A stretch of DNA of 64,000 nt from Candidatus Uhrbacteria bacterium RIFCSPLOWO2_01_FULL_47_17 (GTDB taxonomy: Bacteria > Patescibacteriota > Patescibacteriia > UBA9934 > GWF2-40-263), in contig MGEI01000005.1 of NCBI GenBank assembly GCA_001791305.1, forward strand, positions 210,698 through 274,697, written 5' to 3'. Shown here piece by piece: positions 1 to 64,000 of the stretch. The translations under genes and the position numbers were made by a program. Position 1 is the stretch's first letter. Each line of letters opens with the position of its first letter. Below the pieces are notes generated by a model, which saw nothing but the letters and a program-made list of their open reading frames with translations, was not told the origin of the DNA and did no database searches.

Positions 1-587
1 AGCTTGCAAAGATTGCATTTGTTCGTCAGACCAAACCGCTCGGTGACGGTCACGCAATTCTCTCCGCACTCCCATTTGTGGAAAAACACGAACCAGTCGC
101 CATTCTCTTTGGAGATGACATCATCGACGGGAAGGTTCCTGCCCTCAAACAGTTGATCGATGTGTACAATGAATACGAATCACCCGTCATCGCCCTTCAA
201 AAAGTTCCAAAGAAAGATGTCTCGAGCTATGGCGTTATTGGTGGAAAAAAAATGAAAGGTGGCTCCTGGCAAATCGATCGCTTTGTCGAAAAACCCACCG
301 TTGCGGAAGCGCCATCAGATTTGATCGTGATCGGCCGATACATCATCACCCCAGAAGTCATGGAAATGTTGCCGAAAGTTGCTGCGGGAAAAGATGGCGA
401 GATTCGCTTGGCGGACGCATTCGCCAAACATCTCGCAAACGGAAAAGTCCTTTATGGTTGTCAGTTCGATGGCACACGCTATGACTGCGGATCCAAACTC
501 GGATTTGTAAAAGCGCAAATCGAACTTGGACTGAAGCATAAAGACATTGGTTCTGAATTGAAAAAGTATTTGAAAACACTGAAGTGA
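1..587 (+). CDS. galU: UTP--glucose-1-phosphate uridylyltransferase, C-terminal part (5' end lies outside the window)
   Basis: The reading frame is open from base 3. The translation 'LGDGHAILSALPFVEKHEPVAILFGDDIIDGK...GRYIITPEVMEML' matches the conserved GalU core. The ORF track shows the 78..587 portion. Confidence 0.8.
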   Translation, partial: LAKIAFVRQTKPLGDGHAILSALPFVEKHEPVAILFGDDIIDGKVPALKQLIDVYNEYESPVIALQKVPKKDVSSYGVIGGKKMKGGSWQIDRFVEKPTVAEAPSDLIVIGRYIITPEVMEMLPKVAAGKDGEIRLADAFAKHLANGKVLYGCQFDGTRYDCGSKLGFVKAQIELGLKHKDIGSELKKYLKTLK

Positions 588-1975
588 ACTATATGACCAC
601 ACGGAGGAATCTTTCAAAATTGATTGCCGCTTTGTCCCTTGTGACCTTGCTTGGCGCAGGTTGCGGTGGACCGTCTGCTGCACAAATTGCGGCATCAAAA
701 CCCGTCAGTCTTGTTGTCTGGCGCGTGTTTGATTCAGATGACGTCATACAACCCGTGATGGCTGCGTATCAAAAAATTCATCCGAATGTTTCGTTTGAGT
801 ATCGTGAATTGCGTTCAGACGAATTTAAAAACGAACTCTTACGCGCCCTTGCCGAAGGAAACGGTCCGGATATTTTTTCTGTGAATAACGCATGGATTGG
901 GGAATATCAGTCCCTCATGACGCCCCTTCCTTCTTCCCTTAAAATTCCGTATTCAGAAGTGCGTGGAACGATTAAAAAAGAAACCATTTATACCGTAAAA
1001 GAACAGCCAACCATTTCTCTCCGATCCTTAAAAACAGATTTTATTGATGTTGTGGCAACAGACGTGCTCAGACCTTTTCAAGAAAACACCAAAGCCCCTG
1101 TCACAGACCGCATCTTTGGACTTCCGCTTGCGGTTGATAACCTCGCCCTTTACTACAACAAAGATTTGCTGAACGCCGCTGGATTTCCTGAGCCACCAAA
1201 AACCTGGACACAATTTCAAGAACAAACAACCAAATTAACGCGCATTGGAACCGGAGGTGAAATCCTCCAGTCCGGTGCAGCACTTGGAACAAGTAAAAAC
1301 GTGGAACGCGCATCAGACATTCTTTCGCTCCTCATGATGCAAAACGGAACACAAATGACCGATGAACGCGGCGTTGCTACGTTTGCAAACGCAAACCAAG
1401 AAAGACAAATTGTTGGATTAGATGCAGTCAATTTCTACACAGATTTTGCAAACCCAACCAAACAGGTCTACAGCTGGAATGCAAAACAACCAAATTCCTT
1501 TGACGCATTCACCGCTGGAAAAACTGCCTTCTTCTTTGGATATTCCTACCACGCACCGCTCATTCGCGCGGGCGCACCAAAACTTCCGTTTGCGATTGCA
1601 ACGGTGCCACAAATTGAAGGCGGAAAAAATGTTAACTACGCAAACTACTGGATTGAAACCGTTTCAAAAGCCTCTGAAAATCCAGATTTTGCCTGGGACT
1701 TTATCCAATTTGCCGCAAGCGCAGAACAAGTTCCGGCTTACCTCACGGCCGCACGCAAACCGCCTGCTCGTCGTGCCCTCATCAATTCGCAAATGCAGGA
1801 CGAAGATCTTTCCATTTTTGCCTCACAACTTCTCACAGCCAAAAGTTGGTACAAAGGAAAAAATGCATCCGTTGCGGAAGGGGCGCTCCTTGATTTGATC
1901 AACGCGGTTCTTCTTGCGGAAGACGGAAATAAGGCCATGCAGGAAGCACAAAATAAAGTGAATCAGACGCTTTAA
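584..1975 (+). CDS. ABC transporter extracellular solute-binding lipoprotein (probably sugar/oligosaccharide family)
   Basis: 463 aa with an N-terminal lipoprotein signal (LVTLLGAGCGG) and family-1 solute-binding-protein architecture. The start overlaps the galU stop by 4 nt. Confidence 0.7.
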   Translation: MNYMTTRRNLSKLIAALSLVTLLGAGCGGPSAAQIAASKPVSLVVWRVFDSDDVIQPVMAAYQKIHPNVSFEYRELRSDEFKNELLRALAEGNGPDIFSVNNAWIGEYQSLMTPLPSSLKIPYSEVRGTIKKETIYTVKEQPTISLRSLKTDFIDVVATDVLRPFQENTKAPVTDRIFGLPLAVDNLALYYNKDLLNAAGFPEPPKTWTQFQEQTTKLTRIGTGGEILQSGAALGTSKNVERASDILSLLMMQNGTQMTDERGVATFANANQERQIVGLDAVNFYTDFANPTKQVYSWNAKQPNSFDAFTAGKTAFFFGYSYHAPLIRAGAPKLPFAIATVPQIEGGKNVNYANYWIETVSKASENPDFAWDFIQFAASAEQVPAYLTAARKPPARRALINSQMQDEDLSIFASQLLTAKSWYKGKNASVAEGALLDLINAVLLAEDGNKAMQEAQNKVNQTL

Positions 1976-1980
1976 GACAT

Positions 1981-2640
1981 ATGAAAAAACTTGCTACCAT
2001 TTTCCTTACGCTTGTTCTCCTTATCGCCCCGTCGATGAGTTTTGCGGCGTATGTGAGTGAAAACTGTCCGGGTGATCCCCTTTCCACAACCGTGCTCTGT
2101 CCAAAAGAAAGTGTGGGATGGTTTATGCAAGGCATTACAAACGCCTGCGGTAATGCAGGCAACTGCACGCTCAATGATCTCATGACTGTGGTCGCAAACG
2201 TTGGAAATTTTGTGCTCAGAATCATTGGAGCGGTCGTGCTTTTCATGTATGTTCTTGGAGGATTCTGGTATCTTGTGTCTCATGGAGATCCCAAGCTTGT
2301 TGAAAAAGGAAAAACCGCACTGAAAGTTTCAACAACAGGTCTCGTGATTGTGATGTTCGCTTATCTTGGTGTCACAACGCTCAAAAAATACATTACCAAT
2401 CAAGCGTCCACTGGCCTAGGAGGAGTAACCTATGTTGCCTCGTGCAGCGCAAGCACAGAAGGACAGGCGTGTGCGCTCAATAAAAAATGTGCAGGGGGTA
2501 CATGTATTGAACTGTGTACAGTAGATTACAGCGGAACCTATAGTTGTGTGGAAAAAAATGTGGTTGATGCAAGCAAACTCAGTTCCTGTGTTCCAAATAA
2601 GTGCTCTTCCTCTGTTGATACCTTGTGTTGCCCTCCTTAA
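1981..2640 (+). CDS. TrbC/VirB2-like 'T4SS pilin' family membrane protein, paralog 1, with a Cys-rich C-terminal extension
   Basis: Signal peptide, then the conserved core 'GGFWYLVSHGDPKLVEKGKTALKVSTTGLVIVMFAYLGVTTL' shared with four downstream paralogs. The C-terminal ~70 aa contain 14 Cys. Confidence 0.65.
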   Translation: MKKLATIFLTLVLLIAPSMSFAAYVSENCPGDPLSTTVLCPKESVGWFMQGITNACGNAGNCTLNDLMTVVANVGNFVLRIIGAVVLFMYVLGGFWYLVSHGDPKLVEKGKTALKVSTTGLVIVMFAYLGVTTLKKYITNQASTGLGGVTYVASCSASTEGQACALNKKCAGGTCIELCTVDYSGTYSCVEKNVVDASKLSSCVPNKCSSSVDTLCCPP

Positions 2641-2650
2641 ACGTCCCCTT

Positions 2651-2989
2651 ATGAATATCTCCTCGAAAAAAATAGCCATTGCAACATATCTTATCTTTTT
2701 ATTGCCTCTTGTGACGCATGCAGAACTCATTAACCCACTTGGAACCACAAGCATTGAAGGCTTCATTGGCCGCCTCATTAAAGCGATTCTCGGCCTTTCC
2801 GGATCTGTTGCGCTTCTCATGTTTGTTTGGGGAGGGTTTCAATATCTCTGGTCTGGAGGAGATCCAAAGAAAGTCGAGAAAGGAAAAGAGACGCTCAAAA
2901 ATGCCGTGCTTGGAATCGTGATCATCTTCTTTTCCTACACTCTCGTGAACACTCTCATCAAAATTCTCGCAACCGGAGCTGTGACGTAG
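2651..2989 (+). CDS. TrbC/VirB2-like pilin family protein, paralog 2
   Basis: Starts at the ATG at 2651 (MNISSKKIAIATYLIFLLPLVTHA), a signal peptide. Core motif 'WGGFQYLWSGGDPKKVEKGKETLKNAVLGIVIIFFSYTLVNTL'. The track ORF 2546..2989 has a 5' extension that overlaps paralog 1 and was rejected. Confidence 0.65.
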   Translation: MNISSKKIAIATYLIFLLPLVTHAELINPLGTTSIEGFIGRLIKAILGLSGSVALLMFVWGGFQYLWSGGDPKKVEKGKETLKNAVLGIVIIFFSYTLVNTLIKILATGAVT

Positions 2990-3032
2990 TTTTCGTCTCA
3001 CTGTGGATATCTTCCATATCAAAAATTCCAAA

Positions 3033-3062
3033 AAAACGATAAAATAGCTTTATCGTTTTTTC
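3033..3062 (+). terminator. Rho-independent terminator after pilin paralog 2
   Basis: Hairpin AAAAAACGATAAAatagctTTATCGTTTTTT, i.e. stem ACGATAAA/TTTATCGT followed by a T-run. Confidence 0.6.
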
Positions 3063-3121
3063 TATTCAAAAAATTTTTAATCTGTTTGTTCGGGAGTAGA
3101 CCCCTCCCCTACCTCATTTCT

Positions 3122-3568
3122 ATGAAGAAGATCTCACAAAAAATCAGTCACAGCGTCCTTCGTGCTTCTGTCGCTGCGTCTCTTGCTGTTCCAGCCATGC
3201 TCGGATTCGCCGGAAAGGCGTTCGCGGCGGATGGTGCATTAACAGCAGATGAACTGTTTGGAGGTGCTGACCAAGGAGACGGAGCAGATTTTGCTGGAGC
3301 TTCAGGTCTGAGCTCAGGAAACCTTATTGACACTATTTCTTCCATCATTCGTGTCGCTCTCGGATTCCTGGGTGTTATTGCCGTGGTTATCATTCTTCTC
3401 GGAGGATTTAAGTGGATGACTTCTGGCGGAAATGATGAAAAAGTAAAGAAAGCAAAACAACTCATCTTCCAAGGAATTATCGGACTCGTCATTGTCCTTT
3501 CTTCCTACGCCATCGCTTCGTTCGTTATTACATCCATTACAACCGCTACAGCTGGAAGCGCAACGTAA
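3122..3568 (+). CDS. TrbC/VirB2-like pilin family protein, paralog 3
   Basis: Start chosen at MKKISQKISHSVLRASVAASLAVPAMLGFAGKAFA (signal peptide). Core 'GGFKWMTSGGNDEKVKKAKQLIFQGIIGLVIVLSSYAIASFVITSI'. Confidence 0.65.
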   Translation: MKKISQKISHSVLRASVAASLAVPAMLGFAGKAFAADGALTADELFGGADQGDGADFAGASGLSSGNLIDTISSIIRVALGFLGVIAVVIILLGGFKWMTSGGNDEKVKKAKQLIFQGIIGLVIVLSSYAIASFVITSITTATAGSAT

Positions 3569-3691
3569 AAATTTCATTTTTCATTTCCCCATTCTTAAAT
3601 GGGGATTTGCATGAGTGGATCAGCTTGATCCTTTCATGCGAATGCAAATTTTTCGAAGCGGGGTCGGGGACCCCACCCATAACACACGTCT

Positions 3692-4078
3692 ATGAAAAGA
3701 TTCCCGATTTTCCTTAGTGTTCTCTTTCAGGTCTTTGTCCTTTCAAAGTTACCGGCGTTTGCCGGAGCGGCAGATCCTGCCAGCATTTTAACCGGAGGGT
3801 TAAATGACGCGGCAAAAGATTCTGGGTTTAATCAAACCTTGAGTCTACCCGCGCTCATTGGACGCTTCATTGGTGTCATGCTTGGGCTCATGGGAATCAT
3901 TTTTATTGTGTATCTTGTCTGGGCCGGCATCATGTACATGACCGCAGCCGGAGATGACACAAAGGTCAAAAAAGCAAAGCAAATGATCAATCAATCCATC
4001 ATCGGAATCATCATCATGGTTTCTGCCTACGCCATCTCAAGCTTCATCATTTCTCAACTTACAACCGCCGTTAAATAA
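3692..4078 (+). CDS. TrbC/VirB2-like pilin family protein, paralog 4
   Basis: Signal peptide, then core 'AGIMYMTAAGDDTKVKKAKQMINQSIIGIIIMVSAYAISSFIISQL'. Confidence 0.7.
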   Translation: MKRFPIFLSVLFQVFVLSKLPAFAGAADPASILTGGLNDAAKDSGFNQTLSLPALIGRFIGVMLGLMGIIFIVYLVWAGIMYMTAAGDDTKVKKAKQMINQSIIGIIIMVSAYAISSFIISQLTTAVK

Positions 4079-4111
4079 TCCTTTACACACTGAACCCTAA
4101 TCAACATCTGT

Positions 4112-4522
4112 ATGTTAAAAAATAGTTATCTCAAATTCGGCGCAATGATCGGTTCACTTCCAGCTCTCATTCTTCCCCTTTCTGTTTCTGCTGGTGCAAC
4201 CGCAGCGCCAGGTCAAGGTCTTAATGCTTCTCAAGGCTCTCTCACAACTATTAAAGAAGGGGCGGGTATCACTGCAGGCGCATCGGACCTTCCAACCTTA
4301 ATCGGAAGAATCATTGGTGTTCTTCTTGGAGTCATGGGTATTATCTTGGTTATTTACATTGTTCTTGCGGGTATCACGTACATGACGGCAGGAGGAGATG
4401 ACGCAAAGGTCAAGAAAGCAAAGGCGATGATTCAAACCTCTGTTGTTGGTATCATCATCATCGTTGCGGCGTACTCCATTTCCAGTTTCGTTATTTCACA
4501 GATTATTACAGCAACCGCATAA
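4112..4522 (+). CDS. TrbC/VirB2-like pilin family protein, paralog 5
   Basis: Signal peptide, then core 'AGITYMTAGGDDAKVKKAKAMIQTSVVGIIIIVAAYSISSFVISQI'. It is nearly identical to paralog 4 in the core. Confidence 0.7.
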   Translation: MLKNSYLKFGAMIGSLPALILPLSVSAGATAAPGQGLNASQGSLTTIKEGAGITAGASDLPTLIGRIIGVLLGVMGIILVIYIVLAGITYMTAGGDDAKVKKAKAMIQTSVVGIIIIVAAYSISSFVISQIITATA

Positions 4523-4632
4523 ATACTACGGGGAAAACGGGGCGCAAAAACGTCCTGTTTTTTTGTTCCAATGAAAAAGCCCCGACACCCTTACAGCGAT
4601 TTGCTGTTTTGGATGCCGAGGCAAGGTTGAGA

Positions 4633-5490
4633 TCAGTACTGAGGATCACCCGTTCGAGCGCTGATCGACAGGCGCCCCGAATGGTTGCTGACCGAGTTGT
4701 CGTGGAAGATGGTCCGCCTTGGATTCCCCCAGACGATCTGGAGCGGAAACCCGGGAACCACGATGGTGGAAACTGGAGTCAGGTAGACAAGTTCGATCAC
4801 GTCTCCTTGCTGGTAGCCAAGGAAGATCGTGTCGACTTCAGACGGGTCAATTCCCTTTGCAGGATCTTGGTCCGCCTTCTTGTCGCCGTTCAGGTCCGTA
4901 TAGAAATCCACGAACCGAACTCCTGCGGGTCCTGGGCCTTTGTGTGCGATGGCAAGCAACTGGCCGTTCTTGCGAACAACCACACGCTGCATTCCCGCAC
5001 GAGCAAACCACTTGAGCCCACCCGAGTTGATCGAGTGAAGTTCCGCATGAAACGGAGTCCCACCAAACATGTTCCAGGTTGCGGCTGCGTAGTTGCCGAC
5101 AGGCTCGATGACCTGGGAAGGAGCGTCCATCATGTACAGAGGCATTGCGGCCGCCGGCATGATTGGCGTAACTTCACCCGGAGGCAGAACCGCTTTGGGG
5201 GCGGATTCGAGCGCCTTCAGGGACTTCGACACCCGAGCGAGTTCGGCTTCGAACTTGTCGCTCTTTTTCGCCTTGGCCTTGAGGACGAGGACGTCCACTT
5301 CGAGGAAGCACCTCTCTTGCGCAAGTGCGACCACGAGTTTGTCGGTCGTGGGAACGATCGCTGGATTGTACTTCGTCACGCAGACCGACTTGTCGGCTGC
5401 GATCTCGGCGTCCGTCGGAATCGCTGCCACTTCGGCGAGCGCGATCGAAGACACGAGGGACAGGACGAGGGAAACGATGATCTTGAACAT
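4633..5490 (-). CDS. Secreted hypothetical protein (signal peptide), in a GC-rich segment
   Basis: 285 aa, N-terminus MFKIIVSLVLSLVSSIALAEVAA. Local GC is visibly higher than the flanks. The long plus-strand ORFs here are shadows. Confidence 0.55.
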   Translation of the reverse strand: MFKIIVSLVLSLVSSIALAEVAAIPTDAEIAADKSVCVTKYNPAIVPTTDKLVVALAQERCFLEVDVLVLKAKAKKSDKFEAELARVSKSLKALESAPKAVLPPGEVTPIMPAAAMPLYMMDAPSQVIEPVGNYAAATWNMFGGTPFHAELHSINSGGLKWFARAGMQRVVVRKNGQLLAIAHKGPGPAGVRFVDFYTDLNGDKKADQDPAKGIDPSEVDTIFLGYQQGDVIELVYLTPVSTIVVPGFPLQIVWGNPRRTIFHDNSVSNHSGRLSISARTGDPQY

Positions 5491-5559
5491 GGGAACTCCC
5501 GTGGTCCGAGTCGGACCGATTGTCTGTTTCAGACCGACTCGGAACCGTTCCTTGTCGAT

Positions 5560-6123
5560 CTATTTTCCGTACACCTTCTTGCGCACCTCTTTGAGGTTTT
5601 GCGCAGCGCATGCAGCGACTTCACCGTCTGTGCCAGGCGGACGTCCGCTCGGACACGCTGTCAGACCTCCGCCTGCCACTTGCGCGGCTTGCGGTTGGCT
5701 TAGCAAGGAAACCGGTACCTCACCGAGTCGCGGAAGTTGTCCCGGCACGTAGCCAAGGCTTGCCGCTTCTGCTGCGAGGATCGCAGGCGAGACGCCGTAT
5801 GGATTGGCGCCGTACGTTCCGTACGCGCCGTAGCCGTAGGTGTACCCAGCCTGGACATCAGAACGAACCGCGTCCTGGCCGAGCGTCGCCGGCATGCCTT
5901 TCGCGATCGCCGCTTGCGCGACGTCGCCAGACTGCAAGGTCTGCACACGCCGCGTTTCCGCATCGAGCAGGTTCCGAGCTCCGCCCGAGGTGCCACTGAA
6001 GTTCACCTCGAGCTTGGTCGTCCGAGCCGGCTTTCCCGCTTGCGCAGGCTCCGTCTCAACGATCGAGGTTTTCATCTGGGCGCAACTTGCGCACAGGAGC
6101 AAACTGAGTGCCAAGAATTTCAT
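5560..6123 (-). CDS. Gly/Tyr-rich secreted lipoprotein-like hypothetical protein
   Basis: 187 aa with signal and lipobox-like N-terminus MKFLALSLLLCASCAQ, and a low-complexity YTYGYGAYGTYGANPYG region. GC-rich. Confidence 0.5.
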   Translation of the reverse strand: MKFLALSLLLCASCAQMKTSIVETEPAQAGKPARTTKLEVNFSGTSGGARNLLDAETRRVQTLQSGDVAQAAIAKGMPATLGQDAVRSDVQAGYTYGYGAYGTYGANPYGVSPAILAAEAASLGYVPGQLPRLGEVPVSLLSQPQAAQVAGGGLTACPSGRPPGTDGEVAACAAQNLKEVRKKVYGK

Positions 6124-6379
6124 GGCCGTCCTTGTGCCGACTCGTCACACGACTGTCGGTTCTGAGAATGTGTTTTCCGATCCTTTCGGAAAAACAGAGA
6201 TTCGTTAAAGGCACGAAGAAGCTTTGAACCGTTGATTTCAAGCCTTTTTCGCATCTTCAACCATTCTTTGTAACGGCTTACTATACCATAAAAATGCCAT
6301 TTTGTCAAGGTATTATGGCCTTTTTCTTGACTTTTTGGCTGTTTTTTCGTGTAATGACAAAGCCATTTGGAGGCATTTC

Positions 6380-6772
6380 ATGAATGACGAGCCGTTTGGG
6401 CATCTCACGCACCTCAAGCAATTTCGTGACGAAGAAAAATCCTATCAGGAGCTTTTGCGAACCGCCCGTCGTATTGTTCGCGAGCGACAATTCTCTGGCA
6501 CGTTCCTTGCAGAAGATCTTTTGGCACGCGACCGTATATTTGGGTTGCTCAAAAAGCAAAACTTTAAAAACATGGATGAAACGCCCGTGAAATGGGAACG
6601 TCTCAAAGCCTTGTACGAAAAGCCGCAGACAGACGATCAAAAAAATTTAGAAACACTGTTGCTCATTCGATCCTTTTTGTTTTATGCCGTGGAACGTCAT
6701 GATGTCTATCGAACACCACTTGTTGGATCTCCACATGCGGTTCAGGGCTTTGCCTTCAGTAAAACCGGTTAA
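6380..6772 (+). CDS. Hypothetical protein
   Basis: Start moved to the ATG at 6380, preceded by GGAGG 6 nt upstream. A TTGACT..TGTAAT promoter-like pair lies at 6318-6350. No recognisable domain. Confidence 0.5.
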   Translation: MNDEPFGHLTHLKQFRDEEKSYQELLRTARRIVRERQFSGTFLAEDLLARDRIFGLLKKQNFKNMDETPVKWERLKALYEKPQTDDQKNLETLLLIRSFLFYAVERHDVYRTPLVGSPHAVQGFAFSKTG

Positions 6773-6877
6773 ACAAATAGCACATCGTCTTCCTGCCACC
6801 CTTCGCTGAAGCTTCGGGTGGCTTTTCTTTTTCCAGAAAATAAAAAATCGAAGGGGGTTAGCCTTCGACAGAGAATC

Positions 6878-9313
6878 TCACTCACACTCAAGGTCTCTTC
6901 GCCACTCATACGAGTAGCCCGCGCATTCAGATGCACTGATTTTTTGACTCCTTCGACGCGGCTGTGTCGCACGCGTTCCAGAAACCGGAACTGGCGCAAT
7001 CACTTGTGCGCTCACGGGAGCAGACGGAGCGGGAGGCTGTACGGTTGGCTGAGGAGCCGGGGCCGTCATCTGGTTGATGAGCTTCGCAGGCAGACTCGCC
7101 GGAGCTTCCGCCGCATAATGTGCGTTGATGTCGGACTCAATCCACGGCCATGAGGCGAGCCCAAGGACGAGGATAAGGGCGACACTGCGCAACCACCAGT
7201 TACGTCGATAATCAATGCTTTTCGGCATTCCGGTTTCGACACTGGTTTCTCGACTCACTTCTTCCATTCGTCGGACAGCCTTCCAAAGAAGGAACCCGGC
7301 CCCCGAAAAGATGAGGATCGATTGCACAATGCGTGATCCCATAATCCATCCGACCACATCACTGAAGGACTTGCCCAACCAGTGAGCTGCCAACGCTCCA
7401 ATTATGGCTACAAAAACAATGGTCGAAAGAGCACCGAATAGACGCGTAGTCTTGCGCGCGCGCTGACGAGCTTCCTCACCGAACTCATACCCAGACAATC
7501 CCATCTGGGATGCAAGGGCGAAGAACGTGGGGACGCAAATCAGCAAGCGAAAGATGAGCGGTGTTTTCAACGAAAGGAGAACGCTGAAAATACCCACATG
7601 AATGAAAAGAAACATGATCAGGATGCGTCCCTTATTGACCAGCCAGTCTTTGTGAACGTTCGGAAAGAACCGTGTCACAATCGACAGCAGGCCTTGAATA
7701 GCCGTGAAGGAAAACAGTTCGATGCACGCGAGAATTCCGCCACCTGCGACAAGCGCAACGGCGAATTCATGCGGCAGGAGTCGTTCCATGACGTCGGCCG
7801 TGATAAGGATGGCTGCGGGAATTCCCGTTGTGATTCCGAAAACCACGAACAGAAACCGAGTCCATCCGGAGAAATTCCACGCAAGCGCAAGGCAAAGCAG
7901 TGGAAGCCCACCGTAGGCGATATCGATGTTCGAGAACGTGAGGGGGTGATGCAAGCTCACCGCAAACGCGCCGAAAAGCACAAGTCCGAGGAACATGGCG
8001 AACAACGCCGTGAATCCAATGAAGCTCGCAAGAGCGTATTTGCCAATGGTTTGCGCAAACACCCCGACAGCTTTTTCGACTCGCACACCAGTGGCGAGCG
8101 CGGTACCAGTTACAGGATCCTGTGCGTTATCGAATGCATTCTTTGCGTGTTCAAACGCAAGACGCATCCTGTTCTCGATGGTGAGCGTAGAACCGAGCCA
8201 CATCTGAAGATGTGTTTGGATCGCCGCGTACTCATCGTCACTCAGGCCATTCGCCTGATTCGCGTCTGTAACGAACATGTCCCCAAGATGATTGATTTTC
8301 TCAGGGCTCTGAGCGATGTCGTTTGCGAGATCGATGATGAGCTTTTGTTCAAGCGGCGTCCGTGTCGCAACTTTCTGCGTCAGGAGCTTCATGAGCAAAA
8401 GGCCCTTCTCACTCACTTCGACTTTCTTTGGCGCCAACGGATCCTTCAGCACAAGCGCTGCTTTCGCGAGCGCGAGCAATTCGGGATCCATCGGATAGAC
8501 GGACGCGATGCGCGTCACGGCAATGGCAAGCGGAACGAGGGTTCCTTTGTGAATCTTTCTCGGAACGAGCACCCGCCGCGTGCGCGGCTGGTTGTTGTTC
8601 TGATTCTGATTCCTGCCACGACCGCCCTGTTGGTCGTTTGGTAGCGGTTCAACGGGAACCTCTTCCCAATGTTCATCGTGTGCAGCTCGCCAATCGTGAG
8701 TAAACTTCCGACCATTGACGCCAGCCAAAATGACGGCGCCGTCTGTGTCGTACTGCAGTTTGCCGTCCTCACCCCATTCCGGAAAAAGCAGACCGTACTT
8801 TACCCAGTAATCGACTCCATTCGTGGATTCGACGTCATAGGCAGAGTCGATCGCACCTGGCTTGTGTACGACCGTCGTAGGTGTCTCTGCAGGATCCGTA
8901 ATCACACTATTCACCGTCTCATGCACCTTCTGTTCCCAAGTATCCGCCGCACCTTCCGCAGCACCAACGATGAGGGCGGGCGCAGCGTGTTTCAACACGT
9001 AACGCACCTGTTTCATGATGTTGCCTTGATCATCGGGGAGAAGACCGTCAAAGTCGATATGTTGGAGGAGCTTTGCGAGAAGCGTTCCACAGCCGACCAG
9101 TGTGAGCCCAAGGGCACGCGGTCCAAGCAGCGCATGAACCTTCAAAAGGTATTCATTGCTGCGCAGCCGAATGATGGCCCTTGCCACAATATTCTTTGTA
9201 CTATTGCCTTTGGCAATTTCTTCGCGAAGAAGCCTGGAGAGCTCCTGGTGAACATAGCGCTCACCAACCTCTGCCCCCATTTCTCCCAAGATACCCTGAA
9301 CATCGAAAGCCAT
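6878..9313 (-). CDS. Large polytopic membrane protein with a ~330-aa N-terminal soluble domain (811 aa). A VirB6/TrbL-like role is speculative.
   Basis: Several clear TM helices in the C-terminal half (e.g. FIGFTALFAMFLGLVLFGAFAV, ILIMFLFIHVGIFSVLLSL) and a Pro/Ala/Gln-rich tail. GC-rich. Downstream of the pilin array. Confidence 0.5.
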   Translation of the reverse strand: MAFDVQGILGEMGAEVGERYVHQELSRLLREEIAKGNSTKNIVARAIIRLRSNEYLLKVHALLGPRALGLTLVGCGTLLAKLLQHIDFDGLLPDDQGNIMKQVRYVLKHAAPALIVGAAEGAADTWEQKVHETVNSVITDPAETPTTVVHKPGAIDSAYDVESTNGVDYWVKYGLLFPEWGEDGKLQYDTDGAVILAGVNGRKFTHDWRAAHDEHWEEVPVEPLPNDQQGGRGRNQNQNNNQPRTRRVLVPRKIHKGTLVPLAIAVTRIASVYPMDPELLALAKAALVLKDPLAPKKVEVSEKGLLLMKLLTQKVATRTPLEQKLIIDLANDIAQSPEKINHLGDMFVTDANQANGLSDDEYAAIQTHLQMWLGSTLTIENRMRLAFEHAKNAFDNAQDPVTGTALATGVRVEKAVGVFAQTIGKYALASFIGFTALFAMFLGLVLFGAFAVSLHHPLTFSNIDIAYGGLPLLCLALAWNFSGWTRFLFVVFGITTGIPAAILITADVMERLLPHEFAVALVAGGGILACIELFSFTAIQGLLSIVTRFFPNVHKDWLVNKGRILIMFLFIHVGIFSVLLSLKTPLIFRLLICVPTFFALASQMGLSGYEFGEEARQRARKTTRLFGALSTIVFVAIIGALAAHWLGKSFSDVVGWIMGSRIVQSILIFSGAGFLLWKAVRRMEEVSRETSVETGMPKSIDYRRNWWLRSVALILVLGLASWPWIESDINAHYAAEAPASLPAKLINQMTAPAPQPTVQPPAPSAPVSAQVIAPVPVSGTRATQPRRRSQKISASECAGYSYEWRRDLECE

Positions 9314-9619
9314 GATAGGTCTCCTCTGTGCGGCTTTTGCCGTGTGGTTGACTGAACAAAACGCCGCACACGATTTTATGTGTTCTACGGAACTTCCGCA
9401 GAAAAAAATCGTCTACGCTACGTTTGGTATTCCTCGTTAGGTACGATTTTGCACCGTGAAGAATACGCTTGTTATACCTGATTTATTCTATTTTGTCAAT
9501 CGTTATTGGCAAAATTTGTTGATAAAGTAAAACAAAAATCGATCAAGTGATCGATTTGTTATGAAACACTGACGTTTATAGATCCCCTCCCCCTTCGAGG
9601 GGGAGGGTTAGGGAGGTGG

Positions 9620-10807
9620 TTAGGATGACAAAATCACGGACGTATCTGTTAATTCAGTCTGTTCTTGAATCAATTTCGTGAGCACGGCTCGATCAGAATT
9701 GCGCCCCACAAGAATCGCGCCAACAAGTCTGTTGTTTCTGACAAACAGCTCGGAGATTCCCCCGGCCTCAATACTTCCGATGAGTCTCGACTCGGCCGCA
9801 TGAGCTCTCGACGTATCTCCAATAAAAATGATTTCAAGTCCAAGCGCGTTCGTTGCGTAAGACGATACAAGATTGAACACCGTGCGCTCGCCGAACATGT
9901 TTCTTGCTACACAACGTCCTTGCATCTGAGCATTCATCCAGTTCCCCGCGAGGAGATGGCGACCGTAACGCTCGTCGAGAAACTCGGCGACATCGCCCAC
10001 CGTATAAATATTCGGCATGTTTGTTTCCAAAAATTGGTTACAGAGAATTCCATCTTGCACATCGATGGTTGCCTCACGCATCAAAGAAAAATCTGGTTCG
10101 ATGCCGACACCGATTCCTAAAATATGACACGAAATTTTTTTATCACCGACCGAGAATGCTTCGATTATTTTTTCTCCGTGTATCTCGACAACAGCCGCAT
10201 TTGGAATCACCTCGACTCCGTTCGTGATCAAATGGTTTGTGATGAGTTCACCCGCTTCACTCGAGAGCGCACGCGACCACATGTGTGCGCCGCGAAAGGC
10301 GATCGTTGTTGCGATGTTGAAGTGCTTAAAAATATTCAGATACTCGCACGCAATAAACCCCCCGCCGTAAATTCCCGCACGTGCCTCGAGAGGCAGTGCG
10401 CGCAAAAGCTCAAGCATGTGGTCTGCATCATCTAACGTTCGAAAATAGGAAACGCCTGGAACATCTTGTTCGATCAGTTTTACTTCCCCACCCGTTGCGA
10501 TCAACAACTTGTCGTACGCAACTTCCGTTTGATCGGATAACGCGACATGTTGGTTCACCGGATCGATTTTCGTCACAGATTCGCCAACGATCCATTCGAT
10601 CTTTTGTTCCGCATACCATGTTTCTTTTTTCAGAAAAACACGCTCGCGCGGAACTTTTGCCTTCACATAATGCGGCAACAAAACACGCGAATACACCGCG
10701 TGAAACTCGAGAGAAATAAGAGTGATTTCGGATTCAGGATCCAGCTTGCGAAGCTCTTCCGCAGCCGTTGTCCCGGCGATTCCGCCGCCGATAATAACGT
10801 ACTTCAC
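9620..10807 (-). CDS. FAD-dependent pyridine nucleotide-disulfide oxidoreductase (ferredoxin/rubredoxin reductase-like)
   Basis: N-terminal MKYVIIGGGIAGTTAAEEL dinucleotide-binding motif and a second GxGxxG-type region (HILGIGVGIE). Overlaps the upstream ferredoxin gene by 4 nt. Confidence 0.8.
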   Translation of the reverse strand: MKYVIIGGGIAGTTAAEELRKLDPESEITLISLEFHAVYSRVLLPHYVKAKVPRERVFLKKETWYAEQKIEWIVGESVTKIDPVNQHVALSDQTEVAYDKLLIATGGEVKLIEQDVPGVSYFRTLDDADHMLELLRALPLEARAGIYGGGFIACEYLNIFKHFNIATTIAFRGAHMWSRALSSEAGELITNHLITNGVEVIPNAAVVEIHGEKIIEAFSVGDKKISCHILGIGVGIEPDFSLMREATIDVQDGILCNQFLETNMPNIYTVGDVAEFLDERYGRHLLAGNWMNAQMQGRCVARNMFGERTVFNLVSSYATNALGLEIIFIGDTSRAHAAESRLIGSIEAGGISELFVRNNRLVGAILVGRNSDRAVLTKLIQEQTELTDTSVILSS

Positions 10808-11073
10808 ATGTCTGGAAATAATTGTTTCCCTGCTTCATTGAAAATAAAAATCGCCAACGTTGGACACGATTGTGCACCAAGCAAAATGTTTTCCATTTGG
10901 TCATCTGTGACTTCCATCCAGCGTTCATACTTCGAACCTTCCGGCTCTGTTCCGTGATCGAGGACGAATGCTTTGTTTTCTGCGTTCATTTGAAATGTTT
11001 CTGGTGCGATCGTCACGCAGGACGCTGCGCCGATACACAAATCTTCATCTACTTTTACTCGGATGCGTGGCAT
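10804..11073 (-). CDS. Small 4Fe-4S ferredoxin
   Basis: 89 aa, 'RIRVKVDEDLCIGAASCVTIAPETF' is a mono-cluster ferredoxin signature. Confidence 0.7.
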   Translation of the reverse strand: MPRIRVKVDEDLCIGAASCVTIAPETFQMNAENKAFVLDHGTEPEGSKYERWMEVTDDQMENILLGAQSCPTLAIFIFNEAGKQLFPDM

Positions 11074-11074
11074 A

Positions 11075-11299
11075 TTAAATTTCTTCGAAATTTATTTCTG
11101 TGATTTCTGGGCAGGTTTCTTTTACCAAATCCATAATACCTTCTCTGTACGAAGTGGAACATGCACATCCTCCGCAGAATCCAGAAAGACGAAACGTTGC
11201 GCTCGGAACTTCGACAGATAAAACTTCAATCGAGCGACCAGCGGACGCAAGAATCGGTTTCAGGTGTTCGAGGCGTTTTTCTAAAAGTTCTTTTTGCAT
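11075..11299 (-). CDS. NifU/Nfu-type Fe-S cluster assembly protein (C-terminal NifU domain)
   Basis: 74 aa with 'GFCGGCACS' (CxxC Nfu motif). Confidence 0.7.
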   Translation of the reverse strand: MQKELLEKRLEHLKPILASAGRSIEVLSVEVPSATFRLSGFCGGCACSTSYREGIMDLVKETCPEITEINFEEI

Positions 11300-11304
11300 A
11301 TCGT

Positions 11305-11988
11305 TTACGCCGCGCCGAAATATTTTTCTTTATAGAAGCGAATGAGTTCCTCGACAGCTGGTAAACAGTTTGGATTTCCAATGCCGACTTTCGTTTTTTG
11401 TTGAACGAGTTCGAGGGTATGTGCACCTTCGAGCACTGCTTCTTCGATATCATGATCTGTCACTTTCGATACGGGATCGATAATGCGAGACGACTCGACC
11501 ACAATCTTATCAAACTTTTCTACACGACGATAGAAATCGTTAATCGCATCACGAAGCGCTTTGTCGCAGAGCACGGAACAGTGGAACTTTCTTTGTGGAA
11601 GGCCGCCGAGGCGCTCCATGATGTCTTGAGGTTTGAGCTTGCGCGCTTCGTTGAGGGTCATTCCGTCATTTTCTGTGACGATCACGGATGCCATCGATGT
11701 CGAAGCAATCGCACTTCCGCAACCGAATGTTTTCCATTTAAATTCTTCGATCTTTTCCGTCTCCGGATTTACTTTCATCCAAACACGAAGTTCATCGCCA
11801 CACGCGGGTGAACCAACTTTTCCAATCGCGTTGTAGTGCGTTTCATCCGCATCATTCTCCATGAAATTTTTTGGATGAAAAAAATGTTCCTTCACAATAT
11901 CTGTGTAGAACCAAGATTTGGTTTGATCATGCGAAGCGACATCACCCTTTGTGCCCGCAATGGGTTCTTGTTTGTGTGTCATATGCAA
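11305..11988 (-). CDS. nifU: Fe-S cluster assembly scaffold NifU/IscU-like protein
   Basis: 'GSPACGDELRVWMKV' IscU cysteine motif, 'FHCSVL' and 'GCGSAIASTS' motifs. Confidence 0.75.
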   Translation of the reverse strand: MHMTHKQEPIAGTKGDVASHDQTKSWFYTDIVKEHFFHPKNFMENDADETHYNAIGKVGSPACGDELRVWMKVNPETEKIEEFKWKTFGCGSAIASTSMASVIVTENDGMTLNEARKLKPQDIMERLGGLPQRKFHCSVLCDKALRDAINDFYRRVEKFDKIVVESSRIIDPVSKVTDHDIEEAVLEGAHTLELVQQKTKVGIGNPNCLPAVEELIRFYKEKYFGAA

Positions 11989-12058
11989 GGAGTAGTCAAG
12001 AAGTCGAGGGGTCGAGTTTTATAAAACTTGACTTCTTGACTCCTCGACTACTTTTTTA

Positions 12059-13258
12059 TTACTGCCAATATTTTTCATCCACACTCACAGGACTAATGGA
12101 TCTGAGTGTTTGTACGAGTGGTGGAAGGGTTTTTAAAACGTAGTCGATATCCTCCTCAGTCGTAGAATGACCGAGCGAGAAGCGCATGGAGCCGTGGGCA
12201 ACTTCGTAAGGAAAACCGAGGGCGAGGATGACATGGGAAGGGTCGAGTGAGGCCGAAGTACAGGCCGATCCTGTAGACGCGTAAATTCCGGCAGCGTCTA
12301 GATACAAGAGGAGTGCTTCGCCTTCGATGTCGATAAACGATGCATTCACATTATTTGGCAAACGATTCACACGATCACCATTGATGCGTGTGCGCGGAAC
12401 GATCGAGAGAATTCCGTTGATGAGCTTATCGCGAAGTGGCATAAGTCGCGCCGTCTCCTCGACACGTTCCGCTTGCACAAGCTCAAATGCTTTTGCAAAT
12501 CCGATAATGCCCGCGACGTCTTCCGTTCCCGGACGAATCCCGCGTTCTTGTGCGCCGCCAAACATGAGAGGCTCGAGTTTAATTCCGCGCTTCACGTACA
12601 AGAGCCCTGTTCCCTTTGGTCCATAAATTTTCGGACCGTTCATCGTGAGCATGTCGACGTGTAACTTTTCGACATTCATGTCGAGATACGCCGCAGCTTG
12701 GCATGCATCCGTGTGGAACATGAGGTGCGGAAGCTTTTTCTCTTCGCGATATTTCTGAATAATGTTTCCAATTTCCACAATCGGTTGAATCGTTCCAACT
12801 TCATTATTTGCGTACATGACAGAAACGAGAATGGTATCTTCCGTGAGCACTTCTTCGATCTGCTTCGGATCAATCATTCCCTCTTTGCTTGGTTTGAGAT
12901 AGGTCACGCGGAAACCTTCTTTTTTCTCGAGACGAATACAGGCCTCGAGCACAGCGTGGTGCTCGAACGAAGTGGTGATGATGTGCATGCCGAACTGTTT
13001 GTTCATGCGTGCGTAGCCGAGAATCGCGAGGTTGTCCGATTCGGTTCCACCAGATGTAAACAAAATCTCGTCCGGACGAACGTGCAAAAGATTTGCCATC
13101 GAGGAACGAGCTTCTCGCAGCGCATCCGTCGCAACTTTCCCTCGAGAATGAAAACTCGAAGGATTGCCATATTTATCTTCCAGGTACGGCAACATCACCT
13201 CAAGAACACGAGGATCAAGCGGAGTTGTTGCGGCGTGATCAAGATAGATATCGAGCAT
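12059..13258 (-). CDS. nifS: Cysteine desulfurase NifS/IscS
   Basis: 'MLDIYLDHAATTPLDPRVLEVMLPYL...', PLP-lysine region 'SFEHHAV', and 'TGSACTS' active-site Cys. The start was taken at the internal Met (13258) rather than the track start 13279. Confidence 0.85.
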   Translation of the reverse strand: MLDIYLDHAATTPLDPRVLEVMLPYLEDKYGNPSSFHSRGKVATDALREARSSMANLLHVRPDEILFTSGGTESDNLAILGYARMNKQFGMHIITTSFEHHAVLEACIRLEKKEGFRVTYLKPSKEGMIDPKQIEEVLTEDTILVSVMYANNEVGTIQPIVEIGNIIQKYREEKKLPHLMFHTDACQAAAYLDMNVEKLHVDMLTMNGPKIYGPKGTGLLYVKRGIKLEPLMFGGAQERGIRPGTEDVAGIIGFAKAFELVQAERVEETARLMPLRDKLINGILSIVPRTRINGDRVNRLPNNVNASFIDIEGEALLLYLDAAGIYASTGSACTSASLDPSHVILALGFPYEVAHGSMRFSLGHSTTEEDIDYVLKTLPPLVQTLRSISPVSVDEKYWQ

Positions 13259-13294
13259 AAGATTCAAGGACTGTAACAAAAAAGCCGTTGAAAA

Positions 13295-13897
13295 TCAACG
13301 GCTAGGGGTGAGAAGCTTCGCAAGGTCTTTTGCATCAATTTGCCGGCCATATTTCCGCAGAATGATCTGCGTTTTTTTGGACCCGTAATCACACATGACC
13401 AGTCGACCGCAAAGAAGGCCGAAGTTGTGCGAGGATCCCCAGTGATGCGCGTCCTTCACAAGCTCATCCATTGGAACGATTTCAAGAAAGCGGGTTCGAG
13501 CATTATTCTGAAACGTCTTCATGTCCACGAATTCGACCTGCTTCATCACGGAAAACAATCCGCATGAAAAATACGTTGGTGCGATGAATGTGCTTCCGTA
13601 TCGGATGGTGAAATACCACTCCAAAAGGTTTGAAACAAATCCAGCGATCGTTGAGTTACTGTAGACGTGAAACGCGCGTTCATGTCGCAACATGTGCGCA
13701 AACGTTTTTTGTGTGTCTTTCGACCACGCAAGGTCTTGCTTAAACGTATTCCAAAAAAGCTTGGGTCGCACACGCGCAATCTTGATCACAATTCCAAGCC
13801 ACAGAATCGGAATCACGATGCGTGTTGTTCCTTTATGAATTTGCATCCAGACCTCCAAGGAAGAAAAGAATGTATCAAAAAAAGCCGTCTTTGTCAA
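13295..13897 (-). CDS. Hypothetical protein (possibly membrane-associated)
   Basis: 200-aa ORF with no recognisable motif. Hydrophobic segment PILWLGIVIKIA. Confidence 0.4.
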   Translation of the reverse strand: MTKTAFFDTFFSSLEVWMQIHKGTTRIVIPILWLGIVIKIARVRPKLFWNTFKQDLAWSKDTQKTFAHMLRHERAFHVYSNSTIAGFVSNLLEWYFTIRYGSTFIAPTYFSCGLFSVMKQVEFVDMKTFQNNARTRFLEIVPMDELVKDAHHWGSSHNFGLLCGRLVMCDYGSKKTQIILRKYGRQIDAKDLAKLLTPSR

Positions 13898-13924
13898 CGG
13901 CTTCTCTTTTTATCTTCCGTTTTC

Positions 13925-14476
13925 TTATGCGGATACATTCACACCAAAGTAAACATTCACGAGTCGCCCAATCACATAACCAATAAGCGCGGCGGATAAA
14001 GAAACAAAAACCATTTCAAGACCGCTTCGCAAGAGTGATCGTTTGGTAAAGGTTGCTGACCATGCGCCGACAAGAAATAATGAAACGACCGTGAGAAAAA
14101 TGGATGGAAGAATCGCTTGCGATGTTGAGAGGAATAAATACGGGGCAAGGGGAATGATTCCGCCGAGCAGGTAGGAAACCCACATAACGCCTGCGCCACG
14201 AATCGGATGTCCGCGAAGATGATGATGTTTTTTCCGTTGTTCTTTGTCTTGTTCTTCATCCGCATCACTTGCGGACACCGAGGAAAGATAGCTCCCCGCC
14301 GCCATAGACGTGCTCTCCGCGGCGATTAAAACAAATCCGGAGAGAATCACAATGTACGTGCTTTGTGTTCCGACCGCAATTCCGGTAATCGTTCCGAGTG
14401 TTGAAACAAGAGAATCCTCAAGGCCGAAAATCAATTCTCTCATGGATGAGAGAATGAAATGACGAAACGATTTCAT
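13925..14476 (-). CDS. VIT1/CCC1-family iron/manganese transporter
   Basis: 'FGLEDSLVSTLGTITGIAVG' VIT-family signature, two hydrophobic blocks, and an internal acidic/His-rich loop. Confidence 0.7.
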   Translation of the reverse strand: MKSFRHFILSSMRELIFGLEDSLVSTLGTITGIAVGTQSTYIVILSGFVLIAAESTSMAAGSYLSSVSASDADEEQDKEQRKKHHHLRGHPIRGAGVMWVSYLLGGIIPLAPYLFLSTSQAILPSIFLTVVSLFLVGAWSATFTKRSLLRSGLEMVFVSLSAALIGYVIGRLVNVYFGVNVSA

Positions 14477-14518
14477 AAGGGTATACTAGAAATATCTTAA
14501 CTGTACTCTGATTATTTT

Positions 14519-14947
14519 ATGCTTATTCCTGAACAATATCCAGCGTTCCACAAAAAGACTCTTGTTGTTGTTTCTGATCACGTTCACGCAAAACTTTTTT
14601 TAGGCAATGATCGCGAATTCACATTCATCACCGAATTCAAAACAGATTATCCATCACACGAAGGAGGCGATCGTACATCCATGGTAACTCCGGGCGGCCA
14701 ACATAGTGCCGAAAAAAATGAAAAAGAATTCATGCTCGGCGAAGATCATCTTTTTCACAGACTCGCAAAGAACCTCTACGAACGTCTTGAAAAGAATGAA
14801 TTTGAGGATCTCATCATTGCAGCCGGCCAAGAAGTCCATCAACTCGAAAAAATGCTCCATCACGATGTTCAGGCGCGCATCACAAAGCTCATTCCAAAAC
14901 TTCTCACAAAGATGAATGACGACCAACTCCTCGAACATCTTTTCTAG
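14519..14947 (+). CDS. Hypothetical protein
   Basis: 142-aa ORF with no assignable domain. Confidence 0.4.
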   Translation: MLIPEQYPAFHKKTLVVVSDHVHAKLFLGNDREFTFITEFKTDYPSHEGGDRTSMVTPGGQHSAEKNEKEFMLGEDHLFHRLAKNLYERLEKNEFEDLIIAAGQEVHQLEKMLHHDVQARITKLIPKLLTKMNDDQLLEHLF

Positions 14948-15021
14948 AGCCAACTCGTCTTTCGTGAACGACGGTCTTGATCTCCAGACGTAAACTTGGT
15001 ACATTTCCCTCGCTTCCAATC

Positions 15022-15097
15022 GGCCACGTGGCGAAGTGGTTAACGCGGGGGTCTGCAAAACCTCTATGCATCGGTTCAACTCCGATCGTGGCCTCCA
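15022..15097 (+). tRNA. tRNA-Cys (anticodon GCA)
   Basis: Hand-folded cloverleaf. Acceptor GGCCACG/CGTGGCC, anticodon stem GGGGT/ACCTC with loop CTGCAAA, T-arm ATCGG-TTCAACT-CCGAT, U73 discriminator typical of tRNA-Cys, and an encoded CCA. Confidence 0.8.
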
Positions 15098-15145
15098 AAA
15101 AAACAATCAAACAAAAAACCCGAGCATAAGCTCGAGTTTTTTGTT

Positions 15146-15805
15146 TTAAAATACCTCAACGGTTGCGTACTTAAGTCCAAATTTTTTGGCTTGTTTAATA
15201 TCTTTCATCCAAAAGTCCATACGTTTCGTATAACGAGCGTTCATACGGTCTTGCACTGTAAAGATACGATCGCCATACAATTCTGGAATACGCACACGTG
15301 TTCCAAGTGGCAAAAAGTTTGCCGCAACAACGTCTTCCTGGTTACGTTCACAAACGTCCATACCGGACGCGGTGATACACGGCGTATCATCTGTTTGTGC
15401 AGGATCCGATGTATAAGCCGTCATTGGAACCGTAAACGTTTTACGTGGACGGGCATCTTCAGAAACCGGAAGGTTTCCAAAGGATTTTGTTTCGTTTTCC
15501 ATGGCGTCAATCATGAGTGCCACGGTTTTATGATCAATAGGCTTTTGGTCCGTAAGCATGTCTGCGTTCGCCATGGCTGGGAACAAAACATAGGTACCTA
15601 CCGTTGCCACAAAGGCAATAACAGAGAGATCAAGCGAATATTTGCGAACATGAACCATTTTTTGAATCAAAGTAAGGGAAATTTTGGATGTGAAAAAAGT
15701 AACGGTGCGTACAAACCCAAAATCGTTATCCCAAATGTAGGCAAACGCCGATTTGGTTTTCTTCTGAATTGTATTCAAACCCAATGTTTTGCGTTTATTT
15801 GTCAT
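15146..15805 (-). CDS. 3D-domain protein (MltA/YabE-like cell-wall hydrolase domain), membrane-anchored
   Basis: C-terminal 'MTAYTSDPAQTDDTPCITASG...VAANFLPLGTRVRIPELYGDRIFTVQDRM' is a 3D (Asp-Asp-Asp) domain. A TM/signal anchor lies upstream. The true start may be the internal Met at 15676. Confidence 0.65.
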   Translation of the reverse strand: MTNKRKTLGLNTIQKKTKSAFAYIWDNDFGFVRTVTFFTSKISLTLIQKMVHVRKYSLDLSVIAFVATVGTYVLFPAMANADMLTDQKPIDHKTVALMIDAMENETKSFGNLPVSEDARPRKTFTVPMTAYTSDPAQTDDTPCITASGMDVCERNQEDVVAANFLPLGTRVRIPELYGDRIFTVQDRMNARYTKRMDFWMKDIKQAKKFGLKYATVEVF

Positions 15806-15975
15806 ACCCGGCGTGTCCTTCCTCCTACAGAAGAGACGCTGGGCAGGGCAAATATGTTTCCATCAAAAAACCCTGTTTCCAGAGTGGCAATAGAATACCA
15901 CAAAAATGGGTTTTTGTCAATGGTTTCAGACCGATTTTTTCTTATTTTTTAGCTCAACAAAGCTAAATCACCCCT

Positions 15976-18900
15976 GTGGATGTTTTGTGGATTCTTTTGT
16001 CGAAAATCAAGAAATCAGGTATTCTATCCTCACTTATGTCCAAACACATTTATAACAAGCAAAGCTGGAAAAAAACTGGCAATTCCTCCTCATTTCTCGC
16101 CAAAACATGGAGGGCTTTTCGACGAACTCCTGTTGGAAAAAATCTTTGGTTGATCCTTCTCTTTTTTATCATCCTTGGCACCCTTTTTGTCTTGGCTCTC
16201 ATTGCGGTCGCAAGCCGAGATCTTCCAAGCCCAAGCAGTCTCACGGAACGAAAAATTTCGCAGACGACCAAAATCTATGATCGCACAGGTGAACACCTAT
16301 TGTATGAAATTGCTGGAAACCAGAACCGGACGTTGAAGAACTTTCAGTCTGGTTTTTGTGATCCACAAGATCCAAAACTGAGCTTAGATCCAAAAGGCAT
16401 TCCGCTTTACGCTGTTCACGCAACCATTTCCGCAGAGGATCGAAATTTTTGTGAGCACATTGGATTTGATTTTAAAGGATTTTCACGAGCGGTCGTTTCA
16501 AATCTTTTTGGGAAGCGGGTTGGTGGATCAACACTCACGCAACAGCTTGTTAAAAATGCCATTCTCTCCAACGAGAAAACACTGACGCGTAAAATAAAAG
16601 AGTTGATCCTGTCTCTTGGACTTGAACAAAAGTATTCAAAAGATGAAATCCTTCAAATTTATTTCAACGAAATTCCGTATGGATCGAGTTACTATGGTAT
16701 CGAAGCCGCGTCACAAAATTATTTTGAGAAATCAGTAAATGAGTTAACGGTCGCACAAGCCGCCACGCTTGCCGCTTTACCAAAAGCTCCAACAACCTAC
16801 TTAAATAATCCAGACAAACTGCAAGCACGTCGTGATTACATTTTGAGTGAAATGTTAAAGTTGGGATTTATTGATAAAACATCATTCGAAAATGCAAAAT
16901 CGGAAAAAACGCCTGTAACGGTTCAGGTGACAAACATTACGGCACCACATTTTGTCATGGACGTAAAAGCAGCTCTTGAAGATACGTATGGTCGTCGTAC
17001 GGTTGAAGAAGGTGGAATGAAGGTCATCACAACACTTGATTTTGATTTACAAAAAATTGCGGAGGAAGAGGTAAAAAGCGGAGTAGAAGCAAGATCCGAA
17101 CAATACGGTTTCTCAAACGCCTCCCTTGTTGCAGAAGATCCAAAAACCGGACAGATTTTGGCCATGGTCGGTTCAAAAGATTTTTTTGATAAAAAAATTG
17201 ATGGACAGGTCAACGTCTCAACACGTCACAGACAACCCGGTTCCAGCTTTAAACCAATCGTCTACACAAAAGCGTTTGAAATGGGTTATACCCCGAACAC
17301 TGTTTTATGGGATGTCACAACCAGCTTCCCAACAGATGTTGGAGAAGCTTACACCCCAAATAACTACGATCTAAAAGTACGCGGACCAATCAAACTGCGC
17401 GACGCTCTCCAATTTTCTTTAAATATTCCTGCGGTGAAAACGGTTTATCTTGTCGGTGTTGAAAATGCCCTCGATTTCGCCACACTGCTTGGATATGATT
17501 CGTTTGCAAACCACGCAAACTTTGGATTATCCATCGTCCTTGGTGGTGGTGAAGTTCGCTTAATAGACCATGTTCATGCATACGCTACGTTCGCAAACAA
17601 CGGTAAGGCGAACGAGCAAGTTTCCATTTTACGTGTGGAAGATTCAAATGGAAGTGTTCTTGAAGAGTGGAAACAAAAAGACGCGAAGGAGGTTGTGAAG
17701 GAAAATGCCACACACATGATTTCACATGTGTTGTCAGATAATAATGCGCGTATTCCAGTATTTGGAGCAAAAAGTTCTTTGCAGTTAGGCGACAGACCCG
17801 TTGCCGCAAAATCCGGAACAACAAATGATTATCATGATGCGTGGCTTATGGGATACACTCCTTCTCTTGCCGCAGGTGTTTGGGTTGGAAATAACAACAA
17901 TACTTCCATGAAAAGTAAGGCGGACGGTTCTATTGTTGCTGGCCCAATTTGGAACGCGTTTATGAAACGCGCTCTTGAAGGAAAACCAATCGAACCCTTC
18001 CCAACTCCCGACATTCGTCCAACCGGAAAAATGGTTCTTGATGGTTCCCTCGGCGCTCAGACTCTTTTGATTGACCGAGCGAGCGGAAAACTCGCGACAG
18101 AATTTACCCCAGATTCGTTTAAAGAAACACGTGTCTATGGTGGCTATCACGAAATTCTTCACTTTGTGATTCCATCAGATCCACAAGGTCCAATTCCATC
18201 TGAACCAGAAAAAGATCCTCACTACGCAGCATGGGAAACAGGGGTTCAAACATGGCTCACAAAACGTCAGCAGGAAACAGGTGTTCAACTCCTGACAACA
18301 AATCCACCAACAGAACAGGACGATCTTCACATTCCATCCAATAAGCCAACCGTTCAAATTCAGTTTCCTTCAAATAACTCTGTTTTGGATGGAAGGACTC
18401 TTCCAATTTCTGTTTCTGCTTCTGCTCCTCGTGGTGTTGTGAGAATCGAATATTTTTTGGACGACTTATTTATTGGTGCATCAAGTAGTTCCCCTTTTGA
18501 CACAACACTCACCATCCCATCGACAACCCCGAAAGGGATTCACTCTCTGAAAGCCGTCGCCTATGACAATATCGACAACAGTTCCTCAGACACAGTCAGT
18601 ATTCAAACAACCACGGAAGGTCAGGAAAATATTCTCAGCTTAATCGACCCGAAAAACGGACAAGTGATAGATAAAACAGCTGGAACATATACGGTTGTCG
18701 CTTCCATAAAAAATCCACAAAGTATAAGTACCGTAACCATCTTTGCCGAACAAATTGGCACGCAAGCGAAATCGATTATTGGTCAATTCTCAAACCCAAC
18801 ATCACCGTTTGCAACGGTTGATTGGAAAATTCCAGACTCTGGAAAATGGGTTTTATCAGCAAATGCAAAATTAAAAAATGCGTTTGATCTTGTCACAACA

Positions 18901-19002
18901 GGTGGAACGGTTGTCGAGATTCGAAGTTCAATGACGGGAACGTCCTCAGAGACAACAAGTAACTTTAAACCACAAAATTCGCTTGATCCATTCGCAAGAT
19001 AA
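15976..19002 (+). CDS. Class A penicillin-binding protein (PBP1A; glycosyltransferase + transpeptidase) with a C-terminal Ig-like extension
   Basis: GT51 motifs (EDRNFCEHIGFD, GGSTLTQQLVKN), transpeptidase motifs (SSFKP, SLN, KSGTT), and an N-terminal TM anchor. A ~250-aa extra C-terminal region follows. Confidence 0.85.
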   Translation: MDVLWILLSKIKKSGILSSLMSKHIYNKQSWKKTGNSSSFLAKTWRAFRRTPVGKNLWLILLFFIILGTLFVLALIAVASRDLPSPSSLTERKISQTTKIYDRTGEHLLYEIAGNQNRTLKNFQSGFCDPQDPKLSLDPKGIPLYAVHATISAEDRNFCEHIGFDFKGFSRAVVSNLFGKRVGGSTLTQQLVKNAILSNEKTLTRKIKELILSLGLEQKYSKDEILQIYFNEIPYGSSYYGIEAASQNYFEKSVNELTVAQAATLAALPKAPTTYLNNPDKLQARRDYILSEMLKLGFIDKTSFENAKSEKTPVTVQVTNITAPHFVMDVKAALEDTYGRRTVEEGGMKVITTLDFDLQKIAEEEVKSGVEARSEQYGFSNASLVAEDPKTGQILAMVGSKDFFDKKIDGQVNVSTRHRQPGSSFKPIVYTKAFEMGYTPNTVLWDVTTSFPTDVGEAYTPNNYDLKVRGPIKLRDALQFSLNIPAVKTVYLVGVENALDFATLLGYDSFANHANFGLSIVLGGGEVRLIDHVHAYATFANNGKANEQVSILRVEDSNGSVLEEWKQKDAKEVVKENATHMISHVLSDNNARIPVFGAKSSLQLGDRPVAAKSGTTNDYHDAWLMGYTPSLAAGVWVGNNNNTSMKSKADGSIVAGPIWNAFMKRALEGKPIEPFPTPDIRPTGKMVLDGSLGAQTLLIDRASGKLATEFTPDSFKETRVYGGYHEILHFVIPSDPQGPIPSEPEKDPHYAAWETGVQTWLTKRQQETGVQLLTTNPPTEQDDLHIPSNKPTVQIQFPSNNSVLDGRTLPISVSASAPRGVVRIEYFLDDLFIGASSSSPFDTTLTIPSTTPKGIHSLKAVAYDNIDNSSSDTVSIQTTTEGQENILSLIDPKNGQVIDKTAGTYTVVASIKNPQSISTVTIFAEQIGTQAKSIIGQFSNPTSPFATVDWKIPDSGKWVLSANAKLKNAFDLVTTGGTVVEIRSSMTGTSSETTSNFKPQNSLDPFAR

Positions 19003-19007
19003 ACAAA

Positions 19008-19033
19008 AAAACGCTCACATGAGCGTTTTTTTG
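19008..19033. terminator. Bidirectional Rho-independent terminator between PBP1A (+) and dnaN (-)
   Basis: ACGCTCACATGAGCGT hairpin flanked by an A-run and a T-run. Confidence 0.65.
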
Positions 19034-19034
19034 T

Positions 19035-20171
19035 TTATTGTTTGATAGGCATCACAATGTAGCGATGTTCTTTTGGTTTATCTTTGGTCGTGAGCAAACA
19101 GGGGTTTGAGGCATCGATCAACTGAAACATTACTTGATCCCCGGACATTGACTGGAGACCATCAAGAAGATAACGGAAGTTTACGGTTACCGTGTTTTGA
19201 ACTCCTGTGATATCCGCATCGCACGTCGTTGTATTTTCTCCGCGTGTTGCATCAAGCGCTTGAACACTCACGCGTTTCTCCGTTGGAGAGAATGAAAGCG
19301 TCACATCAAAGAGACCATTCTTTGAGAAAAGGGCAGCCGTCTTTACGGCTTTAATGAAGTCCTCACGATCAACAAGTGCTTGAGTTTGAAATTGTTTTGG
19401 AATGATCTGTTCGTAATCTGGATAATTTTCCTCAATCGTTCGAGATACGAGTTCGACAGGTCCATACATAAACACCACCTGATTCTGTTTCACTTGCATG
19501 GTGATGTACGAAGGCAAATCAACTTCATCTCTAAACACGGATAAAACGCGATTTACTTCGGAAAGTGTTTTTGCTGGAATAACCACAAGGAAATCCTGCA
19601 TCGGCCCGCTTGTAACGGGAATTGTCTTTTCAGACAATCGATACGAATCTGTTGATGCAAGTGTGAGTCTCATTTCCTGTTGGAAGGGGTAAAAATGCAT
19701 CAGGACGCCGGTGAGCTCTGGACGCGACTCGTTTGTGGCAACCGAGAACAGAACCTGCGAGAGGGCTGCTTTAAGGTCATCAATCGGGATCTGAAAACTT
19801 GTATCCCCTTCTACTTTTGGAACAAGAGGAAAATCTGAAGCATTCATTCCATGAATTTTTGTTTTATGTCCTCCGCACTCGACAAGTACCTGATCTCCAT
19901 TCGTCTCGAGATGTATGACTTCATTTGGAAGAAGAGAAACATAGTCGAAAAATAGTTTTGAAGGGATCGTAAATTCACCTTGTTCATCAATTTTTCCACG
20001 GACAGAACAGTTGATGGCAATTTCAAGATTTGTTGCCGTGAACTTTACGATTCCCCCATCAGCTTTGACGAGAACATTTTGGAGAATGGGAAGATTTACG
20101 TTTTTTGTCACTAAGTGACTTGTGATACTGAGTCCTTGATGGAGGTTTTCTTGTGTGCAGGAAATCTTCAT
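19035..20171 (-). CDS. dnaN: DNA polymerase III beta subunit (sliding clamp)
   Basis: 378 aa, 'MKISCTQENLHQGLSITSHLV...LPILQNVLV...ATNLEIAI'. Located downstream of dnaA. Confidence 0.9.
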   Translation of the reverse strand: MKISCTQENLHQGLSITSHLVTKNVNLPILQNVLVKADGGIVKFTATNLEIAINCSVRGKIDEQGEFTIPSKLFFDYVSLLPNEVIHLETNGDQVLVECGGHKTKIHGMNASDFPLVPKVEGDTSFQIPIDDLKAALSQVLFSVATNESRPELTGVLMHFYPFQQEMRLTLASTDSYRLSEKTIPVTSGPMQDFLVVIPAKTLSEVNRVLSVFRDEVDLPSYITMQVKQNQVVFMYGPVELVSRTIEENYPDYEQIIPKQFQTQALVDREDFIKAVKTAALFSKNGLFDVTLSFSPTEKRVSVQALDATRGENTTTCDADITGVQNTVTVNFRYLLDGLQSMSGDQVMFQLIDASNPCLLTTKDKPKEHRYIVMPIKQ

Positions 20172-20229
20172 AAGTTTTAGTTCTGATTTTTTGAATAATA
20201 GAACTAAAGATAATGATAAGGCTGTGGAT

Positions 20230-20335
20230 GATCTGTATAACTACTTCCCTGCGGCTGAACTTAGCAAAATTTTAGGGAGATTGCCTGTGGATGTTGCCTG
20301 TGGAAACGTGTGTGTGGAAATGTGGATATAAATTC
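20230..20335. promoter_or_regulatory. DnaA-box cluster in the dnaA-dnaN intergenic region (oriC part 2)
   Basis: Several TGTGGA(T/A) motifs: GGCTGTGGATGA, CCTGTGGATGT, CCTGTGGAAAC, GTGTGGAAATGTGGATATAAA. Confidence 0.6.
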
Positions 20336-20423
20336 CGTTTGAAGAACCCTGTTTCTACCCGCACGTTTTACACAGGTTTATCAAGTGGGTTATCGAGAGG
20401 ATATTCACAAGGATAACTTGTGA

Positions 20424-21839
20424 CTACGCTGTGTATAAACGTTGTTTGATGAGTTCAAGGTCGTGTTGCAACTTTTCATCTTCTGTTAAACACTCCGAAA
20501 TTTTCTCATACGCATGCATAGCAGTTGTGTGATCACGCCCACCGAGTTCGTTTCCGATAGACGGATAACTCGATTTCATTTCTTCACGCATGAGGTACAT
20601 GATGATTTGGCGTGGAAACGCGAGTTTTTTCTCACGACTTTTGCCAAGTAAGTCTTCAATACGGATATCAAAGTAGATAGATACCGTATGAATAAGTTGT
20701 TTTGGAGTAACATTTTTTTTGAGGGATGAGGGCTGGAAGCTTGTGAGGATTGGCTTGACGGTGTCGAGTGTTGGTCGAACGTTTTTGAATTGATGAAAGG
20801 CAATAACCTTGTTTAGAGCTCCTTCGAGTTCTCGCACGTTTGTTTGAACAACGGATGCGATGTGATTCAAGATGTCATGTTCAATTTGATAAACTTTTTC
20901 ACGACATTTTGATTCAAGAATGGCAACGCGCGTTTCAAAGTCTGGGGATCCAACATCAGCCATCATTCCTTGTTCCAGACGAGAGGAGAGTCGAGCTTCG
21001 AGGGAAGGAATAGCTTTTGGAGGGCGATCTGAAGAGAAAACAAGTTGTTTGTTATTTTGGAAGAGTTGGTTAAACGTATGAAAAAATTCTTCCTGTGTGC
21101 TTTCTTTCCCGCCCAAAAACTGAATATCGTCGATAAGGAGCGTATCAACCATGCGGTAGCGATTTTTAAAATCGTTCATTTTTCCTGTGCGAAGCGCAGA
21201 AACATAGTCGTTTGTGAATCTTTCACACGTGATGTAGAGAATGCGAAGGTTTGGATTTTTTCGAAGTAACTCATTTCCGATTGCCTGCAACAAATGGGTT
21301 TTTCCGAGTCCCACACCACCATAAATATAGAGTGGGTTATAAACGCCTCCTGGTTGGCTCGCGACCGCTTGAGCTGCTGCATGTGCAAGCTCATTTTGTT
21401 TTCCAACGATAAACGTTTCAAAACAGTATTTTCCGTTTAAAGAAAACTCCCCCGTTCTATTTTCTTGAACGTCTGAAGTATGTTGCTCAACAAAAAAGTC
21501 TTTCGGTGTTTGTACAGGCTGTTCTTGTTGGTGAAAAACAGGTTGTGGTTCCGGTTTTCCTGCAACAGGAACCATTTGTGCAGGAGCTTGGCGTGTTTCA
21601 ACACGAAACGTGATGTGCTTGATGTTTCCACCCGTGTGTTCCAAGACAGATTTTACGATTTCACGCGCGTGTTTTTTTTCAAGCCAGTTCTGCGTGAACA
21701 TGTTTGGGACACCAACAATAAGAGAGTGTTCTGAAATTTCAGAAATGAATGTACTTTTGAACCAAGTTGTAAAATTGGCTTTGCTGAGCGATAACTCAAG
21801 TTCCCCAAGAACAGCTTGCCAAAGTTCGATCGTGTTCAT
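20424..21839 (-). CDS. dnaA: Chromosomal replication initiator protein DnaA
   Basis: 471 aa, Walker A 'GGVGLGKTHLLQAIG', and C-terminal DNA-binding domain (HTTAMHAYEKI). Confidence 0.95.
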   Translation of the reverse strand: MNTIELWQAVLGELELSLSKANFTTWFKSTFISEISEHSLIVGVPNMFTQNWLEKKHAREIVKSVLEHTGGNIKHITFRVETRQAPAQMVPVAGKPEPQPVFHQQEQPVQTPKDFFVEQHTSDVQENRTGEFSLNGKYCFETFIVGKQNELAHAAAQAVASQPGGVYNPLYIYGGVGLGKTHLLQAIGNELLRKNPNLRILYITCERFTNDYVSALRTGKMNDFKNRYRMVDTLLIDDIQFLGGKESTQEEFFHTFNQLFQNNKQLVFSSDRPPKAIPSLEARLSSRLEQGMMADVGSPDFETRVAILESKCREKVYQIEHDILNHIASVVQTNVRELEGALNKVIAFHQFKNVRPTLDTVKPILTSFQPSSLKKNVTPKQLIHTVSIYFDIRIEDLLGKSREKKLAFPRQIIMYLMREEMKSSYPSIGNELGGRDHTTAMHAYEKISECLTEDEKLQHDLELIKQRLYTA

Positions 21840-22125
21840 AACGACAATTTATGAGAAAAAACGATTCAAATACACGAGGTTGAATATAGGATGTGGGTAA
21901 GTGTAACCATTTATCCACAAGTGGGCAAGTGTGAGAATTGTTCATAAAGCTCTTGATAAGTTGTGGATAGCATGTTAGTATCTGGGGGCATGAGTAGAAA
22001 GTAGAGAGCAGAAAGTAGAAAGGGTAGAAAACAGAAAAAAACTGTTCCAAATCCATCTTCTTGTCTTTTTTTCTCTTCCCCCCTTTCTACTTTCTACTTT
22101 ACTACTTTCTACTACCCCAACCCCT
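21840..22125. promoter_or_regulatory. oriC part 1: DnaA boxes plus a long inverted repeat upstream of dnaA and rpmH
   Basis: TTATCCACA at 21911-21919 and an inverted TGTGGATAG at ~21963-21970. Arms GTAGAAAGTAGA... (21995-22030) and CTTTCTACTTTCTAC... (22084-22117) are reverse complements of each other. Confidence 0.65.
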
Positions 22126-22278
22126 ATGCCAAAGCGCACCCATCAACCAAAGAAGCTTAAACGCGTCAAAACCCATGGTTTCCTTAAGCGAATGAGCACA
22201 AAAAACGGCCGAGAAGTGATTGCTCGTCGTCGCGCAAAAGGCCGCAAACGCCTTGCTCCAAAAGCTACCAGTAAATAA
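22126..22278 (+). CDS. rpmH: 50S ribosomal protein L34
   Basis: [50 protein letters not shown] (50 aa). Below the ORF-track size cutoff, found by reading the sequence. Confidence 0.9.
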
Positions 22279-22284
22279 ACCTCT

Positions 22285-22623
22285 GTGTTTCCTTCCGTAA
22301 ATCGATTACGAAATGAAAAAGATATCAAAACACTCTTCGCAAAAGGCAGGAGTGTTTTTGATGTGACGCTCGGAATCCGATTCGCCCCAAATAACCTCCC
22401 AGTTACTCGATTCACGGTCGTTGTTGGAACAAAGATCTCAAAACGCGCGGTCGTTCGAAACAAGATTAAGCGAAGAATCCGAGGAATTGTCGAAAAACGT
22501 CTTCTCGAGATAAAACCCGGGTTTGATGTGCTGTTTCTCGTAAAGAAAGAAACGATTGATCAAACGCACAAACAACTTGTTGAGCAGATTGAGCGTATGT
22601 TTAAACGTGCAAAACTCGTATGA
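22285..22623 (+). CDS. rnpA: Ribonuclease P protein component
   Basis: 112 aa, basic, '[17 protein letters not shown]' RNR-like motif. Sits in the rpmH-rnpA-yidD order. Confidence 0.85.
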
Positions 22624-22880
22624 AGCTCCGATTTTGGATTGTTCCAAGCCTCGCTGTCCTTTTATTGATCCGTGTCTATCAAAAGACCTTGTCTTTTGAT
22701 CACGGATACATGAAATTCTTTTACCCAGACGGATATTGCCGTTTTTACCCAACCTGCTCGGAGTACGGATACAGGGCGATCGAGAAACATGGGCTTATAA
22801 AAGGAGGTTGGCTCACCGTTCGCCGCATTCTCCGATGTAATCCGTTTAATAAGGGAGGGATCGATGAGGTTCCTAAATAA
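22620..22880 (+). CDS. yidD: Membrane protein insertion efficiency factor YidD
   Basis: '[45 protein letters not shown]'. Confidence 0.85.
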
Positions 22881-22955
22881 AACATCGCTCAATTGAGCGA
22901 TGTTTTTAGTTATCCCCATTCGAAATACATATGGGGATAACGTGTTGATACTGGG

Positions 22956-23201
22956 CTACTTCTCGAAAAGCTTTTTAATTTCCACCTGTTTAATACGCGT
23001 CGTTTTTCCTCTCACAATCTCCATACAAGATTTCGCAATGCCGAGATCCTCGGCCAGAACCTCGACAACAGCCTCATTCGCCTTCCCTTTCTCTGCAATC
23101 GCCGTAACTGAAATCTTTGCCGTCTCATCATCGATCCATTCAATCGCGTTTTTTCTCGACCGTGGTTTTACATGAACCGTTATAATCATACATTTCTCCA
23201 C
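22956..23201 (-). CDS. DUF167/YggU-family protein
   Basis: 81 aa, 'ITVHVKPRSRKNAIEWIDDETAKISVTAIAEKGKANEAVVEVLAEDLGIAKSCMEIVRGKTTRIKQV'. Confidence 0.65.
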   Translation of the reverse strand: MEKCMIITVHVKPRSRKNAIEWIDDETAKISVTAIAEKGKANEAVVEVLAEDLGIAKSCMEIVRGKTTRIKQVEIKKLFEK

Positions 23202-24022
23202 TTCTTCAACAACTTCACTTCTCCAGCCTGTTCCTCATCGAGCGGCGTCTCGAGAAGTAAATCGAGATGATGTAGCTTTGGGTGTTGAACGAAGAGTTTG
23301 ATTGCATCCTTTCCAATCAATCCTTTTCCAATGTGTTCATGGCGATCTTTGTGAGAACCAAGCTCCACTTTCGAATCGTTCAAGTGTGACGCGACCAATT
23401 TCTTTAATCCAACGATTTTATCGAACTTTTTTATCATGGCGTCGAGAAGTTCTGGTGTTCGAAAATCATATCCACTTCCGAATGCATGTTGCGTGTCGAA
23501 ACAAACTCCAATTTCTTTCCCGCGTTCTGCCCTATCGAGAAACGCCGCTATCTCCTCGAACGAAGCTCCCATAACAGCCCCTGCACCCGCCGAGATTTCA
23601 ACAAGTAGTTGACATGAGCCTTTATAGTCATCCATGATTTTATTGAGTCCCTCGATCACAAACTTTGTTCCTGCTTCCTCACCTACTTCCTTCGCCGAAC
23701 CCGGATGGAACATCATACCGCTCACGCCGAGGAGACTTCCACGTTCGAGTTCCTCGCGTAGGAGCCGAACCGAGTTTGCTCGAGTTGATGCCTTTTCGGA
23801 CGCAAGGTTGATCACATACGGCCCGTGAATATAGCAGCTTTTGATTTTGTATTCCTTCATAGCATCTCGAAAAAGCTTTTGGTCCTCTTCCGAGATCGCC
23901 TTCACGTTTCCGCCCTGTGGCGGGCGTGAAAAAAACTGGAAGGTTTCACATCCAATCTTGCCCGCATTTTTGGGCCCATTCCAGAGTCCTCCCGCGGCTG
24001 ATACGTGTGCTCCAACACTCAT
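23186..24022 (-). CDS. nfo: Deoxyribonuclease IV (endonuclease IV, AP endonuclease family 2)
   Basis: 'MSVGAHVSAAGGL', 'YIHGPYVINLAS', 'MMFHPGS', 'FDTQHAFGSGYD', 'VASHLNDSK'. Confidence 0.85.
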   Translation of the reverse strand: MSVGAHVSAAGGLWNGPKNAGKIGCETFQFFSRPPQGGNVKAISEEDQKLFRDAMKEYKIKSCYIHGPYVINLASEKASTRANSVRLLREELERGSLLGVSGMMFHPGSAKEVGEEAGTKFVIEGLNKIMDDYKGSCQLLVEISAGAGAVMGASFEEIAAFLDRAERGKEIGVCFDTQHAFGSGYDFRTPELLDAMIKKFDKIVGLKKLVASHLNDSKVELGSHKDRHEHIGKGLIGKDAIKLFVQHPKLHHLDLLLETPLDEEQAGEVKLLKKWRNV

Positions 24023-24067
24023 AAAACAAAAGTAATGGCTTTAATGCCATTACTTTATCACAGAGTC

Positions 24068-25360
24068 TTACATCTTCACCATCACGTTCTTCACAAGTTC
24101 AATCACCTTTCTGTTCAAGACAACTTGTTCGAAGTACTGTCGATATTCCGGAGTGTAAATACGTTTTTTGTCTTCCGCGTCTTCATAACGCGCCGCGACG
24201 TCGTCGAGTTCTTTGTCGAGCTCTTCGTCGCTTACAGTAAGGTTCTCGCGTTTTGCAATTTCACGCATCGCAATCGCGACCTTGATGCGCATAAGGGCTT
24301 GTGGAGTGAAGTCGAGTTTCACTTGCACTAGCGTCTTTTCCAAACTTTGAATGTATTTTTCAAAGTCCATACCCTGTTCTTCTACACGGCCCTTCAATTC
24401 ACGAAGCATCTTTTCGATTTCTTCATTCAAGAGAAGATCAGGAATGTTTTCAAACTGTGTTTTGTTTGCAATCAGCTCAAGAGCTTCTTTTTCTTGGCGC
24501 ATTTGTTCTTCGCGAATTTTCTCATCGAGAAGATTTTTGTGAATGAGTTCTTTCATCATCGCAAAATCTTTAAGTCCGAGTGATTGTGCGAACGAGTCGT
24601 CCATTTGTGGTGGCTCGAGATGAAATAATTCTTTTAAGACAACTTCGAAGTCGATATCTTGTCCTGCCAAAAATGCTTGCGCGTGATCTGCCGGAAACGC
24701 AAGAGTAAAAGTTTTTGCATCACCCTCTTTTAATCCAATCAACTGTTCTTTGAATCCAGGAATATAATATTCTTCTGCGAGATATACGGCGTGATTTGGT
24801 GATTGTCCACCTTCGATCGGAACTCCGTCTTTTTTCATGTCCATCGAAACAACCGCTTTATCTGTTGCACTCACGATCGAACCAGATGCGGCACGAACTT
24901 CTTTTGTTTGCATGCGCGTGAGATCTTTGAGCGCGAGTTCAACATCATGGTCAGCAACTTCTGGAACTTTTCCTTGGACAGACAAACTTTTAAAATCTGC
25001 GAGTTCTTTGACAGCCGGCATGCGTGTTACTTCTGCGGTAAACACCAGTTCATTTCCTGGCGCCATTTTTTCAACATCAATTTTTGGAGAGCCGACGGTG
25101 TCGATTTCGTTATCTAAAAGTGCTTTCACAAAAAGACTTCGCACGATTTTTTCAAGCGCCTCTTCCATGATTTTTGTTTCCCCAACGCGTTGTTTCACAA
25201 TCTCATAACCAGCCTTTCCTGGGCGGAAACCTGGAATGGTTGAGTGTTCAGAAATGTGTTCAGCGGCAGCCTCAAGAAACGGAGTTTGTTCTTCAACAGA
25301 AACGGTAAAGGTGATTTTCACGAGTCCTTTTTCTTGTTCTTCGACAGTAATATTTGGCAT
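24068..25360 (-). CDS. tig: Trigger factor
   Basis: 'MPNITVEEQEKGLVKITFTVSVEE...IPGFRPGKA' N-terminal ribosome-binding domain signature. Start taken at the internal Met. Confidence 0.85.
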   Translation of the reverse strand: MPNITVEEQEKGLVKITFTVSVEEQTPFLEAAAEHISEHSTIPGFRPGKAGYEIVKQRVGETKIMEEALEKIVRSLFVKALLDNEIDTVGSPKIDVEKMAPGNELVFTAEVTRMPAVKELADFKSLSVQGKVPEVADHDVELALKDLTRMQTKEVRAASGSIVSATDKAVVSMDMKKDGVPIEGGQSPNHAVYLAEEYYIPGFKEQLIGLKEGDAKTFTLAFPADHAQAFLAGQDIDFEVVLKELFHLEPPQMDDSFAQSLGLKDFAMMKELIHKNLLDEKIREEQMRQEKEALELIANKTQFENIPDLLLNEEIEKMLRELKGRVEEQGMDFEKYIQSLEKTLVQVKLDFTPQALMRIKVAIAMREIAKRENLTVSDEELDKELDDVAARYEDAEDKKRIYTPEYRQYFEQVVLNRKVIELVKNVMVKM

Positions 25361-25463
25361 AAAGATGGTTTGAATTTCTGCGAAAGTGTAGCGAATAAAC
25401 AAAATTGCGTCAATGTTGTGGAGTGGTGTTCGTTTCAATAAAAAAATCGCCAGGATTTGGCGA

Positions 25464-27464
25464 TTAAGACTTTTTGACCATGAGCACGGTGCTCACCTGA
25501 GCGGCTTTCTTAAACATATCATCCGGCGTGCTCGGCCCCTGGGTTTCATCCAAGAGGACGTGTGCGACACGCTGTGAGATTTCACGCAAGGCAGCATGGC
25601 GGCGAACCGCATCTGTGTATCCGTCAAAGAGTGTGTGACCCAAGTTGAGCGTGATGATGGTGTAGCCGTCTCCGCGCTCAATCCAGCTCGTTTTGGCATT
25701 TGCGTCCGGCGTGCCACGCATCGTCGTTGAGGAGAGTTCGAACAAGTGATCTTCAACAATGAATTGCCGATCTGTGGTCTCCCCGGTTTTCGGTGATTCA
25801 CCTTCATCCTGTTCTCGAATGCGAATGGTACAGTTTGCCGTGTCACTCGGATTGTTTTTGTTTACAACCGTGATGTCGAAGTCTCCCGCTTTGTCGCTCG
25901 AGAGAATTTCAGCTTCAGTTACATCTTTCGAAATCTTGATTTCCCCTCCCCATTTCTGGTAGGTCCATACAAGATCCGCTCCGGCGGGCACTTCATTAAG
26001 TCGGACAAATCGACGGTCATGGAATCCCATCCGAACGGTTGGTTTCCCAAACCGCATCGGAATCGTTGCGAAGATGTTGATCGTGATGATGGCGCTTGGC
26101 GCATCCTTCACGTCCCCCATCATACTCACACGCAGCGTGTGCCCTTCACCAATATCACGGGCTGTGTAGGTCACGCGTGTTCCGGTGTTGGTATCCAAAC
26201 TGCCGCCACTTGCCTTTGCATCCCAATGGTATGGACGCCCCGGTCGCGGATCCTTGATTTCGAACACGTAGCTACGTCCAGGAACCAGGTCCACGCAATG
26301 GCGATTCAGAGCGATTTCGATCACCTTTTGCTTGATCGGTGCTTCGCCCGTTGCTTCGTGAATATTTCGACACACATCTGCAAGCAGAGTTGCGTCATCG
26401 GTCGTCACGATTTCTTCTGAGCGCATCCCGAGTTCGTTCTCGACGAGCGGAACGATTTCAAGACGCAGGAACTTGAGGAGCGCTTCACAGAAGTGCTCAT
26501 CTTCAAGCATGTTCGCGTTGAATTCCTTGCGGCTATTCACAGCGAACTTATTTGCCTTCGGAATGTCGATGCTGCCCACAACGTACGGGTGACGCAACAC
26601 GATGTCAATTTCTCGCGCAAGTGTGCGATACCGCGGGTCGTGTGTGAACGCACGCGCAAACGTGGTCCAAGAACACACGGGGCCCATCGCACCCATCATC
26701 ACGAAATCTGCGCTGCGGTCACTTTGCTGAACCACATACAGATTCCACTCAACGTCTCCAAGATGTTTCACGGGCGTTGTGGTACGTCCCTCAATCGGCT
26801 TGCCTTTCAGCTCGCGCGGCTTGAGTTCGAATGTCTGTACTCCGCCCGTCTCATCCACGGTTTCCACACGAATCTTTCGTGCAATGTGTGGGGAGAGTTT
26901 TTCGGCGAGGCCTTCAATCAATCGTTCCGCTGTCCGTTGTGCCTGCTGCGACTTGGTGCCAACCGTGAGGTCGCGCCAGGTCACAATCGTTCCACTCGTT
27001 TTCAGCAGATGATCGAATGAGAGCTTCTTTGCGGTCCACGCGAGCGTTGTATTTCGTTCAAACCACGCGTCATGCATGCGTTCTTTTGTGAGAACGATTT
27101 CAAACGCTGTCTGATCTGCAGCTTTTGTGATCGTGTGACACTCAACCGCGTGGTTGATGAAGCCGATGCGTCCGGTACCGTTGCGGCCCTTTTTCGAATC
27201 GTCTTCACGTGCAGCGCTGTCACACAAATTGGTATAGGCTTCCCGACCGCGCTCATCCATGCCCTGTCCGTTGTCGCGGAATTGAACACAGCTGATTTCA
27301 CGTTTCGGATCCGTGTAGAAACGAATAGTGAATTCCGTCGCTCCCCAGTCGAAGGCGTTTTCGGCGATTTGCACCACCGCATCCGCAAATCCTGTGAACC
27401 CATCGGTCAACTTGTCGAGAATCGATTTGTCAACGCGATTTCGCCTTACATGTGGTACTGCCAT
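25464..27464 (-). CDS. GHKL-superfamily (Bergerat-fold) ATPase-domain protein with a ~500-aa uncharacterised C-terminal region
   Basis: The N-terminus carries all three Bergerat motifs: 'IAENAFDWGATE' (ExxNAxD N-box), 'FRDNGQGMD' (DxGxG G1-box) and 'KKGRNGTGRIGF' (GxxGxG G2-box). Start is immediately adjacent to the stop of the upstream gene (27464/27465), with GGAGG embedded in that gene's end. Confidence 0.65.
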   Translation of the reverse strand: MAVPHVRRNRVDKSILDKLTDGFTGFADAVVQIAENAFDWGATEFTIRFYTDPKREISCVQFRDNGQGMDERGREAYTNLCDSAAREDDSKKGRNGTGRIGFINHAVECHTITKAADQTAFEIVLTKERMHDAWFERNTTLAWTAKKLSFDHLLKTSGTIVTWRDLTVGTKSQQAQRTAERLIEGLAEKLSPHIARKIRVETVDETGGVQTFELKPRELKGKPIEGRTTTPVKHLGDVEWNLYVVQQSDRSADFVMMGAMGPVCSWTTFARAFTHDPRYRTLAREIDIVLRHPYVVGSIDIPKANKFAVNSRKEFNANMLEDEHFCEALLKFLRLEIVPLVENELGMRSEEIVTTDDATLLADVCRNIHEATGEAPIKQKVIEIALNRHCVDLVPGRSYVFEIKDPRPGRPYHWDAKASGGSLDTNTGTRVTYTARDIGEGHTLRVSMMGDVKDAPSAIITINIFATIPMRFGKPTVRMGFHDRRFVRLNEVPAGADLVWTYQKWGGEIKISKDVTEAEILSSDKAGDFDITVVNKNNPSDTANCTIRIREQDEGESPKTGETTDRQFIVEDHLFELSSTTMRGTPDANAKTSWIERGDGYTIITLNLGHTLFDGYTDAVRRHAALREISQRVAHVLLDETQGPSTPDDMFKKAAQVSTVLMVKKS

Positions 27465-28916
27465 TTACTTTCCTCCATTGGATTTGTTGAATTCTGACGC
27501 GACTCCGACCATGGAGCGTGTCCCCTGAACAATCTCCCACGCCGCTTTTGAGCCCATCAAGTGATGGAGCCCTTCATGTGCAACGAAGAGTTCTGCAAGT
27601 TCTGGACCAAGAATCGGCGTGATCGTTTTCCGAATGAGATCCGGATTCAGCTCACTGAGCGCAACCAGCACTTTCCGCAGATGGACGATCGCGGTTCGAA
27701 CGTCTTCAATCTGTTCCATTGTGACACGTTCATCTTTTCGAAGGTGCCACGTTTTCGGATCAAGACAGTGCTCCACGCCACCAATCACGGAACCAATCGG
27801 TTCATAGATCGGAGTTACGGATGGTGTCGCAACCGTTTCTGTTCGTGCCTTGAGTCGTGCGACCAAAGCTTCGAGTCCATCGATCACAACATCTTCGAAC
27901 GAATCTTTGGATGGCGTGATTGGTTTTGGTTCAGAAACGACGGGGGTCGCAACCGGAGTCGCAACAGGTTCCACTTTCTTTTGGACAGAAGGCTTCGCTT
28001 TTGATTGTTTTGCGACAGGCTTCACATCCATGAGGTCTTTGAGAGGGACTTCCACTTCCCAAATTCCCGCATCTTCCTTTTTGCGATACGTCTTGCGGTG
28101 CTCGTCAAACGTTTCCAAGAGCGCGGGATACGATCGCTCGACAAGCGCGCGCAGAATTCCTTCGACGGTTTCCGGATAACAACTTGTCTTTTCTTTTTCA
28201 GGCTTCCATTCAAGGAGTCGAGAAATGGTGTTCTCTTTGATTCCCGTAAGGCTTTCAATTTTGACAGCCGTGTGACCGGGATACCGATGAAGAAATTCTT
28301 GGAGCGCGGATGCAAAATCCGTGACTCCAGGAAAAAATTCTTGCGAGTCTCCGCCAAGGATGGCTCGACACATCAAGATGAACTGTGCATCTTCAAGACA
28401 CGAGATCTTGAGAAAGCCTCGCATGAGATTGCTCAAGAGGATTTTCAACATCTCCACACCGGGTTTGTTGATTCCTCTGTTCCAACCACTCAACGTCCCT
28501 GACGGAACACCCATCTGAAGCGCGAGGTAGAAATTTCCTCCGTACTCTTTGATGATTTTGCGCAAGCGATTCACGACGTCTTCACGGTGAATATCACGAT
28601 CGAAATCAATGTGTTCACGCAGATCAGGACACTCGTTCCACAACTGACGTTTTGCTTCACAAACCATCCAGGCGTCGATATCAACACCGGTTGTTTCGAG
28701 AATGGATTGAAGACCGGTTGTGACAAGATCAATCGTTGGTGTGTTTGCAAGCCAGGCAGGAAGACTCTTTCTGCCTCGAATGCCGTGTTTTTTGAACACA
28801 GCCTGCGCTTCTTCAACGGTTTTGAGTCCGTTGTGCTGCATCCACATTTCCCAAAGCACGGCGAGGGTGATGTCTTTTCCCCAAACGGCTGTTGGAAGTT
28901 TCTTGAGCTTTTCCAT
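27465..28916 (-). CDS. Hypothetical protein with two XRE-like helix-turn-helix segments, first gene of the GHKL operon
   Basis: 'FYLALQMGVPSGTLSGWNRGINKPGVEMLKILL' and 'AVKIESLTGIKENTISRLLEWKPEK' resemble Cro/C1-type HTH. A Pro/Val/Ala/Thr-rich linker (VEPVATPVATPVVSEPKPITP) follows. Confidence 0.5.
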   Translation of the reverse strand: MEKLKKLPTAVWGKDITLAVLWEMWMQHNGLKTVEEAQAVFKKHGIRGRKSLPAWLANTPTIDLVTTGLQSILETTGVDIDAWMVCEAKRQLWNECPDLREHIDFDRDIHREDVVNRLRKIIKEYGGNFYLALQMGVPSGTLSGWNRGINKPGVEMLKILLSNLMRGFLKISCLEDAQFILMCRAILGGDSQEFFPGVTDFASALQEFLHRYPGHTAVKIESLTGIKENTISRLLEWKPEKEKTSCYPETVEGILRALVERSYPALLETFDEHRKTYRKKEDAGIWEVEVPLKDLMDVKPVAKQSKAKPSVQKKVEPVATPVATPVVSEPKPITPSKDSFEDVVIDGLEALVARLKARTETVATPSVTPIYEPIGSVIGGVEHCLDPKTWHLRKDERVTMEQIEDVRTAIVHLRKVLVALSELNPDLIRKTITPILGPELAELFVAHEGLHHLMGSKAAWEIVQGTRSMVGVASEFNKSNGGK

Positions 28917-28928
28917 GGATCCTCCGGC

Positions 28929-28965
28929 TGAAAAGAACCGTTCTGAAATACGGCCATTCCGTACA
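28929..28965. promoter_or_regulatory. Nested palindrome (candidate operator) in the divergent promoter region
   Basis: TTCTGAAATACGGccattCCGTAcATTTCAGAA, a near-perfect 13-14 bp inverted repeat immediately upstream of the 27465..28916 gene start. A TTGACA..TACATT promoter-like pair at ~29015-29045 faces the opposite gene. Confidence 0.45.
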
Positions 28966-29105
28966 TTTCAGAAGGGGTCAACCTATCAATTTAAGCCTGT
29001 TATGTCAAGGTTCTATTGACAGATCCGGCTCGCGTGGTACATTTTTACATCCTTTTTTCGAATGACGAAGAAAGGTGTTTGTTCAGACAACCAAGGAGTG
29101 TCTCA

Positions 29106-30298
29106 TGGGAGATGCAGCGACGGTACGTGCAGCTTTATCGGGCTCAGATCAAAAAGACCCGAAAATCATCTATCTTTCACCCGTTCTTGCCAACGTCTGG
29201 CTTGCGCTTCAGGTGGAATACAGCAAGCGGAATGCTCCGATTCCGGCAGATGTTGCTGCGGAGATCGTGCGAAAAAATTCGAAGAACACGAAAAATCCGT
29301 TCTCAACGCTCAACAACCTCGACAAGCGAGGGGTGTTGCAAATAGCGTCAGGCAGCTCAAGTCGTCGTACACGCATTCCTCTCACAATCGGGATTGTCAT
29401 CACAACCGGAAAAGCTCCGAATGTGAAACAGATCTGGCCTGTGGAAGAAGCGGTGACTAAATTGCCGAAGCTGCCTACCGAGCCGAAGACGGAAGCCAAA
29501 GTGAAGAAACCTCCAGCCCCGAAGCCTCCTGCTCTCACAGATCTTCTCGGAGAGCCTGTGTGGGTGTATCCAAAAACACATAAGCCTGTGATGGTACAGG
29601 TGACAACACTCGAACTCTACAAAGCCCTTCTTGAAGGGGCTCGAAAAGACGAGTTTGCCCCAAAGACGACGAGTGAAATAGTTGTATATATCGCACACAT
29701 GAATGAGAAAAAAGACAGCTTGATTCATGCGATCAGTCGCATGGAAAAACAAGGATTGTTTCTTCATGTGAGCGGAAAGAAGACCAGGGTGGATCCGGCA
29801 AAGCGCGTGCTTGTCTGCCGACCTGTTCAGGTGTTCCGACATGCGAGTTGGACTTCGGGAGAAACAGTAACGTTCATTCCTCAAGAATGTGAAGCGTGTG
29901 TTGATACACGCATGCTCGCACAAGCGCAAGAAACGGTTCAAGAGCCGGTTACAAAGGTTGAAGCGCAATTGGAACACGCTCCCTCGAGCGCCCTGCCTAC
30001 AAAGGCTGAACTTGCAGTGAGGCTTACAGATAAGCAGCAGGAAGCGGAACAGCTCGCGCAGACCTGGCGTGCAGAAGAAGAAACTCTCGTGCAAGAGTTC
30101 GCGACAATCCAGGAAGAGATCGCGGATCTCGACCGGCGCCGTCATGCGCGCATGCAGCGGTTTCAAGAAGTACAAGTTGCTCTTGCCGCAAATCAGATTG
30201 GAAAACCGGAAGGCTTGGATGCACTGCGTCATGAGATCGAAGATCTTGGCATGCTCGTTTTGAACTACGATCGGCTCGTCCCGCATTTGCAGCGGTGA
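29106..30298 (+). CDS. Hypothetical protein with a C-terminal coiled coil
   Basis: Start chosen at the ATG preceded by AAGGAG (29106) rather than track start 29075. Lys/Pro-rich linker (KVKKPPAPKPPA). Heptad-like C-terminus (QQEAEQLAQTWRAEEETLVQEFATIQEEIADLDRRR). Confidence 0.5.
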
Positions 30299-30384
30299 GA
30301 AATACTTACATCGGAATGAACCCCGGTGTTTTTTTATTGAAATTTTTGTATGAAAAAACCACCCGTAGCTTTAGCGAAGGGTGG

Positions 30385-31923
30385 TTAGAGATCTTCGTCG
30401 TCATTTGCGGCTTTTTCTTTGCGTTCGGCAGCAGCAGTCTCTTTGTAGATGGCTTGTCCATCCAGAATGGCCGCGCGAATGGCGTCCGCAAACGGACTGT
30501 CCTGAAGAAACTGCCGCGCAAGAGCAAGACATTCTGGCTTTGGCTTCCAAAGCCAGCTGAACTTGAAGCGTTCCATGTCGTACAGGTTCTTGAGCTGATC
30601 AGGAACGAGCGCGAATGCGTCCGCATCCCGGGGCGAGATGAGCCCGCTTGCAAGGACGCTTCCCACAAGGGTTTTTTTCCCTTTGTATCCACGAAACATG
30701 TTGGATTCCGGTTTGTTACACACGTCAGAGGCAATCATGAACAGTCGCGCATGAGCATCCTTTCGCGAACATTTGTCCTGAAACAAATCTTCTGGATTCA
30801 GTTTACGCACTTTGAGAAGCAGGGCTTCTGCAAGTGGCAAGGCTGTCGCGAGAAAATCTTTCAGAGCCTTCGGACGTTCCGGGAAGGTTGTTTGGTACAA
30901 GTTCATGTTGCCAATCCGTGCGCTTTCTTCGCTGCGCGGATTCACAAAGCTCAATTCCCTTTTCGCATGGTCGACTTGACGATCCACCTCTGCAGGGATT
31001 GGAAGGGCAAACAAGGAACAGTATCCCTTGATGCTTGCCGCGCGATCCCAAAGTCCAGAGGCTTCTTCGTTTGTCAGGCGGTAATCCGCTTTGTGCTGCT
31101 CGATGCGTGCACCGATTGTTGTCGCTTGTTCATCGAGTTCGTTGAGTCGAACAAGAGACGAACGCGCGAGACGAATCAGTGATTCGAGTTCGCTCACATC
31201 TTCCGGCTGGTTGAGAGGAAGACATTTTTGCATGCCATCGCGCAAGATGCTGAACTTCGCATCTAGGCGATGTTTTTGCATGAGGTCATCCGTCAGGCTT
31301 TTGCGTGCATGGAGCACGTCTTGAAACTCGGAACGATCGCGACTGAACGCTGTGTAGATTTGACGAATACGATGCGGAAGTCCGATCGCTTGTTCGTACA
31401 GTTCTCGCACAAGAGTTCGCACGCGATCTTCAAGCTCGGCGTCCACACGCTGCTTGATCATCTGTTCTGTGATGATGGGAGTTGCCAATGCTGGCGCTGA
31501 GATCCTCGAGACAACCTCGGGCTGCTTCGCGCGTTCAAGATCTGTCATCTTGCACGAAAGATCGGTGACACGCGTTCGGTATCCCTCGATTGCTTTCCAC
31601 GCTTCAACAGAATCTCCAGAGATGACCGATTGAATGAGGGCTGCAAGAGAGAATGTTGGACCGCATACACCAAGCTCGGCGGCGAAATCACGATCACGTT
31701 CGATCGTTGAGAGATCGAGCAGAAACTGATCAACACGCACAAAGCGTTCTCGTTTCTTTTCGAGAAGTTCAAGCTGAACCTGTAGATTGGTGATTTGACG
31801 CTCAAGGTTTTTGCGCGCAACGCGTTCTTGCTGACCTTCTTGGTCATAGATCGCGATCATCTCATTCAGTGTTCGAATCTCAGCGGTGAGTTTCTGAATG
31901 CGAATTGTTTCTGGCGAACTCAT
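30385..31923 (-). CDS. Hypothetical coiled-coil protein (512 aa)
   Basis: Long ORF, N-terminal coiled-coil (LTAEIRTLNEMIAIYDQEGQQERVARKNLERQITNLQVQLELLEKKRE). No nucleotide-binding motif seen. Confidence 0.5.
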   Translation of the reverse strand: MSSPETIRIQKLTAEIRTLNEMIAIYDQEGQQERVARKNLERQITNLQVQLELLEKKRERFVRVDQFLLDLSTIERDRDFAAELGVCGPTFSLAALIQSVISGDSVEAWKAIEGYRTRVTDLSCKMTDLERAKQPEVVSRISAPALATPIITEQMIKQRVDAELEDRVRTLVRELYEQAIGLPHRIRQIYTAFSRDRSEFQDVLHARKSLTDDLMQKHRLDAKFSILRDGMQKCLPLNQPEDVSELESLIRLARSSLVRLNELDEQATTIGARIEQHKADYRLTNEEASGLWDRAASIKGYCSLFALPIPAEVDRQVDHAKRELSFVNPRSEESARIGNMNLYQTTFPERPKALKDFLATALPLAEALLLKVRKLNPEDLFQDKCSRKDAHARLFMIASDVCNKPESNMFRGYKGKKTLVGSVLASGLISPRDADAFALVPDQLKNLYDMERFKFSWLWKPKPECLALARQFLQDSPFADAIRAAILDGQAIYKETAAAERKEKAANDDEDL

Positions 31924-32055
31924 GTTAAAGCCCCATTTCCGACACTTGCCGGAGCAACGAGCATATCAGATAAAGGCGTTTTGTCAAGAATTCGTTGACA
32001 AAGTTCCCCTATTTTGTTAGTTTTCTTTCTCCGCTTCTGTGGAGAAAGGACACAC

Positions 32056-33054
32056 ATGCGTGATTACGATTATCCTGCAAAGAATACGGTTAGGGACGCA
32101 TGGATGCGTTTTTTACCGGAGTTCTTTCAAGATACGCAGGCCCACGGGCTTTATCTTCCAGGACACCAAAATCTGGAATTTCCTTGTTATGAACAGAAGC
32201 GATTGTCAAAAGATCGACTGATAGGGATCGAACATGATCCGAGTCGGTTTGCTGCGGTGAAACGTAAAGCAAATGGCATTCGCTTGATTCATGGAAATGT
32301 GAGGGATGCTGTTTGTGAAATAGAACAACAGCATATTCCGCGTCTGCGTTTTGCCAATCTGGACTTTGAAGGGTTGTACAGCCGTTTGATCAGTGAGATT
32401 CTTTCTCTTTTCCGCGTTTTTCCTTCAACGTCTGGTGGATATTTGTGTGTGACGAGTTTTAGTTCACGCGACGAAGAAACACTCCTGCAAGGAATGATTC
32501 ATACGTCCAAGTTTTATTCCGGACGTGCCGAGCGTACCGAATTCATGAGCGACTACGGTCGCATGGTGAATCGATATGTCGCATTAAAGCATATCCTGAA
32601 AGATCCTCGTGCATCTGACCATAGTCACCTTACTCGCGAACTTGGATTTCTTTGGTGGATGACGCTTGTGATGGGAGTTATGCAATTCCCTGGCGACACA
32701 TACGGAATCATTGATGAGGCGTATCTTACAGAGCTTGATGCAATTTTAGAACGGATTGACGAACGATCGCGTGCGCGCAGCGAAGGCACGCTTGATTTTC
32801 ACTTGGTCTATGATACTGAACTTGCAACACGGATGTGCGCTCATACTTCGTGTCTGTGGCCATCTGGTTTTCAGCATTTTATTTACTACACAGCACCGGG
32901 TCTCCCGATGCATGTGTGGATGTTGAAAATCGATTTCATCAATACGAAAAAGAAGCCGAGCCATCAAGACGTTCTTGAACAGGTTTGGCAGTTTGCAACG
33001 CGCACCCCGCTTATCTACGTTGATAAGATGGGTACGGCGCATAGCCTGGTGTGA
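32056..33054 (+). CDS. Hypothetical protein. The Rossmann/methyltransferase-like signals are weak.
   Basis: Start at 32056 preceded by GGAGAAAGG. Segments 'LIGIEHDP', 'IHGNVRD', 'ANLDFEG' are loosely reminiscent of class I MTase strands but not diagnostic. Confidence 0.45.
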   Translation: MRDYDYPAKNTVRDAWMRFLPEFFQDTQAHGLYLPGHQNLEFPCYEQKRLSKDRLIGIEHDPSRFAAVKRKANGIRLIHGNVRDAVCEIEQQHIPRLRFANLDFEGLYSRLISEILSLFRVFPSTSGGYLCVTSFSSRDEETLLQGMIHTSKFYSGRAERTEFMSDYGRMVNRYVALKHILKDPRASDHSHLTRELGFLWWMTLVMGVMQFPGDTYGIIDEAYLTELDAILERIDERSRARSEGTLDFHLVYDTELATRMCAHTSCLWPSGFQHFIYYTAPGLPMHVWMLKIDFINTKKKPSHQDVLEQVWQFATRTPLIYVDKMGTAHSLV

Positions 33055-33064
33055 GGAGATTTAA

Positions 33065-33739
33065 ATGAGCGTCTCAAAATTCCTGATCGAACTCGGAAAA
33101 GCAGCGATTGAACTTGGAACACGGCTCGACATGCAAGACGCGCGACTCGATTCGCTCGGGGCACGTCGTGAGCCGCCGAAGGAAGGGGGCGAAATTACGG
33201 ATGTGATTCGCGATGCGATCATCAGGTCTCGCGCGGAATGTTCAGAAGAAGATTGGTTGCGACTGAACGGTCGGCGCGATCAAGAGTGTGTTCGTTACGG
33301 AATCACGACCGAGTCGGCCGCCGCAATTCTCGCCGGCGCGACGAAGCGTGAAAAGAAGAACGGAAACGGAAATGGCCACGCGGCTATTGTCCCCACTTCG
33401 GAGACGGTGGCTGAGACGCTGTCGTCGCCCGTTCCAAAGAGCGGCGCAAAAAAAGTTCGCAACATGTTTGATCCAAACGAGTGGGGCGAGGTCTCGCTCG
33501 AGAAGGGTGGTTCACGGAGTACGGCTCCTGCAGAACCGTTTCGCAAAGCAAATCAGCAAGACACCGACATCGTCATTCTCGTGCATCAGCTTGCTCTCGA
33601 GCATGGGAAAGATTGGAGTGAAGTGCGTCAGCAACTCTGTTGCACACGTCGTCTGACACGTCAGCAAGTTGCGGCGATCCTTGCGGAACATACGAAAGAA
33701 AAACAGAATAAGTTCACCGCGAACGCCGCACACGCTTAA
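33065..33739 (+). CDS. Hypothetical protein
   Basis: 224-aa ORF tightly following the previous gene (10-nt gap). No domain recognised. Confidence 0.45.
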   Translation: MSVSKFLIELGKAAIELGTRLDMQDARLDSLGARREPPKEGGEITDVIRDAIIRSRAECSEEDWLRLNGRRDQECVRYGITTESAAAILAGATKREKKNGNGNGHAAIVPTSETVAETLSSPVPKSGAKKVRNMFDPNEWGEVSLEKGGSRSTAPAEPFRKANQQDTDIVILVHQLALEHGKDWSEVRQQLCCTRRLTRQQVAAILAEHTKEKQNKFTANAAHA

Positions 33740-33828
33740 GACCCTTATCGCTTTCGAGACTCTCGAAGCGATTTTTTATTTACTCATAAAAAAATCGACC
33801 CGCGTGCTGCGAATCGATTTTATTTTTC

Positions 33829-35820
33829 CTACACAAGGAAGCCAACAATGAGTAACGCGACAATGTTCAAAATTTTGATCATTGGGTTAATTGCTGGTCC
33901 TGCTGTGTCTTTGTATGGATCACCGACGGTATCTCCTGTCACCGCTGCTTTGTGGGCATTGGATCCTTTTCCGCCGTAGTTTCCAGACTCAATATATTTT
34001 TTTGCATTGTCCCAAGCTCCTCCGCCTGTTGTCATCGAAATCGCCATGAAGAGTCCTGTGACGATGGAACCGATCAAGAGTCCTCCGAGCGCCTTTGGTC
34101 CAAAGGCGAATCCAACAACGATTGGGGCAAACACAGCAAGCAATGACGGAGCGATCATGAAATTGATCGCAGCTTTTGTCACAATGTCTACAGCCTTTGC
34201 GTAGTCTGGCTTTCCGGTTCCATCCATAATTCCCGGGATCTCACGGAATTGGCGGCGAACTTCTTCGACAACGGATCCAGCAGCTTTTCCAACGGCTTCC
34301 ATCGCGAGTGCGGCAAATAAGTACGTAACGATTCCTCCAAGAAACAAACCGGAGAGCACATAAGGATCGCTAACCTCGAACACAATATGAGAACCTTTTG
34401 CGGCGAGCGCATGCACATAGTCTCCGAAGAGCACGACCGTTGCGAGCCCAGCTGACCCAATCGCGTATGCTTTGGTCACAGCTTTTGTGGTGTTTCCAAC
34501 AGCGTCGAGTGGATCTGTCACGTTGCGAACGTCTTCTCCAAGATCTGCCATTTCCGCAATTCCACCTGCGTTATCTGTGATTGGACCAAAGGCGTCAATC
34601 GCAACGACAATTCCTGTAAGAGACAACATCGCCATTGCGGCAACGGCTACGCCGTAAAGTCCAGCGAGGGAGTTCGCGATCAAGATTCCAAAGACAATCG
34701 TGAGAACAGGATACGCCGTTGATTTCATGGAGAGCGCGAGCCCCGCAATGATGTTTGTACCGTGTCCGGATTCAGATGCGGCTGCAAGATCTTTTACAGG
34801 TTGATGATTTGTTCCTGTGTAATATTCTGTGATGAGAATCATGGCTGCAGTAATCACGAGTCCAAGAAGGGCTGAGTAGTACACGTTCATGACGTTTAAT
34901 CCTGCAACACCTGTGAGCATGTACTTTGTGACAGGATAAAAACCGATTGCGGCGAGTGCGCCTGCGACAAATAATCCTTTATAAAGTGCGTTCATGATGT
35001 TTCCATCTTTTCCGATTTTGATGAACAACGTTCCAACAATCGAACAAACGATGGCAATCGCTCCAAGGGCGATTGGATACAAAATAACTTGTGGGTTGTT
35101 TGCAAATAAAAGTGCTCCGAGCAACATAGCTGCAACAGATGTAACAGCATAGGTCTCGAAAAGATCCGCGGCCATTCCTGCACAGTCTCCAACGTTGTCT
35201 CCAACGTTGTCTGCAATAACCGCTGGATTGCGTGGGTCATCTTCTGGAATTCCCGCTTCTGTTTTTCCAACCAAGTCCGCACCAACGTCAGCGGCTTTGG
35301 TAAAAATTCCTCCACCCAAACGAGCGAAGACAGAAATAAGAGATCCTCCAAATCCGAGTCCGATAAGGGCTTGGACATCTTGTGTCACCATGTAAAAGAG
35401 CGTGACACCAAGGAGGGCGAGTCCAACTACAAAGAATCCGGTGACAACTCCGCCACGTACAGCAACGTCCATGGCCGCAGATAATCCACTTTTTGCGGCT
35501 TCTGTTGTACGAACGTTTGCGCGTACAGAAACGGACATTCCAATGTAGCCAGCAACTCCAGAGAGAACAGCACCGATTAAAAATCCGATCGCGAGGGTCC
35601 ATCCTAAAGCAAAGCCAAGGATCACAAAAACGACAGCACCGATCATACCGATCATTTTATACTGGCGCGCCATGTATGCGTTTGCCCCTTCTTGAATCGC
35701 AAGAGCGATTCCCTTCATTTTTCCTTCACCTGCCGGGAGCTTTAAAATCCATTGAGTAAGATAGGCTCCATAAATGAGGGCAAGCAAGCTCGCCCCGATC
35801 GCGTACATCGAAATATTCAT
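33829..35820 (-). CDS. hppA: Membrane-bound proton-translocating pyrophosphatase (H+-PPase)
   Basis: 663 aa, many TM helices, and conserved 'GDNVGDCAG' / 'DNVGDNVGD' and '[14 protein letters not shown]' motifs. Confidence 0.9.
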
Positions 35821-36064
35821 AATGTATGGGTCGAAAAGAATATGACTAAAAACTTGAGGGTATCGTAATGAGATATGCGCATTTTGTCAACGATTTTTAC
35901 ACAGAGGAAACACAGATTTTAACCTTAAATGAGCAGAAAAATACAAAAAAACGTTTGACGAAACAGAGAAAAAAGGCTATCATTTCCGCCATGGAAAAGA
36001 TTTAAGGAAATTTTCTATCAAACTTCACATTAAACATTTTTTTGTCCGGTCAGCCCTTTCCGTC

Positions 36065-37309
36065 TTGCGAGGATTGATTGTTGTCAAACGTGTTGCCAAA
36101 CCGTTTTTTTTGGCTACCTACCAACCGTTTAAGGCGGTTGGTTTTGTTTTTGTGAAGCTCGTCGGCGTTCCGGCGTATCGTGGAATCTTTTTTGTTCGTC
36201 GATTTGTCCATACGATTCTTTTGCCAGCCAAACACAGATTTTTTTATTTGCTTTCAAATCGGTATACCGTGCACGCCCTCATGATTATTCTTGTGGGAAT
36301 CATCGGCGTGACAAATTTTCAGACGCGCAACGTCCGTGCGGAAACATTCGGGCAAAAAAGTATTCTTTATTCCCTTGTGTCTGTTGATGATTCACAAACG
36401 GTTGAGGTCGTTGAGGCGGGAAAGTCTGTTTTGATTCCTGGAGGACAATCGAGTTATTTTGCGGACGCAACACTTGATACGCGCACACAGTTTCACCAAA
36501 CAGAATTGGATCAGACGGGGGCAACAACACAACCACAAGGCGTGCCAACACGTTCAAGTGTTGAAACATATGTTGTTCAAGAAGGCGACACACTTGGACG
36601 CATTTCTGTCCGCTTTCACTTGAGCATCAGCACCATTCTTTCTGCAAACGGACTTACGCTCCGTAGCACCATTCGTCCTGGCGACACCCTGAAGATTCTT
36701 CCAAGAGATGGAATTATTTATACCGTGAAGCGTGGCGACACGCTTTCAAGAATCGCGAATACATACAACGTTCAAATACAAGACATTGCATCGGCAAACC
36801 AGCTTGAAAGCAATGCAACGCTTAAAGTTGGGGCAGAGATTTTGTTACCAGGCGCAACACAAGTTGCAGCACCTGCCGCGCTTGCTCGTAAACCAGTGAG
36901 TGTGAAGGATATTATTTCAAACACACCTATTCCAAAAGCGTCTGTATCAACCGCTGGATGGGTTTGGCCTACAAACTGGCACGTGATTACCCAATACTAT
37001 GGTTGGAAACACACGGGAATTGACGTTGATGGCGATTACTCTACATCGAGTATTGCGGCGCATGATGGTGTGGTGAGCTACACAGGTTGGCGCACGGGAT
37101 ATGGATTAACCGTTGAGATTGATCATGGAAACGGATTAAAAACACGTTACGCACACAACTCAAAAATCTATGTTAATAGAGGGGATGTTGTTTCCGCTGG
37201 CGAACGATTAGCTCAAACGGGAACAACAGGACGTTCAACAGGAACCCACTTACACTTTGAGGTAATTTTAAATGGCAAGTTTCAAAACCCATTGTCTTAC
37301 GTGCGTTAA
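36065..37309 (+). CDS. LysM-domain M23 family metallopeptidase
   Basis: Two LysM repeats (YVVQEGDTLGRISVRF..., YTVKRGDTLSRIANTY...) and the M23 catalytic region (HTGIDVD..., DHGNGLKTRYAHNS..., GTTGRSTGTHLHFEV). The true start is uncertain and possibly internal. Confidence 0.75.
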   Translation: MRGLIVVKRVAKPFFLATYQPFKAVGFVFVKLVGVPAYRGIFFVRRFVHTILLPAKHRFFYLLSNRYTVHALMIILVGIIGVTNFQTRNVRAETFGQKSILYSLVSVDDSQTVEVVEAGKSVLIPGGQSSYFADATLDTRTQFHQTELDQTGATTQPQGVPTRSSVETYVVQEGDTLGRISVRFHLSISTILSANGLTLRSTIRPGDTLKILPRDGIIYTVKRGDTLSRIANTYNVQIQDIASANQLESNATLKVGAEILLPGATQVAAPAALARKPVSVKDIISNTPIPKASVSTAGWVWPTNWHVITQYYGWKHTGIDVDGDYSTSSIAAHDGVVSYTGWRTGYGLTVEIDHGNGLKTRYAHNSKIYVNRGDVVSAGERLAQTGTTGRSTGTHLHFEVILNGKFQNPLSYVR

Positions 37310-38827
37310 TTAATCGTGCTGCATCTTTTGTCCGCGAAACTGCAGCGCTTCGGCAAGATGTTGTTCTTCAATGATGTTTGACTCCGCAAGGTCGGCAATG
37401 GTGCGTGCGACTTTGCGGATACGTGTTGTGGCGCGAGGAGAAAGTGATTGTGATCCGATCGCAAGACCTAACAGGGTTTTTGCTTCACTCGACATCACGC
37501 AGGTTTTTTCAAGGAGTGAAGGCGAAATTTCAGCGTTCACATGACAAGCGGAATCGAAAAATCGATCCGCTTGTTTTATTCTTGCGGCAACAACGCGTGC
37601 GCGAATGATTGCTGATGGCTCTGATTGAGTGTCCGATAACAATTTTTCCTGCGGCAGATTAGAGACTTCAATGCGCAAATCAAATCGATCAAGGAGCGGC
37701 CCGGAAATGCGTTTTTGATACGTTTGCATTTGAAATATAGTGCAAATACATTTTCGTTTGGGGTCACTCGCGTATCCGCACGGGCATGGATTCATCGCGG
37801 CAACCAAAATAAATCGTGCAGGAAATTTCACCGTCGCCTGTGCGCGAGAAATGGTCACGACACCGTCTTCAAGTGGACCGCGCAAATGTTCCAGAACATG
37901 ACGAGGAAATTCTGGGAGTTCATCCAGAAATAAAACACCACGATGCGCAAGAGATATTTCGCCTGGTGTTGGCCACGTTCCCCCACCCACAAGCGAGACG
38001 ACAGAAGCAGAATGATGGGGAGAACGAAACGGACGCGTTTCAATGAGACCAGATGAGGATGTCAGTTCACCCGCAACAGACGCGATGCTTGTGACTTCCA
38101 TAGATTCTTCTTCGGTGAGATCTGGAAGAATAGAGGGAAAGGAACGGGCAAGAAGCGTCTTCCCCGTTCCTGGTGGACCCGAAAGCAAAATATTGTGCCC
38201 ACCCGCAGCAGCGATTTCCAGTCCGCGTTTCGCAAAGTCTTGTCCTTTTATAAAGGAGAAACACTGATGATCTTCTCTCGCTCGTATTTTTCGGGCGTAC
38301 ACCGTTTTCGTCATGAGTGTGCGTCCAAGCAAATGATCAACAAGTCCACGCAATGATGTTGCACCGAACACTTCGAGATCTTTTATCACAGCGGCCTCTT
38401 GTTCATTTTCTTTTGGAACGAACATGGACGTTTTTTGAATGCGTCGAGCCATCAGTGCGGTTGTAAGAACTCCACGAACCGGTCGAATGACTCCATCGAG
38501 CGCAAGTTCACCGAGCACAACAGCATGTTCAAGCGTGTGGGCTGGAATTTCGCCGCGCGCAATTAAAATTGAAAGGGCAATTGGTAGATCATAGAGCGGG
38601 CCTTGTTTGCGTAAATCTGCCGGAGCAAGATTGATGGTTAATCGTCCGCGAGGAAATTGAAAACCACTATTTTTAATGGCAGCGCGAATGCGATCCCGAG
38701 ATTCTTTTACGGAAGTATCAGGCAATCCCACAATCGTAAAATTATTCATGCCGTTTGAAACGTCTGTTTCAACAATAACAGGAATAGCATCGATTCCCGT
38801 TGTTGTGCTTGAAATGATAGAAAACAT
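37310..38827 (-). CDS. comM: YifB/ComM-family Mg-chelatase-like AAA+ ATPase
   Basis: 'IVGLPDTSVKESRDRIRAAIKNSGFQFP...', Walker A 'LSGPPGTGKTLLA', and 'VLFLDELPEF'. Start taken at the internal Met (MFSIISSTTTG). Confidence 0.85.
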   Translation of the reverse strand: MFSIISSTTTGIDAIPVIVETDVSNGMNNFTIVGLPDTSVKESRDRIRAAIKNSGFQFPRGRLTINLAPADLRKQGPLYDLPIALSILIARGEIPAHTLEHAVVLGELALDGVIRPVRGVLTTALMARRIQKTSMFVPKENEQEAAVIKDLEVFGATSLRGLVDHLLGRTLMTKTVYARKIRAREDHQCFSFIKGQDFAKRGLEIAAAGGHNILLSGPPGTGKTLLARSFPSILPDLTEEESMEVTSIASVAGELTSSSGLIETRPFRSPHHSASVVSLVGGGTWPTPGEISLAHRGVLFLDELPEFPRHVLEHLRGPLEDGVVTISRAQATVKFPARFILVAAMNPCPCGYASDPKRKCICTIFQMQTYQKRISGPLLDRFDLRIEVSNLPQEKLLSDTQSEPSAIIRARVVAARIKQADRFFDSACHVNAEISPSLLEKTCVMSSEAKTLLGLAIGSQSLSPRATTRIRKVARTIADLAESNIIEEQHLAEALQFRGQKMQHD

Positions 38828-38913
38828 AAATTGATGATAAAAAAAGAACTCCCAAGAAATTAATCTAAGGAGTTCATTTATAGAAAAGAGTTTATCGAAC
38901 TTTTTTGTGTTTG

Positions 38914-39390
38914 TCAAACATCTTTTTCCGTTTTGTGCGTTGTGGTCGATTGACGCGATGAAATAAGAAGGAAGATGACACCGAGAATGATGAGCAAATC
39001 TGAAAGGTTGAGTGCGGATCTTCCAAAGAAGATCAAATAATCTACTGTGAATCCGTAATAGACTCGATCAAAGACGTTTCCAATGGCACCGATGAGAATC
39101 ATCAGACTGGAGAAAGCGATTTTTGGATGTGATTTGAAATTTTTTACGATCATTTCCACAAGGAAATAACCAATCACAATGGAGATGAGGAGAATAAATT
39201 CTCGGCGAAACGGAATATCAAAGGCGAGCCCCCAATTTTTATGGATAGCGAGATTGAGAAATCCAGGATCCACAAGTGTGCTTTCATCTGGAAAATGGGT
39301 TAAGGCAAATGCTTTAATCCACTCATCGAGTAAAACCAAAAGGACGGCTGGGAGAAGGAACCAATAAAGATGTTTTTGAAGGTTTTTCAC
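38914..39390 (-). CDS. lspA: Lipoprotein signal peptidase (signal peptidase II)
   Basis: 158 aa, four TM segments, and 'NWGLAFDIPF' and 'FNVFDRVYYGFTVDYL...SALNLSDLLI' LspA-like motifs. Confidence 0.7.
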   Translation of the reverse strand: MKNLQKHLYWFLLPAVLLVLLDEWIKAFALTHFPDESTLVDPGFLNLAIHKNWGLAFDIPFRREFILLISIVIGYFLVEMIVKNFKSHPKIAFSSLMILIGAIGNVFDRVYYGFTVDYLIFFGRSALNLSDLLIILGVIFLLISSRQSTTTHKTEKDV

Positions 39391-39782
39391 ACTTCTTGAG
39401 TCAGGGTTTTTTTACATTGAATGCATGAGCTTGAGGTTGGGCGCGCAAGAAGTCGGCGCTCATCAATGGGTTGATGACAATACTTACATGTTCCGTAATT
39501 CCCTTTATCGATTTGTTTCAGCGTGGACTCGACATCACGTAACGCCTTTTCGAGTTCGTCTTCCAAAGAAAGATTATCAGAAAATTGGGCAACTTCAGAA
39601 GCGTTTTCATCCTCACTATCCCCATTATTTGGAAAGTTTGCTTGAAAGCTTTCTTCGGTTGCTTTTGGGTTTCTGTGTGAAAACTTGGAGAGTTCCGTTT
39701 CAAGGCGCATTTTTTCTTCTTCCAAGAGAGTTTTTGCTTTTGAAACAAGATCCTTTGTCATATGAGGGTGATGGAAAAACAT
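39387..39782 (-). CDS. DksA/TraR-family C4-type zinc-finger protein
   Basis: C-terminus 'GNYGTCKYCHQPIDERRLLARPTSSSCIQCKK' (CxxC-N17-CxxC). Coiled-coil N-terminus. Confidence 0.7.
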   Translation of the reverse strand: MFFHHPHMTKDLVSKAKTLLEEEKMRLETELSKFSHRNPKATEESFQANFPNNGDSEDENASEVAQFSDNLSLEDELEKALRDVESTLKQIDKGNYGTCKYCHQPIDERRLLARPTSSSCIQCKKTLTQEV

Positions 39783-39821
39783 CCATTCAAATCTTTAATG
39801 AAGCCAGCATAGCATAAAGAA

Positions 39822-39852
39822 GCGAGAAAAGAAAAAAGCCCCCGAAGGGGCT
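39822..39852 (-). terminator. Rho-independent terminator on the minus strand, ending the rpsO-pnp-downstream transcript or an ncRNA
   Basis: Minus-strand reading CCTAGCCCCTTCGGGGGCTTTTTTCTTTTC: perfect GC-rich hairpin followed by a T-run. Confidence 0.65.
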
Positions 39853-40355
39853 AGGAAACGAATTAGCGACCGGTTTAGATATCGGGTTTTGGGTTCAATC
39901 CTTTATTGACGTTCAAAACTCGACATCCATACCGGTACAACTACTTCATTTAAGAAGAAGCTCTTGTCATCTACCATTCAATGGTTTTACCCAGGCGAAG
40001 ACCAGAAGGTCGTCATAATTTGGGCGAACCTAGATGTTGTTCGATTTTGTTTTTGTTTTTAATCAGAACAGTAGATGTGCGTGAGATCATGGTTCCTGAA
40101 TCATAATTCAAGCGTGGGGAGCTTGCCGACAGCTGTGGTCGGGATAAAGGAGGATCTCAGAGATGGAAAAGGTACGAAGCAGTGTTTCACGACTGCACAT
40201 ATATAATACCAAAAAAAGACCCAAAGGTCAATCTATACTTTTGTGCTTTGTTGAGAATTAAAATCGTACTATGAGAAAAAAATGTGTGCACAGCATATGT
40301 GGAAGATAAAAAGTTATCCACAATTTATACCACTTATCCCACAGTTATCCACAGC

Positions 40356-41648
40356 CTATTTACAGAAGCGAATCGTTGTTGAAACTATTCCACTTTTAAC
40401 GCCAATACTTGAGAAATTTTGGGCAAATAACAAAATAGCACTGTTGTTTGGAACATTTGCGTATTGGTTTTGCATTGTTACAAGCGGCTGCAAGGCAATG
40501 CCGGCCATATTACCTGAGCAAATCTTGTTTGCCGATTTTGCTGATTCTTTTGTATAGCGAAAAAGCGATTCGCGATTTGTGAGGAAAATCTTATGATTTT
40601 GTGCGCGGCTTGCCAGTAAATCAACGTTATTTACATGAATGCGATTGATCTGTGTTCCAAGGAGAGTGATCTGTTCTACAGAAACGGAGTTCGGGTTCGC
40701 GATAATTTCTTTGATAGATGAGCCATCGTCAAGAAGTGTTTCTTGGATTTTTGGGGTATTCAGGGCGGCAATGGAACGTAAAGCTTGTTCGATATCGATG
40801 TCTTTTTTAAGTTCTGACGGAGTTATTGTAAGGAAAAAACCGACCCCATTTGCATCTTTGGTGAGAAGAAGCTGACTTTTATTGTTTGCCAGATCATTCA
40901 AGTGTGCCAAAAATTGTGGATCCACAACGGATTGCATGAGCGGAAGAAAAGGATCCAAGAATTCGTTTGATGTGTTTGGCAAGAATGGAGTAGACAAATA
41001 TGCGAATGTGTCATTTGGAATTTGTTTGAATGCCTGTCCATCTGTGTGTACAACAGGAAGAGTCATCTCTACATGATTTTTTGTGGCAAACAGAAAAGAT
41101 CTTTTCGTGTTTGTCTGATCAACAAGTTCGCCAATCCAACGTTTTCCTGGGAGGGAAATTCCAGGAAGCAGTTTTGGTTTGATTTGAAATGGTTTTATGA
41201 TGACTTGTTTCTCTGAAAGTAAGACAATGTTGTGCCCAATCGGCTGTACGGCAACTGTTTGAGAATCGAGAAGAGATTGTGGAAGGGCTGTTTTCCCTTT
41301 TCGTATTGCAATGGATCTTGATCCATCTTTATTAACGAAGAGGACAAACTCTCCGGAAATATAAGGGGACAGATCCGTAAGGGTGAGAGATCTATTCGAA
41401 ATAAGCGGAATGTTTTTTGTTATTGATTCGACAATTTCACCCTTTTTTCCGCTTATAAAGAACCGAACCGCGATCGTAGTGTTTTCAGGAGCGGCTTTGT
41501 AAATAGTATCTCGTGTAAACCAAAGGGTGCTTATCCATGCGGTTGCGAGCATGATTGAGAAGATTCCGGCCGCTAGAATCCAAACAACCCACCGAGTTCG
41601 GCGGGTTGTTTTGGAATTTCTAGACAGTGGAATATTAAGGTGTTGCAT
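40356..41648 (-). CDS. Hypothetical membrane-anchored protein (430 aa)
   Basis: N-terminal TM (RWVVWILAAGIFSIMLATAWISTLWF). Overlaps the pnp stop by 14 nt, so it is operonic. Confidence 0.5.
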   Translation of the reverse strand: MQHLNIPLSRNSKTTRRTRWVVWILAAGIFSIMLATAWISTLWFTRDTIYKAAPENTTIAVRFFISGKKGEIVESITKNIPLISNRSLTLTDLSPYISGEFVLFVNKDGSRSIAIRKGKTALPQSLLDSQTVAVQPIGHNIVLLSEKQVIIKPFQIKPKLLPGISLPGKRWIGELVDQTNTKRSFLFATKNHVEMTLPVVHTDGQAFKQIPNDTFAYLSTPFLPNTSNEFLDPFLPLMQSVVDPQFLAHLNDLANNKSQLLLTKDANGVGFFLTITPSELKKDIDIEQALRSIAALNTPKIQETLLDDGSSIKEIIANPNSVSVEQITLLGTQINRIHVNNVDLLASRAQNHKIFLTNRESLFRYTKESAKSANKICSGNMAGIALQPLVTMQNQYANVPNNSAILLFAQNFSSIGVKSGIVSTTIRFCK

Positions 41649-43881
41649 TTTTCTTGAAGAATGGACGCTTTGGGCGGTCGCCAGATCCTCCAGCTGCTGG
41701 AGGTCGTGGCGTTCCGCTCGCGCTTGGGGCTGGACGTTCTGGATAAACGTTTCCAGGGGCTTCCTTCATGGAAAGACTGATCTTTCCGTCTGGATTGATT
41801 TCCATGACTTTCACAAAAACCACCTGACCCATCTTCACAATATCAGTTACGTTTTCAACGCGCCATGGGGCCATGTTGCTCACGTGAACCATTCCATCCT
41901 TCTTTGGTAAGAATTCGACAATCGCGCCGAAGTCCATGACACGGACGACTTTTCCTTGATAAATCTCGCCAACTTTGGCTTCTCGCGTCAGAGATTCGAT
42001 CCAAGCCTTTGCTTGGTCAGCTCCGTTTGAGTCTTTTGACGTAATCATGACGAGTCCGTCTTCTTCAATGTCGATCGCTTGAACGCCTGTTGTCGCAATA
42101 ATCTCGTTGATCATTTTTCCACCTGGGCCAATGACCGCACCAATAGATTCTGGGTTGATGCGAAGAGTGATGATGCGAGGTGCGTATGGGGAAAGATCTG
42201 GGCGAGGTGCCGCAATTGTTTTTGCCATCACATCGAGGATTTGCATGCGAGCGACTTTCGCTTGGTTCACCGCTTGTGTAACCATTTCACGGGAAAGCCC
42301 TTTTGTTTTTGTGTCCATTTGAATGGCTGTAATACCGTCTCGAGAGCCAGCGATTTTAAAGTCCATTCCACCTTCTCCATCTTCAAGATCCTGAAGGTCG
42401 GTTAAAACTTTGAAACGTCCCTTGTCGTCAGAAGCAAGTCCCATCGCGATTCCTGCAACCGCTGCTTTGATTGGGACTCCAGCGTCCATGAGAGCGAGGG
42501 TTGATCCACAGGTGGATGCCATCGAACTTGATCCGTTTGATCCGAAGACTTCGGATACAGCGCGGACGGTGTATGGAAACGCTTCTTTGTCCGGCATCAT
42601 TCCGCGAAGTGCTTTTTCCGCGAGTCCACCGTGTCCAATGTCGCGACGAGATGGTCCGCGAAGTGGTTTTACTTCTCCAACAGAGAAAGGAGGGAAGTTG
42701 TAGTGATGAAAGTAACGCTTTTTTCCAACCGTTTCCATTCCGTCCAATGTTTGCTCGTCGCCAGGCGCGCCGAGGGTGATGGTTGTGAGAACTTGTGTTT
42801 CTCCGCGCATGAAGTGTCCGGTTCCATGAATGCGTGGGAGGAGTTGAACTTCGGCAAGAAGCGCGCGAATCTCATCGAGTCCGCGACCATCAACACGTCT
42901 ACTGTCTTCGATCACCGCACGAGTCAACTCGCTCTCGAGAACTTCGATCACGATGTCTGTTCCGTATTTGATTTGATCTTTTTCAACACCTTTGTCGATC
43001 AAGAATTGTTTCGTGCGTGCTTTCAATTCTGTTTTCTGCGCCGCACGCTCACCTTTTGTTGCCTGCGGTGCTTTGAAGAACAATTCTTTTACCTGTTCGA
43101 GGATGTAAGGACGTACGAGTGTTTCGACGTGCTCGCGAGCGACCAAGATCGCTTTTTCCTCTTCTGTTTTTGGAGAAAGAATATCAACTTTTGTTTTTCC
43201 CGCAGCCTTCACAACTTGATTGATGAGTTCCATCGGTTCTTTCAAATGTTTTTGTCCAAACCAGAATGCTTCAAGCACAACATCTTCTGGCGCTTCGTTT
43301 GCTCCCGCTTCCACCATGATGATGGATTCAGTTGTTCCTGCGAACGCGAGATCGAGAAGAGACTTCTCACGCGCTTCGTAGCTTGGGTTGATCACCCATT
43401 CGCCTTCAATTTGGCCGATACGGATACAACCGAGTGGGCCGTCCCATGGAATGTCTGACATCGCGAGGGCACAGCTTCCGCCAATGAGGCCGAGAACATC
43501 TGGATCATTTTCGCCGTCGAAGGCGAGACAAGTCACAATAACTTGAATGTCATTGCGAATGCGATCATCAAAGAGTGGGCGTAAAGCGCGATCGATAAAT
43601 CGGGCTGTGAGAATCGCTTCATCGGTTGGGCGACCTTCGGTTTTCATGAAGCGAGAACCTTTGATACGTCCTGCAGCGTAGAGTTTTTCTTCGTAATCAA
43701 CCATGAGTGGAAGATAGTCGATTCCGTCGCGCTTGTTTGAACTAAGCGTTGCGGTTGCAAGGATCACGGTGTCTCCGTATTGCACCATACAAGCGCCGTT
43801 CGCTTGTGCTGCATACTTTCCGACTTCGATCGACAATGTTTTTCCACCCCATTGCGTTTCGAATTTCTGAATCTTGTTCAT
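41635..43881 (-). CDS. pnp: Polyribonucleotide nucleotidyltransferase (PNPase)
   Basis: 748 aa, 'MNKIQKFETQWGGKTLSIEVGKYAAQANGA', two RNase PH domains, KH/S1 region (GEIYQGKVVRVMDFGAIVEF), and a basic tail. Confidence 0.95.
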   Translation of the reverse strand: MNKIQKFETQWGGKTLSIEVGKYAAQANGACMVQYGDTVILATATLSSNKRDGIDYLPLMVDYEEKLYAAGRIKGSRFMKTEGRPTDEAILTARFIDRALRPLFDDRIRNDIQVIVTCLAFDGENDPDVLGLIGGSCALAMSDIPWDGPLGCIRIGQIEGEWVINPSYEAREKSLLDLAFAGTTESIIMVEAGANEAPEDVVLEAFWFGQKHLKEPMELINQVVKAAGKTKVDILSPKTEEEKAILVAREHVETLVRPYILEQVKELFFKAPQATKGERAAQKTELKARTKQFLIDKGVEKDQIKYGTDIVIEVLESELTRAVIEDSRRVDGRGLDEIRALLAEVQLLPRIHGTGHFMRGETQVLTTITLGAPGDEQTLDGMETVGKKRYFHHYNFPPFSVGEVKPLRGPSRRDIGHGGLAEKALRGMMPDKEAFPYTVRAVSEVFGSNGSSSMASTCGSTLALMDAGVPIKAAVAGIAMGLASDDKGRFKVLTDLQDLEDGEGGMDFKIAGSRDGITAIQMDTKTKGLSREMVTQAVNQAKVARMQILDVMAKTIAAPRPDLSPYAPRIITLRINPESIGAVIGPGGKMINEIIATTGVQAIDIEEDGLVMITSKDSNGADQAKAWIESLTREAKVGEIYQGKVVRVMDFGAIVEFLPKKDGMVHVSNMAPWRVENVTDIVKMGQVVFVKVMEINPDGKISLSMKEAPGNVYPERPAPSASGTPRPPAAGGSGDRPKRPFFKKNATP

Positions 43882-44011
43882 AATTTGTGATTCTGCAGAA
43901 GCGTAAGATGTCGAGCAACTTCTCGAGATCTCGTTGTCTCTGCAGAATCGGGTTAATGATTAATCCGTGTAAGGCTTGCGAGTTTCGCAAGCCTCTCACC
44001 GCGTAATCATT

Positions 44012-44707
44012 TTAAAACTCCAATCTTCGTTCGCGTGAATCTTCTTGGTCGTTGTTTGGTTTTGATTCCATGAAGAATCCTTGCGTGACTTGATCATCTT
44101 CGTGTTCTTCGCCAATGTCATCTGTATTTGTTGGCTCAAGATACTCTGGCTCGTCGTTGTAATTCGGTTTTTCATCGCGTGACTGTTTTTTTTCGTACGC
44201 AGGTTTCAATGCAGGTCCAATTAAATAGCGTCGTTTGTTTTGCGACATGTCGATGTGCGCATCAACAACGCCGGTCAGGATCGACGAAGTTGTTTCGCCG
44301 AAACTAATCAATTCTACGATGCGTCCGCGTGCTTGGCAATATTGTACGAGCGGTGCGTAATCGCCATCGCCCGAGACAAGGACGACGACGTCGAGCATGT
44401 CGAGCATGCGCACGACGTCGATGGTCAGGCCAACATCCCAATCACCTTTTTTGTGGCCGGATGCATATTCGATCAAATCTTTTTCGCGAAGTTCAATCCC
44501 TGCTTTCTCAAGAGCATCGAAGAACGGACGCCCTTCTTCTCCTTTCGTTGTAATGACGTACGCCATCGCACGAATGAGTTTGCGTCCGCCTGTTGCGTCT
44601 TCAAGAATGTGTTTGAAATCCACTTTGCGTTTAAAAAGATAACGCGCCGAGTAATACATGTTCTGTGTGTCGATAAAAATGCCGACACGTTGGTCTGGGT
44701 GTTGCAT
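44012..44707 (-). CDS. NYN-domain (LabA/PIN-like) protein
   Basis: 'VGIFIDTQNMYYSARY...', '...VLVSGDGDYAPLVQYCQARGRIVELISF' is typical of NYN/LabA. Acidic low-complexity C-terminus. Confidence 0.7.
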   Translation of the reverse strand: MQHPDQRVGIFIDTQNMYYSARYLFKRKVDFKHILEDATGGRKLIRAMAYVITTKGEEGRPFFDALEKAGIELREKDLIEYASGHKKGDWDVGLTIDVVRMLDMLDVVVLVSGDGDYAPLVQYCQARGRIVELISFGETTSSILTGVVDAHIDMSQNKRRYLIGPALKPAYEKKQSRDEKPNYNDEPEYLEPTNTDDIGEEHEDDQVTQGFFMESKPNNDQEDSRERRLEF

Positions 44708-44774
44708 AGAAAAATGTAGGGGAGGGTCGCGACCCTCCCGTGCGAATTAGGTTGCACACGAAAAAAAAGTGCGT

Positions 44775-44806
44775 GCGAGAAAAAGGCAAAACCTCGCCGA
44801 AGGGGC
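44775..44806 (-). terminator. Rho-independent terminator downstream of rpsO
   Basis: Minus-strand reading GCCTCGCCCCTTCGGCGAGGTTTTGCCTTTTT. Confidence 0.6.
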
Positions 44807-44818
44807 GAGGCTTTTATA

Positions 44819-45082
44819 TTACTTCAATTCGAGTTCTTTTTTGAGTTTCAAAAACGCTTTTGCGTCTTCGCGCTCAAGGTATTTGAGCAAGCGGCGGCGT
44901 TCGTTGACTTTTTTGATGAGTCCACGGCGAGATGAAAAGTCTTTTTTGTGGTCTTTCAAGTGATCCGTAAGCTCAGAGATTTCTGAGGTTAAAATCGCGA
45001 TCTGGACTTGCGGTGACCCTGTGTCAGAAGCGTGTGTGCGGAATTTCTCAATAATCTTGAGTTTTTTCTTAACATCGAGCAT
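44819..45082 (-). CDS. rpsO: 30S ribosomal protein S15
   Basis: 87 aa, 'KKLKIIEKFRTHASDTGSPQVQIAILTSEISELTDHLKDHKKDFSSRRGLIKKVNERRRLLKYL'. Confidence 0.9.
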   Translation of the reverse strand: MLDVKKKLKIIEKFRTHASDTGSPQVQIAILTSEISELTDHLKDHKKDFSSRRGLIKKVNERRRLLKYLEREDAKAFLKLKKELELK

Positions 45083-45203
45083 AGATTTGTGATTTCATGC
45101 CTGTCAACCGAGAATCGGGGGCTCGAGTCCACGAAACCGAGTCAGAGGCCTGTGAGTTATGCGGCTAATATAAGGATATAAGGCTTCTTTGTCAAATATT
45201 TAG

Positions 45204-45536
45204 CTATCCATAGAGTAAAATCCCCACGACAACCCCAATGTCCACGAGAACCATCAGGCTGTTTGGAAACCAAATGGGGGCTTCTTTGTGGAGCCAGCCG
45301 TAGGTAGTCCAATAGACCGCACTCACAAGATATGTTCCCCAGGTGATGAGGGAAAGGTTGGAGGCATTGTGGTGGGCAAAGATGGTGATGAACTGCGGAA
45401 TCGTCATGAGTGGAACAATCACAGATAAATACGCGAGATGATCAACCGTGCGTACGAGTTTTGTGTTTCCCGGAATAGGTTCAAGGGTTTTTGTTCCGCG
45501 TTTGCGTTTTTGAAAATGGTGAAGACCGGAGATCAT
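45204..45536 (-). CDS. SemiSWEET / PQ-loop family small transporter
   Basis: 110 aa, three hydrophobic helices, and a 'PLMTIPQFITIF' PQ motif. The true start may be internal. Confidence 0.6.
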   Translation of the reverse strand: MISGLHHFQKRKRGTKTLEPIPGNTKLVRTVDHLAYLSVIVPLMTIPQFITIFAHHNASNLSLITWGTYLVSAVYWTTYGWLHKEAPIWFPNSLMVLVDIGVVVGILLYG

Positions 45537-45575
45537 AAAAAAATGTATTACGAACTTCTGCTATAATAGCATTCT

Positions 45576-46787
45576 ATGCTATCGATTGATAATCGTCCTT
45601 CGTTTTCTCATACGCACAGATTTTCTTTTGGACACGCGGCTGCGCTTCCAACACTCGCCCTCAATCGGCTCCTTGCGTACGCTGCCTCAAGCATTATCGG
45701 ATTGTTCCTTCCGATTTTTTTGTTCGATTTTTTTCATCGATCATTTCAAGCTGTTCTCTTATTTTATCTTGTTGATCAACTCTTAAAGTTGCCGTTCTAT
45801 GTTCCTGGTGCAAAGATTTTTTCAAAGATTGGTTTGAAAAAAAGTATGATGATTGGTGTGCTTGGATTGTCTGTTTTTTATTTCATGTTTTTTCTTCTGG
45901 GACAAAACACTCCGGTTTCTCCTTTTATCTTGATGGGTATTGGGCTTGTGGCGCTTATGTTTACAAGCACGCTTTACTGGTCCCCATTTCACATTGATTT
46001 TGCGGAATTCTCCTCAAAAGAAAAACGCGGGCGTCAGATTAGTGCTCTTTTTGTGCTTCAACACATTATTGGAGTGATCGGTCCGATTGTCTCTGGAGCG
46101 TTGATTGTTTTGTATGGTTATTCCGCAACGTTCGCCCTCGGGTTTTTTCTGGTTCTGTGTTCCCTTCTCCCGCTTTATTTTCTTCCCGCCAAATCTGTGC
46201 AATATGAATTCGGGTATTGGCAAAGTTTTCGCGAATTATTCTCCAAACGGTTTCGGCCCATGTCGATTTCTATGATGGCATTTGGAGCAGAAAATACCAT
46301 TGGAATTCTTGTATGGCCCATTTTTCTCTACATGCTTTTTGAGGGTGATTATTTGAACATTGGATTTTTCTCCGCGTTTATCATTATCACAACACTTCTC
46401 TTTCAGATTTTTATTGGAAAAGAAACAGACAAGGTTTCCGCAAAACGGATGCTTCATATCGGAACAGGATTGTATGCGCTTGGATGGGTTTGGAAAGGGC
46501 TTGTGCAAACCGTGACGGGAGTATTCGCCGCCTCAACATTTCACAGCTTTGGCTCCATTTTTCTGCAGACCCCCATGGACGCACTGACGTATGAGCAGGC
46601 AGCGGATGCAGGACATTACATTGATGAATACACCGTATTGCGTGAGATGTCATTAAATATTGGTCGCATTTTTATTATAATTTTCCTCTTGGTTTTAAAC
46701 ATTTATCTCCCAATCACCGTTTCATTCTTTGTTGCAGCAGCAATCTCTCTCGTGATTAATCGCCTCGCGGATACGGTTCGAACTTAG
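45576..46787 (+). CDS. Major facilitator superfamily transporter
   Basis: 403 aa with ~12 predicted TM helices. MFS-like loop between TM2 and TM3. Confidence 0.65.
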   Translation: MLSIDNRPSFSHTHRFSFGHAAALPTLALNRLLAYAASSIIGLFLPIFLFDFFHRSFQAVLLFYLVDQLLKLPFYVPGAKIFSKIGLKKSMMIGVLGLSVFYFMFFLLGQNTPVSPFILMGIGLVALMFTSTLYWSPFHIDFAEFSSKEKRGRQISALFVLQHIIGVIGPIVSGALIVLYGYSATFALGFFLVLCSLLPLYFLPAKSVQYEFGYWQSFRELFSKRFRPMSISMMAFGAENTIGILVWPIFLYMLFEGDYLNIGFFSAFIIITTLLFQIFIGKETDKVSAKRMLHIGTGLYALGWVWKGLVQTVTGVFAASTFHSFGSIFLQTPMDALTYEQAADAGHYIDEYTVLREMSLNIGRIFIIIFLLVLNIYLPITVSFFVAAAISLVINRLADTVRT

Positions 46788-46839
46788 CGATGGCAATAAA
46801 AAAATATCCCTGGGTCAGGGATATTTTTTTATTGTCGCG

Positions 46840-47628
46840 TTACTTGCCGAGTGCCTTATCAATAGCTGCGGAAAGTGTTGCTTCTGGGACAGCTCCCGTA
46901 ATTGGCGTTGCACTTCCATCTTTTCCAATCACGAATGTTCCAGGGGTTCCATTTACTCCTGCTGCACCACCTGCTGCCGCTTGGTCTTGAACTTTGTTCA
47001 AGTATTTTTGTGTGCTGACACAATCGTTAAACTTGTTGAGGTTGAGTTTGTTGTCGGCCGCGAGTTTTTTGAAGTAGTCTGCCGTCAAAGCGTCTTGATT
47101 TTTAAACATGGCGCCATGAAACTCCCAGAACTTTCCTTGTTCAGCCGCACACTCAGACGCAAGAGCGGCCGGGAGAGCGTTTGGATGAAAAGATAATGGG
47201 AAGTGGCGGTAAACAATACGTACCTGGTCTTTATATTTTGCCATGACCGCGTCTAAGGTTGGTTCAAATGCGCCGCAGTATGGGCATTGAAAATCTGAGT
47301 ATTCAATGAGAGTGACCGGAGCGTTTTTGTTTCCTTTAATCTGGTCCTCGTTTGAGACGGCAGGAACGGTTCCAGTTGGAGCCGGTGCGGCGTCATCGCC
47401 AGCTGGTGCGTTATTTACCGCAATGGCTTTTCCACTGCCGAGCGACAAATCGCTCACAGAGCAACTTCCGCGGAACATGCAGGTTGAAAGCAAGATAAAA
47501 CCGAGTGTTCCAATTCCAAGGATGGCTGCTCCAATTCCCAGGTAAAACGCGGTTTTAGATGGGATGACGTCAAAAAGATTTTGTTTTTCCATAAGGTGTT
47601 TGTAGGGGTGCCCCTTGTGGGTACCCAT
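46840..47628 (-). CDS. DsbA-family thiol:disulfide oxidoreductase, membrane-anchored
   Basis: 'DFQCPYCGAFEP' thioredoxin-fold CPYC active site. N-terminal TM anchor. Confidence 0.75.
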   Translation of the reverse strand: MGTHKGHPYKHLMEKQNLFDVIPSKTAFYLGIGAAILGIGTLGFILLSTCMFRGSCSVSDLSLGSGKAIAVNNAPAGDDAAPAPTGTVPAVSNEDQIKGNKNAPVTLIEYSDFQCPYCGAFEPTLDAVMAKYKDQVRIVYRHFPLSFHPNALPAALASECAAEQGKFWEFHGAMFKNQDALTADYFKKLAADNKLNLNKFNDCVSTQKYLNKVQDQAAAGGAAGVNGTPGTFVIGKDGSATPITGAVPEATLSAAIDKALGK

Positions 47629-47752
47629 GCGTTTGATTAATAGATCAAATGTTCCACAAGTTTAGCATGTGAAAGACGAATCGAATAGAGATTCGTCAAG
47701 AGAAGCGTTGCATGTCGACGATCGATGTGGATGTGTCGTATAATTTCGGTAC

Positions 47753-48676
47753 ATGAAAAAACTTGATCAACTGATTACTGACTTTCTTGAGTACCTCGAG
47801 ATCGAACGTGGACGCTCGAATCGCACCATTCGTAATTATGATTTTTATTTGCGACGATTTTCAGATTTTGCGAAGAATCCTTCACCAAAAGATGTGACGC
47901 GCGACAAAATTCACGAGTACCGTTTGTGGTTGAATCGCATGGAGGGTGGGAGGCAGCGTGAGCAGCTTTCGAAGAGTACGCAGAACTATCATTTGATCGC
48001 GCTTCGATCTTTTCTCAAGTACCTCGCGCGCCAAGCGGTCGAGTCTCTTCCGTCCGAGCAGATCGAACTTGCAAAGACACCCATGAGACAGGTTGAGTTT
48101 CTCGAGGTTGATGAGTTAGATCGATTATTGAAAGCTCCCGATCGAACCGCAGCCGGCATGATTGCGTTGCGAGACAAAGCGATTCTCGAATTGCTGTTCT
48201 CGACCGGCCTCCGTGTGTCCGAGCTTTCGAACTTAAAGATCGAGCATGTGAATTTGAAGCGTGATGAATTTACGATTCGTGGAAAAGGTGGAAAAACACG
48301 GCTCGTGTTTCTCTCATCGACGGCGAAGGACGCGATCAAATCGTATTTCGATAAACGCCGTGACGCGTCTCCATTTATTTTCGTCTCGCATGATCGCGCG
48401 AAGCATGGTCGCGAAGAATCCGGGCCGCTCACTCCTCGATCTATTCAAAGAATGGTTGAGCGATATGCAACCGCGGTTGGCATTACAAAACACATCACTC
48501 CGCACACGCTTCGTCACACCTTCGCAACAGATTTACTTCTCTCCGGTGCAGACATTCGATCCGTGCAATCCATGCTCGGTCACTCAAGCATCACAACCAC
48601 ACAGATTTATACACACATTACCAACAACCAGATGAAAGATGTGTATAAGAAGTTTCATGGGAAGCATCATGCGTAA
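47753..48676 (+). CDS. xerD: Tyrosine site-specific recombinase XerC/XerD
   Basis: N-terminal SAM-like domain (LEYLEIERGRSNRTIRNYDFYLRRF). Catalytic 'R...HTLRHTFATDLLLSGADIRSVQSMLGHSSITTTQIYTH' with terminal Tyr. Confidence 0.85.
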   Translation: MKKLDQLITDFLEYLEIERGRSNRTIRNYDFYLRRFSDFAKNPSPKDVTRDKIHEYRLWLNRMEGGRQREQLSKSTQNYHLIALRSFLKYLARQAVESLPSEQIELAKTPMRQVEFLEVDELDRLLKAPDRTAAGMIALRDKAILELLFSTGLRVSELSNLKIEHVNLKRDEFTIRGKGGKTRLVFLSSTAKDAIKSYFDKRRDASPFIFVSHDRAKHGREESGPLTPRSIQRMVERYATAVGITKHITPHTLRHTFATDLLLSGADIRSVQSMLGHSSITTTQIYTHITNNQMKDVYKKFHGKHHA

Positions 48677-49106
48677 ACGATTGACAAATACATGCTTTGC
48701 GTGTATTTTTGTGCGACAATAAAAAAAAACGCCAAAGAGGCGATGAGGTTACATTTGCAAGGAGAACCGTTGGATTTGCGTCGGAGAAACACGCAGCGAG
48801 ATGGTGCGATTGCCAGAGACGAGGCGCGGATTCATTTGAACTGGTCCGAACATTTCCCTTACTGTCCGATACTTGATCTTTGCTTCTTTCATGGCTGCCT
48901 GGAGTTCTGTGGCATCGAGCGGAATGCACATAGGTGTCTTCTCACCTTGAGAGAATACATCAAACACAAGCAAACACGGCATGTTTTTTCCTCCCTCTAT
49001 CTGCATAGACAGATGCACAGATAGACGATTATCATGAGCCTTTTTTTGGTTTTTGTCAAGATACTGAGCAATAAAAAATCCTTCGAGATCATCGAAAGAT
49101 TCTTTA

Positions 49107-49183
49107 TGGTGGCCCGAGCTGGATTCGAACCAGCGACCTTGAGCTTAGAAGTCTCCTGCTCTATCCAACTGAGCTATCGGGCC
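49107..49183 (-). tRNA. tRNA-Arg (anticodon TCT), with two mismatched pairs in the anticodon stem
   Basis: Reverse complement GGCCCGATAGCTCAGTTGGATAGAGCAGGAGACTTCTAAGCTCAAGGTCGCTGGTTCGAATCCAGCTCGGGCCACCA. Acceptor, D- and T-arms are perfect. Anticodon loop CTTCTAA. Pairs 27:43 (G/A) and 31:39 (A/G) are unpaired. Confidence 0.65.
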
Positions 49184-49258
49184 AAAAACCTCCGCAAATA
49201 TATCTGATTTTGACGTTTTTGTAAAGAGACGATAGCGTGCGTGTTATGGGAGGTACAC

Positions 49259-49846
49259 ATGCGAATCATGGCCGTGCTTCTTTGCGTTGGGTGTGCGATG
49301 GCGTGTGGAGCAACACCGATCGCAAAATCGCGCGTGCAGGAACCGTCACGACAGGCAAAACTGACATCTGCCGTTGACGCACTTGTACGATTTGAAACAG
49401 AGAGGTTGTGCCCAACGGACATTCGTATTGCAGCCGAGCTTGTGGATATGACCGTCCGTATACAAAACGAAACGCCGACCGTGTCCACACTTACAGATTG
49501 TCTGTTGCGATCCATGGTCTTGCTTGATGAACTCTTTCGCATGCAAGAAGAATCTCTTTCATATTTTTCTTCTGTGAGCCTGATCGTTCGATCCATGATG
49601 TTCACGCCAAAACAGGCGGAGGAAGTTTTTCTCAAAGCAGAAGTGAAACGTGTCCTTGTTGCCTACGGCGTGAAATCAGTCCCCGATTCACTTGAAGATA
49701 TGGTGCGCCTTACGCATCTGAATGCACGTATGCGACAAGCGCATGTTGATGTATGGGCAAAAGATCGCATCGAACTTCAGCGCTCCATTGAGAATTTGCA
49801 TGACGTCATGCGCAGACAGAGCCCGCATCCAAAATACGTTTACTAG
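49259..49846 (+). CDS. Hypothetical lipoprotein
   Basis: Start at the ATG after GGGAGG. MRIMAVLLCVGCAMACGA signal with lipobox Cys. Confidence 0.5.
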   Translation: MRIMAVLLCVGCAMACGATPIAKSRVQEPSRQAKLTSAVDALVRFETERLCPTDIRIAAELVDMTVRIQNETPTVSTLTDCLLRSMVLLDELFRMQEESLSYFSSVSLIVRSMMFTPKQAEEVFLKAEVKRVLVAYGVKSVPDSLEDMVRLTHLNARMRQAHVDVWAKDRIELQRSIENLHDVMRRQSPHPKYVY

Positions 49847-49860
49847 GTCTCGCTCAGCCT

Positions 49861-50634
49861 TCACGGCTGAGTTTTTTCATACGTTTCCGCCGCGCCCCAC
49901 AACCCTTCAAACCACGCCATCATCGTGTCGTGGTGCTCCTTCGATGTGATGAGCACACAGTACGCGTTTGCTCTCGAGGAAACATAAAGTGTTTTGTCAT
50001 CGTACAAAAAAATCGTTGTGAGAAATTTTTTGTGCATGACATCTGGCAAAATGCGCACATCGGATTTTCCTTTGTAGTAGTCGCGGTAGATAACTGGGTC
50101 GATTCGCTGTTCCCACAAGTTACGTGTCTCAATCTTGCGATCGATACGACTTCCAACGTATCGCTCGACGAAGGCACTCCCGACTTGCCAGGCGAAATTT
50201 TCTTTTGGCACAACCGAACAAATTTTTTTCGATTTACAATACAACGAATCCATCATCGCGTTCTTCACCGCTTCAAATCCCTCGAAGAACGAGACAGTCG
50301 GCCTGTCGCTCGAGGGGGCAGCCGTCTCGAGTGCCGTCTTCAGAATCTGGATGTCTGCCGTGAGTGCCTCGAGCTCATGCTTCTTTTCTTCGACGAGATG
50401 CTCGAGTTTGTGCAGGGGTTCGAGCACGATCTTTTGATCGCTCTCTTTGCCGGACTTGCTTACGAGCCCTCGACGCTCAAGCGAAGTTAGGGCATAGTAC
50501 ACGGTCGGTCTTTTCTCACCCGTATCCTTAATAATGTCGCGGGGGCTTCTGCGCCCAGCGGCAAGAGAGAGGTAAACGGTGATCTCGGATTCCGACAACC
50601 CAAGTTTTTTAAGTATTTTGCGAGGATCGTGCAT
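49861..50634 (-). CDS. TrmB-family transcriptional regulator (paralog 1)
   Basis: N-terminal winged HTH 'ILKKLGLSESEITVYLSLAAGRRSPRDIIKDTGEKRPTVYYALTSLERRGLV', coiled-coil linker, and a C-terminal TrmB-like effector domain. Confidence 0.65.
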   Translation of the reverse strand: MHDPRKILKKLGLSESEITVYLSLAAGRRSPRDIIKDTGEKRPTVYYALTSLERRGLVSKSGKESDQKIVLEPLHKLEHLVEEKKHELEALTADIQILKTALETAAPSSDRPTVSFFEGFEAVKNAMMDSLYCKSKKICSVVPKENFAWQVGSAFVERYVGSRIDRKIETRNLWEQRIDPVIYRDYYKGKSDVRILPDVMHKKFLTTIFLYDDKTLYVSSRANAYCVLITSKEHHDTMMAWFEGLWGAAETYEKTQP

Positions 50635-50721
50635 ATATCGTCTAATGAGTATTAGACAGAATTGTACACTTTTGCGCAAAAAGATACAGTCTAGGCAGGA
50701 CGTACATTAAAAGGAGACACA

Positions 50722-51345
50722 ATGAAGCCTCGTATGATTGGTTTGACGGGCAACATGGGCTGCGGGAAAAGTACTGTGGCGAAATTGCTTTCGGCATTTC
50801 CGGATGTATTTGTGTACAACACGGACCTCATTTGGAGAGAGATGATGCGTGAACAATTCGCGCGCGACTATATCCAATTTTTGATCAGTGAACACGCATA
50901 CGTCGGTAAGGAGCCGCAGATTGGCATCATCGCAGCTGCGATCTTCTCGGACGATCAGAAGCGTGTTGCGCTTGAAGCATTCGCAGGATTGCATATCATG
51001 ACGGGAATCGCGCATCGCGCGGGAAAGCGTCCTGAGAAAATACACATTATCGAGAACGCAATTTTGTTCGAAGCCGACGTGGCGAAATATTTTTCCAAAC
51101 CGCGGGAGATCATTGTTGTGACGTGTGACGAAGAAGAACAACTTCGTCGCGTCCTCGCGAGAGAAATTCCGGGACGCCCGAATCTCACGCACGCACAGTT
51201 TGATGCGCGTATGGCCAAGCAATGGCCGCAAGCAAAGAAAGTCGCACTCGCAACATACGTGATCGATACGTTCTGTTCCCTTCCCGAGCTCGAAGGACGA
51301 GTGAAGGATCTGTACAATCAGATCACAGGAGGAAATCATGAGTAA
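50722..51345 (+). CDS. coaE: Dephospho-CoA kinase
   Basis: 'MIGLTGNMGCGKSTVAKLL' P-loop. 207 aa. Confidence 0.85.
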   Translation: MKPRMIGLTGNMGCGKSTVAKLLSAFPDVFVYNTDLIWREMMREQFARDYIQFLISEHAYVGKEPQIGIIAAAIFSDDQKRVALEAFAGLHIMTGIAHRAGKRPEKIHIIENAILFEADVAKYFSKPREIIVVTCDEEEQLRRVLAREIPGRPNLTHAQFDARMAKQWPQAKKVALATYVIDTFCSLPELEGRVKDLYNQITGGNHE

Positions 51346-51877
51346 TCGCGTTGCGGTTTATGCAGGTTCGTTTGATCTGTTTACGATCGGACACTTGTGG
51401 GTCGCGGAGCAAGGCTCCAAAATGTTCGACACACTTGTGATCGCGGTTGGTGTGAATCCGGCGAAGGCAAACAAAACCATGTTCACTGTTGAAGAACGCC
51501 TCGCACAAATTCGTGCATGTACGTCTCATCTTCCAAATGTGGAAGTTACATCTTGCGGAAAAATGTTTTTGCATGATTACGTAATGAGCATTGATGCGAA
51601 TTGGGTGCTGCGCGGAGTCCGTGGTCCGAAAGACTATGAAGACGAAGCCAACACACAAGACATGGTTCGCGAAGCACTCGACAAGATGAAATGCACGTAT
51701 GATATTCAAACCGCGTTCATCCGTCCGCCACATGATGTGGCAGTGGTGAGCTCAAGTTCCGTCAAAGCGTTGATGGGATTTGATAAGTGGGAAGAAATGG
51801 TCGCGTTTTTCGTCTCACCGGCGATTGTGAATTCCGTGATCGCCAAATTCAAGGAGGTTCTGAATGCAAACGCCTAA
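51338..51877 (+). CDS. coaD: Phosphopantetheine adenylyltransferase
   Basis: 'VAVYAGSFDLFTIGHLWV' (T/H)xGH nucleotidyltransferase motif. 179 aa. Overlaps coaE by 8 nt. Confidence 0.85.
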   Translation: MSNRVAVYAGSFDLFTIGHLWVAEQGSKMFDTLVIAVGVNPAKANKTMFTVEERLAQIRACTSHLPNVEVTSCGKMFLHDYVMSIDANWVLRGVRGPKDYEDEANTQDMVREALDKMKCTYDIQTAFIRPPHDVAVVSSSSVKALMGFDKWEEMVAFFVSPAIVNSVIAKFKEVLNANA

Positions 51878-52505
51878 GATTGAACCGTGGCTTGCATGGA
51901 GACGGTTGTGCGAGGATCTGAATCTCGACGTTGCAGCGATGCAGATCGGGTTTCAAGAACTCGCGCGACGGTACGGAGAGTCACACAGAAAATATCATAC
52001 ACTCGCACACATTGCGGCGTGCCTGCAGGAATTCGAAGCAGTGAAAGCTCAGTGTGATGATCTGCTCGGTGTTGAACTCGCCATCTGGTTTCATGATCTC
52101 TATTATGAAACGAATCGCAAAGACAACGAAGATCGCAGTGCGGACCGTATGTACGTACTCGTCGAACCTCGAGAGTGGACAAGAAACCACACCCTCACCG
52201 CAGACGTCTGTATTCGCGCCACCAAACACGCGGCCGCGCCCGAAGAACACGACGCGCAAATCATGGTCGACATCGATCTCTCGATTCTCGGACAGCCTTG
52301 GAATGTGTACGAAGAATACACGCGTCAGATTCGTGCAGAGTACAAACGCGTTCCACGCCTTCTGTATGTCCCTGGCCGCCGCAAGATTATGCAATCTTTC
52401 CTCGACCGCCCACACATTTTCTCGACCGAGTTTTTTCACGCGCGCTATGAAACGCAAGCCCGCGCAAACATCACGCGCGAACTCAACACCCTCAAGCTGT
52501 TCTAA
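51864..52505 (+). CDS. HD-domain-like hypothetical protein
   Basis: 'YHTLAHIAAC...ELAIWFHDLYYE' His...HD arrangement. Confidence 0.55.
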   Translation: MQTPKIEPWLAWRRLCEDLNLDVAAMQIGFQELARRYGESHRKYHTLAHIAACLQEFEAVKAQCDDLLGVELAIWFHDLYYETNRKDNEDRSADRMYVLVEPREWTRNHTLTADVCIRATKHAAAPEEHDAQIMVDIDLSILGQPWNVYEEYTRQIRAEYKRVPRLLYVPGRRKIMQSFLDRPHIFSTEFFHARYETQARANITRELNTLKLF

Positions 52506-52573
52506 CCTGTTCAAACGAACAGGTTTTTTGTCGGCAAAGAAAAAACACATCCGAGGGATGTGTTGAGAGTGTC

Positions 52574-53578
52574 TTAGAACACCATGCCTTGAACGGCAAA
52601 CGTCGTCTGGATATGAGAATGACGTTCGATGGTGCGAGCGATTTCCTGAACCGTGTCATAGTCCGCGTCCGGATCATGGTGTGTGGTGATGATGCGCTTC
52701 GGCTTGGCTTCGATCGCGTGTTGTGCCGCGGCTTCCGCGGTGATGTGACCGTAGCCTTGCCGTTTGTCTTCATACATCTTTTTCGTGTATTGCACTTCCG
52801 TCACAACCACATCTGCACCTTCCCAAAGGCGTACGATGTTTTTGTCGAACTCATCCTTTCCGTGCTCATGGTCGAGTGTCACGGCAATGACATGACCACA
52901 CCACTCAAAGCGATATCCGTACGAACCGTTTGGGTGATTCATCGGGAGAACCCAAACCTTGATCGGCTGCAAATCGTTTTCGATTTCGAAATGCTCATTG
53001 GGTTCAATCACACGGAGATCCCGTTTGGAACCAAGGTATTCCCACGGAACCGGGAAAACAGGAGGACGAAAGTTGAACTGTTGCATCACCTCAAAGAGGT
53101 TCATGCCGCAGTGAAGACCGCCGATCATGTGAATTTTGGTTTTCGGCGAGAAGATTGGCTTGAAGGCCTGTGCCCCAAAGAGATGGTCTCCGTGTACATG
53201 CGAACTCATGAACGTGAGATCCAGTTCTTCTTCTTGGTTCAGATGCCCGCTTTCGAGCAATGCTTGCCCAAGGTTTTTGATGTCACTGCCTTGGGCGACA
53301 TACTGGTTCAAAAACACATCAACATCTTTGATGGTTTTGCCCGGCATGAGATAACGCTTCATGAGCTCATTGCCAATGTCAATCATGCCTGAGCCGAAGT
53401 CAAAGATGATGAGCTTGCGTCCGAATTGGAGAGTATGACAGGTAGTGTGTCCACCAATCTTTGTGTCACCAATTACGAACGAACCGCGCACGCCATAGAA
53501 TTTGCCTTTTGGCTTCATCATGTCGAGCATTGTTTCTTGCGAAAATCCATTTCCCTGAAGTGCGGGAATTCGAGCCAT
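52574..53578 (-). CDS. MBL-fold metallo-hydrolase
   Basis: 'MSSHVHGDHLFG' HxHxDH motif and downstream His/Asp ligands. 334 aa. Confidence 0.75.
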   Translation of the reverse strand: MARIPALQGNGFSQETMLDMMKPKGKFYGVRGSFVIGDTKIGGHTTCHTLQFGRKLIIFDFGSGMIDIGNELMKRYLMPGKTIKDVDVFLNQYVAQGSDIKNLGQALLESGHLNQEEELDLTFMSSHVHGDHLFGAQAFKPIFSPKTKIHMIGGLHCGMNLFEVMQQFNFRPPVFPVPWEYLGSKRDLRVIEPNEHFEIENDLQPIKVWVLPMNHPNGSYGYRFEWCGHVIAVTLDHEHGKDEFDKNIVRLWEGADVVVTEVQYTKKMYEDKRQGYGHITAEAAAQHAIEAKPKRIITTHHDPDADYDTVQEIARTIERHSHIQTTFAVQGMVF

Positions 53579-53810
53579 GTCTTCCTCCTGAAATTTGGAA
53601 GGTACTTCCGATGAGGTAGATTCCTCATTTCAGCAGGCAACACCGTGTTCCCAGCTGAAGAAAGGATCAAGGACCTTAAGGCTTTTTGTGGTTTTTGTCA
53701 AGGGATTCGACGTGTCTGTCGATATATCAAACTCTTGTTACAGAAACAGCATAAATCATTTGAGAATATTTGAAATATGCCTTGTCGAAGAGTTCGACAA
53801 CACAAAAACA

Positions 53811-53931
53811 AAACCTCCAAAATTGGATGAGATGCGCCGCGCTGGAGGAAATAAATGTTTGAGTCGTAGACTATCTACGGCGAAAACATTTATTTCCGAA
53901 GCGCAAGCAGATCGCCAATTTTGGAGGTTTT
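53811..53931. repeat. Nested inverted-repeat / multi-hairpin element adjacent to tRNA-His
   Basis: Outer IR AAACCTCCAAAATTGG (53811-53826) / CCAATTTTGGAGGTTT (53916-53931). Inner 13-bp IR GGAAATAAATGTT...AACATTTATTTCC. Innermost CGTAGActaTCTACG. Confidence 0.55.
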
Positions 53932-53932
53932 G

Positions 53933-54008
53933 TGGGGCGGTCAACGGGAATTGAACCCGTAATAGAGGTACCACAAACCCCTGTGATAACCTTTTCACCA
54001 TGACCGCC
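53933..54008 (-). tRNA. tRNA-His (anticodon GTG) with encoded G-1 and CCA
   Basis: Reverse complement G-GCGGTCA-TG-GTGA-AAAGGTTA-TCAC-A-GGGGT-TTGTGGT-ACCTC-TATT-ACGGG-TTCAATT-CCCGT-TGACCGC-C-CCA. All stems pair. The extra 5' G pairs with C73. Confidence 0.8.
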
Positions 54009-54075
54009 ATATAGGTTAGCGAGCAGAGTATAACGTTCAGAAAGAAAAAGATCAATAGTTCGGAGTATTTGATAT

Positions 54076-54106
54076 CAATGAAAAAAACCTCGCAAGCGTA
54101 TTGCGA
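54076..54106 (-). terminator. Rho-independent terminator ending the zinc-ribbon operon
   Basis: Minus-strand reading CCTCGCAATACGCTTGCGAGGTTTTTTT. Confidence 0.6.
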
Positions 54107-54117
54107 GGCAAGCGTCT

Positions 54118-54567
54118 CTAGCCAGTTTTGCGTTTTGCAAGCGTGGCATTTGTCTTTTTGCCGCAGGAAACGCAGGCATTCGCTTCGACCTGGATGACAG
54201 CACCACAGGTGCAAGCCTTCGTCTGTTCCCAAGTTTTGTCGACGGCCGTTTGGCAGCCGGGACAGAACTTGTATTCCTTTTTGAGCGTACGTTCGCACGC
54301 GCACTTTACGGGAATAAGATCGGTTACGAGCTGGACTTTGCCGACACTAGTTCCACATTCGTGGCAGAAACGCGCGTCGTGTTCCAGTTTTTCGCCACAG
54401 GCCGAGCAGAAGGTCCAAGGAGCTCCGCTGTGTGGTGTTGCGTGATTCACGGAGCGTAGATGCGATGCACGCGTGCTTGGGTAACTCGGTTGCGGTGCAA
54501 CGTACGGCGCTTGATTGCGCGAATTGTCGCTCCAGGAACCGCCGTATGAGGATGACTTATACGCCAT
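54118..54567 (-). CDS. Multi-zinc-ribbon protein (third gene of the operon)
   Basis: Start at the ATG after GGAGG (MAYKSSSYGG...). Three CxxC...CxxC pairs (CSACGEK..CHECG; CACERT..CPGCQ; CTCGAV..CVSCG). GC-rich. Confidence 0.55.
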   Translation of the reverse strand: MAYKSSSYGGSWSDNSRNQAPYVAPQPSYPSTRASHLRSVNHATPHSGAPWTFCSACGEKLEHDARFCHECGTSVGKVQLVTDLIPVKCACERTLKKEYKFCPGCQTAVDKTWEQTKACTCGAVIQVEANACVSCGKKTNATLAKRKTG

Positions 54568-55279
54568 GACAAACCTCCATGAAGACGTTGTTGCGATTCG
54601 TTCCACATCGATAACAGAATCGACGCGGTTTCTCAAATGTCGAAAGGCCACATTTGGGGCAATGAGTTCCCTCTTCACAGAAGAGACTCGAGCCTTTTGT
54701 ACTCCAGTCGTGCACCGTGAGAAGTCTGGTGTGTTGTTTCCATTCCGTCAGATACGCAGGTTCGCACATCGTTGGATTCATAAGTGCAACACGAGCGTTT
54801 CCTGGAATTCCGTGCGCATGCGCGCGAGCAATGATCACTTGCGCGATCAACATGGATGTTGCGATTCCACTCGACAATTTGTGAATGAGACTCCAGTCGA
54901 GTCCGAACACACCCTGGTCTGTATGTGGGTCATTCGGATCCGAGAAGTAAATCCATCGCACAAAACCGCCGAAGCCGAGTTTGTGATCATCAAGGTAGCA
55001 ACGATCAATTGGGTCCACACCTTTGAATCCTTGCACCATCTCGCCGTGCAATCCACTTTTCATTTCGTTTGGAATCATGAAAACGGAAATGTCTTTTTGA
55101 TGATGTGTTACACCCTTCCCCATTCCGTAACCGATCCACGGACACGTGCGAGCGTCTTCTTGTGTCATAAGAGACGCATCCATGAGAAAGTTTTTTTCAA
55201 ACGGTGTTCGAAGGAATGGCTGAAGCGATTTTACGGGCATACGTTCTGTGCCCGGATGCACATAGATGCGCGGTCGCAT
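54557..55279 (-). CDS. Hypothetical protein with a C-terminal zinc ribbon (second gene of the operon)
   Basis: Start MRPRIYVHPG. C-terminal 'CPKCGLSTFEKPRRFCYRCG'. Its stop overlaps the RBS of the downstream gene. Confidence 0.5.
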   Translation of the reverse strand: MRPRIYVHPGTERMPVKSLQPFLRTPFEKNFLMDASLMTQEDARTCPWIGYGMGKGVTHHQKDISVFMIPNEMKSGLHGEMVQGFKGVDPIDRCYLDDHKLGFGGFVRWIYFSDPNDPHTDQGVFGLDWSLIHKLSSGIATSMLIAQVIIARAHAHGIPGNARVALMNPTMCEPAYLTEWKQHTRLLTVHDWSTKGSSLFCEEGTHCPKCGLSTFEKPRRFCYRCGTNRNNVFMEVCHGV

Positions 55280-55317
55280 GAGACCTCCTCGTGTTGGAAG
55301 AAAAAACTCTGTGAAGA

Positions 55318-55788
55318 TCACAGAGTCAGACGAGGATCTTGGAGCGGCAGGAATTCGATTCCGCCGGCTTCTTCGACCACGGTACCCGGGTTTGCACCGC
55401 AATCCGGGCAGTGCAAAACGGGGTAGGAGAATGACTTCGTTCCGCACTGCGGGCAAAAGTCCGAGCCATGGGCGAAGATGTTGAAGAGGCTGTCCGCCCA
55501 ATCACCAACCGTGACGAGGCGATGCGTGAGACGCATGTGTGCGAGTTCGCGATCGAACTGACCCGTCAGGTTCACGATCGTCGCATCCATGTCGGGCGAC
55601 ATTCCATCAAGAATCGCTTGACGACACTTGCGCGCGATGCCGATCATCGACTTCACGGCGTTTTGGTCCGTCGAGCCTGGGTTGAAACGAATCATGAACA
55701 TGGGCGTGAGCTCCCGATAGCGATTGGCCGGCATGCTGGACTTTCCAAACACGTGACCGTGAACCTTCGCGAAATCGTCTGTAAACAT
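55318..55788 (-). CDS. Hypothetical protein with a C-terminal zinc ribbon (first gene of the operon)
   Basis: Start MFTDDFAKVHG after GGAGG. C-terminal 'CPQCGTKSFSYPVLHCPDCG'. Confidence 0.5.
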   Translation of the reverse strand: MFTDDFAKVHGHVFGKSSMPANRYRELTPMFMIRFNPGSTDQNAVKSMIGIARKCRQAILDGMSPDMDATIVNLTGQFDRELAHMRLTHRLVTVGDWADSLFNIFAHGSDFCPQCGTKSFSYPVLHCPDCGANPGTVVEEAGGIEFLPLQDPRLTL

Positions 55789-55890
55789 GATGTGCCTCCG
55801 TGTTGGTGTTGGAAAGGACAATCTCTATGATCAAGATAATGCATTCCCGGTAAAGTCGAAATAGGCATTGTCGACCTTTTCGACAACATT

Positions 55891-56694
55891 TTGACTATCA
55901 CGGGTTCGCATGAGATCATAGAATATATGCATATGAACTACACATCTGACATTCTCAAAGGCCTTGAAGCTTTTGGTCTTGACGAAAAAGAAGTCAAAGT
56001 CTACCTCGCAGGGCTAGAAATCGGCACGGCAACGGTTCTCGAACTATCAAGAAGAACCGAATTACCGCGCACGACTCTCTACCCGATTCTCGAACGTCTC
56101 GAACACCACGGAGTGTTCAAGGTCGGAAAGCAGAAAAACACAACGGTGTATATCGCGGAACTTCCAGATGTCCTCAATCGTAATCTTGAAGATCGCGCGG
56201 CATTATTCTCAAAAACTCTCCCAGCACTCCAGACGATTCACGGATCAGTTCACGAAGGACCGGGTGTGACGTTTTACGAAGGATCGGATGGATTCAAAAG
56301 AGTTTGGAAAGCGATTATCGGATCAGGCGTGAAGGAATACAGATTGATCACAAGCGGAACCGGACTCCTTGACTACGTGAAGGAACCGTATCTTGTGAAG
56401 CGTGTGATTGCGGAGCGCATGCAAAAGAAAATTTTGAGCAAACAACTCATTCCAGACAATCGCGATACGCGAAAGATTGTGGAAAAAGATTCGGAAGAAT
56501 TGCGCGAGTCACGTTTTTTGCCGACCGGTACCGTGCTCCCGTCGACAGTGATTATTTTTGCGGATCACGTTGCATTTATTACGACACGAAAAGAAAACAC
56601 GATGATTTTGCTTGCGAGTGGTGACGTGGCGCTGACGTACAAGACGTTGTTTGATTTGATTTGGGAAAAGGCGGAGAAGGCTGATACACTGTAG
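55891..56694 (+). CDS. TrmB-family transcriptional regulator (paralog 2)
   Basis: 'ILKGLEAFGLDEKEVKVYLAGLEIGTATVLELSRRTELPRTTLYPILERLEHHGV' winged HTH. Same architecture as 49861..50634. The start may be an internal Met. Confidence 0.65.
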   Translation: MTITGSHEIIEYMHMNYTSDILKGLEAFGLDEKEVKVYLAGLEIGTATVLELSRRTELPRTTLYPILERLEHHGVFKVGKQKNTTVYIAELPDVLNRNLEDRAALFSKTLPALQTIHGSVHEGPGVTFYEGSDGFKRVWKAIIGSGVKEYRLITSGTGLLDYVKEPYLVKRVIAERMQKKILSKQLIPDNRDTRKIVEKDSEELRESRFLPTGTVLPSTVIIFADHVAFITTRKENTMILLASGDVALTYKTLFDLIWEKAEKADTL

Positions 56695-56698
56695 GCAC

Positions 56699-59431
56699 AT
56701 GAAAACTTCTCGCAAAACCCTTTATATTCTCGATGGTAACGCGCTTTTGCATCGCGCTTGGCATGCGGTTCCACCGCTCGCCACAAAAGATGGACTTATC
56801 GTGAATGCGGTTTACGGTTTCACGAACGTTGTTGAAAAAATCCGTTATAGCTTTAAACCGGATTATTTTTGTGTTGCATGGGATCTTCCTGGCAAGACGT
56901 TTCGACATTATGCGGTTGAAAGTTACAAAGCAACGCGCGTAAAAAAAGAACCGGAGTTGTATGCGCAAATTCCCATGATTCAAGAATTGTTGCTCGCATA
57001 TCACGTTCCGTCATACAGCGCTCCCGGATATGAAGCGGATGATGTGATTGGAACCATCGCCGAAGTTGTAAAAAAACAAAACGTCGATGTGGTGATTGTA
57101 ACCGGTGATATGGATGCGCTTCAGCTCGTTGGCGATCACGTTCGAGTTTTATCGTTCGTAAAAGGCGTTTCCGAAACGAAGACGTACGACGAATCGGCGG
57201 TGTTCGAGAGGTTCGAACTTCGACCCGATCAGCTCATTGACTATAAAGCGCTTCGAGGAGATACGTCCGACAACATTGCGGGAATTGCTGGAATTGGTGA
57301 GAAGGGTGCGCTCGAGTTGATTCAGAAGTTTGGAACCGTTGATGGAATTTTTGAAGCATTAAAAAAAGGTGAAGTGCCGTCGAAGTTTGCAAAGAAGTTG
57401 GATGGAAAAGAGAAGGTCGCAGAAGAATCCAAAATGCTCGTGACGATTATTCGTGATGTTCCGTTTAAGTTTCATCTCGACGAAACCGTTTATCAATCAC
57501 CGAACCTTGATTCCCTTCTCGAGCTTTTCCGCAAATATGAGTTTCGTTCGTTGCTCAGAAAGTATTCGACGGCGATGAGTGATTCAGAAATACCACCACC
57601 CCCAATCGATGATATGAATGGAAATGTTTCTTCTGTGTCATCCCGAGCGAAGCGCAGCGAAGCCGAGGGATCTCTCCGTTCGTCGTCGAACTCCTCAGTC
57701 GAGATGACAAAGAAAATAGAACTCATTCGCGACCTTCCCTCTCTCGAACCCGCGCTCAAAAAAATCAAAGACACAACCATCGGCATTCTCCTCGGAACAC
57801 AAACGCCAGATCTCTTCGGAACGATTCACGCGGCGTTTGCGATTTCAGATGGTATGCATACGGTATGCGTGATGAGCCCAACAAAAGCACTGCTCGAAGC
57901 GCTTCATAAAAAAATTTCTCGCGCGGAAAAAGTGATTATACACGATGAAAAGTTTTTGATGCATACACTCGGTTGGAAGTTTACGAATGAAGTATTTGAT
58001 GTGATGATCGCATCGTACCTATTGAATGCCGGATCGAGATCATACGATATCGGCACCGTTCTCGAGGAGGAACTTGGGGTGAGAAACACGGAACTGCCCG
58101 TTTCGTACTCGAGCGATAAAGATTACAAGAAACTCGCAGATCTCGCGCAGCATTTGCCTGCGCTCGAAAAAATCCTTCGCAAGAAATTGCATGAGACGGA
58201 ACAAGAACATGTGTATGATCAGATTGAAATGCCTCTGATTCCAGTGTTGTATCGCATGGAAGAAAAAGGAATCGAGGTTGATGTGAAGGCGCTCGGCGTC
58301 TTCTCGAAAGAACTCGCAAAGAATATTACGAGTCTCGAGAAAAAGATTCGTGACATTGCGGGTGAGGAAGTGAACGTCAATTCTCCATCGCAACTTGCAC
58401 ATGTGTTGTTCGAGACGCTGCAGCTTTCGACGAAACACATCAAGAAAACAAAAACGGGATACTCGACAGCGGCGTCAGAACTCGAAAAGTTGATGGATGA
58501 ACATGAGATCGTTCCGATGATCTCGGAGTATCGTGAACTCGCGAAATTGCAATCAACATACGTCGAGGCGCTTCCGCGACAAGTCGCGAAAGATGGCCGT
58601 ATCCATACGACGTACAATCAAACGATTGCGGCGACTGGACGATTGTCGTCGATCGATCCGAACTTGCAAAACATTCCGATTCGCACCGAACTCGGTCGCG
58701 AAATTCGCAAAGCATTCGTTACGGCAAAAGATTGTTTACTCGTTTCCGCCGACTATTCACAGATCGAGCTTCGCCTTGTCGCGATTCTCGCGCACGACAA
58801 ACCATTTATCGATGCATTTAATAACGGCGCGGATATTCACACACGAACCGCTGCGGAAGTTTGGGAGATCGACGAGAGTGCCGTCACGAAGGACCAGCGT
58901 CGCGCGGCAAAGGCCATCAACTTCGGCATCATGTACGGAATGGGACCGCGTTCCCTTTCGAGATCAACGGGGCTCACCATGACCGAAGCAAAAACATTCA
59001 TTGAAAAATATTTCAACATTCACGCTGCGGTGCGTGAATATCTCGACTCACTCAAAAAGAAAGCGCACGAAGATGGATTCGTGCAAACATATTTCGGACG
59101 TCGAAGATATTTTCCTGAGATTGAATCCGGCATGCAAATGCTTGTCGCGCAAGCGGAGCGCATGGCACAAAACATGCCGATTCAAGGAACGCAGGCGGAT
59201 ATTGTGAAAATGGCGATGCTCTCCGTCGACGGCTGGCTGAAACAAAGTCAGCTACGCGCGAGTATTTTGCTCCAAGTTCACGATGAACTTGTCCTCGAGG
59301 TACACAAAGATGATGTAGATAACGTAAGCAAAGGATTGAAAGAAATGATGGAAAGTGTGGCAAAGTTTGATGTGCCACTCGAGGTCGAGGTAAAGAAGGG
59401 AAAGAATTGGGGGGAGATGGAGAAGATATAA
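56699..59431 (+). CDS. polA: DNA polymerase I
   Basis: 910 aa. 5'-3' exonuclease N-terminus (YILDGNALLHRAWHA...). Pol A motifs (DYSQIELR, RRAAKAINFGIMYG, VHDELVLE). Confidence 0.9.
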   Translation: MKTSRKTLYILDGNALLHRAWHAVPPLATKDGLIVNAVYGFTNVVEKIRYSFKPDYFCVAWDLPGKTFRHYAVESYKATRVKKEPELYAQIPMIQELLLAYHVPSYSAPGYEADDVIGTIAEVVKKQNVDVVIVTGDMDALQLVGDHVRVLSFVKGVSETKTYDESAVFERFELRPDQLIDYKALRGDTSDNIAGIAGIGEKGALELIQKFGTVDGIFEALKKGEVPSKFAKKLDGKEKVAEESKMLVTIIRDVPFKFHLDETVYQSPNLDSLLELFRKYEFRSLLRKYSTAMSDSEIPPPPIDDMNGNVSSVSSRAKRSEAEGSLRSSSNSSVEMTKKIELIRDLPSLEPALKKIKDTTIGILLGTQTPDLFGTIHAAFAISDGMHTVCVMSPTKALLEALHKKISRAEKVIIHDEKFLMHTLGWKFTNEVFDVMIASYLLNAGSRSYDIGTVLEEELGVRNTELPVSYSSDKDYKKLADLAQHLPALEKILRKKLHETEQEHVYDQIEMPLIPVLYRMEEKGIEVDVKALGVFSKELAKNITSLEKKIRDIAGEEVNVNSPSQLAHVLFETLQLSTKHIKKTKTGYSTAASELEKLMDEHEIVPMISEYRELAKLQSTYVEALPRQVAKDGRIHTTYNQTIAATGRLSSIDPNLQNIPIRTELGREIRKAFVTAKDCLLVSADYSQIELRLVAILAHDKPFIDAFNNGADIHTRTAAEVWEIDESAVTKDQRRAAKAINFGIMYGMGPRSLSRSTGLTMTEAKTFIEKYFNIHAAVREYLDSLKKKAHEDGFVQTYFGRRRYFPEIESGMQMLVAQAERMAQNMPIQGTQADIVKMAMLSVDGWLKQSQLRASILLQVHDELVLEVHKDDVDNVSKGLKEMMESVAKFDVPLEVEVKKGKNWGEMEKI

Positions 59432-59506
59432 AGTGAAAATCACCGTTAATGCGGTGATTTTTGATTGCTTGCGACCCCGATCGATCAACGATACAATCCA
59501 CTCACT

Positions 59507-60478
59507 ATGCTTTTATTCGTCTACGGCGATGACTCGTTCCGCGCGCAGGAAAAAGTCTCGCAGCTTAAATATGCGTTTCGTGAGAAACATGATCCATCCG
59601 GTTTGAACACCGTTGTTTTTCCGTCTGTAGATGGAAAGCTGATCGCGGGTGATGTTATTCAAGCTGTGACGACCATGCCGTTTCTCTCGAAGCATCGCAT
59701 GGTCATTATTCGCGATCTGATAGACTCCGTAAAAAAAGACGACCTCCCGCTTTGGGAGACGGGACTCTCGAGAACCCCAGACTCGACGATTGTTATTTTG
59801 TGGGAGTCGAAGGCGGTGGATGCAATTGAGAAGAAGTCGCTTTTTAAAACACTGAAAGAACAAGCTCAAGTTCACACATATCCATTCCCTGCTCTCGCTG
59901 GCTCCTCGCTCACAACTTGGATCGCGGATCGATGTAAGTCAAAAGGTTCTTCGATCGAGTCGGGCGCACTGCGAGCATTGATCGAACGCGTCGGTGCGGA
60001 CTTGTGGCAGATGAGTCATGAGATCGATAAGCTGGTTGCATTTGCAAACGGATCGACCATCACCGAGACAATGGTTACACAACTTGTGCAAGCGAATTTT
60101 GAAGGAAAAATTTTCGACCTTGTTGATGCGCTCTCTCGAAAAGATGTTCGTGCAACTGTCCGCATGCTCGAGGAAGAACGTTTCGCTGGTTCCGACGATT
60201 ACTATTTGATGAGCATGTTCACGCGACAGATTCGTTTACTTCTCGGCGCACGTTCGGTTCTCGATTCAAATCCTCGAGCGGATAAGAATACGATTGCAAC
60301 AGAGCTCGATGTGCATCCGTTCGTCGCATCCAAGCTCGTCACTCAAGCAAAAAATTTCTCCTTGCAACAACTTCTCGACGCACACGCCCAACTCTTCGAA
60401 TTTGATCGCGCCATGAAAAATGGCGTAATTAGTGTGGATTTGGCGGTGGATTTGATCGCCACACGATTAATTGTTTGA
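59507..60478 (+). CDS. holA: DNA polymerase III delta subunit
   Basis: 'MLLFVYGDDSFRAQEKVSQLK' typical HolA N-terminus. About 320 aa. Confidence 0.7.
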   Translation: MLLFVYGDDSFRAQEKVSQLKYAFREKHDPSGLNTVVFPSVDGKLIAGDVIQAVTTMPFLSKHRMVIIRDLIDSVKKDDLPLWETGLSRTPDSTIVILWESKAVDAIEKKSLFKTLKEQAQVHTYPFPALAGSSLTTWIADRCKSKGSSIESGALRALIERVGADLWQMSHEIDKLVAFANGSTITETMVTQLVQANFEGKIFDLVDALSRKDVRATVRMLEEERFAGSDDYYLMSMFTRQIRLLLGARSVLDSNPRADKNTIATELDVHPFVASKLVTQAKNFSLQQLLDAHAQLFEFDRAMKNGVISVDLAVDLIATRLIV

Positions 60479-60542
60479 CCATCAGGCGGTTTTTTGTTAA
60501 GGTTTTCGCTCGATCAATAGTTGATCGAGCGCGGAGGAACAC

Positions 60543-60755
60543 ATGAGAACAGCTGTGATCATTGTCGCTCTTTGGATCTTATCTTTTTGTGGAATGTGGG
60601 CATCAAGTTTGATCTCACCCTCCGCGATGGTCATTGCTGTGATGGTCTTATCAACCATTCTTGGTTTCCTCGGATGTGCTCTCGGAGCTGTATGTGGAAC
60701 ACGTGCCGTACTTCGGTGGTACGAACGTGATTTGAAACCAGGCAATCATGAATAG
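60543..60755 (+). CDS. Small hypothetical membrane protein (70 aa, two TM)
   Basis: GGAGG RBS and a hydrophobic profile. Preceded by a perfect 10-bp palindrome. Confidence 0.45.
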   Translation: MRTAVIIVALWILSFCGMWASSLISPSAMVIAVMVLSTILGFLGCALGAVCGTRAVLRWYERDLKPGNHE

Positions 60756-60764
60756 GAGGAACAC

Positions 60765-61139
60765 ATGAGTCGATTGTTCATTTCACTTGGAGCTATCATC
60801 GTGCTTGCCGCATGCGGTACCGATGCGGCAAAAATGGCTACAGAAAATCCATCGAATATTCTTCAGGCGTTTGCCTTGCTTGTTGGAACACTCACATTTC
60901 TGCTTTGTCTCATAGGTGAACAGGATTTGTGGCCCAATGCTATTTTGAATGCGACCAAGTATTCGGGGTTCATTTGTGTCGTGGTTGGTCCACTTTTTTA
61001 CATCTCGACACAGAAAATCGAACTCGCGCTCGCGATTTCTCTCTCAGGAGGTCTCATTCTCAGTGGTCTGCACCTCTTCTTCAAAAAAGAATTCCAACAG
61101 ATGACGAGGGTTGAGACTCAACGAGAAGAAGAGGAATAA
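60765..61139 (+). CDS. Small hypothetical membrane protein (124 aa, four TM)
   Basis: GGAGG RBS and a hydrophobic profile. Confidence 0.45.
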   Translation: MSRLFISLGAIIVLAACGTDAAKMATENPSNILQAFALLVGTLTFLLCLIGEQDLWPNAILNATKYSGFICVVVGPLFYISTQKIELALAISLSGGLILSGLHLFFKKEFQQMTRVETQREEEE

Positions 61140-61167
61140 GCTTATCATCCCCAAAAAGGATGATTTT

Positions 61168-61713
61168 TTATTTTGATGGACACGCTCCCCACAATCCACG
61201 TTTATTTTTCTTTGCTATTTTTTGCACCGCTCGAAATTCTTTCTGATATTGGTACGGAATTTTGTAGGTGTATTCACGCGCAAAACCGTTTTGAATGAGG
61301 GTTTTATTTATATTCATCTCTTCGAGAAATACAAAACGCAACAGACGATCATATCTGTCTCGATTATCTTGAGATGGATCCGACTCAAGTTTCACAATGC
61401 GATCGATCATGAGATTTTTTGCATATGCAGACGCTTCCGGACCAAAACATTGTACGGGTCGATTCGGTGCGACTGTCTCGGGAGTGTTAACGCCGAGTAA
61501 TCGAACCGTTTCTGGTTTATGATTAAGCGCGACGATGATGGTGTCACCATCAACAACACGAATCACCTGAGACTCGATTGCTATTTTGGCCTTCTGTTTG
61601 TCGAGTGTGTGCTGATCTGTAGAGTTATGATAAAACCACAGTGAAGCGATGCTGATGATGATCGAAATGGAGTAAAAAAATAGTTTTGTGAAGTATTTTG
61701 ATTTGACAGACAT
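61168..61713 (-). CDS. Thermonuclease (staphylococcal nuclease-like), membrane-anchored
   Basis: 'VIRVVDGDTIIVALNHKPETVRLLGVNTPET' and 'DRYDRLLRFVF' SNase motifs. N-terminal TM. Confidence 0.8.
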   Translation of the reverse strand: MSVKSKYFTKLFFYSISIIISIASLWFYHNSTDQHTLDKQKAKIAIESQVIRVVDGDTIIVALNHKPETVRLLGVNTPETVAPNRPVQCFGPEASAYAKNLMIDRIVKLESDPSQDNRDRYDRLLRFVFLEEMNINKTLIQNGFAREYTYKIPYQYQKEFRAVQKIAKKNKRGLWGACPSK

Positions 61714-61818
61714 AGGATTTGATGTTAGAGTTTATTTACATTTGATCATGTAGTCGAAGTGATCCCCGAGGAATCGCCCTAAAAATGATTCCGTTTTGAT
61801 ACGAAAGTGGGTTTTGTG

Positions 61819-62304
61819 TCATTTATTTGGCCGTTTGGCTCCCGAGGAACTCTCAATGTGAGAGTTCCGTTTTTTTATCAAGGCGATAATTTTTTCTTCA
61901 ATCTGTTTAAATTCCTCCTCAGAAATTTTCCGTATCAATCGCTGGAGACGTTTTGAACTTATGAGGCGCAATTGTAATAGGAGGATAGAAAAAATTTTCC
62001 CTTGTTGAACATAGGGATGATACCAGTTTCCTGTTCTATTTTTTGAGGTCATTGGCAGGATCCAGGCAGTGTGGCGATTAAATTTTCTGAGAATGAGCAC
62101 GGGTCGTTCGAAGAGTGCGTTTTTTCCATCTTGTTCATACCCAATATTAAGACCAATCGAACACCACCAAACTTCGCGTTCATGAAAAAATGGAATTTGC
62201 ATGTTTAACAATTCAATTTTCTCTTTCAGAAGATTCCATTCATCAAAATTTTTCATACGCAGAATGTTAAAACAAAAAAAGAACTCCCAGATGAATTTGA
62301 TCAT
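61819..62304 (-). CDS. PemK/MazF-family toxin-like protein
   Basis: 'REVWWCSIGLNIGYEQDGKNALFERPVLIL' matches the PemK/MazF core (W..G.N.G.EQ.G...RP.L.L). Likely true start MKNFDEW at 62256. No adjacent antitoxin ORF was seen. Confidence 0.55.
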   Translation of the reverse strand: MIKFIWEFFFCFNILRMKNFDEWNLLKEKIELLNMQIPFFHEREVWWCSIGLNIGYEQDGKNALFERPVLILRKFNRHTAWILPMTSKNRTGNWYHPYVQQGKIFSILLLQLRLISSKRLQRLIRKISEEEFKQIEEKIIALIKKRNSHIESSSGAKRPNK

Positions 62305-62408
62305 GTAGGAGTTCTAATTTCTTGTATCTCTATTTCATCAAAAAATTTTGTGATTGTCAATGGTGGGTTGTGGAAAAATAAATCCGAGCTATGAGGCTCG
62401 GATTTTAT

Positions 62409-62678
62409 TTACTTCGTTTTGAGCGCGTTCACTTTTTTCATGAGACGTGACTTCAAACGAGCGGCGGTGTTTTTTTTGACGATGTTTTTTGAAACGGCTT
62501 TGTCGAATTTCTTGCTGACAAGTTTTGCAACTTCCGCAGCCTCTGTAAGTTTCTTTGCATCAATCATTTTGCGCAATTTCACGCGAAGTGATTTGATTTC
62601 TGCATTGATAACTTTCACGTGTTGGGTGCGCTTTTCTGCTTTGCGCATCGCTTTTTTGGCGTTCTCTTTGTTTGGCAT
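62409..62678 (-). CDS. rpsT: 30S ribosomal protein S20
   Basis: 'MPNKENAKKAMRKAEKRTQHVKVINAEIKSLRVKL...'. Start taken at the internal Met. A hairpin plus T-run terminator lies just downstream, around 62345-62395. Confidence 0.8.
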   Translation of the reverse strand: MPNKENAKKAMRKAEKRTQHVKVINAEIKSLRVKLRKMIDAKKLTEAAEVAKLVSKKFDKAVSKNIVKKNTAARLKSRLMKKVNALKTK

Positions 62679-62786
62679 AGTGTAGTAAATAATTTTTGGG
62701 CAAGATGGAAAGGTTATATCCTCCTTTGCATCTATCACATTCCGTGAGAGCGATACGGATTGAGTCGAAGTTTATGGGAAAAGACC

Positions 62787-63899
62787 TTAATCGTCAAGCA
62801 TCTGACTTCCCTGCTCGATTTCAATCGGTTCAAGGAGCTTTCCGGCTGCGCCTTGCGTGATGCGAAACACGTCTTTATCGACCTTTTTTAACTCCCCAGA
62901 TGAGGCATTAAAGGCGCGGACGGTCGTTTCAAGGTTCTTTCCGAGCTTATTGTGATAGTCCTCATACGCTTTCATGTGTTTCACGAGTGCCTCGGCCTGG
63001 AGCTGTATATCCTTCACAGAATCTTCGATTTGCAAGGCCTTTAGTCCAAGGATCACTGTTTGTAGGTAGGCAAAGAACGAAGTTGGTGCAACGATCATGA
63101 CGCCTTTTTCGAAGGCGTACTCGATGAGATTGCGCGCGTTTACCTTTACAGCGCCCACACTTGAATTGATCAAGTTGTGATAAACCCCTTCGGCCGGAAT
63201 AAACATGAAGGCAAAATTCGTTGTCCCCTTATCAGGGCGAATGTACTTTGAGGTTTCGTCGATGCGTTTTTTTACATCGGATTTAAATTCCTTTTCGAGC
63301 TGCTCGCGAAGTTCAACATCCTGCTCGTTCGAGATTTTGTTGTAATTTTCCAAAGAAAACTTCGAATCTATTGGAATCAGCATTTCTTTAATGTGGATCA
63401 CAGCGTCAGGAATCAGCTTTTGTCCGGATGTTTCATCTATACCGAGATCATATTGCATTTCGTATTGGCCAGGCGCGAGAACTTGTCCAAGAAGCGATTC
63501 CAACCAGTATTCCCCAAGAATTCCACGGTGTTTTGGATTTTTAAGAATATTCTCGAGACTCTGAAGTTGTGTTGAGAAGCCAAGAACTTGTTTATTTGTT
63601 TCATCGAGTTTCGTGAGTTTTTCTGTGACGTCTCGAATGATTCCTGATGTATTTTGAAAGTTTTTTTGCAGTGTGGATGAGGATTCTGTTAGGTTTTTCA
63701 TCATGCGATCAGACATTTGGTCGAGTCGATCGGCAACTTCGCGACGCTGATTATTGGTGGTTTCTTGAAGTTCTTTGCGTAATTCCGAAAGAGTTTGTTG
63801 AAAAGAAGAGTGATCAAATGAAGCCGATGGTTTTTTTGCGACAAGAAAAACAACAATCGCAAGAAGTAAAACAAGAATGATGATTTCAACAGGTGACAT
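62787..63899 (-). CDS. rmuC: DNA recombination protein RmuC
   Basis: 370 aa, N-terminal TM, long coiled coil, and a C-terminal RmuC nuclease-like region (FMFIPAEGVY). Confidence 0.75.
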   Translation of the reverse strand: MSPVEIIILVLLLAIVVFLVAKKPSASFDHSSFQQTLSELRKELQETTNNQRREVADRLDQMSDRMMKNLTESSSTLQKNFQNTSGIIRDVTEKLTKLDETNKQVLGFSTQLQSLENILKNPKHRGILGEYWLESLLGQVLAPGQYEMQYDLGIDETSGQKLIPDAVIHIKEMLIPIDSKFSLENYNKISNEQDVELREQLEKEFKSDVKKRIDETSKYIRPDKGTTNFAFMFIPAEGVYHNLINSSVGAVKVNARNLIEYAFEKGVMIVAPTSFFAYLQTVILGLKALQIEDSVKDIQLQAEALVKHMKAYEDYHNKLGKNLETTVRAFNASSGELKKVDKDVFRITQGAAGKLLEPIEIEQGSQMLDD

Positions 63900-64000
63900 A
63901 ATGCTTTACGATGAATGTTAAAGAAACGTATAATGTTCGAGCTCCATTATAGCATGCGGCGTTTAACGAATCTTGTATTTTACGACGCATATGTAATGAA

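What the first reader, a model, noticed from the sequence alone, without database searches (positions are those of the whole stretch)
54118..55788. GC-rich three-gene operon in which every protein ends in, or consists of, CxxC...CxxC zinc ribbons
Three consecutive minus-strand genes (55788-55318, 55279-54557, 54567-54118) each have a GGAGG RBS. Gene 2 and gene 3 overlap by 11 nt. A strong terminator follows at 54076-54106. Genes 1 and 2 carry C-terminal zinc ribbons (CPQCG...CPDCG; CPKCG...CYRCG). Gene 3 is a string of three zinc ribbons after a low-complexity Ser/Pro/Tyr N-terminus. The ~130-200 aa N-terminal domains have no recognisable signature. Local GC is clearly above the genome background, about 55-57% by eye, which suggests foreign origin. 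The trio sits between tRNA-His and a TrmB regulator. I cannot assign it to any known system.
Basis: partly seen in the sequence, partly recalled or inferred. Interest (0 to 1): 0.65.

Follow-up and report, generated by a model that had tools for sequence, protein, structure and literature searches.

The report
Uncharacterised zinc-ribbon module under TrmB control
Three real small zinc-ribbon genes in an ultra-small (Candidatus Uhrbacteria-like) bacterium belong to a protein family with no description in the libraries searched; the family is shared with DPANN archaea, its predicted fold matched no solved structure, and it is wired to a TrmB-type regulator and an RNase-Z-like hydrolase, but its biochemical function is still unknown.

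Summary
The three minus-strand genes, their GGAGG sites, the 11-nt overlap, the terminator and the zinc ribbons are all real. GC is 52.7% overall, not 55-57%, and g2 is at background. A terminator-like hairpin follows g1, so the coupled unit is g2-g3. 'Foreign origin' is not supported. The genes sit in conserved PolA-TrmB synteny across diverged Uhrbacteria, show the same GC pattern in relatives, are under purifying selection, and have no phage, plasmid, viral or defence hits. g2 founds a ~200-aa domain family (about 47 clusters; CPR bacteria plus Woesearchaeota). It has no Pfam, NCBIfam, PHROG or PADLOC match. The AlphaFold model is confident (pLDDT 96) but has no Foldseek match in PDB or BFVD. 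g3 follows g2 in 20 of 20 loci. Its N-terminal WKxxSPDYP peptide is fused to g2-like domains elsewhere, which links the two proteins. g1 is a fast-evolving truncated paralogue of g2's C-terminal half. A TTGTCGA-N5-TCGACAA palindrome lies between the divergent TrmB and g1 promoters and again upstream of the nearby RNase-Z-like MBL gene. In other lineages the MBL gene is adjacent to g2 or g2-like genes. Best reading: a regulator-controlled module pairing the new domain with an MBL phosphodiesterase. The substrate (nucleic-acid ends or nucleotides) is only inferred.

The parts
55318..55788 (-). g1: 156-aa protein, a truncated paralogue of the C-terminal half of g2 plus one C4 zinc ribbon (C112/C115/C127/C130). 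It evolves fast and comes in two allelic types.
   Evidence: ORF and RBS. BLASTP against g2 gives 28% identity over 85 aa, E 6e-10. The g2 profile hits the g1 protein P0011 at E 1.5e-9 over profile positions 139-234. For window vs L009, dN is 0.69 for g1 against 0.14 for g2.
55298..55327 (-). Terminator-like hairpin (10 bp) plus T-run, overlapping the g1 stop codon and lying 15 nt before the g2 RBS.
   Evidence: Equivalent hairpin plus T-run follows g1 in L001, L009 and L006, with different sequences.
54557..55279 (-). g2: 240-aa protein made of an undescribed ~200-aa alpha/beta domain and a C-terminal C4 zinc ribbon (C207/C210/C222/C225). Nearly invariant residues are K55, G56, T58, H78, Y95, G102, F103, R108, W109, G126, D128, G138, G157 and L166.
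   Evidence: AlphaFold2 gives pLDDT 96.3 and pTM 0.93. Foldseek has no hit in PDB or BFVD.
54118..54567 (-). g3: 149-aa partner protein. It has a conserved N-terminal peptide (MAYKSSSY.., consensus M-x-W/Y-K-x-x-S-P-D-Y-P), a Pro/Ser-rich linker and three C4 zinc ribbons. Its start overlaps the end of g2 by 11 nt.
   Evidence: DZR 9e-12. g3-like ORFs follow g2 in every locus with room. Motif specificity is shown. A natural g2-g3 fusion, P0042, is shown.
54080..54109 (-). Intrinsic terminator of the g2-g3 unit (9-bp stem, 5 GC pairs, T7).
   Evidence: Equivalent terminators follow g3 in L001 and L009.
55868..55886 (.). Operator O1: perfect palindrome TTGTCGA-N5-TCGACAA, lying between the back-to-back TrmB and g1 promoters.
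   Evidence: It is conserved at the same place in L001, L004, L006, L009, L011, L014, L016, L025, L034 and L039. Variants occur in L035, L037, L027 and L013.
55927..56694 (+). TrmB-family wHTH regulator, divergently transcribed. The extended -10 (TGaGATCAT, ending at 55919) lies about 7 nt before the ATG and there is no SD, so the mRNA is probably leaderless.
   Evidence: Pfam TrmB at 44.9 bits against a cut-off of 25.6. The gene is adjacent and divergent in 15 of 23 distinct g2 loci.
53782..53800 (.). Operator O2: a second perfect copy of the palindrome (TTGTCGAAGAGTTCGACAA), 205 nt upstream of the MBL gene.
   Evidence: These are the only two exact copies in 64 kb (expected 0.09). It is conserved upstream of the MBL gene in L001, L002, L006 and L009.
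53579..53722 (-). MBL promoter region and leader. It contains an everted repeat TCGACAgacacGTCGA (53722-53707), a -35 TTGACA (53701-53696), a -10 TAAGGT (53678-53673) and a conserved ~90-nt structured leader that can pair with the SD.
   Evidence: alignment with L001 and L009. Searches give the fold (z = -2.67). There is no Rfam match.
52574..53578 (-). MBL-fold metallo-hydrolase (Lactamase_B_2, HVHGDH motif) of the RNase Z / PhnP / Apyc1-like phosphodiesterase branch. It is the functional partner of the g2 family.
   Evidence: Orthologues are adjacent to g2 or g2-like genes in L013, L017, L018, L022, L043 and L044.

Best explanation
The locus is a vertically inherited chromosomal module of a Candidatus Uhrbacteria-like (CPR/Patescibacteria) genome. 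It is not a foreign island.

Shown:
1. g2 is a member of a protein family absent from every library searched here. The family has a ~200-aa alpha/beta domain and is found in CPR bacteria and, without zinc ribbons, in DPANN (Woesearchaeota) archaea.
2. g3, a multi-zinc-ribbon protein, is the obligate neighbour of g2. The two are linked at protein level. The g3 N-terminal peptide (M-x-W-K-x-x-S-P-D-Y-P) occurs fused C-terminally to a g2 domain in one CPR protein. It also occurs as the N-terminus of the archaeal g2-like proteins.
3. g1 is a truncated, rapidly diverging paralogue of the C-terminal half of g2 (helix-strand-helix-helix plus ribbon). It lacks the conserved K/T/H/Y/R/D residues and has its own terminator.
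4. A 6-N5-6 palindrome sits between the divergent TrmB and g1 promoters, and a second exact copy precedes the RNase-Z-like MBL gene 0.5 kb beyond g3.
5. In other lineages the orthologous MBL gene lies directly beside the g2 or g2-like gene. It is immediately upstream in CPR locus L013 and immediately downstream, with overlapping or abutting reading frames, in five DPANN loci. A divergent wHTH regulator accompanies it in every locus where the upstream flank is available.

Inferred:
- The TrmB-like protein binds the palindromes and co-regulates itself, g1/g2-g3 and the MBL gene in response to an unknown ligand.
- The g2 domain is a catalytic or ligand-binding subunit. It works in one pathway with the MBL phosphodiesterase on a phosphodiester substrate, most plausibly nucleic-acid ends or (cyclic) nucleotides taken up for salvage.
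- g3 docks on g2 through its N-terminal peptide.
- The four to five zinc ribbons are a CPR-specific add-on that tethers the complex to nucleic acid or to a partner protein.
- g1 acts as a non-catalytic modulator through the module it shares with g2.
For: Genes are real and constrained.

Family size and distribution:
- 47 representative clusters at E<1e-30.
- Uhrbacteria and other CPR MAGs.
- Candidatus Woesearchaeota for P0115.

No known family or fold:
- No family match, and the PDB sequence profile hits ribbons only.
- AlphaFold2 gives pLDDT 96.3. The best Foldseek hit is E 0.84 with TM <= 0.27 in PDB and E 0.61 in BFVD.

g2-g3 link:
- A g3-like ORF lies directly after g2 in all 20 CPR loci with at least 300 nt downstream.
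- The regex WK..SP.Y hits only g3 starts and the N-terminus of archaeal P0072 in 764,198 six-frame residues.
- P0042 is a natural fusion.

g1 paralogy.

Regulator and operator:
- A TrmB-like gene is divergent in 15 of 23 loci.
- The palindrome is conserved, and its sequence co-varies with regulator divergence.
- There are two exact copies in the window against 0.09 expected.
- The second copy is conserved upstream of the MBL gene in relatives.

MBL link:
- L013 has TrmB | MBL-g2-g3.
- L017, L018, L022, L043 and L044 have a g2-like gene followed by an MBL gene with abutting or overlapping frames.
- All these MBLs are mutually homologous.
- Their best similarities are to RNase Z, PhnP and cyclic-nucleotide phosphodiesterase models.
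- In two archaeal loci a TIM-barrel (AP_endonuc_2-like) plus AAA_33 P-loop kinase gene follows the MBL gene. This fits nucleic-acid-end or nucleotide chemistry.
Against: - No biochemical function is demonstrated for any component.
- The g2 domain has no recognisable catalytic motif.
- The MBL gene is not within 6 kb of g2 in several CPR loci with long flanks: L011, L014, L016, L026, L035, L037, L039 and L041. The coupling is therefore recurrent, not universal.
- Regulator binding to the palindrome is inferred from position and conservation only.
- The archaeal regulators are tandem Lrp/AsnC-type, not TrmB-type.
- The zinc-ribbon role is a guess.
- The TIM-barrel/kinase neighbour is seen in only two loci.
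Confidence: 0.45

Rival explanations
1. g1, g2 and g3 are accessory transcription factors or sensors, not enzymes. The g2 domain binds a small ligand. With its zinc-ribbon partners it modulates the adjacent wHTH regulator or RNA polymerase, acting as an anti-repressor or co-regulator. The MBL gene is simply one regulated target.
For: - The g2 family is constantly paired with a divergently transcribed wHTH regulator, of two different regulator families, in bacteria and archaea.
- Zinc ribbons are typical of transcription factors, and there are weak TFIIB, RpoM and L37e-type ribbon similarities.
- No catalytic motif is recognisable.
Against: - The archaeal members have no ribbons at all, yet keep abutting or overlapping frames with the MBL gene.
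- Nearly invariant K, T, H, Y, R and D residues across 58 sequences look more like an active or substrate site than a protein-protein surface.
- Divergent regulator-target arrangements are common for ordinary regulated operons.
Confidence: 0.2
2. This is the first reader's reading: a horizontally acquired, GC-rich island encoding a defence-like, toxin-antitoxin-like or otherwise mobile system inserted next to a tRNA gene.
For: - GC is modestly raised in g1 and g3.
- A tRNA-His gene is adjacent.
- The stretch between g3 and the MBL gene varies between relatives: 837-876-aa and 340-360-aa ORFans in L006 and L009, and other genes in L001.
- g1 behaves like an exchangeable cassette. The window's g1 is 55% identical to the L006 type but 37% to the L001/L009 type, although PolA says the opposite.
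Against: - g2-g3 sits beside TrmB and PolA in genomes as distant as 54-57% PolA identity.
- The same GC pattern is seen in relatives.
- dN/dS is about 0.1.
- There are no PADLOC, PHROG, phage, plasmid or IMG/VR matches.
- No integrase or direct repeats flank the trio.
- The tRNA-His has its own promoter and terminator and is absent from this position in relatives.
Confidence: 0.07
3. The module is a zinc-handling one. The five zinc ribbons (20 Cys) act as a zinc store or chaperone that serves the di-zinc MBL enzyme.
For: Every protein carries C4 ribbons, and the linked enzyme is a zinc-dependent MBL hydrolase.
Against: - Ribbon-less g2 relatives keep the MBL linkage.
- Some CPR g2 proteins lack the ribbon.
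- The regulator is TrmB-type, not Zur/ArsR-type.
- The conserved core is the non-ribbon domain.
Confidence: 0.05
4. There is no functional unit. These are three lineage-specific ORFans of a genome rich in small zinc-ribbon proteins, and they are juxtaposed by chance.
For: g1 is restricted to one clade and is separately terminated. The family is tiny: 10 and 4 hits in 5.8 billion clusters by word-indexed search.
Against: - g2-g3 adjacency holds in 20 of 20 loci, and there are two independent fusions.
- g1 is a paralogue of g2.
- The operator is shared with the MBL gene.
Confidence: 0.08

Closest known systems
TrmB/TrmBL1 (Tgr) regulators of Thermococcales and their TGM operator (TATCAC-N5-GTGATA). 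This comparison is from my own knowledge of the literature, not from a tool result.
   Same: The N-terminal wHTH of the TrmB Pfam family scores above the gathering cut-off. The operator is a hexamer-N5-hexamer inverted repeat placed at promoters, and it is present at more than one promoter of a small regulon.
   Different: The operator sequence is different. No TrmB sugar-binding C-terminal domain was detected. NCBIfam TrmBL1 and TrmB scores are about 20 bits against cut-offs of 500-650. The targets are not sugar transport or glycolysis genes. Binding is untested.
RNase Z / PhnP / Apyc1-type MBL phosphodiesterases (Pfam Lactamase_B_2, COG1235-like)
   Same: The partner enzyme has the HxHxDH motif and the Lactamase_B_2 domain. 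Its best sequence similarities are to RNase Z structures, the cyclic-nucleotide-degrading phosphodiesterase model and PhnP.
   Different: Scores are far below every equivalog cut-off, for example RNase Z at 42 bits against 293. The protein has a ~115-aa N-terminal extension. None of those enzymes is known to need a g2-like partner. The substrate is unknown.
Generic double zinc ribbon (DZR, PF12773) proteins
   Same: g3 matches DZR above the gathering score (45.4 bits against 27.3). g1 and g2 end in single C4 ribbons.
   Different: DZR is a structural module with no defined function. The conserved N-terminal WKxxSPDYP peptide of g3 and its strict pairing with g2 are not features of the Pfam family.
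Polynucleotide kinase-phosphatase style RNA/DNA end-healing cassettes (Pnkp-like). This is an analogy from my own knowledge only.
   Same: In two archaeal loci the g2-like and MBL genes are followed by a TIM-barrel (AP_endonuc_2-like) plus P-loop AAA_33 kinase protein. That combines a phosphodiesterase or 3'-end enzyme with a kinase.
   Different: No ligase, Hen1 or RtcB homologue was found. The kinase gene is absent from the bacterial loci. Its Pfam matches are weak: AP_endonuc_2 scores 27.8 bits, below the cut-off of 31.1. This is a lead, not a membership claim.

Membership tests
Pfam DZR / C4 zinc-ribbon proteins (g3; ribbons of g1 and g2) | Paired CxxC...CxxC knuckles and an HMM score above the gathering cut-off | tested here: met
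   g3 scores 45.4 bits against a cut-off of 27.3 (E 9.2e-12) and has 12 Cys in three ribbons. The g1 and g2 ribbons are visible in the sequence but score below the cut-off (18.9 and 11.2 bits).
Any curated family for the non-ribbon domains of g1 and g2 (Pfam-A, NCBIfam, PHROGs, PADLOC) | A significant HMM match outside the ribbon | tested here: not met
   Searches show only ribbon matches. Scanning all 58 family members individually against Pfam also gave only ribbon families. The ribbon-less relatives have no Pfam match.
Known protein folds (solved structures, viral predicted structures) | A structural match to the confident AlphaFold2 model (Foldseek E<1e-3 or TM>0.5) | tested here: not met
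Anti-phage defence systems / toxin-antitoxin | A match to a defence or TA protein model, location in mobile or variable islands, and presence on phages or plasmids | tested here: not met
   PADLOC gave nothing for g2, g3, the MBL protein or the g2-like proteins. For g1 it gave only a weak match over the ribbon (DpdJ, E 0.011, 10.5 bits). There are no phage, plasmid or IMG/VR relatives. Core synteny is conserved.
tRNA-modification / tRNA-His maturation enzymes (e.g. Thg1-like) | Homology to a tRNA-modifying family, and conserved linkage to tRNA genes | tested here: not met
   No Pfam or NCBIfam match was found. tRNA-His is next to the trio only in this genome. The gene already encodes G-1 and CCA, as read from the sequence.
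TrmB-family transcription regulators (neighbouring gene) | An N-terminal TrmB-type wHTH | tested here: met
   PF01978 scores 44.9 bits against a cut-off of 25.6.
TrmB-family transcription regulators (neighbouring gene) | A C-terminal sugar-binding effector domain, and equivalog-level similarity to TrmB or TrmBL1 | tested here: not met
   NCBIfam TrmBL1 scores 21.6 bits against 650, and TrmB 19.7 against 500. No second Pfam domain was found.
TrmB-family transcription regulators (neighbouring gene) | Binds a palindromic operator at regulated promoters | not testable with these tools
   Only positional and comparative evidence is available.
RNase Z (partner MBL gene) | MBL HxHxDH motif, a flexible-arm exosite, and an equivalog score | tested here: not met
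   The HVHGDH motif is present and Lactamase_B_2 scores 42.7 bits. TIGR02651 scores 42.3 bits against a cut-off of 293, and only the C-terminal third aligns. The PDB RNase Z match is E 0.0026.
Cyclic-nucleotide-degrading MBL phosphodiesterase (Apyc1-like) | Full-length similarity above the NF041851 cut-off | tested here: not met
   The window MBL protein scores 31.7 bits and the L017 MBL protein 65.2 bits, against a cut-off of 400. PADLOC gave no hit.

The most novel reading that the evidence does not exclude
The g2 domain is a new enzyme fold shared, probably by inter-domain transfer, between ultra-small episymbiotic bacteria (CPR) and archaea (DPANN). It acts together with an RNase-Z-like MBL phosphodiesterase, and in archaea also with a TIM-barrel/P-loop kinase. 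Together they form a ligand-regulated pathway for healing or scavenging nucleic-acid ends or nucleotides. This is a salvage or repair route specific to organisms that cannot make their own nucleotides. In CPR bacteria the enzyme has been split and decorated with zinc-ribbon tethering modules (g3, g1).
Probability: 0.25. Interest if true: 0.75.

Novelty: categorically new. Interest (0 to 1): 0.6.

Why it matters
CPR bacteria and DPANN archaea make up a large share of microbial diversity. They depend on hosts for nucleotides and lipids, and most of their lineage-specific genes are unannotated.

This locus offers an unusually well-defined handle on one such family:
- a confidently predicted fold with no detected structural relative;
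- a partner fixed by gene order and by two independent fusions;
- a candidate regulator with a precise operator;
- a recurrent enzymatic partner of known chemistry, an MBL phosphodiesterase.

These features make the family directly testable in vitro without cultivating the organism. If the g2 domain is an enzyme, it would add a new catalytic fold and possibly a symbiont-specific nucleic-acid salvage or repair step. If it is a sensor or co-regulator, it would define a new regulatory partner of wHTH factors common to both domains.

There is also an annotation lesson. Public gene calls miss g3 and g1, or replace them with opposite-strand shadow ORFs.

Tried and rejected
- Library scans. Pfam, NCBIfam, PHROGs and PADLOC on g1-g3 gave only zinc-ribbon hits. 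A per-member Pfam scan of 58 family members gave the same.
- PDB sequence profile search. It returned only ribbon-level noise (L37e and S27ae-type ribbons, E>0.03).
- First AlphaFold2 run. With 10 sequences it gave a poor N-terminal half (pLDDT 57) and was discarded in favour of the 58-sequence run.
- Third word-indexed search. Run with the big alignment, it added little: 13 hits.
- Metagenome scan.
- Mobile-element checks. Phage, plasmid and viral-contig searches were all empty.
- Literature. Searches for Uhrbacteria with zinc ribbon, DUF3307, Patescibacteria with TrmB and MBL, and CPR/DPANN dark-matter families found nothing specific.
- Ideas considered and dropped:
  - Thg1-like or tRNA-His function. 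There is no homology, and the tRNA linkage is not conserved.
  - T-fold, PD-(D/E)xK or ligase KxDG readings of the conserved residues. Neither motif nor fold supports them.
  - g2/g3 as one gene split by a frameshift. The overlap or short gap is conserved and both genes are under purifying selection.
  - Recent HGT inferred from GC. The same pattern appears in relatives.
- PDB search with the archaeal TIM-barrel/kinase proteins gave no hit.
Full report
**Observation**

ORF listing and direct reading of the minus strand confirm three consecutive genes:
- g1: 55788-55318, 156 aa.
- g2: 55279-54557, 240 aa.
- g3: 54567-54118, 149 aa.

Each is preceded by GGAGG 5-7 nt before the ATG. g2 and g3 overlap by 11 nt. 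A 9-bp GC-rich hairpin plus T7 (54109-54080) follows g3. ARAGORN and Rfam place tRNA-His at 53933-54007 on the same strand. The divergent gene at 55891/55927-56694 has a TrmB-type wHTH.

g3 has 12 Cys in three ribbons and matches Pfam DZR (E 9e-12).

Two statements need correction.
- GC is 52.7% for the trio against 46.7% for the window (94th percentile). By gene it is g1 56.9%, g3 54.9% and g2 48.7%, so g2 is at background.
- A 10-bp hairpin plus T-run (55327-55298) overlaps the g1 stop codon. Hairpins with T-runs of different sequence occupy the same place after g1 in L001, L009 and L006. g1 is therefore a separately terminated or attenuated unit, and the tightly coupled pair is g2-g3.

**Are they genes, and whose?**

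The word-indexed search found only 10 relatives of g2 and 4 of g1 among 5.8 billion clusters. The one named hit is from a Candidatus Uhrbacteria MAG. A JGI contig (L024) is 100% identical to the window.

Nei-Gojobori dN/dS between the window and its relatives is 0.09-0.13 for g2, 0.10-0.18 for g3 and 0.16-0.44 for g1. All three are therefore constrained coding genes.

The surrounding genes are ordinary chromosomal ones: PolA, DNA pol III delta, an SNase-like nuclease, RmuC, an XerC/D-like recombinase, DsbA and a cytidylyltransferase.

**Not a foreign island**

- In the Uhrbacteria MAG GCA_026395055.1 (L001) and in L009, the order holA-PolA-TrmB | g1-g2-g3 is the same as here.
- In Uhrbacteria whose PolA is only 54-57% identical (L011, L016), TrmB | g2-g3 is still next to PolA.
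- The GC ranking g1 > g3 > g2 is reproduced in L001 and L009 on the same ~46-47% background. It reflects the genes themselves, not recent transfer.
- tblastn against phage and plasmid collections and a scan of IMG/VR found nothing.
- PADLOC gave nothing for g2, g3, the MBL protein or the g2-like proteins. Its only g1 hit is a weak ribbon-level match (DpdJ, E 0.011).
- The tRNA-His has its own promoter-like site and terminator. It is not at this position in relatives, which carry large ORFans there instead.

**The g2 family**

An exhaustive profile search of 1.84 billion representatives found 47 clusters at E<1e-30. It also found weaker, ribbon-less relatives: P0072, P0088, P0133, P0114, P0115 and P0132. 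One of these is annotated as Candidatus Woesearchaeota. None has a Pfam domain outside ribbons.

Across 58 sequences, H78 and G138 are invariant. K55, G56, T58, Y95, G102, F103, R108, W109, G126, D128, G157 and L166 are at least 90% conserved.

**g1 is a half-copy of g2**

- BLASTP aligns g1 residues 57-141 with g2 residues 152-236 (28% identity, E 6e-10).
- The g2 profile finds the window's g1 (P0011) and other g1-type proteins over profile positions ~139-234 at about 1e-9.
- g1 thus has the helix-strand-helix-helix-ribbon module, with the shared 'L(V/L)TVxDW' motif. It lacks the N-terminal region that carries the conserved polar residues.
- g1 occurs only in the window's close clade.
- It diverges about five times faster than g2. 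For window vs L009, dN is 0.69 against 0.14.
- The window's g1 is 55% identical to the L006 type but only 37% to the L001/L009 type, although PolA identity runs the other way (76% against 86-88%). This suggests cassette-like exchange.

**g2 and g3 belong together**

In all 20 distinct CPR loci with at least 300 nt downstream of g2, a zinc-ribbon ORF starts between -11 and +66 nt from the g2 stop. Public gene calls often miss it or call an opposite-strand shadow ORF.

All these ORFs begin with the same peptide, M-x-(W/Y)-K-x-x-S-P-D-Y-P, followed by a Pro/Ser/Tyr-rich linker. The strict pattern WK..SP.Y was searched in 764,198 residues of six-frame translation of the window and all fetched loci. 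It occurs only at g3 starts and at the very N-terminus of the archaeal g2-like protein P0072 (MVWKTWSPGY). P0133 (MVWKIGSFGY) and the longer archaeal proteins carry looser versions. In P0042 a ribbon-less g2 domain runs directly into MVWKNDSPDYP, a Pro-rich linker and ribbons. These are two independent fusion arrangements, so the g3 peptide and the g2 domain are functionally linked. Physical docking is inferred.

**Regulation**

A TrmB-like gene is divergently adjacent to the cluster in 15 of 23 distinct g2 loci. A g1 or DUF3307 gene is sometimes interposed.

In the shared intergenic region, loci from lineages 38-100% identical in g2 carry the palindrome TTGTCGA-N5-TCGACAA (window 55868-55886). 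It lies 4 nt upstream of the TrmB -35 (TTGACT). By eye, it also lies 7 nt upstream of a conserved TTCGAC-16-TATCTT promoter-like site facing g1 (my reading). More diverged regulators are accompanied by variant palindromes: TTGTCGG-N5-CCGACAA, TTGTCA-N4-TGACAA and TTGTACAA. One-mismatch copies precede g2 even where no TrmB gene is adjacent (L005, L015).

The window holds exactly two perfect copies, against 0.09 expected for the looser pattern. The second, at 53782-53800, lies 205 nt upstream of the MBL-fold gene at 52574-53578. The same site precedes the orthologous MBL gene in L001, L002, L006 and, with one change, L009.

The inference is that one wHTH regulator controls itself, g1/g2-g3 and the MBL gene. 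The hexamer-N5-hexamer geometry resembles the Thermococcales TGM operator of TrmBL1. That comparison is from my own knowledge, not a test.

**The MBL partner**

The MBL protein has the HVHGDH motif and the Lactamase_B_2 domain. It has only weak, sub-threshold similarity to RNase Z, the cyclic-nucleotide-degrading phosphodiesterase model and PhnP.

Orthologous MBL genes (reciprocal hits) lie in these positions:
- directly upstream of g2 in the compact CPR locus L013, which reads TrmB-like | MBL-g2-g3;
- directly downstream of the g2-like gene, with abutting or overlapping frames, in archaeal loci L017, L018, L022, L043 and L044. A divergent tandem Lrp/AsnC-type wHTH regulator is present wherever upstream sequence is available.

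In L022 and L044 an orthologous 562/588-aa protein follows. It combines a weak AP_endonuc_2-like TIM barrel with an AAA_33 P-loop kinase.

The MBL gene is not near g2 in several other CPR loci. The link is therefore recurrent in three independent settings but not obligatory.

**Interpretation**

Shown:
- a conserved g2-g3 pair;
- g1 as a paralogue of g2;
- a family with no known relatives;
- a shared operator;
- recurrent MBL adjacency.

Inferred:
- The TrmB-like protein binds the operator in response to a ligand.
- The g2 domain is a catalytic or ligand-binding subunit acting with the MBL phosphodiesterase on nucleic-acid ends or nucleotides.
- g3 docks by its N-terminal peptide.
- The ribbons are CPR-specific tethers, because archaeal relatives lack them.
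- g1 modulates through the shared C-terminal module.

The main rival is that g2/g3 are non-enzymatic co-regulators of the wHTH factor. The defence or foreign-island reading, the zinc-storage reading and the 'unrelated ORFans' reading are each contradicted by specific results listed under rival explanations.

**Verdict**

Its 'foreign, GC-rich operon' interpretation is not. What is there is a small but real protein family absent from every library searched, with a confidently predicted fold that has no detected relative. The family is embedded in a definable regulon with an MBL phosphodiesterase and is shared between CPR bacteria and DPANN archaea. Function remains inferred. The system is experimentally tractable in vitro.

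Noticed in passing
window 53579-53722 (-); L001 14222-14376; L009 ~13240-13394: The MBL gene has a conserved promoter region: an everted repeat TCGACAgacacGTCGA abutting a -35 TTGACA, and a -10 TAAGGT. It also has a ~90-nt conserved 5' leader with nested hairpins. In that leader a UCCUUU stretch can pair either with an upstream GAGGA or with the Shine-Dalgarno sequence (MFE -32.4 kcal/mol, z = -2.67). There is no Rfam match. Only three close sequences are available, so there is almost no covariation evidence. L006 lacks the leader.
   Followed up: partly
window 55298-55327 (-); L001 ~7945-7975; L009 ~7805-7835; L006 ~8438-8470: A terminator-like hairpin plus T-run follows g1 in every genome that has g1, with a different stem sequence in each lineage. 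In the window it overlaps the g1 stop codon and leaves no room for a g2 promoter. g2-g3 expression must therefore come from read-through or from a promoter inside g1.
   Followed up: partly
window 55318-55788 versus L001 7486-7938, L009 7342-7782 and L006 8001-8432: g1 exists in two sequence types that do not follow the genome phylogeny. The window's g1 is 55% identical to L006 and 37% to L001 and L009, while PolA is 76% against 86-88%. Third-position GC is 0.69 in the window and in L009 but 0.52 in L001.
   Followed up: partly
L009 7360-7776 (-) and 8659-9102 (-); L004 1523-1960; L005 1227-1472: Public gene calls for related contigs miss g1 and g3. In L009 they call opposite-strand shadow ORFs (138 and 147 aa) instead. 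In L004 and L005 they leave the g3-like ORF uncalled or absorb it into a wrong downstream call. Protein databases therefore under-represent the g3 family.
   Followed up: yes
between g3 and the MBL gene: window 53579-54117; L001 9235-14375; L006 8872-14219; L009 9158-13394: This interval is hypervariable between close relatives. The window holds only tRNA-His. L006 and L009 hold a 837-876-aa ORFan plus a 340-360-aa ORFan, both with no Pfam match. L001 holds the 352-aa ORFan, a DUF7980 protein, and SBP_bac_11/VWA proteins.
   Followed up: partly
window 55891-55933 (+): The TrmB-like gene has no Shine-Dalgarno sequence. Its extended -10 (TGaGATCAT, ending at 55919) lies about 7 nt before the ATG at 55927, which suggests a leaderless mRNA. 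The same layout is seen in L001 and L011.
   Followed up: no
L004 566-898; L011 5663-5998; L035 ~5594-5959; L041 ~3831-4202; L016 7048-7386: A small DUF3307 membrane protein occupies the first position of the cluster, between TrmB and g2, in several lineages that lack g1. In L016 it lies just after g3. Its function is unknown, and the only paper found merely lists the domain in a jumbo phage.
   Followed up: partly
window 49861-50679 (-): A second TrmB-family paralogue (272 aa) lies 5 kb away next to tRNA-Arg. A paralogue sits at the equivalent place in L009. No copy of the TTGTCGA-N5-TCGACAA palindrome was found beside it.
   Followed up: no
window 4609-5703 (+) and 6878-9313 (-): These are the GC-richest parts of the window (0.61 at 5-6 kb and about 0.545 at 7-9 kb). 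They coincide with long ORFs of 364 and 811 aa that have no Pfam match. Long ORFs also run on the opposite strand there.
   Followed up: no
L022 2559-4245; L044 6075-7841: In two Woesearchaeota-type loci the g2-like and MBL genes are followed by an orthologous 562/588-aa protein (31% identity). It joins a weak AP_endonuc_2-like TIM barrel to an AAA_33 P-loop kinase. It has no PDB sequence relative and is absent from the bacterial loci.
   Followed up: partly
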